From: Chiloscyllium plagiosum
Taxonomy: Eukaryota
NCBI RefSeq assembly: GCF_004010195.1
Contig: NC_057718.1
Coordinates: forward strand, 57,753,615 to 57,800,972
Reading direction: 5' to 3'
Length of the DNA: 47,358 nt
Shown: piece after piece, positions 1-47,358 of the stretch
How positions within the stretch are numbered: position 1 is the stretch's first letter
How the letters are laid out: the number at the start of each line of letters is the position of its first letter
Translations under genes and position numbers: made by a program
Notes under the pieces: model-generated
Told to the model about the DNA's origin: nothing
What the model saw: only the letters and a program-made list of their open reading frames with translations
The model's database searches: none

Positions 1-196
1 TTCATCCCCTCCCCCACTCACCTATTGTACTCTATGCTACTTTCTCCCCACCCCCACCCTCCTCTAGCTTATCTCTCCACGCTTCAGGCTCTCTGCCTTT
101 TATTCCTGATGAAGGGCTTTTGCCCGAAATATCGATTTCGCTGCTCCTTGGATGCTGCCTGAACTGCTGTGCTCTTCCAGCACCACTAATCCAGAG
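1..196 (+). mobile_element. 3' end of a Penelope-like element (pLTR) with a hammerhead-ribozyme core; cut by the window start
   Basis: CTGATGA (106-112), A, stem-loop GGGC-TTTT-GCCC (114-125), GAAA (126-129), then TATC. Followed by the tail GATGCTGCCTGAACTGCTGTGCTCTTCCAGCA, which resembles the tails at about 10050 and 18030. Confidence 0.75.
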
Positions 197-372
197 TGAA
201 AATGCCATCTTACTCAGTGGTACCTATAGAGGATTTGAGACCAATAGTATTCTGGATTGATTCTGAAAGAGCCTAGCAAGCTATACTCATGAATACTTGT
301 TTAAAAGCATTTAGAGATAGGCAATACTGCTAGCCTTGTCCAGTAAGCACACATCCCAATGAATGATTGATA
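197..372 (+). mobile_element. Decayed 3' part of the second SINE family (tail shared with LINE family B)
   Basis: Ends in GGCAATACTGCTAGCCTTGTCCAGTAAGCACACATCCCAATGAATGA, matching the ...CATCCCATGAATGAAT-type tail at 5590 (minus), 9765, 33000 and 36165. Confidence 0.5.
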
Positions 373-774
373 AAGAGAAAAGTGGGTGCAAACATGATGC
401 TGCAACCGACTAGCAGAAATCTGCAAGGACTGATTCTGAAAAAACCTAGCAAGCTACTGATTTTAAAACTGCAGCATTTTAGATTTATATTTGTGTTCAC
501 TCACTATCTCTTACCTTTCTCATTGGAATTCTAATTTTCTCATTTCCAGTTCCATCTCCAACCTCCTCATTTTTGCTTCATGTAGAAATTGGAGCATAAA
601 CTTAATTGATTCAGTGCTTGTGGCCAAGCACAAGCTGAAAGTCTGCCTGTCCTTAGCAAAAGATGTCCAGCTGGTGAATTGTGACAGCACACATCTTAAT
701 CTGCTCATCTTCGAAAGGTTGGATGTCCTATAAATGTTTTCATTTTGCCTAGTGAGGTCAACCATTTCAGCCTA

Positions 775-1056
775 GGGCATCAGAAATGCCAGGTAATAAC
801 CAAGTCCAATAGGAGAGAATCTAACCATTATCCCTTAACATTCTGTAGTATTACTGTTGCTGAATCTCCCATTATCAATGTCCTTGAAATTAACATTGAC
901 CAAAAACTTGATTGCACCACTTTTATAAATGCTATGTCTACACAAGCATGTCAGAAGCTAAGAACCCTGACTCCCTACAAGGTACAAGTCATGAGTATGT
1001 TGGAATCATCTCCATTTGTTTGGATGGGTACAGCTCCAACAACAAGCAAAAAGTCA
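775..1056 (+). mobile_element. ORF2 fragment of LINE family B (CR1/L2-group non-LTR retrotransposon)
   Basis: ORF 745-1086 contains ESPIINVLEINIDQKL and YKVQVMSMLESSPFVWMG, post-RT motifs of non-LTR elements. Homologous to the minus-strand copy at about 6000-6300. Confidence 0.7.
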
Positions 1057-1345
1057 CAGGAGAGGTACTGGAAGACTGAAGGATAGCAAAAGTGCTGAAT
1101 TTGTTCAAGAAGGGTGGTTGGGATAAACCAGGGAACTATTGGCCAATGAATCTAACATCAGTGGTAGATAAACATTTTGGATCAAGGCCTGAGGGATAGA
1201 ATTAATTTACACTTGGAGAGACAAGATTAATCAAGAATAATGAGCCTGGATTTATCAAGAAGAGTACATGGCTGACAGGTTTGAACAAGTGTTTCCGGAG
1301 GTTTCTAGGTGTGTAAAGATATGCTATTGATGTTGACTACCTGAG
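1057..1345 (+). mobile_element. Decayed CR1 LINE ORF2 fragment (RT N-terminal region)
   Basis: Translates to EVLED*RIAKV..LFKKGGWDKPGNYWPMNLTSVV, matching EVPEDWKLANVVPLFKKGGKDKPGNYRPVSLTSVV in the young copy at about 45540. Confidence 0.8.
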
Positions 1346-1364
1346 TGTTGCCTAACCAAATTTC

Positions 1365-1580
1365 ATTCCCAAATGCCACATTAATGATTGAGATGGAGTT
1401 TTACAACAATTGATGATCGTATCACTTTTTACTGAGGCAAGATCTTAATTTCAGATCTAAAATTGAATTCGAATTTCACCAACAGCCATAGTGGGATTTG
1501 AACCCTTGCCCCAAAGCATCATTCTGGGCCTCAGGATTAGGAGGCTGACTCTTAATGGTATTGCCACTACACCACTATCA
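1365..1580 (-). mobile_element. Decayed copy of the second tRNA-derived SINE family (5' part)
   Basis: Reverse complement contains TAGTGGTGTAGTGG (A-box-like), GGGTTCAAATCCC (B-box-like) and GGTGAAATTCGAATTCAAT, as in the copies at 32685 and 35298. Confidence 0.55.
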
Positions 1581-2639
1581 TCCTACCAGTCCACCATTAC
1601 GTCAAACTCACCTTTTCTCCCTGCCCCTCAACTCCTTCTCTCTAAGTAAATGGTTCGAAGTTGCCTCTGATCCCAGTTAAATTATCTTCTTTGCTAACCT
1701 TGCAGGTAATTATGTTAGAATTAACTTTTGTATGCACTGTTAAACTGAGTCCACATCTCATTATGTGATAGGTTTGCTGCCAGCATCCTGTTTAAGAGGA
1801 GAGATCTATATAGCCTTCTTGGTCCAGTGTGGTAGCACTTGTAGTAAGAGTAGCACTTAATGGTCTGGCTAGAAGATGATTTAGCGTTGAATGAGATATA
1901 GTTTATTGCATGTTACCAACAATTCCAGGTCACATTGATCTGATAGATACTGTTACAGAGACCATGAGGAGGATTTGGATCTTAAGTCTTACTCCTTTGA
2001 GAACTAAAGCTATTCTTCTATCAAGTCCATATGACATCTTCATTGTGTGGGTGGTGCTTAATGCACTCGTCAGTATGAATCCTTTTAGAAACGTACACTC
2101 CTAAGCAACCTCTCTACCAATATAATTACATTTATCAAGATTTCATCTGCCCCCCAGACTTTACAAATGCAGGCATCTAGAGGATTGACTATTCTCCCAG
2201 AATGTGTTCTCTTTGAACTTGGAAGATTGATAGATCTCTGGGTTGAAGATTGTTGACTTTGGTTATTTTCCTGAAAGTATGAAATCTGAAAGTTCCATTT
2301 AATTGGAGGACCCTCTAATCTTCTGAATCTCCTTTGTGAAAGTGGTCTTTCCTGTTGAAGTAGGCAGTTGTCTTCATTTCAGCATCCTGGATCTTTGAAC
2401 CAGGCAATTTCATTTTTGAAATACCTGAAACATTGCACATTGGCCATCCCTTCTCAGTGGTGGCATGTTTCACCCTGAGTAGGGTATCTTCATTCATTGT
2501 GGCAATGCTTGTTCTATTCTTCATAATGTAGGAAGCTAGGATATGGTAATAAAAGATCCAACAGCTATTTATTATAGCTCAATAGTGGATATACATATTT
2601 ATATTCACAGGCATATCTGTCTGTGGGTTAACATTCAGT

Positions 2640-2820
2640 TATAGAAAATAACATGCTTCCACCTGTCTAAGGAGCCTTGGTGAATTTCTACAGAGCATTT
2701 TGTAGATAGTACATCCAGCTTCTTTTGAGCATCAGTGTAGAAGGGGTGGATATAGTGCCAATTAAGCAGGCTGCTTTATCTTGGATGGGGTGAAGCTCCT
2801 TGTTTTGTTGGAGCAAACAC
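2640..2820 (-). mobile_element. LINE family B fragment
   Basis: CTGTCTAAGGAGCCTTGGTGAATTTC...GTGCCAATTAAGCAGGCTGC matches 5892-6050. Confidence 0.6.
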
Positions 2821-3371
2821 TTTGTGCTTCAACATTACATTAGCTTGGACTAACGTATTCATCCTCGGAAATTGCAACATCTCATTTTCACAGTTCTGCT
2901 AACTGAGGTCCGCTCCTGATTTGGTATGATCTCTGTTACCGTTACTGAGAATGCTTCCCAGAAGAAAAGAAAATGAAATTCTTTGCTTGAACTTGTCTCT
3001 TCTGAGTCACCTGAGTATCTAAAATCAGACTTGAATCTGTCATTATTATTTTTTAACCAATGTGTTGACCTCTGAGTTACATCAGTTAAAGATTCATTAG
3101 TTAGCTCATTGGTTGTCTCATTTTTGTGTGCTTCCTTCCAAACTTTGCTGATTCTTGCAGTCTGAACTCTGCTTAGTGTTGACATCAATGGAAAACATGT
3201 TTTTTTAATCCAGTATCATTGCAGGTTTCTATCTTGTTGACAGTATAAAACATATTTCTTATGATGACACAAAGCTCAATGGTTTCTGACTTCTGTTTGG
3301 GCTTCAGCATCTATCTTGGTAGCCCAATGAAATCTTCTTTCATTGGTCCTTTAAACACATTCTGCCATGAC

Positions 3372-3703
3372 GGCACGGTGGCACAGTGGTTAGCACTGCT
3401 GCCTCACGGCGCCAGAGACCCGGGTTCAATTCCTCACCTCAGGTGACTGACTGTGTGGAGTTTGCACATTCTGCCCGTGTCTGCGTGGGTTTCCTCCGGG
3501 TGCTCCGGTTTCCTCCCACAGTCCAAAAATGTGCAGGTTAGGTGAATTGGCCATGCTAAAAATTGCCCGTAGTGTTAGGTGCAGCAGTAAATGTAGGGGA
3601 TGGGTCTGGGTGGGTGCGCTTCGGCGAGTCGGTGTGGACTTGTTGGGCCGAAGGGCCTGTTTCCACACTGTAAGTAATCTAATCTAATCTAATCTAATCT
3701 AAT
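3372..3703 (+). mobile_element. HE1-type (V-SINE) tRNA-derived SINE, near full length
   Basis: A box TGGCACAGTGG (3379-3389), B box GGTTCAATTCC (3423-3433), central TGTGTGGAGTTTGCACATTCT...GGTTTCCTCCGGGTGCTCCGGTTTCCTCCCACAGTCCAAA, CR1-like tail, (AATCT)n end. Direct repeat CATGAC at 3366-3371 and 3704-3709. Confidence 0.93.
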
Positions 3704-4889
3704 CATGACTGGCTGCTCTTAACCCAGGTGTGCTTTTTTTAAACTTTAGCTACTTTAACTTGTTCCTCCATTTGAAGAAGATTGAGGATAAGATACATAT
3801 TCATACTCAAGAATGGGAATTCTTAATTATGAATGATGCATAGTTTTTTTTACTATTTGGCTTTACTTATGTCGGAGAGTTGGTTGGATCATACCTTTTA
3901 TATTAAGTACTACATAGTTACACTGTTGATGTTTGTAGACAGTGGTGTCGTAAGCTTAGTTTACTGTCTGATCAAGATAGTGACACCAGTCCCAGTATTT
4001 ACCTTGAAATATTCGAGAAGGCCAATGATATTGTTTATCTTCCCTTCATAAGATTTGTCTATACTTCTTTCAGACTTCTGCTTCCTTACCATCTGAATGG
4101 CTTTCTCTTGAGTCAAATTTCTTTGGGTTGTAATAAATTTAACTAAGGCTTATCAGCAATTATCTTATGAATTCTGACTTTAAACCACATTGCTGTATTT
4201 TTCCATTAATTTGTAGAGATCATTAATGAATCAATCTATAAACCCTTCTGCTCACTGAACTCATCTATTAGATCTTGCTGTGTCTTGAATTTCATTTGTT
4301 CTGAACTTTAAAAAAATCTCAAAGTCACTTCATATCTATTGTTTCTTTCTCACTTTAACAAGCTATAATGTAATCACCTTAACCCCCTATTATATATAAA
4401 TGTCTATTTACTTGTTCAGCTATAGATTGAGTAACTAATTTGGAAGCTGTTTTGTATCCTAAGAATTGTTTTGTCCAAGATATCTACTTCTGTATTTTAT
4501 TTGGCCCATCTTGGAAATTAAGACCTGCTGGCAATATTGCATTTGATGTTATGTCTTCCTAACGTGATTATTTGTTTTCCATAAAAAAAAAGCCTTTTTT
4601 TTGTAACAGGAGCGCAATTGTTACTTTGTGGTGCTGTTCTGGATTGTTTTTCTGACTTTGAGGTCAAAATGGAGGATTTCCACCTTATGCCCACTTTAAT
4701 CATGGTTTTATGAAAAAATCCTGCTATCCATGACTTCAAGAAATGGCTTTATTTTGGGGGTGATTTTTGTTGTCAATGATTATAATAATGAATCATGTTG
4801 ATTTCATCTTTCTTCCTAGATGATTGTTATTCACCCTTGATTCAAATTAAAGTTTACCATCTTCCCACCTTTGGCTGCCACCTTGCCTT

Positions 4890-5206
4890 AGTTGTTAGCA
4901 CCGCTGCCTTACAGAACCAGAGACACCGGTTTGATACCAGCCTCAGGTGACTATGTGGAGTTTGCACATTTTCCCCGTGCCTATGTGGGTTTCCACTGGG
5001 TGGTCTGCTTTCCTCTCATAGTCCAATGATGTGCAAGTTGAGTAGATTGCACATAGTGTCCAGGTGGATTAGTGGTAAATGCAGGAATATGGGAAGACGG
5101 TTGGTGGGGGGGGGGGAGGGGCTTGGTCTGATTGAGATGCTCTTCAGAGGACAGATGTAGACTCAATGGGCTGAACAGCCTTTTTCCATACTGTAGGGCT
5201 TCTATA
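4890..5206 (+). mobile_element. Older, diverged HE1-type SINE
   Basis: GTTAGCACCGCTGCCTTACAG...TGTGGAGTTTGCACATT...TTTCCATACTGTAGGGCTTCTATA, colinear with 3372-3703. Confidence 0.85.
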
Positions 5207-5589
5207 ACAATTAAATGATGGATCTTTCTTGGGAGTGCTCTTTTAGACCTTGGCCAGATGACACAGCCTTGCTGCTTTGGTATAACTAATTCTTTATTTC
5301 CAGAAAGCTCCTAACTCTCATGCTGCATCACATCTCTAACCAGGTCAGAATCGCTTCACCACTTACTAGATTCTTGCTCCACAACAGCTTCCACTTTAAG
5401 ATTCTTAAAGGTTTAGCTGTTTCCTAATGCTTAGTGCCTGCATGAAGACATCATATAAAGACACTAAAAAATCTACAACATGGTGGCATTTTGCACGAGT
5501 CTGCCAAATGAAATCCTCCCCACTGCTCACCATGTTGTACGTGCACTAAAACTGAGTCTGCACCTCACTATTTGGCAGGATGTTTTGGT

Positions 5590-7157
5590 TCATTCATTCA
5601 TGGGAAGTGGGCATTGCTGGCTAGCCAACATTTATTGCCTGTCACTCGTTCCACTTGAGAAGGTGATGGTGACGTGCCTTCTTGAAACACTGCAGTCCAC
5701 CTGCTATGGGTCATCCACAATGCTGCCAGAGAGGGCATTCCCGGATTTCGCTCCAGCGACAGTAAGGAAGGATGATGTATTTCCAAGTCAAAATGGTGAC
5801 CAGCTTGGAGGGAAACTTGCAGTTGGTGGCGTTCCCATGTATCTGCCGCCCTTGTCCTTCCAGATGGAAGTGGTCATGAGTTTGGAAGGGGCTGTCTAAG
5901 GATGTTTGGTGAATTTCCATGGAGCATCTCATAAATAGTACAGACTACTGCTAGTGAGCTTTGGCAATGGGGGGAGTGGATGTTTGTGATATGTCACCAA
6001 TCAAGCAAGCTGTCCTAGATAGTGTCAAGCTTCTTGAGTGCTGTTGGAATTGCACCTAGCCAGGCGAGTGAGGAGTATTTCATCACACTCCTGAAATGTG
6101 GATGATTGATCAGCTTTGGGGAGTCAGGATGTGAGTTATCAATACAGTATTCCTACACTCTGACTACTCTTGTAGCCATTGTATTTATGTGCTGGGTCCA
6201 GTTGAGCTTCTGGTCAACAGTAACCCCAAGATAGTGTGGGATTCAGTCATGGTAGCACCATTGAATGCCATGGAGAGGTGGTTAGGGTGTATCTTATTGG
6301 TGATGGTCATAACCTGGCATTTGCATGGCGTGAATGTTATTTGCCACTCATCAGCCCAAGCCTGGATATTGTTCAGGTCCTATTGCATTTGGATATGGAC
6401 TGTTTCAGTATCTCAAATGGTGTTGAACACTGTGCAAGACTGGCAAACATCCCTACTTCTGACCTTATGATGGAGAGAAGGTTGCTGATGAAGCAGCTGA
6501 AGATGGTTGGGCCTAGGACACTACCCTGGGGAACTTCTGCAGAGATGTCCTGGAGCTGAGATGACTGACTTCTAATAACCATGACCATCTCTGTACATGC
6601 CAGGTATGACTTCAACCAGCAGGGAGTTTGCCCCAATACCTGTTGATTCCAATTTTGCTTGACTCCATCATGCCATACTCAGTTGAATTCGACCTTGATG
6701 TCAAGGGTTGTCACTCTCACCTCACCTCTGGAATTGAGCTTGATCCCCTGGTTTGGTGGCAATGGTTTAATGAGGGATATGCCAGGCCATGAGTTTACAG
6801 ATTGTGCTGGAGTGCGATTCTGCTGCTGTTGATGGCCGAGAGCACCTCACAGATGTCCAGTCTTGAGTTGCTCGATCTATTCAAAGTCTGTCTCATTTCA
6901 TATGTTGATAATGCTACACAACATGATGGAGGGTATTCTCAATGTGAAGGACTGTGCTATGGTCACTCTTACTGATCACTGTTAAAGACAGATGCATCTG
7001 CAGCCAGCAGATCGATAAGCATGAGATCAAACATGTTTTTACCTCTTATTGGTACCTTCGCTACCTGCTGCAGACCCAATCTAGCAGCTATGTCCTTTAG
7101 AACCCGACCAGCTTGATCAGTAATGTAGCTGCTGAACCACTCTTGGTGGTGGATATT
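5590..7157 (-). mobile_element. LINE family B (CR1/L2-group) 3' portion with RT remnants, internally deleted
   Basis: 3' tail ...CACTTCCCATGAATGAAT at about 5590. ORF 6373-6636 contains VPQGSVLGPTIFSCFI (RT motif). ORF 6969-7202 contains LQQVAKVPIRGKNMFDL (endonuclease end). Confidence 0.85.
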
Positions 7158-7929
7158 GCAGACATTATGACAACAGATGAACAGACACTGCACAACAATC
7201 ACCAGACAGGAATGTTCCCTCCCAGTCAGGGAACGCTTTAGTGGTCAAGGACATTCAGCCTCTGTAAGCATCCTAAAAGGTGATCTTTGAGATACACAAC
7301 AACGCAGAATCACCAAGCAGAAACCGTTTGCTAAGTTTCGTATTCATGAGGGTGACCTCAACTGTGATCGTGGGTGCATGTCATGCTACATATAGCTCCA
7401 CTATTCTGTGTTTGTAAATAATTCCTTATTGTTCTGTTTTGACCCGTTACCTGATAACTTGTGATTATCAATCTACCTTAATTATTTTGTAAAGTTTTTG
7501 ATTACTTTTTATTTTGGTTAGGCCCTCAGCATGCGACTCTGATACTTACTCATGTTATTCCAGCCATTTGGTTTGTCTCTATGACCATCTTATTTTTGAT
7601 TATTTGTAATTATTTCTCTGCCTTAATTAATTGGTTCATAGGTCATCCCTTTACTTGTTTATCAACTGTTGACACTTTACTCATGTTGTTTGACACTTGA
7701 TCACCTTCAAAGACTTGCTATTCAGCCTGTCAACACTCCACTCACATTATTTGCACTCATCTGTAGACTATCTTAATTACCTGGAATTATCTTGCCATTA
7801 TCTTTCTGCTTATATGTCCTGTACCCATGCCCCTTCGTCTACTTCACTTCAAGGTAAAATCTCTCCAAAAGTCTGTGATTTTAAATGAATCAGTCGGATT
7901 ATAACCCAGTGTCATGTGACTTCTGACTT
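7158..7929 (+). mobile_element. Penelope-like element 3' portion: GIY-YIG endonuclease C-terminal remnant, 3' UTR and decayed pLTR end
   Basis: 7159-7395 translates to QTL*QQMNRHCTTITRQECSLPVRERFSGQGHSAS...FAKFRIHEGDLNCDRGCMSCY, the typical Penelope ending. 7870-7929 (GGATTATAACCCAGTGTCATGTGACTTCTGACTT) resembles GGACTATAACCTGGTGTTGTGTGATTTTTAACTT at 44928-44961. Confidence 0.75.
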
Positions 7930-8100
7930 CCGATAGCTGTACAAGGTGTTGGTGAGACGACAACTAGAATTTTTCATGCAGTTTTGGTCTCCTTATCTGG
8001 GGAAGCATGTTCTTGTTATAGAGGGAGTAAAGCTAAGGGTTACCAGACTGGTTCCAGGGACGGTACGTCTGACATATGAGAAGAAATTGAATCTTTGGAC
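7930..8100 (+). mobile_element. CR1 ORF2 3' fragment
   Basis: LYKVLVRRQLEFFMQFWSPYLGK-type motif. Confidence 0.75.
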
Positions 8101-8119
8101 AATTTTTTGGGTCTGACTT

Positions 8120-8860
8120 CCAATGCAGGATTCATCCTTTTATTTTCTCTTTTCTTGTTTTTTCCTATCTTCTATTTTATTTACTTACCTCTTGAACTCA
8201 GATGGCATTGGCAGTGGACCTTGCAGACCTTGTGTGAGCCCAGCACAGACCATCTGTGAGCCCCGCATGGAAGGGAGTAGGCCTATCGCGAACATTGAGC
8301 ATTTGTAAAACTAGAGCGTTGGAGACAACGGTAGCAATGGAACCTGGCAGTGGCTTGGACCTAATGCAAGCCTGGGCAGTAGCAACTGGTGGCCAGTGGC
8401 AAAGGATGGTAGCAGCAGCGGTCGGCCACAAGAGATGGTGGCAGTGGCAACGTGATGGTTGGTGCTGAAGCCTTGTGAGTGGCAAAGCCTTGCGTTCCTG
8501 GGCAGGTGTTAGCCCAGCATGGGTAAAAGCACGCTCAGCATGGAGGCGAGTGAGACCTCTTGGGGAAGTCCAGCTTGGAGCATTTGCAGGCTCAAGATAG
8601 GACTGAAATGTTTGACATTTTAACTTTATTTCCTTATTTTTCTATTTTTATGCAAAGAAGACCGTAGTGCTGAACATTTTAACCTATTTCTTTACTTTTC
8701 TATTTCTGTAACTAAGGTATTGAAACTAAGGTTTTGTACCTAGGTACTTTGTACCTAAGGTGGCACCTTTTAGCGAGATTGTACATTTTCCACTGTACTT
8801 TTATACCCTGTACTTGAGTACATCTGACAATAAAACCTAAATCTTGATCTAAAATCTAAC
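8120..8860 (+). mobile_element. Non-autonomous element with a Rex1/Babar-type tail (copy 1)
   Basis: T-rich block, then GC-rich GGCAG-rich body, then tail TTTTCCACTGTAC...CTGACAATAAAAC with (ATCT)-like repeats. Same layout as 21068-21826 and 28447-29363. Confidence 0.6.
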
Positions 8861-9526
8861 AGATGTGATATAGCAAATCATTGCAAGCAGCATCAAGTGA
8901 ATCTATGCTCCATTTTTGTGGCCATAGCTGCTGCTGTATTCTGGCTGTTAAATTTAATAATCGCCAAGTCTCTTTGATAAGCTGCTGAGAGAGGATGAAT
9001 GTATAGGCTAGGTGGGTGAGGGAGGAAGGTAGCAGGTGAGTAGGTGAAGGTGGCAAGGTGGCAGCTGGCCACAGCTAGTTATGGTCAGGGCAAAGGTCAG
9101 ATGAAGTGGGGTGATTAGTGCCAGGAGAATTAGGCATCAGGAGTGAGAGGGCAAGTTGGTGGGCATGGTTAGGATAGCGTTGGAAGTGATTAATCTCTCT
9201 AACTTTGCCCAGGTCAGGTAAATAAGTTGGAACCATCAAAAGCCTTCAGCCCTTACTCAGTACTGGGAACTTTGGAGGGTTCTAAATGTCAGTAAATGAC
9301 AATTTGAAGTTTAAAGTTTCCAGGTAGTCAGTGCATTGAATTTCAAATCAGCCTCCCAATGTATATCTCTCAGGGTACATTTGACCTCCAATTGTCAGGA
9401 GATGGTAATATCTGTTCCATGGCTTTACTCACCTGAAAGAATGGAAATAGTGGAAAATCCTGCAAAATCTTCTAAACGTTTTAATCAATGTTTAGGTTAG
9501 GCAAAGCTCTGAACCAACAAAACAAC

Positions 9527-9772
9527 ATGGGAACACCACCACCTGTAAGTTCCCCTCCAAGACACTCACCAATCTGACTTGGAAATATATCACCTTTCCT
9601 CCACTATCACTGGGTTAAAATCCTGGAACTCAACCAGCATTGTGGGTCTACCTACAGGAAATGGAATGTAATGGTTCAAGAAAGCAGCTCACAACAGCCT
9701 TGTCAAGGGCAGCTCGGTATAGACAATTAATGCTGGCCAAGTCAATATTGCTCGCATCACATGAATGATTTG
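9527..9772 (+). mobile_element. LINE family B 3' end
   Basis: GGGAACACCACCACCTGTAAGTTCCCCTCCAAG...CATCACATGAATGAT is the reverse-complement homolog of 5590-5840. Confidence 0.75.
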
Positions 9773-9997
9773 TAACAAATAAATATTGCAAATTTTATTT
9801 TTGATGGACTGAGATATGGTTTCTTTCACAAAGCAAAGACTTGTTGTGACCATACCTGAATATTCCTTAAACCTCAAAATCAATCCTTTGCATGTTTTGT
9901 AATACAAATAAAATGTCCAATTCTGCATATTCAGAAAGTTGTTAATGTTAGTGCAGTGTGTTCTCACTTCACATATTTGGAATTAAAGGAATATATG

Positions 9998-10093
9998 GGG
10001 AAGAAAGTCACTGGACTCGAAACGTTAACTTTGTTTTTCTCTCAAAAGGTGCTGCCAGACCTGCTGAGTTTCTCCAGCATTCTCTGTTTTTGT
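9998..10093 (+). mobile_element. Short Penelope-derived element with a decayed hammerhead core
   Basis: AGTC-ACTG-GACT stem, then CGAAACGTT and the tail GCTGCCAGACCTGCTGAGTTTCTCCAGCA. The CTGANGA box is lost. Confidence 0.6.
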
Positions 10094-10589
10094 GCTAGTT
10101 GAAGACTTAAATTCTCTCTAAACATTGCTATTTAACTTTTCAGTGTTCATCTTGTATATCTTGTACTTCATGGCATATAGCAAATCCAATTGATAATTGT
10201 CGCCATTGGTTAACAATCACCAATAGCAAATACTAAATTCCAGATTTTCACCATAAAGGAGATCATCTGCACCAGGGCAATATTGCTAGAAGATGTCAGA
10301 ATCCTCAGACCTGCACCAAAATGGGCATTTCCTATTTTTGGGGAGCAAGATTGGGGGGTTGGCTGTGGTTCACACTTGCACTATTTAAATAGGCAGCTAG
10401 CCTTTTAATGATTGACTACCTCCATTTAAATTTGATTTGAGTTCCTGGTGTCTGGTACTTGGAATCTGGAGATTATGGAATATAGTGACTAGCTAAGAGT
10501 AAGTCTGTTCTTAGTGCATTGTTTTTGGATACCAAGAGTCCTCCTGTAAAGGGCTGAGGAATCCCCATGGATTTGGCTCTGGACTCAGA

Positions 10590-11095
10590 GATTCAGATAG
10601 TGCAGCAAAGACCCTTTGGCCCATTGGGTCTGCTCTGACATAACTATCACTAAAAGTGTAATAATCCCAATTTCCTGCACTTGTCCCATATCCTTGAATG
10701 TTATGATATTTAAAATACTCACCCAATTTTTTTGCAAGATTGTAAGGTTTCCAGCTTCCATCAACCTCCCAAACAGTGTATTCCAAATTCCCATCATCCC
10801 CTGAGTGAAAAAGCTTTTTCCTAAATCCCCTCTGAATCTTATGCCCCTTATCCTCAACCTATGCCCCCTCATGATTGACCCCTCAATCAAAGGGAACAGC
10901 TGTTCTCTCTTCACCCTGTTCTTACCCCTCATAATCCGAGACACCTCAATCATGTCCCCCTCATTCTTCTCTACTCTTAACAATAAAACAATCCAAGCCT
11001 TATAGTCTCTCCTTATAGCTCAATTTCTCCATCCCAGGCAACATCCAGGTGAAACTTCTCTGTACCTCCTCTATTGCTATCACATCCTTCCTGGA
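10590..11095 (-). mobile_element. CR1 LINE 3' end
   Basis: ORF 10585-10983 contains GDMIEVSRIMRG...RGHRLRIRG...FFTQGMMGIWNTL, the CR1 ORF2 C-terminus. Confidence 0.9.
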
Positions 11096-14059
11096 CAACC
11101 TGAAGGCAGGGTCAGGTATCCTTTGGAACAGGGTGGGGTCAACATTTTTTGGAGGAGCATCATATGCCTTTTGAGATTATTAACTTTGGAGTAGAGTGTG
11201 CACAAAAGATGCATAAACCTCTTAGAACGAGCCTACGTGTCAAGAAGTGTCAAGCTGTCAAGAATTGTCAAGCGGCTTCAATCTTTCAAGAAATATTAAA
11301 CTGTCATGAAGTGCGATAGGCATTTCTTGTGTCTGAAAATTGGTGAAGTTGCAGAGATTGTCCCAATTCTATCCTGAAGTTGCCTCAATTCCAATCAGAA
11401 ATGGTCATAGATAGGCCAGGAAATCTGGTTCACAAGCGTAACAAATGAGATTGTTTCACAGTTTTGTAATCTCTTGAGACAAATTTCAGCTCTCAGGTCG
11501 GATAGAGTTCACACCAACCTATTAGACTAATATCTCTCACACCTTTATATTCCCATAAACAACAACAAACAGTTTCTCTGAGCAGATCTGTATCTTCCTC
11601 TGATCTGAAACTATTGTATGCTAAAAGACTAACACTGTTTTATTGTATGGGGGCTTTCACATTCAAGTTTGAACAGCTTTCTGTCATGGACTTTTTTAAT
11701 TACAGAAGATGGAGAACTGTATACTACTATATCAGCATTTAGAACTTTAAATCAAATACATGTACACTAAATCTGAAGAACGACTTCCTGACTAACAGAA
11801 CTTGTGATGCAAAATGTGGTGAGCATCTCCTGGACTTAATTGAATATTACAGCAGAGGAGAACACCAATTTTATGACCTTCACCAAAATGGCAAATAAGA
11901 ATTGTGATTTTTACAAAGTGCTTCTCTGTCAAAGTGAAACACACCAACTGATTTTAAATTAAATGTCCCCATTGGGCCATTGGTGACACAGTTAAAATAA
12001 TGTCTGGGCTCTCCTGCCTTCATGTCTTGATGTTAAACAACTCTTTTGAGGAGGCAAAATAACACCCAGAAGAAAAATAAAAACAGAAAATGCTGTAAAA
12101 CTTTATTTCAAACCTTTATTTCCAATCTCCAGTATCCACAGCTTTCGATATGGGAAATGGCGAGTCACTGAAACAAAAATGATCACGGGTCTGATGACAT
12201 CATCAGTATTGACACCCTGGTTAAACAACTCTGCAGAAACCAAGAAGAGACCTAGAGGAGAAAGAGTCCCATTGCATGGCTGCATCCTGTACCAGCACCT
12301 TAGGTACACTCAAATTTGGGAGGAGAGAGGATTAACTTGCATAGATTTGAGTATTAATTGATCAATTTTACTGCTACTTATATAACCTTTATTCATAACC
12401 ATTGATAAATGAGAGTTTTTTAAATTCATTATTTCTGTTTTATTTAGTGTTGCCGCATATTTTCTGTGAGTCCAAATAACATTTTAAATCTTTTTTTACC
12501 CCAGGGATGAAAGCATTTGTTTGAAACTAATGACTGCTAACAAAGCAAACCAAAAATTAGCTAGTGTCACAGAGATGAATAATGTAGACTTGATCAATAA
12601 TCAAACAAAATATTAAAGATGAATTCCTCAAAGTGTTAACCTTTACACATTATGAAGTGAGGAATAGAACTGTCATGAACAAATTGACTTTTCTCTTCTT
12701 GGACAGTTGGTTGAATCAGACATTCATAATTTGGCCACACAATGAATTGATGGAATATCATGTCTTAGGGTGATTCAATATTCAACAAATAATCTTTACT
12801 TATTAATTTTTGAATAAACTTATTAACAAAGTATATCATCGTGTTTTTATAAAAATGACAGCACACAAAAGCACAGTTGTCACAAAACCATTTCTGTTCT
12901 GTTTCGATTGTAATGCCTTCTGAAGAAATGAATAAATAATTACTGTCAACTGGAATTATTTGCCACAACTTTTTTGTCAGAGTCTCTCTTACATACATGC
13001 ATGTCATTGCAAAACTTCCCAGTCTGAAGTCAGTGTTATTTTTTACGTACATCATACTTTAAAACACAGACCAATATTTCTACTAATTTAGAGGGAAGGT
13101 CAGGGTTGATAACTGTACAATTGCCTCTGCCGCTGCTTTTACTACACCAGTACAACTGTTGGAGCAGGATGCAAATGTTTTCCAATCAGCCCTTTCTTGC
13201 AGGAGATTTACAACAAAAGACTAGCCACAGTAAAATAGAAAAAAATCAGAGTCCCTTTGCACTGGTTCACTGATGCTTGTTTAGATGCTGAAGGCAATGC
13301 ATTAAGAACTGATGGTGTCTGAATATTATCCAATCAGTTCCTGATGCAGTATCTGCGACATCAGAAAAACTGCTGTCACTGACTGAGGAGCTCAGAGTAC
13401 TTTATATTTACCAGCTGATTCGAGTGCAATGATCTCTATTCAATCTCAACCAAATAATGTGTTTCACATCTTTTATGATAAGCATTACATTCTTTGCGTG
13501 CAAATGCTGAAAGAAACCTCAATTTACACATATCAGGATAATAACAGTGATAAATGTGAAATGAAATCCTTTATCTGCCTACTATTCATATGTATGAATT
13601 ACAACAGGAAATCTACTGAGCAACTTACCCAGGAGTTTTTAAAGCTTCAGTACAATTGATCATCTGGAGCAAACTGCTCTAGAATTGCGAAATGTTTCAC
13701 TTTTGGTCAAGATTCTATTCAAATGCATTGACATAACGCTGAATGTTAAATCTTTCATGCATCAATCTGATCGGCCTGCAACTTTTTAAACTTAAACATT
13801 CCATTAAAAAATTATTTGATATATTTAGTTGTGGTAATCCTGTGCATTTTTATCAACACAGCTGAAAGTGAGTTTAATCACCACAAGGTAAATATTTATA
13901 GTCAGCGTCTTGTCTACCAGCGATGATTAACACAATTTTAAAATAACAAAATAAACTTCAGTAAACTGTACAGAAACATTTCTTGGTTACTTTAGACAAT
14001 AATCAGTTTTATAATAATTTTTAAAATGCACATTCAGATGAGTATGTATATCTGGGATT

Positions 14060-17000
14060 TTGGTTCAAAGTCAAGATTCAACCTATGTATCCTTTACAAG
14101 TTCAATTTTTGAGTTAATATCAGATTTAGACATTGACCTTGGGTAATGTGCTGCAGCTGCAGCGTGTAGGAGCTGCTGGACACCAAATTTATCCAGAGCC
14201 AAATCATCTGCAGTGTTCTCAGCTCAAGGAGCTTTGGAATTGAGTTGAGGAGCTGGATTCTGAACTGCAGATATTGTGTTACACCAGGAAAAGGGAAACA
14301 TACGTGGATAGTTTGCTCCAGAAGGTAGTCACACATCTCAGTCTAGGTAATTCAACTTCAAATTAGTCCATGGTCACAGACAGGATGCTGTGACTGCAGT
14401 TGAGGATGCAAGGGGTCATATTGGAACAACCTCAGCCCCTACAATTGGTCAACAGTTACGTGATTCTTGCAAGTTGAGTGGATGAGAGTAGAGACTGTAG
14501 AGAGAATGAGTGAACTGACCATAGCAGTGTGACACAGAGAGCTATTCAAGTGGAGGGAGGAAACAGTAATGTTATAGTGGTATGGGACTGTGTAAATAGG
14601 GGAATAGATGCGGTTCTGTCCAGCATGAGCTCCAAAGATTGTGTTGCCTGCCTGGTGCCATAGTTAAGAATATCTCCTCCGAAAGGAGATAATCTTAGAG
14701 GGGGACAGGAGCAACCCAGTTGTTATCATCCACATTGATACCAACAACATAGATGGAACTAGAAAGAGGTTCCGCTGAAAGAATTTTAACAGTTAGGAGT
14801 TAAATTAAAATGCAGAACCTCTGGGGTAAAAATCTCAGGATAACGAGTTGAACCGGGGTAAACTGTCATGGAGAAAATAAAGTGCAGGAGTTAATCTCAT
14901 GTTTCAGAGGTGTGGGTGGAATTGGTTTCAGTTTATTGGGCATTGGCACCAATATGGTAGAGTCGTAGAGATGTACAGCATGGAAACAGACCCTTCGGTC
15001 CAACCCCTCCATGCTGACCAGATATCCCAACCCAATCTAGTCCCACCTGCCAGCACCCGGCCCATATCCCTCCAAATCCTTCTTATTCATATACCCATCC
15101 AAATACCTCTTAAATGTTGCAATTGTACCAGCCTCTACCACATCCTCTGGCAGCTCATTCTATACACATACCACCCTCTGCGTGAAAAGGTTGCCCCTTA
15201 GGTCTCTTTTATATTCACTAAACCTCTCACCCTAAACCTATGCCCTCTAGTTCTGGACTCCCTGACCCCAGGGAAAAGACTTTGCCTATTTACCCTATTC
15301 ATGCCCCTCATAATTTTGTAAACCTCTATAATGCCACCCTTCGGCCTCCAACACTCGAGGGAAAACAGCCCCAGACTGTTCAGCCTCTCCCTATAGCACA
15401 AATCCTCCAACCCTGGCAACATCCTTGTAAGTCTTTTCTGAATCCTTTCAAGTTTCACAACATCTTTCCAATAGGAAGAAGACCAGAATTGCAAGCAATA
15501 TTCCAACAGTGGCCTAACTAATGTCCTGTACAGCTGCAACATGACCTCCCAACTCCTGTACTCAATACTCTGACCAATAAAGGAAAGTATACCAAACGCC
15601 TTCTTCACTATCCTATCCTACCTGCAACACCACTTTCAAGGAGCTATGAACCTGCACTCCAAGGTCTCTTTGTTCAGCAACACTCCTGAGGACCTTACCA
15701 TTAAGTGTATAAGTCCTGCTAAGATTTGCTTTCCCAAAATGCAGCACCTCACATTTATCTGAAATCCATCTGAACTCCATCTCAGCCCATTGGCCCATCT
15801 AGTCCAGATCCTGTTGTAATCTGAGGTAACCCTCTTCGCTGTCCACTACACTTCCAATTTTGGTGTCATCTGCTGCTCTGCCCTCATCAATCTTCTTTGT
15901 TACGTCTTCAAAAAGCTCAATCAAGTTTGTGAGACATGATGTTCCAGTCAGATGGGTTTCACTTGAACTGTGCTGGAACCAGTACTGTTGCAAATCAAAT
16001 AATGAGAGCTGTAGAGAGGGCTTTAAACTAGTTAAAAATGGTTGAGGAGGCTTGGAAGAGGGGCAATGCAGGATTACAAAGCACAAGGATATGGGAGCAT
16101 GGAGTAAAAGATTCTATATGAAACAGTGATCATTAAATGATAGATTTTATTATTTTTTTGTAAGTGACAACTTAGGTTGGAAACAACTATACTAAAAACT
16201 TACACAAGTGTAATAATGAAGAAATGACAGCAGAGTTAGCGGGAGTAAAGTGGGAAAAGAAATGTAGCAAAAAAGCCCTTGGAGGAACAGTGGCAGGGAT
16301 TTAAGAAAACAATTCATGACTCACAATCAAGATATATCCCAGTGAAGAAGAATGATTCTAGGAAAGGGATAAACCAAGTAAATGGATATCGGCCCCTTGG
16401 AACAGTTAAGTGAGTGGGCAACAACCTGGCAGATGGAATATAATGTGGGGAAAATGCGAGGTTGTGCTCTGTAGCAGAAAGAATAGAGGTGATGAATATT
16501 ATTTATTAAAAGAGACTACAGAGAGCTACAGAGAAGGATTTGGGAGCTGTCATATATAAAGCACAAAAAGCTAGCACACAAGTTCAACAAGTAATAAGAA
16601 AGGCAAATGGAATGCTGGCTTCGATTTCAAAGGGAATGAAGTATAAAAATCAGAAAGTCTTGCTAATACTATGCAAGCCACTATTTAGACATGCCTAGGA
16701 CACAGCAAAAGTTTTGGTTCCCATTATCTAGGGAAATATACACTGACATTGGAGGTAGTCCAAAGAAGGTTGATCCCCAGTTTGGAGATGTCTTCTTATG
16801 AGAAGATTGGGCCTGTATTTGTTGGCGTTGAGAAGAAGGAGAAATAATCATATTATAAAAAAAGAGATACTTAGGGGGCTTGACAGGGTAGATGATGATT
16901 TTGTGGGAGAGTCTTGGATCAAAGGGCATAATCTCATAGTAAAATGTTTCTCATTGAGGACAGAGATGAAGATGAATTTCTTTTAACGGGCCTTGTGAAT

Positions 17001-17215
17001 CTGTGGAATTCTTTACTGCAGAGTGCTGTAGAAGTTGGGTCGTAAAGTGTGTTCAAGGCAGATAAATTTTTAATTAATAAAGGGAATCGAGTGTTATGGG
17101 AAAATGTAGGAAAGTGGAGTGGAGAGCTACCAGTGCAGCCATGATCTCATTGAATAGAAGAGCAGACGTGATGGGTGAAATAGTCTACTTCTGTTGCGAT
17201 GTTTTATGACCTTAT
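14060..17215 (+). mobile_element. Old CR1 LINE with ORF1 (esterase-like) remnants and deleted ORF2 to the 3' end; hosts a young CR1 insertion
   Basis: About 14570-14750 gives VIVVWDCVNRGID, LCCLPGAIVKNIS and PVVIIHIDTNNI. After the insertion it resumes with DGFHLNCAGTS...AVERALN* (about 15950-16030). ORF2 C-terminal remnants lie at 16400-17100. Confidence 0.75.
14959..15940 (-). mobile_element. Young CR1 (HER1-like) LINE, 5'-truncated, with an internal RT deletion
   Basis: ORFs 15198-15608, 15613-15798 and 15799-16086 closely match the copy at 45408-46920. 3' end TTTCCATGCTGTACATCTCTACGACTCT. Confidence 0.93.
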
Positions 17216-17844
17216 TGGCATCATGCACCGAAAGAAAAGGTTTAATTTAAGAGCCTTCCAGATGGTGAGAAGGGCCATAGTTAGCCAAAACACAATAATT
17301 CACTCTTGATGTCTGGGCTATCAGAGACTAGGCTTAAAAATGAGGTGCGTATCAGAGTTCTGTAGAAATCATGAAATGTGGAAGTCCATGAGAATGACCC
17401 AAGACATTTCAACTTCTGATGGGCAATTCCCTTGTTCCTGGGAGTCAAAGTGAATATGTCTAGCTTTAAGTTACAGTTAGAGACTTGGGACTGAGCTACG
17501 TACATTAGAAACATTAGACAGATTAAAATTTAGTGTCTTGCCTGGGTAATTACACAGCTGTCCCAACTCAATCACTCACACTGACACATCCGCCTACCCT
17601 CCTGATCACCTTGATTCCTCTTCTGATCAGCAAGCCAGCCCCTGATATTATGACTACCCTCCCAAATCGGTGAGCGGGTAGGCTGAAAGTAACTCTATCC
17701 CTACTCATACCACCCAACTGCTCACTGTCTGACCACACAACTACCCTCTTGACCCAACCTAACTACCATCCTGAAATGAACTGATTGACTGTCTGTACAC
17801 GCCTGCACACCCACCTACCCATTCATCCAACAACCTCAACCTTC

Positions 17845-18645
17845 CTCGAAAGTGGTATCGAAGGTAGACTGGACGGTGAAGAGGAATTTTGGCATATTTT
17901 CCTTCATCGGCCAGAGCATTGAGTATAGGATTAAATAAACTGAAAGAACTACGAATACTGTAAATCAGAAATCCTTCTGAGGAAGGGTCACTGGACCCGA
18001 AACATTATTATCAATTTCTGTTCATAGCTGCTTCCAGACCTGCTGACTTTTTTCATCAATTTATGTTTTTGTTATTGAGCGTAGGAGTTGAGATATCATG
18101 TTATGGCTGCACAACTCACTGGTAAGGCCACATTCGGAGTACTGTGCCCAATTCTGGTTGCCCTGCCATATGAAGGATGTTATTAAACTGGAAAGGGTGC
18201 AAAACATATTTCCAAGGATGTTACCAAGACTGAAAAATTTGAGTTATAAGTAGAGGCTGGGACTTTTTTTCTGTGGAGCATAGGAGGCTGTGGAGTGACA
18301 TTGTAAAGGTTTGTAAAATCATGAGGAGCATAGATAAAGTGAATAGCCAAGGTTAGTTCCCCAGCGGAGGGGAGTTCAAAGCTAAAGGGCAAAGATTGAA
18401 AGTGAGAGGGGAAGGATTTAAAAAGGGACTTGAGGGACAGAGAATGGTGTTTATATGGAACGAGCTACCAGAGGAAGTGGTAAAGGTGGGTAAGATTACA
18501 ACATTTTGACAGGAAAATGGAGAGGAAAGGTTCAGAGGGAAATAGGCCTATGCAGGCAAATGGGCTGCTTCAGTTTGGGAAACCTGGTCGGCATAGATGA
18601 GTTTAGCAGAAGGTTTCCATTCTGTATGACTTTATGACACTGTCA
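17845..18645 (+). mobile_element. CR1 LINE 3' portion, interrupted by a hammerhead-bearing element
   Basis: FIGQSIEYR / SWDIMLWLHNSLVRPHSEYCAQFW-type motifs, with a (TATGAC)-like tail at about 18625-18650. Confidence 0.85.
17931..18073 (+). mobile_element. Short Penelope-derived element with a hammerhead core, flanked by a TSD
   Basis: CTGAGGA (17977-17983), A, GGGTC-ACTG-GACCC, GAAA. TSD ATTGAGTATAGGA (17918-17930) / ATTGAGCGTAGGA (18074-18086). Confidence 0.8.
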
Positions 18646-18754
18646 CTATGACACCCACTTATATTTGACTCCTAGTGTCATAGAAAGGGGATGGAGTTCT
18701 CCAAGGAACACTCTGTGCTATGTTTCTGGGACAGCTGGTTTTGGAAGAGCTTGG

Positions 18755-18843
18755 TAGAACAGCTTCTTCCTCGCTGTTATGAGAAACAATACTTTTCACT
18801 GTATCTCCACACGTGTCAATGATAAATCAAATTGAATCAAATG
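18755..18843 (+). mobile_element. Rex1/Babar-like LINE 3' end remnant
   Basis: AACAGCTTCTTCCTCGCTGTTAT (NSFFxAV), then ACTTTTCACTGTATCTCCACACGTGTCAATGATAAATCAAATTGAATCAAAT, homologous to the tail at 39293-39345 (minus). Confidence 0.6.
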
Positions 18844-18999
18844 TGCAGTGTTGAGTTGGGGGAACTTTTGAGTGACACAGCAATTTTTGAGTGAGGATAA
18901 TGATTGCCACCCATGGAAGTGGCAATTTCATTACATTACTAGAAATTTGGTGTGTGAGAGGTATAAACTGTGCTTGAAATTCCTTTGTCCATTTTTATA

Positions 19000-19920
19000 G
19001 TTATTCATGGGATGTGACAGTTTCTGGATAGGCTAGTATTTATTGTTGTTCCCCAATTAACCTAGAGAAGGTGATGGGGAATTTCCCTCACAAACTGCTG
19101 CAGTCCTTAGGGTCTCGAAGTTACAGGTTTGAAGGGAGCCTTGGTAAGTTGTTGCGATATATCTTGTAAATCACCCATTGCTGCCACTGTCCATCAATGG
19201 TATAGGGAACAAAGCCATTAGATAGGGATACCAATTAAACAGATTGCTTTGTCTTTGTCCTAGATGACGTTGGGTGTCTTGGGTGTTGTTGGAGTTGTCC
19301 TCATTCAGGTAAGTTGGGAGTATTTTAGTGCACTCCTGCTTGTGCCTTGTAGATGGCAGACAGGCTTTTGGGAGTCAGAGTAAGTTAATTACTACAAAAT
19401 TTTCAGCTTCTTACCTGTGTTTTTTGCCACAGTATTTTTATGGATAGTCTAGTTCAGTTTATGGTCAATGGTAACCCCCAGAATGTTGAACATAGGCAAC
19501 ATAAATTTCACTGAGTTTGAAGGAGCACTGGTTAGATTCTCTAATGTTGAAGATGGTCATTGCCTGACACTTATGTGGTGCAAATGTTGCTTGCCCTTTA
19601 ACCTCGCAAGTCTGAATGTTGTCTAGGTCTTGCTGCATTTGCCAATTAACTGCTGAAATATTTTTGAGTTGGGAGTGATGCTAACCATTGTACAATCATT
19701 AGCAAACATCCCTACCACTGACATTGTGATGGAGGGAAAGTCATTGATGAAGGAGCTGAAGAGGGTTCAGATACCATCTTGAGGAACTGTCACAATAACA
19801 TCCTTGGCTGACCTCCAACAACCATGACCATCTTCCATCATGCTACATTTGACTCCAACCAGTTGCCAGTATTCATCCCGATTCCCGCTGACTCCAGTGT
19901 TGATAAGGGTCCTTGATCTT
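19000..19920 (-). mobile_element. LINE family B 3' portion, decayed
   Basis: Colinear with 5590-6660 (TTCATGGGATGTG..., GGTCAATGGTAACCCCCAG..., GCAAACATCCCTACCACTGAC). Confidence 0.8.
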
Positions 19921-21067
19921 TGCTGGTTTGATCAATTCCAGAAGAATTGCACTGAAAATAACTGCAGTCTCTGTTATTTAACAATCAGCATCATAGTTCT
20001 CTTGACACTAAGTTACTGTACTTAGCATAATCCCAGTGACCACTGTGGGGGGACAATATTGGACACTCACAGTTGCCAGCTGAGATTAAGCCAACTTACA
20101 GCAATTGTTGTTAGTCTTGAAAAATAAAGTATCAAGTCAGTGGACTTCCACTTTTACATATGCCTGAAGTTCTGGCCATTCCCATATAGCACCATGCATA
20201 TCCAGCAGATAATGGAGATTGTTGAGTAAAGGCTTCAGGATCCTGGAGCACCCTGGTGAAGATGTCAGAGTTGCATGTCACTGACCATAAATAACAGTGT
20301 GGGCAGATTTCTAACCTAGTAAAGAGCACTCTAGAATGAGTCAGATTCCTGATACACATGACCATGAATATATGAAGCTCAATTAGTCCTTACAAAATGT
20401 AACCATAAAGGTTAGAGCCTGGCATATCCTTAGCAGTCAAAAAGTTGTTGAATCTTATTGGATGAAGCCATTTTGAGAAGGTCCTACCCACAAACCTTTG
20501 GATGTCCTCCAGACATTTTGGAAAAATAATGTCTTCATTCATCTCAATGAAGATGTCATTTGGTAAAGAAACTAAAACTTTACATTGAAAACAACACTTA
20601 AAACAGTAAAAACTTCAACAACTTTCAGCTTCAGTAATGCAACAAGAAGCTTTAAAACAAAGAATCTAGTTTTAAATCAACAAATAATTCAGCAAGGCAA
20701 CAAAATGCATAATATAAGAAGATCAAAATCCTAACAATTAACATCCAAATCGCAAATAATATTGAAACTTCAAGTGCCTGTAAGGTCTCCATAGTCCCAG
20801 AAGCCCACAAAGCTGCTCTGTCAGGAGGAAGATGACTGGTGGTGGCTTGCATTGACTCAGAAACCACTGCCGCACATGGATCTGACAGGCAGCAGGAAAA
20901 TGTAGCGGGAACATAGCTGAGGAAGTGTCAGCCATTTTGGCTATGTGCAATACTTAACACTTTTCTGTGGAAATTTCTACTGGCCATTATTCAATCAGCT
21001 TGGATGCCCATTTGGAATTTGAATTGCTTGTTTTGTTTCTACTTTCTTTCTTAGATTTCCTAAAGTC

Positions 21068-21826
21068 CAAGATGGCAACGGAGTAGTGACGCTGCATCCA
21101 AGGTCTTGGCCCAGGGCTTATCTGCTTCCGTCTGCTTTCTTTGTTTCTGCTTTTATTTTTTAACTTCTGCTTTTCACTTTTCCTTTTTTCTTTCATTTTA
21201 TTTTGCTTTAATGCCTTTTCGGTGTCTTCAGCAAGGCTAGACCGGGCCCAGCCATTTGAGCATGTGCGGCAGCAGTGACAAGAGTCGGCTCCTTGGGGAG
21301 AGTGAGCTCTCAGAGAGATCTTGGCAGTAATTAGGGTGGGCCCAGCGGTGAGAGAATGGCACCGGAGAAAGCGACTTTGACGTTGATGGGCCCAGCGCAG
21401 GACTCGATGTGGTGGAAGCGGCACCGCCTTTCAAGAGTTTGGTGACAGCAGGGCACCTCTGTGGTCGAGGTCAGTCAACTGCAGTGATGTGGTTGGCCAG
21501 AGTCATTACTCCTGGTGGATTGACGGGACCAGCGATTGCAGCAGGGGTGATGTGGTAGGCCGGGTATGGTACACCTGGTGACACATCGCTGGCAGCCCCA
21601 GAGCGGGACTCCTGGAATGGACCGTGATGTGTTGGTGGGCCCGAACCCATTGTGGAGACACTCCTCCCTCCCACCAAATGTCAAGAACACAAGAAGGGAG
21701 GAAGAATTCTGTTGTAGTCATATTCTAGTTATATGTTAATATCTTCTGTACCTCAAAATGGTGCTGGGACGTGACAACATACTTTTTACTGTATTTATTT
21801 ATTAAATAAAAGTTCAATTCAAGTCA
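21068..21826 (+). mobile_element. Non-autonomous element with a Rex1/Babar-type tail (copy 2)
   Basis: Head CAAGATGGCAACGGAGTAG (21068-21086), T-rich block, CpG-containing GC-rich body, tail ACTTTTTACTGTA...AATAAAAGTTCAATTCAAGTCAATT. Confidence 0.65.
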
Positions 21827-23539
21827 ATTTGATTGGTATCTGATATAAATTTAATCTTTTTGCATTGGTAAAATTTCTGATTTCAAGAATAACATAAATT
21901 AGGAATAGTCATGATCCAATCATTGAACCTTGAGCCAACCCACTAAATGCTTTAACTCACTAACAATGTCACTCCTCTGACATTCACATCTTGATTTCCA
22001 CTTTCAGACCCTTTCTTATCCATTCCCATGGTTTACTCCAAATTCTTGGAATTTAACCGATAGACTTTAATGTAGCATGTTATCAAGCAGATTTTGGAAT
22101 TCCATGTTGTAGGCTACTCCACATAAGAGAGTGAAGGGAAGTTATGCATACTTGTTTAAAAAATAATGATTGAACAATAAGTTTTAGATTGAATTAGCTA
22201 ACACTACTGAAAATTACATGACTATGTATTCAATATAGTACAGAAAAGTTCAGCAGCCATTCTGGGTTGTATTTTCAGATGTTTCAAAATCTGTCAATGT
22301 CAGTGAAATTTTTTTTGCATGTTTTGGTTATATCTGCTAAACTAGGTGAATGTGATAAACGTTTCAATGAAGTAACTTAGACATGGCATTGAAGTGTAAT
22401 GGATTACACTTAAGCATCTTATTATTTGATTATTTGATTCTATTTTACTCAGATCTACTGTGTGCAACATTTTGCATCAATTCACAGCATTACAGTTGGA
22501 ACATGATGTAAATCTTCAAACTTAAGCAGAGAGGATGAAATGCTTAGTTTTCCCTCTAATTAAAATCTGATCTTGAAATTGGAATCTAAGAAATTGCCGA
22601 TTTCAAATCTCAATGTTTCTGTGAATGTATCAGCTCTTTTATAATGGCATTCTCCCATTTTGTTTTTGAAAAAATATTATTACCTTTGCGGTTATTAAAT
22701 TGCGGTTATTATTACCTTTGCGGTAGTTTAATAGGGTTATTCTCATTAAGAAGCTGTTAGTAGAGACAACAGACTACAGAATCTCTGTAGACCATTGTGA
22801 GATTGTGACAATACTTCACAGTTGCCTGCAGAGATTATCTAGTCTGCAGCTATCCAGCAGTTAGAGCGCACAACACATTCTTTTCCTTAGAAAAAAAAAT
22901 TATGTCATTAAATTACATTCTGGAAGCAACCAACACATTCAATTTTGTTGTATTTTGCCAACCTCCTTTCAATCAGTGACACATTCTTGTACTGTTAAAA
23001 TTTCATTGAAGAATGTGTGTTTTCAGAAAATTAAGGTTAAGTCTGCCTCCATTTAGCTAGATTGGCCCACAGCGGTTTACCAGCCATTGAGCCATTGATT
23101 GGCTCAGAGTTGAACTTTTCACCCCAACTGGGAGATGGACTCGGCTTCCAAAAGTTGCTGGCTATCATATGGCTGGCATCCCAATGGTGCCAAATGGGAG
23201 CAGTGGACACTAATGGGATAACAGATAGTCCTCAACATCCAGGAATCATGTTGCCATGCACTCAGGTAAATCCAGACATTCACCAGGTACAGGCTGACAG
23301 GTCCTGAGAGGGGCATGAGGCTCATGTACAATGGAGTGAGAGGGGTAACAAACAGAGGGGAAAATTACCAAAAGCATGAGCTCCAATTTGTACTGGGTGT
23401 GGACATTTCCATCTGCTGGTAAAATACCATGAATTAGCCATGATTGCTTGCCCCACCACCAATAAAAGTCCTGCACTGGCGGATAGGAAATAGACACTGC
23501 TCCACCATGGCAACTGAGTTAACACATTACAGCGGGTTC

Positions 23540-23880
23540 CAACGTTGCTCCATAATCAGAAGGTTGTGACATTAAATACGCTGTTAGACCCATGCGGGAC
23601 TGAGAGACAGTTGCACATCAGATCCAGAGACGAAGCAAAGAGATTCAAATGAGTGCTGAAGACTCCAGTGCATTATAGTCAAAATTCCTCTCCCAAATCA
23701 ACCTCACCAAAAACAAATTACCTCATTGTTCATTCCACGGCTGTTTTCAGAAATCGGTGTTCACAATGTCACTGATGTTTATCTGCAAACCAACAATGCC
23801 TGTATTTAAAAGGAATTCAGGAAGGTCTTAAGGACATTTCCGAAGCATTTAATAAAGTATTGCAGAAGTACATATTCTTT
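23540..23880 (+). mobile_element. Very old SINE remnant, possibly Deu-SINE (AmnSINE1/SacSINE1-like)
   Basis: CAAAATTCCTCTCCCAAATCAACCTCACCAAAAACAAATTACCTCATTGTTCATTCCACGGCTGTT resembles the Deu-SINE body as I recall it. AATCAGAAGGTTGTG lies at the 5' end. Not verified by search. Confidence 0.4.
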
Positions 23881-24689
23881 TAAGTTTTCTTTAACCAATA
23901 TTTCCAAAACAAACACAGACAAATAAGTCTTTTCCAGTATAAACTAAATATATTATTAATTCCTGTTTTCTAGACTATATGCCACTTCAATTTAATGCAG
24001 CAGTTAATCTAAAAACTGGCTTGGGTTATTGCACTGACACTTTTGATGTACCCTTACAAGTTCAGGCTGCATAGTAATTACATTCTTATAATTTTAGATG
24101 CTGTCTATGTTAATGGTTGATGGTCATTAGAAGCCCTATTCCACTACACTCTTGCTGACTGAGCTGACCTCCCAGAATTTCAGCTTCTAAGGCTTCTTAT
24201 TTACTTGTTTATTTTGTACAAATATTGCAAAAACTGTGGACCTGCTGCTGACCTTCATTATCACTGACTCGTTTCTACGTAATTCTTTTTCCGGGTTTAA
24301 AACAAAATTGGCAGGTCCTTCCTCTTGTTACAAAGAAACAATGATGCTAAATATTTAATTTAAACCTCATTGAACATCAAAGAAATCACTTGCAGGAGGG
24401 ATCATCTCCTCCATTCACTCATGTTCTTTCAATTTTCACGAGGTAAATAAATAAGGAATGCTGATATAAGATGTAATTTTCAGCCTTTATAGACATATTT
24501 CACAGCTGGAGCATAACTTGAAGCTAATGTTTTAACAGCATGGTAAATGTCATCTGTACATGGTTTGACATGTTCTGCCATCCATTTACATACATATCTG
24601 GATTATGGGGATTTATTATGGAGAAGTAATTACTCTCCTTATTAAGCCTCACAATGTAACCCAGTCCAGTGGACTGCTGGCTCATGCTA

Positions 24690-24900
24690 ACCCACCACAA
24701 TAGATTCTCTCTGACAGCTGGCACGTGTCTTTTCTTCACAAAGCCTCTCCAGGGTAACAGACCCCCACTGGTCAACCGTAACTGCTTTCCTGATGACAGT
24801 TAACCAGCACGTGTCTCATTGTTGCAGGGTCTTTCTGGTGAACCCTTATACCCTTGGGAGCTGTTCCTTTAAAATAAGGTCATGACCCTTGAACTTTCAG
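24690..24900. promoter_or_regulatory. Candidate enhancer: TGACAG/E-box pairs, Sox motifs and a composite nuclear-receptor element
   Basis: TGACAG 24712-24717 and 24794-24799; CACGTG 24722-24727 and 24808-24813; ACAAT 24697-24701; CATTGT 24817-24822; AGGTCA-TGACCC-T-TGAACT 24877-24895. Lies in a repeat-poor island. Confidence 0.4.
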
Positions 24901-26452
24901 ATGCTGCAACAAATTGAAAGATTAACACATTTGTTTTATAAAAATGGATTGTGTAAATCTTATTATGCTGTTTGGATGAAAAATAAAGGAGACAGCAAGA
25001 CTCCTGTGTGGTGTTTAGTGCCCAGCTGCAGCTAATTGACATTTCTTAAGGACTGCAAAAGGTGCAGTGGACTGAAGAGAAATTTCCTTCATCACTTTTA
25101 ATTCTTTTTAACAGGCAATCATTACTGAATAGTACTTAAAATTGAGCATCATTCTGACCAACATTATTTCAGTCTATTATTATAGCTAGCAGCTGCAAAA
25201 TAAGCCATGCTTTAAGCAATTTCACCTATTCCCATATAGAACTATTTCTTGGCACCAATATTTGAAAATCTATTTTAATTTATTTCCACCATATTAGCCC
25301 TCCATACACTGTATGCAATGTAGCATGCACACCCTTTTGCAGTACCTGCCATTTCCTCTTACATAAGTAAATCATTATACTTGTGCAACTCAGCTTTAGA
25401 TTAAGCAAACTTTGTTAGTTTAAACTGAAGATTCTAAACCTTACCATATCCTTATTTCTGGTTAGCATTAATGCAGTAAAGTTGGTTCCAAAACAAACTG
25501 GCTCTTACAAGCTAAGTTAGAAAAAGGACAATTTATTTTCTCATTAATGATCCTACATTTTACGAAATGTAATGATTGTTAATAAGCCTATTCACTCACA
25601 GGAATGAATGTGTTGTACCTTTTGATTGTTACTGTTTGGAATATAGCCAAACTACTCAGGTGAAGATGTCTTCTGGGACTGCAATGAAATTATAAACCTT
25701 TTACACATTTACAAATTTGCTGCATAGTGAAAAACTTCCAGTAGAAACTTTAATTTCATATTCATAAACATTAAGAACGTATAAGCAATGAAAGTACTGT
25801 AGAAATGCTTTTTTTGGTAATACAGTTTAGCTTTAATGCAAAAGAAAACTTTAGGTGAATTGATTATTTTGAATAGTTCTAAAGTTAGGTTGTGACCTTT
25901 TCATGTTATTTCCATAAAATGTTGCTGCCTTGTTTTCTACTTTGGAGTGTACTTGAATAGCATACTTTTGCACCTTTTATTGAATGTTGACTATTATTTA
26001 ATTGATTCACCTACTTATAAAAAGAAATGAGCTACTATAACTTATTAAAGTGTGCAATTATAAAATTGGCTACAGCATTAATTTCTTTACTACATTCACT
26101 TAGATAAACTATCACAACTCTGCATTGTGAGGACACAGAAACTTGAACACTCTCTTTAATAATACCAACACTTAGCAGTTGAAAGTTATATTATCTCATT
26201 GCCTGAGTTCTGATATACCATTTCTCAATCAAGACAGAACATTATAACATGATGATAATCTTTACATAATGAATGTAATTGAACTTTTGCTGACTGCTTC
26301 TTTATTATACTCAAGGCATGGAATATATCAGAGTTACTCACGAGGGGTCTGGCTCATCAACAATTAACTAATTGTTTTCAAAGGAAAGGTTTTTGTCAGC
26401 GGGGAGTTGCTAATCCACGGATCTAAGCCTAGCCTTTTCTTAGCTTGCTTAC

Positions 26453-26930
26453 CTGTGTAACATCTCCAGCTCCATCCATTCCATCTTGCAGCAGTCAGTA
26501 AACTCTTTGCAGTGCAGACCTGTGTGCAGGCTACAGAAACAGATCGCAAGTTGTATTTAATACAAATGAAGAAAAGCTAAGAAAATGATATGTGGCAGAC
26601 GGATTGTCGACATAGCCATTCCCCCAATAGCAGAAGTCCTTTTGATGGTCTGAACCCTCTAAGCTGTAGGCCCTGCTGAGCCCAGCAGGAGCCAAACACT
26701 GAGCACCATCTGCCAGGGCTTCACTGTTTTACTTAGTTTCCCCACATTTCCCCACCTCCACCTCCATCTTCATCACAAACTGATCTGAAAAGCTACAATG
26801 GAACAAAGAATTGGAGCTGATTGTATGGCAGAGTGAATACTTTTCAGCTGTGCTTGGTTAGTTTGGTTGCTTTGCTTCATGAACTAAGCCTTTTGTTCAG
26901 CTCCAGCTTTATAGCCACACTGGGGTGTGA
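26453..26930 (-). promoter_or_regulatory. Candidate minus-strand promoter and first or alternative exon
   Basis: Minus strand: CACCC box just upstream of TATAAA (26913-26908), and a strong donor CAG|GTAAGC after 26453. Unique, repeat-free sequence. Confidence 0.3.
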
Positions 26931-27086
26931 GGAGGGAAAAATAAAAGCAATTATTTTTTTGTTATTCTGCAGAGCTTGTTTTGGAAGCAGAATTATCAGT
27001 TTTTTAAAAAAAGGCAACATAAACTTACACTTCATGATACACGAGATCTAATTCAAAATCATTTTCAAATTAGTGTAAGAAGAATA

Positions 27087-27310
27087 ACAATACCTTGCAT
27101 TTCTGTAGTGCCTTCAACATGGGAAGTATCTTGATATCTTTCACAGAAGTGTAACAGTACAAAAATAGAATCTGACCTAAAGACACAGATAGTAGGCAGA
27201 GTGACCTAAAACTTAGTTAATGGCAAAGGTTTGACAGAGAATAATAAAGGGGGAGGCCAGTGGAAGGTTTAGAAAGGGAATTCCATACAATAGAACCAGG
27301 GTATCTGAAT
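27087..27310 (-). mobile_element. L2-like LINE 3' end, decayed
   Basis: Plus strand ACAATACCTTGCATTTCTGTAGTGCCTTCAAC...AGGGAATTCCA is the reverse-complement homolog of the tail at about 41530-41782. Confidence 0.55.
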
Positions 27311-27441
27311 CAGAGAGGAGTTGCAGCACAAAAGAGGCCAATCTACCTGTTAAGTCAGTGCTAGTTCTCTGAAAAAGCAATGCTGCTAGATCAACATCCT
27401 TCTCCATGATCCAACAAATTGTTTCATTTCAGATAATTATT

Positions 27442-27561
27442 AAGATTCAGTCATGGTTTTCACAAGAGAATTTAATAATTATAGAACATAGAACATGTAC
27501 TGTTCTATGTTCTATGTTCTATAATTATTAAGTTCTCTTTTGAAAACCACGACTGAATCTT
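27442..27561. repeat. 54-bp inverted repeat with a CR1 (TGTTCTA)n tail at its centre
   Basis: Arms 27442-27495 and 27508-27561 with 3 mismatches. Direct repeat ATAATTATTAAG at 27433-27444 and 27521-27532. Confidence 0.9.
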
Positions 27562-27761
27562 GCCACACACTCAGTTAATGCACCCCAGGTCCTAACTACT
27601 TGCTATGTAATAATGTTTTACTCTATGTTGCCTTTGGTTAGTTTGTTATTCACTTTAAGTCTGTGTTTTTTTACACTTCTTGGCTGTGTAACCAGTGGGA
27701 ACAGATTTTTTCTCTTAATGCTATCCACACTGCTCATGATTTTAAACACCTATATCAAATA

Positions 27762-28057
27762 GCGGTTAGCACTGCTGCCTCACAGCACCAGAGACCCGGG
27801 ATCAATTCCCGCCTCAGGCAACTGTCTATGTGGAGTTTGCACATTCTCCCAGTGTCTGCATGGGTTTCCTCCGGGTGCTCCGGTTTCCTCCCACAGTCCA
27901 AAAATGTGCTGGTTAGGTGAATTGGCCATGCTAAATTGCCCGTAGTGTTAGGTGAAGGGGTAAATATAGGGGAATGGGTCTGGGAGGGTTGCTTTTCGGA
28001 GGGTCGGTTTGGACTTGTTGGGCCGAAGGGCCTGTTTCCACACTGTAAGTAATCTAA
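27762..28057 (+). mobile_element. HE1-type SINE, slightly 5'-truncated
   Basis: Nearly identical to 3387-3683; ends CACACTGTAAGTAATCTAA. Confidence 0.92.
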
Positions 28058-28446
28058 AAAATCTCTCAGCCTTCTGTAAGGAGAACAGTCCCAGTTTCTC
28101 CGGTCTATCTTCTCCTCATCCCTGGCACTGACTTTATGAATCTTTTCATCATTCTTTTGAAAGCCTCCACATCCTTCCAAATGTGGAATCCCAAATTGAG
28201 CATGACACTCCAGTTGAGGCTGAAAAAATGCCTCATATTCAATACCTTCATAGTCATATTTATTCATTTATATTGGTGGATACATGGATCACAGAGGTTA
28301 GTTTGTACATACAGCAAGTGATTAGGATGGAAATGGAATCTTATCATGTATTTCGAGAGCATTGTAACATAAAAGTAAGGAAGTGTTGCTTTGGCTGTAC
28401 AGGACATTGGTGAGACCACATCTGGAAGTTTGTCATCATTACCGAA

Positions 28447-29363
28447 CAAGATGGCAGCGGAGTAGCAGGGCTATGTAAGCGCTTCTGAGCTTGGGGGCTT
28501 GTCAACTCCCATCTGTTTTCTTTCTATTAACATTTGCTCTTTTTCTTCTTCTTTAATTTTTGTTTCTCAGTTTTCTTTTCTTCCAAACCTTTTGCAGCAG
28601 GTTAATTGGAATTGGCACAGCAGCAAGAGTGGAACGTGTGTGGAATGGCGGCAGCCTTCTGGCGGTTTGAGTAGTGGCAGCAGACATGGCTCCTCTGGGC
28701 AATTGGAGGCGGCAGCAAGGATATCCTCCTGGTGTTTGGGGCCAGCGGTGGTGGCGGTTGTGGCAGGCTGACTGAGACTTCAGGCCGTGGCTAGGCTTGG
28801 GTGCCTGTGTTGATCATTCCAAAAAGCTTTATGAAGATAAGACTTAGACTTTGAGATCTGAACATTTTTCTTACCTTTTGTTTTTTGTTTAATTCTGCTG
28901 TTTTTTTTTGAGATTCTGGTTTTATAACCAAGGTGGTACTAGGGAACAGCAACTTGAAATTAGATTAGATTACTTACAGTGTGGAAACAGGCCCTTCGGC
29001 CCAACAAGTCCACACCGCCCCGCCGAAGCGCAACCCTACCCATACGTTTACCCCTTACCTAATACTACGGGCAATTTAGCATGGCCAATTCACCTGACCT
29101 GCACATCTTTGGACTGTGGAAGGAAACCGGAGCACCCGGAGGAAACCCACGCAGACACAGGGAGAATGTGCAAACTCCACATAGTTAGTCGCCCTGAGGC
29201 GGGAATTGAACCCTGGTCTCTGGCGCTGTGAGGCAGCGGTGCTAACCACTGTGCCACCGTGCCGCCCACGGTGTACACGTGTACACTTTTCACTGTACTC
29301 ATGTATTCCTATACTTGAGCACACATGACGATAAAGTCTAATTCTAATTCCAATTCTAGTTCT
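28447..29363 (+). mobile_element. Non-autonomous element with a Rex1/Babar-type tail (copy 3), carrying a nested HE1 SINE
   Basis: Head CAAGATGGCAGCGGAGTAG (28447-28465; 18/19 identical to 21068). Tail ACTTTTCACTGTAC...ATGACGATAAAG followed by (TAATTC)-like repeats. Confidence 0.7.
28959..29267 (-). mobile_element. HE1-type SINE, full length
   Basis: Reverse complement starts GGGCGGCACGGTGGCACAGTGGTTAGCACCGCTGCCTCACAGCGCC and ends ACACTGTAAGTAATCTAATCTAAT. Confidence 0.94.
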
Positions 29364-30314
29364 AAAGTTTAGTCTTCTTCCTCAATAAAGGATACAATTG
29401 TATTAGAAGTGCAAAGACGGTTCAATGTACAGATTCTTTTGATGAAGGAGTTGTATAAGAAAAGATTAGATAGATTAGGCCTGGTTAGAAGAATGATTGG
29501 TTATTTAATCAAGATGGATGCTTAAAGGGTAAGGGAAAGATTTATAGGAGAGACTGGAACTAGGGACTGAATCTTACATTTTTTGACTTAAGTGTGAGTT
29601 GTATTGAGTTTTTGTGGAGGGACTTTCTCCATGAGGCTGTGCAAGTTTTTTCATTGTATCTTTTCAAAGCTGCCTCATTAAATGCCTACTCTGCCCCTGT
29701 GACATTTTGCAAAACATTAGCCCTGCGTGCTCTCTGCACTGCCTACTCACTTATCTGGGATGACCTTGTCACTTTTTGCCCAGCACCAGCATAAACACCA
29801 GTGCCGGGCACTTGAATCTCTCTCAATCCCTCCCTTTCTCTCATTACCAAAGAATACAACTGATGACAGGGAAGAGAAAGCCTGTACAAGTGGAGAGGTA
29901 GCTGACATTTGGGTCCTCGCCATCTTTGAGGCGAGAATCCAGGCCCAGAAACTTGAGATCACTCCTGCAGGATATTGAACCATTCATGGCTTGCTAATCG
30001 TATATGTACTGTGCTTCATTTCACTGGAAAATTTCACAGTAACCCCACAGAGTGTATCATTCATTACACACCACTTCTAACCACTGGCCCTATGGCCTTC
30101 TCTCTCTTTTGACTGGCAGGTACTTCCAGCTTTTTCACCACCTCCGCAGTGAAATGCCAGCACCTCCAGATGTCACTGCCTTGACCCAGCAGCCAAGAAT
30201 GGAGACCCCAGAGGGAGCATTGACAAAGCTCCATCGTTTATCTCCCAAATGTCTCAGGCACTGATATGCAGGCGGGAATGTCAAGCTTAGAAAATTTGAC
30301 AGCACAAACTAGTG

Positions 30315-31070
30315 GGTAGTTCAGAGAAGGTTCACCAGATTTATTTCAGGATGAAAGGGTTGTCGTATGAGGAGTGGTTGAATAACTTGGACTTTTGCTA
30401 GCTGGAATTCAGAAGAATGAGGGGCTCAGTGGTTAGCACTGCTGACTCATAGCGCCGGGATCTAGGTTCAATTCCACCCTTGGGCAACTGTCTGTGTGGA
30501 GTTTGCACATTCTCCTGGTGTCTGCATGGGTTTCCTCCAGTTTTCTCCCACAGTCCAAAACGTGCAGCTAGGTGGATTGGCTAAGAGAAATGCGGGGTTA
30601 TAGGGTGGGGAGTTGGTCTGGGTGGGATGGTCTTTTGAAGGGTTGATCTGCACTTGATGGGATAAATGGCCTGCTCTTCCACACTCTTGGGATTCTCTGA
30701 TCTGATTGAGGTATATAAAAGGGATTGACAAAGTGAACGTTGAACAGATGTTCCCCCTTGTGAGGCAGTCTTGAACATGAGATCATAGACAAAGAGTGAG
30801 AAGAGGTAGGTTAAAAACTGAGATGAGGAGAAACTAATTATCTCTGAGGTTTGTGAATCTGTGGAACTGCCTCAGAGTGCATTAGAGGCAGAATCAATCA
30901 ACTGATTCAAGAACAAAATAGATATGTCTCTGATGAAAAGTGGGATAAAGGATTATAGGGAGCAAATGGTAGACACCAGAATAAGATCAGTCATGATCAT
31001 GTTAAATGCTGGAGCAGGTATGAAGAGTTGAATTGACTACTCCCGCTCCTAATTTCATTGTTCCTATGTA
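30315..31070 (+). mobile_element. CR1 LINE 3' portion with a nested HE1 SINE
   Basis: VQRRFTRFISGMKGLSYEEWLNNLGL...RRMRG continues after the SINE as DLIEVYK. The 3' UTR ends CTCCTAATTTCATTGTTCCTATGT. Confidence 0.85.
30423..30698 (+). mobile_element. Diverged HE1-type SINE
   Basis: GGCTCAGTGGTTAGCACTGCTG...GGTTCAATTCC...TGTGTGGAGTTTGCACATTCTCC...CTTCCACACT. Confidence 0.88.
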
Positions 31071-32040
31071 CCTCAGAGCTCTGAAAATAGCTGAGGAAGA
31101 AACACTGCAGATTGCTAACACTCAGAGGATTTTTAGAGACAAGGCACCTTCTTAGGTCCAGGTAGCAGAGGATCTGGTGGTGTCTGCAACCATGGATTTT
31201 GCCCACAGGTACAGGGAGGAAAAGCAGCAGGGGGCAGGGATGTGGGAGAGAATGGCCCTCATTGCCCAGAAGCTGCAGCAGTACAGTGAGTCAAGTCTCC
31301 ATGGACGGGCTGGTGGTCACCATGGAGATACAGGCCCAGCTCCATCAGAGCCTGCTGGAGAGGTATACATACCTGCATCCCAGTGTTGCAACCATTGCCC
31401 CTCAGAGCCAAAGGCACAGCAACAGAGGGACAGGGATTGGCGAGCACTCCAGATGTCTGTTCCTCACCAGGAGGCAGGGCAGTGCCAGCAGGTACTCATT
31501 TGGAGAAAGAACCACACACAGCCCCTTCAGATATCTCCATTCAGGACACTCAAGAAGTGGCTGAGCCCTTCACTCACAACCTTCCTAACCCCCACCAACA
31601 TTTGGAAATCATGCTGAGCAAAGTCCACTTGCATCTTGCAAGAAGACTCCTGGCATGCCTGACCCCATCTTGACACAAGCAGCCCCCAAGATCATTGAAT
31701 TAAACCTCAAAGACCAATGGGCTTCACTGCTGAGCAGGCTTCCTCTATTCCAGCTGCTAAACTAGACAGTGTCCTTCAGACACAGTGAGAGGGAATAGAA
31801 AAAGACATCACATTGAGGCCATTCAGCAGCATGGGCAGCAATGCATTGTATGTTATTTGGCACTTTTTAAATAAATGGCTCTACAATGACCTTACATCTT
31901 TCTTTTTGTCTCTCTGTGTAGCTCCAAAGGTTATTGTTCCAACATAAGACAAAATTTCATTGCCGTATAAAATGTACCATGGATCGATGGCTGTGGTGAG
32001 AGCTTGCTATAGTATTCAGAAGCAAGAGGATCAATGTATA

Positions 32041-32252
32041 CAGATATCCTCTGCTTTTCAAACATTCACTTTACGCAATTTCACTTTTACAAAAGAGCTA
32101 CATTAGTACCTGTTTTTGCAAATCCGAAGAGGATTTTTGCTTTTACGAGAAACAGCAATACTTTTTCCCATATGCACCTTTGCTTAACACTATTTTCGGC
32201 CTGCGAAAGATTTCCTGGGAATGCTCTACTTCGGATGGTGGGGGGCTACCTG
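32041..32252. mobile_element. Tc1/mariner (pogo/Tigger-type) MITE
   Basis: Starts CAGATATCCTC, ends GGGGGCTACCTG (reverse complement CAGGTAGCCCCC), flanked by TA at 32039-32040 and 32253-32254. Confidence 0.6.
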
Positions 32253-32684
32253 TATGTGGACAATAGGTGTTACTGACATGATTACCCCACCCCAGCCCCC
32301 ATTGTACAACAACTCTATTCTTTCCTGAGTCTATACATCCAGAACTGTTGATGCGTGAATGAGTTGGATAGCGGTGTCTGCATCAGGGAGGTGTGTAGCA
32401 AACAGGGGGCAATGCATGAGGATGTCTCAGGATTAGGGATGCCACAGGTTTGTGTTCGGGACAGTGCACGGGTTGGTGTGTGATATTCCTTCTCTTTAAA
32501 TGCCCTCATGTTGGTGGGTCCTGTGGCCCTCTCACTCACAGCTTGACACTCACCCTGCTCACTCCGACTGTGATCGTAGATGTTTTCTTCTCCTTTGCGC
32601 ATTTTTGATTTCCAGTATGATAGAAGATGTGAGTGAGTGTTCCTTAGCCAGTGATTTCCCATTCCTGCACCTACCTGTCTGTGA

Positions 32685-33010
32685 ATCAGTGATGGTGAAG
32701 TGGGCATGTCACTGCACCAGTAATCTGGAACCTCTAATGTTCTTGGGTCATAGGTTTGCCATGACTGATGGGGAAATTTGAATTCTATAAAAGGTTCACC
32801 TGATGTAAAACATGTAACCACTGGTCATTGGCATATCATCCCATCTGAACCATTAATAGTTTTCCGCCTAACAGTTTTTAAGGAGGAAAATCTGCTGTCC
32901 TTAACTGACCTGGCCTATATGTGACTCCACATCCACAGCAATGTGCTGGCTTTAGCAACCGGGATGAGCAATATGTGCTGCCTTAACATCCTATGAACAA
33001 ATAATAAAAA
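32685..33010 (+). mobile_element. Second tRNA-derived SINE family, decayed, near full length
   Basis: GTCACTGCACCAGTAATCTGG...GAAATTTGAATTC...GGAAAATCTGCTGTCCTTAAC...GTGACTCCACATCCACAGCAATGTG...CATCCTATGAACAAAT, homologous to 35298-36172. Confidence 0.7.
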
Positions 33011-34045
33011 CAAACAATTCCACAATATAGCAACTTGGCTTAATATTCTTGCCAATTTAAATTCAAGGAAAATATATATGGGCTGGTTAGCAACTAAATT
33101 CTTGTTCTTTTTTTCCCCTTACTTCTATAAACTGATTTACCTTTAGTCAGAGGGAAGATAAATGCATCAGGGAAAGGAACAAGCTTTTTGGTTTCATCGA
33201 TATCCTCTCAGGAATGGTTGTACAGCAGGATCACAGTTTACTCTTTGCCGTTTACCACTTGACAATATCTTATCTGTAACGATTGCTGAGTGTCTCATGA
33301 TTTTTGAATCTTTCTTGCAGTGTTGCAAATCAGGACTCCAGTTGGGGATCAGGGAAGGAGATATTTTAAAAATATTTAACTTATTTTCTGAATGTGTTGA
33401 AGCTTCTAACTTAATAGTCATGAGTCACTGTATTTATATAAACGTGAATTTTGACAGAATTGCTTCTGGGGCAAAATATAGAAGAGGGAGAACAGATAGA
33501 AGGTAGAACAGATAGATGAAACCGGTATTAAGTATGCAAATAAACAATAGCATATGTGGTGTAAACATAAATTTACAAACCATGTTTATGGTTAATAAAA
33601 ATCTGTGCCAAGTCCTTACACATTTTGGTCCAATTGCCTACACAGTCTGTCCCATTTACAGGGAAACTTTCCCACAATTCAGAGCTGTTTTTCTGGTGGA
33701 TACTGACCTGTTTGACAACCTCATCTGACTGGGTTCAGATTGATCTAGTTGCATCTGTGACGTAATTCTTCAACATCTTCACCTGATGAAAATATTTTAA
33801 AAATTAAAAAGGAATAACAAGAGTGGATTCAACAGAGAGAAAATAAAAAGGAATTTAACAGAGATACTCAATGGAATTCTAACCACAGCTAGAACATTGC
33901 TGGTCAGTATTTAGTTCCATTCTTGCTACACTCCCTCATCTGTAGCAATCCCCTTCAAACTTCTCCCCACATCATCCGTCTCTTTGACTATTCTCCCTTG
34001 CCCTGGGACATCCCCATGTTATGTCTAATGTCCTTTAACAACATC

Positions 34046-34195
34046 ATGGAGATGTCAGAGTCTAGACTGAGAGCAGCTTCTCAGTGATACCTTCTTGTAG
34101 GCTCTCCTTCTGGTCAAAGCAGCCTGGATGGATTTCACGGAGGCAGTGAGTCTATAGAAGCACCTCGGGCATTGCGGGAAACAGGTAAACAGCCA
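34046..34195 (+). pseudogene. Myb/SANT-domain remnant (Harbinger partner gene, exon-1-like)
   Basis: MEMSESRLRAA, frameshift, then SDTFL*ALLLVKAAWMDFTEAVSL*KHLGHCGKQVN. This resembles the FSD..LE.LL / K.AW..VA..V / QCRKR.NDL pattern. Confidence 0.5.
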
Positions 34196-34602
34196 GCTAT
34201 ATCTATGAGTGGATGACTATACCAGGAAGGTGACTGTGAATACAATACCACATGGCTGCTGAGGCTAGATTATATGAACATTAAATTACTAACTTTGGAT
34301 ACAATGTGCACAATATGCACACACCATATTTTTCTGTGTGATGGGAGGAGTATTACATGACAGCTTTAAGAGTGATCCTCATCCCATCTACCAATGACTT
34401 CATTAGCTCCAGCAGGCAAGTGCAGTGCAGGAGATCCCAAGTAAGATGAAGCCTTTAAGGCCCATTCCCTCTTCAGGATGTGTAACGTGATCATCCGAGA
34501 CAACTAGCAAGTGTGTGTGACAATGTTCTGGTCCCCTGATTGTTATAGAGGTTTAGAGGTTGCTGCACAAGGAAAAATGGTTTGGGTAGATCTACATTCC
34601 AA

Positions 34603-35080
34603 GAAACATAGAAATTAGGAGCAGGTGTAGGCCATTCAGCCTTTCGAGCCTGCACCATCACCCAATATGATCACAGCTAATCAACAAATCCAGTACAGTC
34701 AGTTCTTCTGTAAAGCAATGATTGGATTCTTGTGCAATGCTGGTTGTAGAAAAATCATGCTGTAGAAACAACACTTAAAGTGTGGGTGATGTAATCGTGT
34801 TGCATCCAACAAACATTTTAAAAGTTTGCATTTTAGAAACAGCATCCCAAATTCATCAATTGCGTTACAGTGAATTCACATTAACGAAACACATGTTATA
34901 ACAGAATGTTCCAGCTTTCTCCCCATGCCTATTGATCCCTTCAGTCCTAGGAACTGTATCTAACTCCTTCTTGAAGACATTCAATATTTTTGCCTCAGTG
35001 TTTTGTGACATAGAATTCCCCAGGCTCACCACTGTCTGGATGAAGAAATTTCTCATCACAGTTCTAAAAGGCATACCCCA
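34603..35080 (-). mobile_element. CR1 LINE 3' end with a nested MITE
   Basis: Tail GAAACATAGAAATTAGGAGCAGGTGTAGGCCATTCAGCC on plus. ORF 34865-35074 contains FRTVMRNFFIQTVVSLGNS. Confidence 0.85.
34696..34906. mobile_element. Tc1/mariner (Tigger-type) MITE, right end truncated
   Basis: Follows TA (34694-34695) and starts CAGTCAGTTCTTCTGTAA. The right end TTATAACAGAA is partly complementary to the left. The CR1 host resumes at 34907. Confidence 0.55.
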
Positions 35081-35084
35081 TTAT

Positions 35085-35250
35085 GCACTATACAAAAATA
35101 TTAGTTAGACTTCTGTAATAGTATAGTGTTCAACTTTAGTACTGACTCTCAAAAACATGACAAGGCCTTTGAGAGGATGCAGAGGATATTTGCTTGAATG
35201 GTAATGGGGGAGATGATTTCCAAAGTGTGGAGAAGCTGGGAGTATTCTTC
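35085..35250 (+). mobile_element. Decayed CR1 ORF2 fragment
   Basis: ALYKILVRLL...KAFERMQRIFA motifs. Confidence 0.6.
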
Positions 35251-35297
35251 ATTTGGGGGCGGGGGAGGGGTGGAGGTGAGGTGTTGGTAATAGAGCC

Positions 35298-36172
35298 GGC
35301 ATAGTGCTAATGCTACTGGACAACTGATCCAAAGGCCCATGCTGACAGTCCGGGTTCAATTCCACCGTAACAATTGGGGAATTTTCAATTTGATAAATGA
35401 ATCTGGAAAAGAAGGTTGTGTTTGCTGACACCAGTACACACACCATTCAAATGTAAGCAAACCATTTCAAGGGATGTGTCCCGAGATCAGCGAGCATGGC
35501 TGGGTGGAAGCATGGGAGTATGGAATTGAAACCCAATATCAGAACTCAGGAGAGAGGGTGGGTGATCAGAACTTGAAGGTGGGGGAAATAGGAACCTGGG
35601 AGATGGATGGAGTTTGGAATGTGAAGTTGGCGGATGTGGGGAATGGGGAACCCTCCCCCTTCCTCACTCTCCCCCTCTTTCGATTCTCACTGCCACCCAT
35701 CCCTTGCCACCCACCCCCTGCCTGTTGCCTTATTTCACATCCCGATTCTCCAGTGCTGAATTCCATGTTAAAAATACACTTCAGTGTACATGTGCATTGC
35801 GGTACTTGTGTATGACATCTTATGTGAATCCTACATGACGCTGTAATATTTAGAATTGTGTACTTATGTGCTTTTGGATTAGCTGACAGTTGTGGCATCA
35901 GCAAAAAAAGCCAGAAAATAAAGCTTGTCTTAGTAAAAGTGACTATGGCAGCTGTTAGCCATTGTTGAAAAACCCATTTGGTTCACTGAGGTTCTTTAAT
36001 GAAGGAAATCTGCCCTCCTCACCCAATCTGGTCTTCATGGGACCTCAAGCCCACAGCAATGTGATTAAGTATTAACTGTCCTCTGCAATTTCCAAGCAGT
36101 TCAAAGCCAATTAGCAATGGGCAATTAAGGCTAGTCTTGCCAATGCTGTGCATATTCCATGAAAGAATAATA
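35298..36172 (+). mobile_element. Second tRNA-derived SINE family: head (about 35298-35430) and body/tail (about 35905-36172) separated by other sequence
   Basis: B box GGGTTCAATTCC at about 35352. Later AAAACCCATTTGGTTCACTGAGG...GAAGGAAATCTGCC...CATATTCCATGAAAGAAT. Confidence 0.65.
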
Positions 36173-36184
36173 TAAAAGTAAAGA

Positions 36185-36535
36185 TTCAAAGAGCTTGTGA
36201 TAGTGGTTTTCAAAATTATGAGCAGTTTTAAAAGAGTAAATAAGGAGACACAATCTCAAGTGACAGAAATATTGGCAATCAAAGGACACAGACCTGAGAT
36301 ATTGACAAAAGAACCAGCAACAATTGGAGATTTATTTTCATGCAGTGATTACACTTCCTGAAATATAGAGTGAAGCAATTCAATTGTAACTTTCGAAAGG
36401 AGTTGGATAAATATATAAAGAGCAATGGATAAGGAATAGGGAACAGGAACCAATTAAATTGTTACATTTAAGAGCCAGCAAAGTTGTGATGGGTCAAATG
36501 GACTTCTGTGCCCTGTACTTTCATGATTCTATGAC
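36185..36535 (+). mobile_element. Old CR1 3' end
   Basis: VVFKIMSSFKRVNKE...KGHR motifs; ends CATGATTCTATGAC. Confidence 0.7.
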
Positions 36536-36544
36536 TTCACTATT

Positions 36545-37200
36545 CCTGTAGTGTGAAGTAAACTTTATTGGAACAATATAGGAAGTCAAAGACAGAGAGG
36601 TCAGCCAGAGAGGCTATGCAATGTAACCGTTTACCACAATGTCAATGTTTAGCTCCTGTCACCCAATAGCCACTCGATTGTTTGTCTTGGGGGCTTAAAT
36701 GCTGAGATTCCAGTAGTAAGGCATTATGACTGCTGCCAGGATATAAAGTCTTGACTTAGCTTCATGCCCTGTTATGTATGCTCATACACAAGCAGGACTT
36801 TAATGGATTAGAATCCTGTTGGGTCATGGTTCATCAGAGTTGACATGTGACATCCACAACATGATGTGTGCAGTCAGTGGCATCCTGCCGCATGAGGAAA
36901 CGTGTAATTCTTGTGAAGACATCTGCTCAGTCTGCCTGTTTCTTTCTGCCAAAAGAAGACTGGAATGCATCAGACACATTAACGTTTCCAGTTTCAGTCA
37001 CATTGATATTGCAGTCCTCACATTTCTTTGAAGCCTGAGGTCTAGCTCCAGGCGGTAGGTTTCAGTAAGAATCTTGATGGTGAATCAAACATCTGACACA
37101 CCATTCCTCATCTGAGAACCCATCTCTGCCTTCTCCTCCTTCCTCTTCCAGCTGTGAATCTGCTGCATGTCACCTTCTCTTGTTCTTCCAATCATGTAGT
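36545..37200 (-). pseudogene. Fossil Harbinger/PIF (HARBI1-like) DDE transposase
   Basis: Minus-strand motifs in order: RTAIS; FTRITRFLMRQDATDCTH (TDCTH 36878-36864; cf. GAIDCTH); GF*SIKVLLVYEH (cf. GFHSLNVQLVCD); YPGSSHNA (36743-36720; cf. YPGSSHDA); WLLGD (36672-36658). Multiple stops and frameshifts. Confidence 0.8.
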
Positions 37201-37232
37201 GTTCCAAGGTGGATAAAAACTGCTAGTCAGAT

Positions 37233-37528
37233 GTTAGATTAGTTACAGTGTGGAAACAGGCCCTTCGGCCCAACAAGTCCACACCGACCCGCCATCCACC
37301 CAGACTCCATTCTCCTACATTTACCCCTTCACCTAACACTATGGGCAATTAAGCTCAGCCAATTCACCTAACCTGAACATTTTTGGACTGTAGGAGGAAA
37401 CCGGAGCACCCGGAGGAAACCCACGTAGAGAATGTGCAAACTCCACACAGTCAGTCACCTGAGGCGGGAATTGAACCCGGGTCTCTGGCGCTGTGAGGCA
37501 GCAGTGCTAACCACTGTGCCACCGTCCA
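37233..37528 (-). mobile_element. HE1-type SINE
   Basis: Reverse-complement match to 3372-3685. Confidence 0.92.
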
Positions 37529-38620
37529 CCCATTATGTGTTGGACATAACTAATTTGTGGGGAATCCTCAAAATTGGGACCAAGTCCTTCAGCACCTTCT
37601 GCACCACTCTGTATAAGTTTGAGAGGCTTTAAATGTCTCTAGCATCCAGAAGCTAATCTATGAGTGGTTTATGGTCCTTTTAAATTACAGTGATGATGTA
37701 GAGGGGGGTTGTGGTTGGTCCCTCCTGCTGGTGACACATGGTCAGCTGTGAGAAGTTCAGACAAGCTTTGAATGGCAAAATAAATCTGTACTAGCATCAT
37801 ACATCTGGATTAGTGTTGCTATCTGTGTACACTGTATAGTTATAGCATTTCTTCCCTGTTTCCGTGTTTGTGTTTGTATGTATGCACCAATGCTTTCATT
37901 AGAATAGCACAATGCAGAACAGTAAAAGTATTGTGCATTGTTGATATCATTCTGAAGGCAAAATGATTGCAAAGTGAAATTGGGGAATGTGTATTTGAGT
38001 ATTGCAGCATACGTGTGTTTTGGTTCATCTTCTTTGTCAAAGATAAGGGTCATTGCTTGCTCAGCTCAGATGGCCAATGGAGGGTCCTATGCTGTTTTGT
38101 CTCTTCAATATCCACAAATCGCAGTGCAAGGTTCACAGAAAAAAAACCCTGCTTGTAACTGTCTGTATAAAGTATGGTTAGCACTGTTCATTCATAACTG
38201 AATGCAAAATCTAGGTTATCAGATAAAGGAGCCACATTAGGCCCTTTGACCCATAAGCTCTGCTCCACCATTTCATCATGGCTGATGAATTTCTCAAGCC
38301 TATTCTCCTGCCTTCACCCTGTAACACTGATCTCCTTATTAATCAAGAATCTATCCACTTCTGTCTTAAAGACACTCAATGACTTGGCCTCAACAGCCTT
38401 CTGTGGCAATGAGTTCCTCGGATTCACTGCCCTCTGGCTGAAGAAATTATTCCTCAGGTCTTCACTCGAAGGCTTTGTCCTCAGGTCCTAGTTTCTCCAG
38501 TTGGTGTAAACATCTTCTCCAGGCCTCTCAATATTTTGTACATTTCAATGAGATTCCCTCTTCATCCTTCTGAACTCTATTGATGACAGATCCATTCTGC
38601 AGCTGCATATCATATGGCAA

Positions 38621-39125
38621 CACCTATTGGAAAGATGTTGTGAAACTTGAAAGGGTTCAGAAAAGGATGTTGCCAGGGTTGGAGGATCTGAGCTACAGGG
38701 AGAGGCCGAACAGGTTGGGGCTGTTTTCCCTGGAGCGTCGGAGGCTGAGGGGTGACCTTATAAAATCATGAGGGGCATGGATAGGATAAATAGACAAAGT
38801 ATTTTCCCTGGGGTCGGGGAGTCCAGAACTACAGGGCATAGATTTAGAGTGAGAGGGGAAATATATAAAAGAGACCTAAGGGGCAACTTTTTCATGTAGA
38901 GGGTGGTACGTGTATGGAATGAGCTGCCAGAGGATTTGGTGGAGTCTGGTACAATTGCAACATTTAAGAGGCATTTGGATGGGTATATGAATAGGAAGGG
39001 TTTGGAGGGATATGGGCCGGGTCCTGGCAGGTGGGATTAGATTGGGTTGGGATATCTGGTCGGCATGGACGGGTTGGACCGAAGGGTCTGTTTCCATGCT
39101 ATACATCTCTATGACTCTATGACCT
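38621..39125 (+). mobile_element. Young CR1 (HER1-like) 3' fragment
   Basis: YWKDVVKLERVQKR...; 3' end nearly identical to 46800-46920, with a (CTATGACT)n tail. Confidence 0.92.
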
Positions 39126-39292
39126 TGTGACAAGCCTGGATTATTCTTGTAAACCTCCCCTGAATCCCTTCCAAAGCCAGCACATCCTTTCTTGGATAAG
39201 GGAATCAAAGTTGCTCACAATATTCTAAATGGGGGTCTGACCAGAGCCTTATACAGCTCACAATGCACCTCTGCTCTTGTATTCTAGCATTC

Positions 39293-39942
39293 TTTGATTT
39301 CATTTGATTCATTGTAGTATCATGTACCTAAGTACAGTGAAAAGCTTTGTTGTGAGCAGTACAGATAGGTCATAGCAAACAAGGACATACAGATCACAGG
39401 GTTCTTAGACAGACTGAGGCATACAAGGTCACAGCTGCACTGGAGGTGCACAATACAAGATCAACATTACTTGAAGTTAGTGAGTTCAATCTGCAGTCTA
39501 ATAACAGCTGGAAAGAAGGTGTTCTTGAACCTCCTGGTGCATGTGTTCAAGCTTCTGTATCTTCTGCCTGATGGACGAGGTTGGGAGGGGCCTGTGATGA
39601 TGTTAGCAGCTTTTCTGTGGCAACAGGAAGTGTAGATGAAGTCCATGGATGGGAGGTTGGCTTCCATAATGGCCTGGGCTGTGCACACAACTTTCTATAG
39701 TTTCTTACAGTCCTGGGCAGAGCAGTTGCTGTACCAGGCCATTCTGCGCTCAGATAGAATGCTTTCTATGGTGTATCTGTAAAAGTTGGTCCGTATGGAT
39801 GTGTTGAATTTCCTTAGCCTCCTGAGGAAGAAGAGGCATTATTATGCCATCTTGACTGTCACAACTACGTGGGAAGTCCAGGACAGATTGTTGGTTATTG
39901 TCACTCCTAGGAATTTGACACTCTCAATCCTCTCCACCTCAG
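39293..39942 (-). mobile_element. Rex1/Babar-like LINE 3' portion
   Basis: ORF 39467-39688 ends PSGRRYRSLNTCTRRFKNTFFPAVIRL, the characteristic Rex1/Babar C-terminus. Tail AAGCTTTTCACTGTACTTAGGTACATGA...(ATCAA)-like repeats. Confidence 0.8.
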
Positions 39943-41279
39943 TTTGAAATGAGTAATAACATTGTATTTGCCTTCCTAACTGCAACCTTAGGATAATCCT
40001 GAACTAGGAATCCTAAATCTTTTTGTGCTTCAGATTTTTGAAGCTTTTCCCCATTTAGAAAATAGTTTACACCTGTATTCACCTTACTAAAATGCATAAC
40101 CTCACACTTTCGTACATTTTATTCCATCTGCCACTTTGCCCACTCTCCTAGCCTGTCCAAGTGCTTCTGCAGTCTCCCAACTTCCTCAACACTACCTATT
40201 CCTCCTCTTATCTTTGTGTCATCTGCAAATTTAGCAGTAATGCCTTCAGTTTCTTCGTCCAGATCGTTAATGTTTAACATGAATAGTTGTGGTTCCAACA
40301 CTGAGGCCTGTGGAACTCCACTAGTTACCAGCTGCCATCCTGAAAAAGGCCCCATTTATCCCAACTCTCTGTCTTCTGCCATCCATGCCAGTATCTTATT
40401 GCTCACACCATCACCTCTTACTTCGCAGCCTTCTGTGTGGCACCTGTCAAAGGCCTTCTGGAAATCCAAATAGATCATGTCCATTAGCTCTCCTTTGTTT
40501 AACCTGCTCATTATTCTCTCAAAGAATTCTAACAGATTTGTCAGGTAAGACCTCCCCTTGACAAAGCCATGCTGACTCAGCCTTATTTTTACCATGGAAT
40601 TCCAAGTACTCTGCAACCTCATCCTTAGCAATGGACTCGGAAATCTTACTAACAACCGAAGTCAGGCGAACTGGCCTATAATTTTTCATCTTCTGCCTCC
40701 GTCCTTTCTTAAACTGGGTTGTTATCTTAGATATTTTCTAATCCTCTGAAACTCTCCATGACTCCAGTGACTCTTGAAAGATCACCACCAATGCCTGCAC
40801 AATCTCCTCAGCTATCTCCTTCAGAAATCTGGGGTGTAGTCTATCTGGTCTGGTGATTTATCAACATTTTGACCTTACAGCTTCCCCAGCACCTTCTCCT
40901 TAGTAATTGTCAGTAACTCACCTCTGCCCTCTGAATCTCTTGACATTCTGGTATGCTGTTGGTGCCTTCCACTGTGAAAGCTGATGTAACATACCTATTC
41001 AGTTCCTCTGCCTGTTGCTACTTCTCCAGCCTTATTTTCCAGTATTCCAAAGTCCATTCCTGCCTCCACCTTACCTTTCATATATTTAAAAAAAACTCTT
41101 GCAGACTTCTGTTATTTTTCTAGCTAACTTACCATCATATTTCATCTTTTCTGCCCTGATTGCTTTCTATCCTGTTGGTTATTAAAAGCTTCCCAATCTT
41201 CTTGTTTCTCATGAATCTTCATCATTGTATGTGCTGTATATGTCCATATTTAAATAGCTTGCCTCTCAATGACATGCAT

Positions 41280-41782
41280 ATCCATGCTGCTGCCTCCTCC
41301 AAAGTTGGCTATTCAAATACACTGCCACTTTAATTCCCTTTGGCAGGAGCTTCAGTTCATTCCATCTTTATTTGTCTGCTCACCAGTCATCCCTGTTCTC
41401 ATTGACCTACGTGAGCTCCTCATTTCCCAGTACTTCATCCTCATTTTTAATTCCCTTCATAGACATCTTCTTCCAATCCCTGCCAAATCTTCCATTCTAC
41501 ACCCCACCCCACCAATATTTTAATTCCTCTAACACTAGCTGGCTGTGAATCCCTGCTTTGCATTGCTTTGGAACTGAAGCTGTGTCTTTAGCCACCTCGA
41601 CACTACTCTCCCCACACCTCACCCCTCCACCTCCCTCAGATTTTGTAAAACTTCTCTTAATGTATACCTCATTGATCATGCTTTTGGTCATCCCTCTCAC
41701 CACCTCAGAATCCATATTCAGATTATGTGTCTGCAAAGTTCTTTGGGGTGTTATACTCAGCTAAAGATGCTGCATAAAAGCA
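41280..41782 (+). mobile_element. L2-like LINE 3' portion, decayed
   Basis: SPVIPVLIDLRELLI (cf. ITPVL..LHWLPV) in ORF 41269-41523. Tail TAAAGATGCTGCATAAAAGCAA. Confidence 0.65.
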
Positions 41783-43279
41783 ATAATTCGGGCATACACA
41801 AGGTATTTTATTACCTGCGCTTTATGTTATCCAGTTTAGGAGGGTGACATTTGTGTGCTGTTCTTTGAATTCACAACCTGATTGAAGGCAAACATCTGGA
41901 ACTGACTCCCCATTTAAATTGCTCAAACTGGTTTCCATAAGCCAACTGCAGATCAATATTTTCCTCTTGACCGTCCATTCCTGGAATCCAGGCTTAGTCA
42001 GCCTGCAGGTCTGTGCCTTTATGGTTGCCTGCACTCAGACATTGCAAAAGTGCCAGGGTTATCAGAGCTGAAGTGACATTTGCCAGCACTGCACAGGAAA
42101 GGAAATAGCTGTTCGCTCTCGTACCTCTCTGATCACCATCCCTCCCTTCTCATCCCCCACAGCCTGACAAAGACAATGTCAGGCAGTCACCTGCTGCTAG
42201 CTTGCTCATGCTGTTTCTTGCTGGCTGTTGCTGCTGTTGCTGATCCCCATGAGAGTTGCAGGTCGTTATGTTTGTACAATGAGGGCTGGGAGTGTGGCTG
42301 TTGTAGGAATTGCAAATGCAGATGTTCAGTCTCTCAACAAAGCTGTCCCAAGGTTTTTAAGCATGACCACAAGTTTCAAATCACAGTAAAGGCTTTGTTA
42401 AAAGCACTTTGTCACCTTGGTTTATTTTCTTTGTGGTCAAAATTTCCTTTCTTCATGTTCCATACGCTATTACTAACTATCTGACTGGCTGCAGGTCTGT
42501 TCATGTTCAATATGCTTTAAAAGATTGCTGAACAGTCAGAAAGAAGGAGTGGAATTTTCTCATTTTCAGTTAAAGTGTTCTGTTGAGGTTGCTGATGCTG
42601 TGTCCACCATCTCTAAGTCTTTTTTCACATAATCTTCTGCTCGTCACTTTATTAACTATGCGATGGGGCTCTTAAACGCTTTTCCCATGGCATCACTCAG
42701 CTGGAGAGGTGAAAGTGCTCATTCCGCTGTGACCTCCCTGTGTTCAAGTCTTTGGCACTGTACTTTATGGCCAGCTGTACACCACTTCAGATTCAGGAAG
42801 TGGTGCTCCCACTGTGCTACTCAATCATTACATTGTGAACATGGCCCTGAGGAAAGGGTGGCTCGCTCCCTATTTTGTGGAGAGGGTTATGCAAGAGTTG
42901 GTGGATGAGTGTGTCAAAGAGGGACAGCCCTTACACCAGCTGGCCATGCCACCAGAAATAGCCAGCCTGGGACAAGTTGTAGTTGGGTTAGTGCTGTGTC
43001 CTGAGTTGACAGGAACAGCCAGCAGTATAGAAAGGATGGTGATGATCTTCTCCTCTGTTCAAAGGTGAGAGCCACCAACTTCTCACTGCTTCCACGCAGT
43101 CAAGGGGTGAGCACTTACTCCAACTCACCACTTCACAAGCATCTGACCAAGGCTCACGAATTGCAACACTTACTATTGCACATATTGTGTTCATTCAATG
43201 GTTCTCATCCTCCCAAACTACTAAACTTCCCTGCCCTCTGTGCTTCTTGCTCACTTATGGGGACACCTCGTGCCTAAAT

Positions 43280-43342
43280 TCATAGAATCCCTACAATGTG
43301 GAAGCAGGCCATTCAGTCCATTCAGTTGACACCAACTCTCTG
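43280..43342 (-). mobile_element. Isolated HE1/CR1-type 3' tail
   Basis: CATAGAATCCCTACAATGTGGAAGCAGGCCATTCAG is the reverse complement of the HE1-type tail. Confidence 0.6.
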
Positions 43343-44761
43343 AACAAAGAACAAAGAACAAAAAAAATTACAACACAAGAACAGACCATTCGGTCCTCCA
43401 AGCCTGCGCTGATCTATTTCCTCTATCTATACCTGTTGCCTATTTTCTAAGGATCTGTATCCCTCTACTCCCTGCCCATTCATGTATCTGTCCAGATATA
43501 TCTTAAATGATGCTATCGTGCCCACCTCTACCACCTCTGCTGGCAGTGCATTCCAGGCACTCACCACACTCTGCGTAAAGAACTTTCCATGCATATCTTC
43601 CTTAAACTTTTCCCCTCTCACCTTGAACTTGTGACTCCTAGTAATTGAGTCCCCACTCTGTGAAAAGTTTCTTGCTATCCACCCGGTCTATACCTCTCAT
43701 GATTTTGTAGACCTCAGTCAGGTCCCTCCTCACCCTCCATCTTTCTAATGAAAATAATCCTAATCTACTCAACTTCTCCTCATAGCTAGCACCCTCCATA
43801 CCAGCCAACATCCTGGTGAACTTCCTCTGCAACCTCTCCAAAGTATCCAGATCCTTTTGGTAATGTGGCAACCAGAACTGTACGCAGTATTCCAAATGTG
43901 GCCAAACCAATGTCCTATACAACTGTAACATGACTTGCCAACTCTTGTACTCAATACCCCGTCCAGTGAAGGAAAGCATGCCGTACGCCTTTTTGGCCAC
44001 TCAATCGACATGCATTGCCACTTTCAGGGTACAATGGACCTGAACATCCAGATCTCTCTGTACACCAATTTTCCCCAGGGCTTTTCCATTTACCGTATTG
44101 TTTGCTCTTGAATTGGATCTTCCAAAATGCATCACCTTGCATTTGCCCGGATTGAATGCCATTTGCCATTTCTCTGCCCAACTCCTCAATCTATCTATAT
44201 TCTGCTGCAACCTTCAGTCCCCTTCACTATCTGCAACTCCACTAATCTTAGTGTCATCTGCAAACTTGCTAATCAGACCGCCTATACCTTCCTTCAGATC
44301 ATTTACGTATATCACAAACAAAAGTAGTCCCAACATGATCCCTGTAGAACACCACTAATCACAGTTCTCCATTTTGAGAAACTCCCTTCCACTACTATTC
44401 TGTCTCTCGCTACCCAGTCAGTTCTCTATCCACGTAGTTAGTACACTCTAGACCCCATGTGGCTTCACTTTCTCCATCAACCTACTATGGGGAACCTTAT
44501 CAAAAGCATTACTGAAGTCTATGTATATGATATCCACAGCCCTTCCCACATCAATCAACTTTGTCATTTCCTCAAAGAATTCTATTAAGTTGGTAAGACA
44601 TGACCTTCCTTGCACAAAACCATGATGCCTATCACTGATAGGCCCATTTTCTTCCAATTGTGAGTAGATCCTAATCCTCAGTTTCTTCTCCAGCACCTTT
44701 CCTACAACTGATGTCAGGCCCACTGGTCTATAATTACCTGGATTATCCCTGCTATCCTTCT

Positions 44762-44966
44762 GAAATGATTTGGAGATGCCGGTGTTGGACTGGGGTGTAC
44801 ACAGTTAAAAATCACACAACACCAGGTTATAGTCCAACAGGTTTAATTGGAAGCACACTAGCTTTCGGTGATCACCTGATGAAGGAGCGTCGCTCTGAAA
44901 GCTAGTGTGCTTCCAATTAAACCTGCTGGACTATAACCTGGTGTTGTGTGATTTTTAACTTTGTAC
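44762..44966. mobile_element. Palindromic Penelope-derived element with a hammerhead-ribozyme core
   Basis: 71-bp inverted arms 44796-44866 and 44897-44967 (2 mismatches). TSD ATCCTTCT at 44754-44761 and 44967-44974. Confidence 0.88.
44873..44907 (+). ncRNA. Minimal type I hammerhead ribozyme motif
   Basis: CAC, CTGATGA (44876-44882), A, stem II GGAGC/GCTCT, GAAA (44897-44900), self-complementary AGCT, putative cleavage triplet CTA, then GTG pairing with the upstream CAC. Confidence 0.65.
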
Positions 44967-45407
44967 ATCCTTCTTAAACAAAGGGACAACATTAGCAATT
45001 CTCCAGTCTACTGGGACCTCATCCGTATTTAAGGATGCTGCAAAGATATCTGCTAAGGCCCCAGCTATTTCCTCTCTCACTTCCCTCAGTAATCTGGGAT
45101 AGATCCCATCTGGACCTGGGGACTTGTTCACCTTAATGTCTTATTGAATACCCAACACTTCCTCCCTCCTTATGCTGACTTGACCTAAAGTAGTCAAACA
45201 TCTATCTCTAATCTCAGCATCTATCATGTCCCTCTCCTTGGTGAATACTGATGCTAAATACCCATTAAGAATCTCACCCATTTTCTCTGACTTCACGCAT
45301 AACTTTCCTCCTTTGTCCTTGAGTGGGCCAACCCTTTCTCTCATTACTTCTTGCTCTGTATATATGAATAAAAGGCTTTGGGATTTTCCTTAACCCTGCT
45401 TGCTAAA

Positions 45408-46920
45408 GATGTCTTGAAATGGTTAAAGGTGGATAAATCCCCAGGACCTGATCAGGTGTACCCGAGAACTCTATGGAAAGCTAGAGAATTGATTGCTGGG
45501 CCTCTTGCTGAGATATTTGTATCATCGATAGTCACAGGTGAGGTGCCGGAAGACTGGAAGTTGGCAAACGTGGTGCCACTGTTTAAGAAGGGCGGTAAAG
45601 ACAAGCCAGGGAACTATAGACCAGTGAGCCTGACCTCGGTGGTGGGCAAGTTGTTGGAGGGAATCCTGAGGGACAGGATGTACATGTATTTGGAAAGGCA
45701 AGGACTGATTCGAGATAGTCAACATGGCTTTGTGCTTGGGAACTCATGCCTCACAAACTTGATTGAGTTTTTTGAAGAAGTAACAAAGAAGATTGATGAG
45801 GGCAGAGCAGTAGATGTGACCTATATGGACTTCAGTAAGGCNNNNNNNNNNNNNNNNNNNNNNNNNNNNNNNNNNNNNNNNNNNNNNNNNNNNNNNNNNN
45901 NNNNNNNNNNNNNNNNNNNNNNNNNNNNNNNNNNNNNNNNNNNNNNNNNNNNNNNNNNNNNNNNNNNNNNNNNNNNNNNNNNCAGTTAGTAAGTTTGCAG
46001 ATGACACCAAAATTGGAGGTGTAGTGGACAGCAAAGAGGGTTACCTCAGATTACAACAGGATCTAAACCAGACGGGCCAAAGGGCTGAGAAGTGGCAGAT
46101 GGAGTTTAATTCAGATAAATACGAGGTGCTGCATTTTAGGAAAGCAAATCTTAGTAGGACTTATACACTTAATGGTAAGGTCCTCAGGAGTGTTGCTGAA
46201 AAAAGAGACCTTGGAGTGCAGGTTCATAGCTCCTTGAAAGTAGAGTCGCAGGTAGATAGGATAGTGAAGGTGGCATTTGGTATGCTTTCTTTTATTGGTC
46301 AGAGTATTGAGTACAGGAGTTGGGAGGTCATGTTGCGACTGTACAGGACATTGGTTAGGCCACGGTTGGAATATTGCATGCAATTCTGGTTTCCTTCCTA
46401 TCGGAAAGATGTTGTGAAACTTGAAAGGGTTCAGAAAAGATTTACAAAGATGTTGCCAAGGTTGGAGGATTTGCGCTACAGGGAGAGGCTGAACAGTATG
46501 GGGCTGTTTTCCCTGGAGCGTCGGAGGCTGAGGGGTGACCTTATAGAGGTTTACAAAATTATAAGGGACATGGATAGGATAAATAGACAAAGTCTTTTCC
46601 CTGGGGCCAGGGAGTCCAGAACTAGAGGGCATAGGTTTAGGGTGAGAGGGGAAAGATATGAAAGAGACCTAAGGGGCAACTTTTTCAGGCAGAGGGTGGT
46701 ACGTGTATGGAATGAGCTGCCAGAGGATGTGGTGGAGTCTGTTACAATTGTAACATTTAAGAGGCGTTTGGATAGGTATATGAATAGGAAGGATTTGGAG
46801 GGATATGGGCCGGATGCTGGCAGGTGGGATTAGATTGGGTTGGGATATCCGGTCGGCATGGACGGGTTGGACTGAAGGGTCTGTTTCCATGCTGTACATC
46901 TCTAGGCTCTATGACTCTAT
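45408..46920 (+). mobile_element. Young CR1 (HER1-like) LINE, 5'-truncated, with open ORF2 on both sides of an N gap
   Basis: KVDKSPGPDQVYPRTL...QHGF...YMDFSK, gap, KFADDTK...RRLRGDLIEVYKI...WNELP...GRWD* (stop at 46833). No stops in the sequenced portion; (CTATGACT) tail. Confidence 0.95.
45842..45982. other. Assembly gap (141 N)
   Basis: Run of N characters. Confidence 0.99.
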
Positions 46921-47249
46921 ATTTCATGACCCCTTTTAGCCCTCTTAATTCCTAATTTCAGATTGGTCCTACTTTCTTGGTATTCTTCCAAAGCCTTATC
47001 AGTTTTCAATCACCTAGACTTTATTTATGCTTCTTCTTTCCTCTCAGCTAGTCTCACAATTTCACCTGTCATCCATGGTTCCCTAATCTTGCTATTTCTA
47101 GCCCTCATTTCCACAGGGACATGTCTGTCCTGCACTTTAATAAACCTCTCTTTAAAAGCCTCCCACATATCAAATGTGGATTTACCTTCAAACAGCTGCT
47201 CCCAATCCACATTTCCCATTTGTTTGGTATGGTTGGCCTTCTCCCAATT

Positions 47250-47358
47250 TAGAACATAGAACATAGAAGAATACAGCGCAGTACAGGCCCTTCGGCCCTC
47301 GATGTTGCGCCGATCCAAGCCCACCTAACCTACACTAGCCCACTATCCTCCATATACC
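47250..47358 (-). mobile_element. 3' end of another CR1 LINE, running out of the window
   Basis: (TAGAACA)n tail, then TACAGCGCAGTACAGGCCCTTCGGCCCTCGATG. Confidence 0.8.

Follow-up and report, generated by a model that had tools for sequence, protein, structure and literature searches.

The insert at 44765-44966 of the window (47,358 nt of the Chiloscyllium plagiosum genome, contig NC_057718.1) is very likely a single insertion product of an endonuclease-bearing (EN+) Penelope-like element (PLE), cut down to its terminal repeat (pLTR) and arranged head-to-head as one inverted and one direct copy. This is an unremarkable case of a known type of insertion, and the family that left it is a very common Penelope-type element. 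The long hairpin of the insert was most likely built at insertion and not copied as a MITE, because other copies of the family are joined at many different points. The features of the locus are the following.

43427-45389, minus strand: decayed CR1-type LINE ORF2, the host, whose frame is split by the insert just ahead of its reverse transcriptase (RT) domain
44754-44764, plus strand: left copy of the target-site duplication (TSD), 11 bp, its first 8 the same as in the right copy and followed by the family end at 44765
44765-44796, minus strand: Penelope-type tail, on the left arm only, with A or C at 24/32 sense-strand positions and its outer end at the long 3' end of the family
44797-44868, minus strand: inverted pLTR arm, carrying on its minus strand the hammerhead half with GAAA and the cleavage site, but neither CUGAUGA nor stem II
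44867-44876, no strand: junction palindrome GGTGATCACC, centred on 44871-44872
44871-44966, plus strand: direct pLTR arm, beginning 5 nt before CUGAUGA and ending 4-5 nt beyond the main short 3' end of the family
44873-44907, plus strand: minimal type I hammerhead motif, matched by descriptor
44967-44977, plus strand: right copy of the target-site duplication, from contig layout and sequence comparison

The original prediction placed a 205-bp insert between 8-bp repeats, which holds in so far as ATCCTTCT stands at 44754-44761 and again at 44967-44974 with 205 nt separating the copies. The duplication is better read as 11 bp (44754-44764 and 44967-44977, 10/11 identical with one mismatch), and the family end found at 44765 in public contigs sets the insert at 202 bp. 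The A at 44765 is assignable to the insert or to the left duplication copy, and the A at 44967 also matches the family sequence, a 1-nt microhomology at the right border. The split reading frame that had been described was confirmed. The host LINE, which we take to be CR1 from its peptide motifs, regains the frame ANVVPLFKKDSRDNPGNYRP once the insert and one duplication copy are excised, and its downstream piece (the next 101 codons) matches Pfam RVT_1 (E=2e-11), Pfam giving RVT_1 only. Joints that skip 213 nt were seen in all three contig sets introduced below and represent CR1 sequence without the insert; we rejected them as an empty allele since CR1 paralogues would give the same joints.

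Three DNA-type public contig sets (80,189, 61,600 and 87,009 records) were aligned on 44560-45159, and the results given here come from the best 18 of 1,472 loose ends, the best 15 of 559 joints and the best 24 of 223,550 pieces, two of the runs having incomplete counts. One raw RNA run aligned on the same stretch gave 0 reads, a result that carries no weight on expression. Depth over 44760-44979 is mostly 10-100x that of the CR1 flanks in the three sets (a summed depth, not a copy number), and the repeat whose end module lies here has a very high copy number. Among the best 18 of 1,472 loose ends, unrelated flanks adjoin 44765 in 529, 322 and 490 contigs (flank agreement 0.36-0.37), 44803 in 699, 409 and 586 contigs, 44804 in 379, 210 and 304 contigs and 44962 in 214 contigs of one run, the agreement of the abutting unrelated sequence being 0.35-0.37 overall. 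Two 3' ends, separated by about 38 nt, are preferred in the family. The long one coincides with the left border of the insert; we place the short one at about 44801-44805, mirrored at 44958-44962, because this copy bears a private base at 44802. Past 44967 the family sequence continues into the same tail, and past 44856 it continues through the antisense hammerhead with C at the position of 44896. Together these ends and continuations therefore delimit an insert at 44765-44966 with an 11-bp duplication and a one-sided tail at 44765-44796. This tail had gone unnamed in the earlier reading; its 32 nt have no mirror in the right arm, and the stem-loops predicted for it are no better than those of shuffled sequences (z -0.65 and 0.82). 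Pattern scans of metagenome and viral contigs gave 0 matches, and 2 genome and 1 metagenome pattern-scan matches, sharing only 20-21 nt, were dismissed as chance.

The two arms form the hairpin that had been predicted from arms of about 71 bp and a 30-nt spacer: 44793-44866 and 44897-44970 are 96% complementary over 74 nt, with 30 nt between them. Either strand of the insert folds into a long hairpin (predicted 126-133 kcal/mol; z = -18.6, with 0/200 shuffles equally stable). Counted exactly as a mirror, 44797-44868 and 44895-44966 make 72 pairs, of which 44802/44961, 44837/44926 and 44867/44896 are the 3 mismatched ones (95% interval of the rate 1-12%). Each of the three departs from the family letter and both arms are affected, as neutral drift would produce, and the arms and the duplication have drifted since insertion. 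An assembly fold-back artefact is hardly conceivable here, even though no junction-spanning piece is found among the best 24 of 223,550 and a 141-N assembly gap lies 870 bp off, since a chimera would yield identical arms and no TSD where we find 3/72 arm differences, a tail and a gap on one arm only and a mismatched duplication.

The head-to-head inversion that had been proposed, and the palindrome opening the spacer, are both present, GGTGATCACC occupying 44867-44876 around a centre at 44871-44872. The left arm is the mirror of 44871-44966 less a single 20-nt gap, which takes CUGAUGA and stem II out of the antisense arm and, with the family C at the position of 44896, falls between two GG dinucleotides on the family antisense strand. 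A loss of about 20 nt from the left arm, as originally suggested, is supported by the family copies and the C. punctatum locus, which retain those bases; it is favoured, if not proven, over truncation plus filler, the choice turning on two bases (44869-44870) and on the stop at GG. In the version without a deletion, the left cDNA would have stopped at 44868 and been joined to the sense arm by two filler bases, leaving a palindrome by chance. We consider this unlikely, for the filler would need to equal the mirror dinucleotide (1 in 16), with the stop also landing on a mirror-matching GG (jointly about 1 in 256, by our estimate), although other joints among the best 15 of 559 do link a sense arm from 44871-44874 to a short antisense arm (44812-44823), two of them with 2 filler letters.

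Eight of the 15 joints listed (best 15 of 559), and two more, tie a left-arm point to a right-arm point, at about 10 different pairs of places. In four joints among the best 15 of 559 the antisense arm ends at 44812-44823 and the sense arm, like that of the insert, sets in 2-5 nt ahead of CUGAUGA, at 44871-44874. These four asymmetric joints lie in single contigs at a depth of 270-551, versus 6-55 for the listed pieces (best 24 of 223,550); some junction forms may be multi-copy, or they may mark recurrent hot spots. The query's own sense arm starts at 44871 and attracts joints there, two of the four having just 2 letters between the arms, and near-symmetric joints could be library fold-back chimeras. 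Bin 44860-44879 is the shallowest inside the element, 3-14x below bins 44800-44859 and 44880-44899, and because this holds in all three contig sets the junction of the insert is not the family norm; no contig piece spanning that junction was found among the best 24 of 223,550 pieces. Contigs running from the short sense end at 44962 back to the long antisense end at 44765 were also observed (17, 2 and 4 in the three sets; best 15 of 559 joints), which suggests tail-to-tail neighbours, or tandem or circular forms of head-to-head units.

MITEs are short, palindromic and flanked by TSDs. The insert differs from them in that the inverted repeat at its left end is not terminal, its centre varies between copies and it derives from a retroelement. 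A MITE-like family sharing this centre, one outcome entertained in the original prediction, is not supported by the contigs, whose listed joints (best 15 of 559) lie elsewhere and whose centre bin is the shallowest. A copy with this very junction would align unbroken and so would be absent from a list of joints. We thus find it quite improbable that the hairpin is a mobile, MITE-like non-autonomous PLE derivative, transcribed and reinserted with its centre intact. Its retained tail end could act as an RT start, yet a hairpin of 126-133 kcal/mol would presumably make a poor template for RT, and no second copy of it occurs in the 47-kb window. Four other junction forms reach a depth of 270-551 in single contigs (best 15 of 559 joints), but junction positions vary widely among the same joints and the centre bin 44860-44879 is shallow in all three contig sets. 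Non-autonomous PLE derivatives are known, in the portions of the literature available, from MRC1 (PMC8557442) and from animal retrozymes (bioRxiv 10.64898/2026.07.22.740005). In a wider form to which we attach equally little credence, some shark head-to-head PLE stubs, this one included, would be mobile palindromic, protein-free elements in their own right, with a sense arm from 2-5 nt before the core and an inherited junction. The basis for such stubs is the four junction forms at that depth and the 44962-to-44765 joint in 17, 2 and 4 contigs (best 15 of 559), and a class of retro-mobilised MITE-like palindromes was not found in the literature searched.

The Penelope-like origin originally proposed is supported both by the family ends in the contigs and by a protein match. 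Residues 82-126 of XP_072410591.1 (P0001) from C. punctatum share 71% identity with the window's antisense frame 44765-44899, this protein being the sole match in the protein search at longer lengths; the search at near lengths gave no match, and a PDB sequence search with the same protein gave 0 matches. XP_072410591.1 is a predicted protein, possibly spliced, in which the undeleted arm is followed by a PLE-type RT. GIY-YIG (PF01541) was found in 26/103 longer relatives of this RT and was above the cut-off in 2/4 rescanned relatives. The closest full-length relative, P0002, is 65% identical to the RT in P0001 and carries a CX4CxxC linker, which the available text of PMC8557442 gives as a mark of Neptune and Nematis; the Neptune clade is defined by a CX2-5CxxC linker between RT and EN together with RT phylogeny. 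Taken at the level of sequence, the terminal repeat would belong to an element encoding an RT with a C-terminal GIY-YIG, while the insert itself has no ORF. The RefSeq entry for XP_072410591.1, an 'uncharacterized protein', joins an inverted pLTR and a truncated PLE RT by read-through and is probably an annotation artefact. Elsewhere in the window, a C-terminal remnant of a PLE endonuclease lies at 7141-7392 (+; 47% to P0002, E=5e-16), and about 450 bp past it 7843-7943 (+) is a decayed relative of the terminal repeat, a borderline match whose score was reached by 1 and 3 of 1000 shuffles.

The hammerhead motif that had been placed in the spacer and right arm was borne out by a strict minimal-hammerhead descriptor, which matched once in the window, at 44876, and not at all in 100 Markov-1 random windows. 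Stem I is CAC/GUG (3 bp), CUGAUGA occupies 44876-82 and is followed by a bulged A, stem II is formed by 44884-88/44892-96 and GAAA stands at 44897-900, with a palindromic AGCU replacing helix III and the cut predicted after 44904. The core elements of a minimal hammerhead (min-HHR), namely CUGAnGA, stem II, GAAA, UH and stem I, are all present. A scan of the Infernal type, which the original prediction had put forward as a check, did not bear it out, as the Rfam hammerhead models gave no match at the insert at gathering score or at E<=10. The T at 44896, where the family has C, went unremarked earlier and turns the first stem II pair (10.1-11.1, G44884 with T44896) into G-U. A G-U pair at 10.1-11.1 would be expected to lower hammerhead activity. 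The G10.1-C11.1 pair is termed highly conserved in metazoan PLE hammerheads in the text available of PMC4209133, which also reports min-HHR monomers as inactive and dimers as weak in vitro; a measured effect of G10.1-U11.1 was not found in the literature, where only conservation is described.

In folding predictions, imposing the hammerhead fold carries a penalty of 24 kcal/mol in the whole insert, against 3.7 kcal/mol in the right arm alone, and 44897-44904 (GAAA and the cleavage site) are paired with a probability of at least 0.99 in the predicted fold of the insert. The ribozyme in this copy is probably silent, because the conserved G10.1-C11.1 pair is G-U and the hairpin sets the ribozyme fold back by 24 kcal/mol. 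The earlier view that GAAA and the cleavage site are hidden in the hairpin thus stands, but the mutually exclusive folds that it envisaged as a switch do not: across the whole insert the predicted probability of the ribozyme fold is near 0, and no CUGAnGA occurs on its minus strand. As modelled, the motif is buried and mutated, with no ribozyme/dsRNA switch, and the hammerhead, an ordinary passenger of the family, is most likely inactive here. A structure selected by the host, be it such a switch or a hairpin for small RNAs within the host transcript of miR-216/217, is very improbable. The insert does lie about 22 kb upstream of the minus-strand miR-216/217 cluster and gives a long hairpin from either strand, but it sits within a decayed LINE, has no CUGAnGA on the miRNA strand and differs from the family by scattered private mutations, one of them in the most conserved stem II pair. 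Rfam miRNA matches at the insert were below gathering score, reflect hairpin shape only and were rejected.

As to how the two arms came to face each other, we regard a route through two nick-primed cDNAs as evenly balanced between right and wrong. On this route, the RT/GIY-YIG protein would make two nicks in a CR1 copy, one per strand and 11 bp apart, of which one would prime cDNA from the long (tail) start and the other from near the short start, both on uncleaved RNA. An uncleaved template is indicated because, relative to the cut predicted after 44904, the sense arm extends 34 nt further upstream. Both cDNAs would stop at a common point 5 nt before CUGAUGA and be joined via a 2-nt AT overlap, and the left arm would lose its 20 nt between the two GG, with an RT jump across stem II or a later deletion from an unspaced palindrome as the cause. 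The protein of PAc (Poseidon of Anolis carolinensis) provides a precedent in the available sections of its description (PMC11167929), where it cuts and extends both strands, RT starts at two sites bounding the tail and hammerhead cleavage is not needed. Two points count against the PLE insertion reading as a whole: the right arm ends 4-5 nt beyond the main short end and not on it, and the link to an RT is one predicted protein, possibly spliced.

Snap-back is a possible, more tentative account, in which the left nick would prime a single cDNA that begins at the tail start, reaches the 5' end of the RNA, folds, copies itself and stops 32 nt short, the 20-nt gap being a later deletion. Junction palindromes are interpreted as self-priming in the accessible text of PMC3846280, and both arms have matching subfamily letters, each keeping 2 nt at 44905 that some family copies lack. 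The position of the right end, away from the main short end and at the 1-nt microhomology, also fits snap-back. However, the arm that bears the tail is the one without the 20 nt, so that the right arm is no copy of the present left arm; the centre has no loop, and the PAc protein extends both strands in vitro (PMC11167929, same sections).

The head-to-head pLTRs with a palindrome, the one-sided tail and the TSD by which EN+ PLE insertions are recognised are all found here. In the text available of Arkhipova et al. 2013 (PMC3846280), Pen2a_Av and Pen3a of Adineta vaga have an inverted and a direct pLTR, a junction palindrome, a one-sided 31-bp tail and a TSD of 8-10 bp, and the insert resembles these units in its head-to-head pLTRs, junction palindrome, 30-40-bp tail at one end and TSD. 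The same form is drawn as typical in the passages seen of PMC8557442 (Craig et al. 2021, Fig. 2 legend) and PMC8969392. Unlike the Adineta units as there described, the insert has no ORF, is only 202 bp as a whole unit, has an 11-bp TSD and has lost the catalytic half of its antisense hammerhead to the 20-nt gap. Its motif shares CUGAUGA, the bulge before stem II, the short stem I and the palindromic 15.2-16.2 in place of helix III with the metazoan PLE min-HHRs of Cervera and de la Pena 2014 (PMC4209133), whose accessible text also describes solo motifs from truncated PLEs and mentions opposite-strand pairs 100-700 bp apart. In contrast to those hammerheads as given there, the 10.1-11.1 pair here is G-U and only one complete motif is left.

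Like PAc in the available sections of Frangieh et al. 2024 (PMC11167929), the family has two 3' ends bounding an A/C-rich tail, and its copies extend beyond the hammerhead cut site, as an uncleaved template predicts. Within the limits of those sections it also differs from PAc. The PAc ORF starts at stem II and includes the tail, whereas here the frame opened by the ATG of the core closes at a stop 8 codons on, and an ORF seems to begin where the tail ends, judging from 5 consensus letters. No significant stem-loop is predicted for the tail here, and PAc is a Poseidon element while the closest full-length RT relative, P0002, bears the Neptune/Nematis CX4CxxC linker. The non-LTR retrozymes of animals, reported for one chondrichthyan in the available part of the preprint by Li, Clavereau and Pollet (bioRxiv 10.64898/2026.07.22.740005), resemble the insert in being non-coding, pLTR-derived, furnished with a type I hammerhead and found in a vertebrate. 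They are, however, described there as head-to-tail tandems with at least 2 complete hammerheads, whereas the insert is head-to-head with one; lacking the tandem structure, the retrozyme-like family that had been raised as an option is not supported. A description of this shark family or of 200-bp head-to-head units was not found in the running text of the literature searched (PMC6155905 included).

Alone, the single insert means little, being one decayed insertion of known form within a LINE that is itself dead. Taken in numbers, stubs of this kind could decide whether PLEs gain their inverted arm through a second nick-primed cDNA or through snap-back, since some 200 bp of each display the junction, the TSD and both outer ends. 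Genome-wide, they also give rise to long perfect hairpins, and they leak into gene models, as in the read-through of XP_072410591.1.

Several other features of the window were recorded. The host LINE at 44506-44765 and an opposite-strand LINE copy at 45582-45841 make an inverted pair with 71% identity, and the 141-N gap at 45842-45982 follows the second copy, 870 bp from the insert. A 143-bp insert sits in a LINE ORF at 17931-18073 (+); its duplication measures 13 bp (11/13), and its hammerhead-like core, at 17977, does not pass the strict descriptor. There is a 76% relative at 10007-10093, and an inverted tail at the front of the 143-bp insert found no confirmation in the window. At 106-130 (+) there is a hammerhead-like core with stem II that belongs to another repeat family and is truncated where the window begins. 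The precursors of miR-217 and two miR-216 lie above the Rfam gathering score within 13278-22845 (-), the insert being 22 kb upstream on their strand, and a miR-216/217 host transcript is described in the text available of PMC6668398. The cluster by itself marks the genome as that of a vertebrate, and the repeat's match to C. punctatum points to a shark. A palindrome at 27442-27561 has 55-nt arms (95%), a 10-nt loop and AGAACAT repeats with no hammerhead, part of it matching 47246-47275. Finally, 27761-29250 and 30423-30559 hold an inverted pair of repeats of about 300 bp, about 92% alike and 0.9 kb apart, with a third copy near, that are SINE-like by look.
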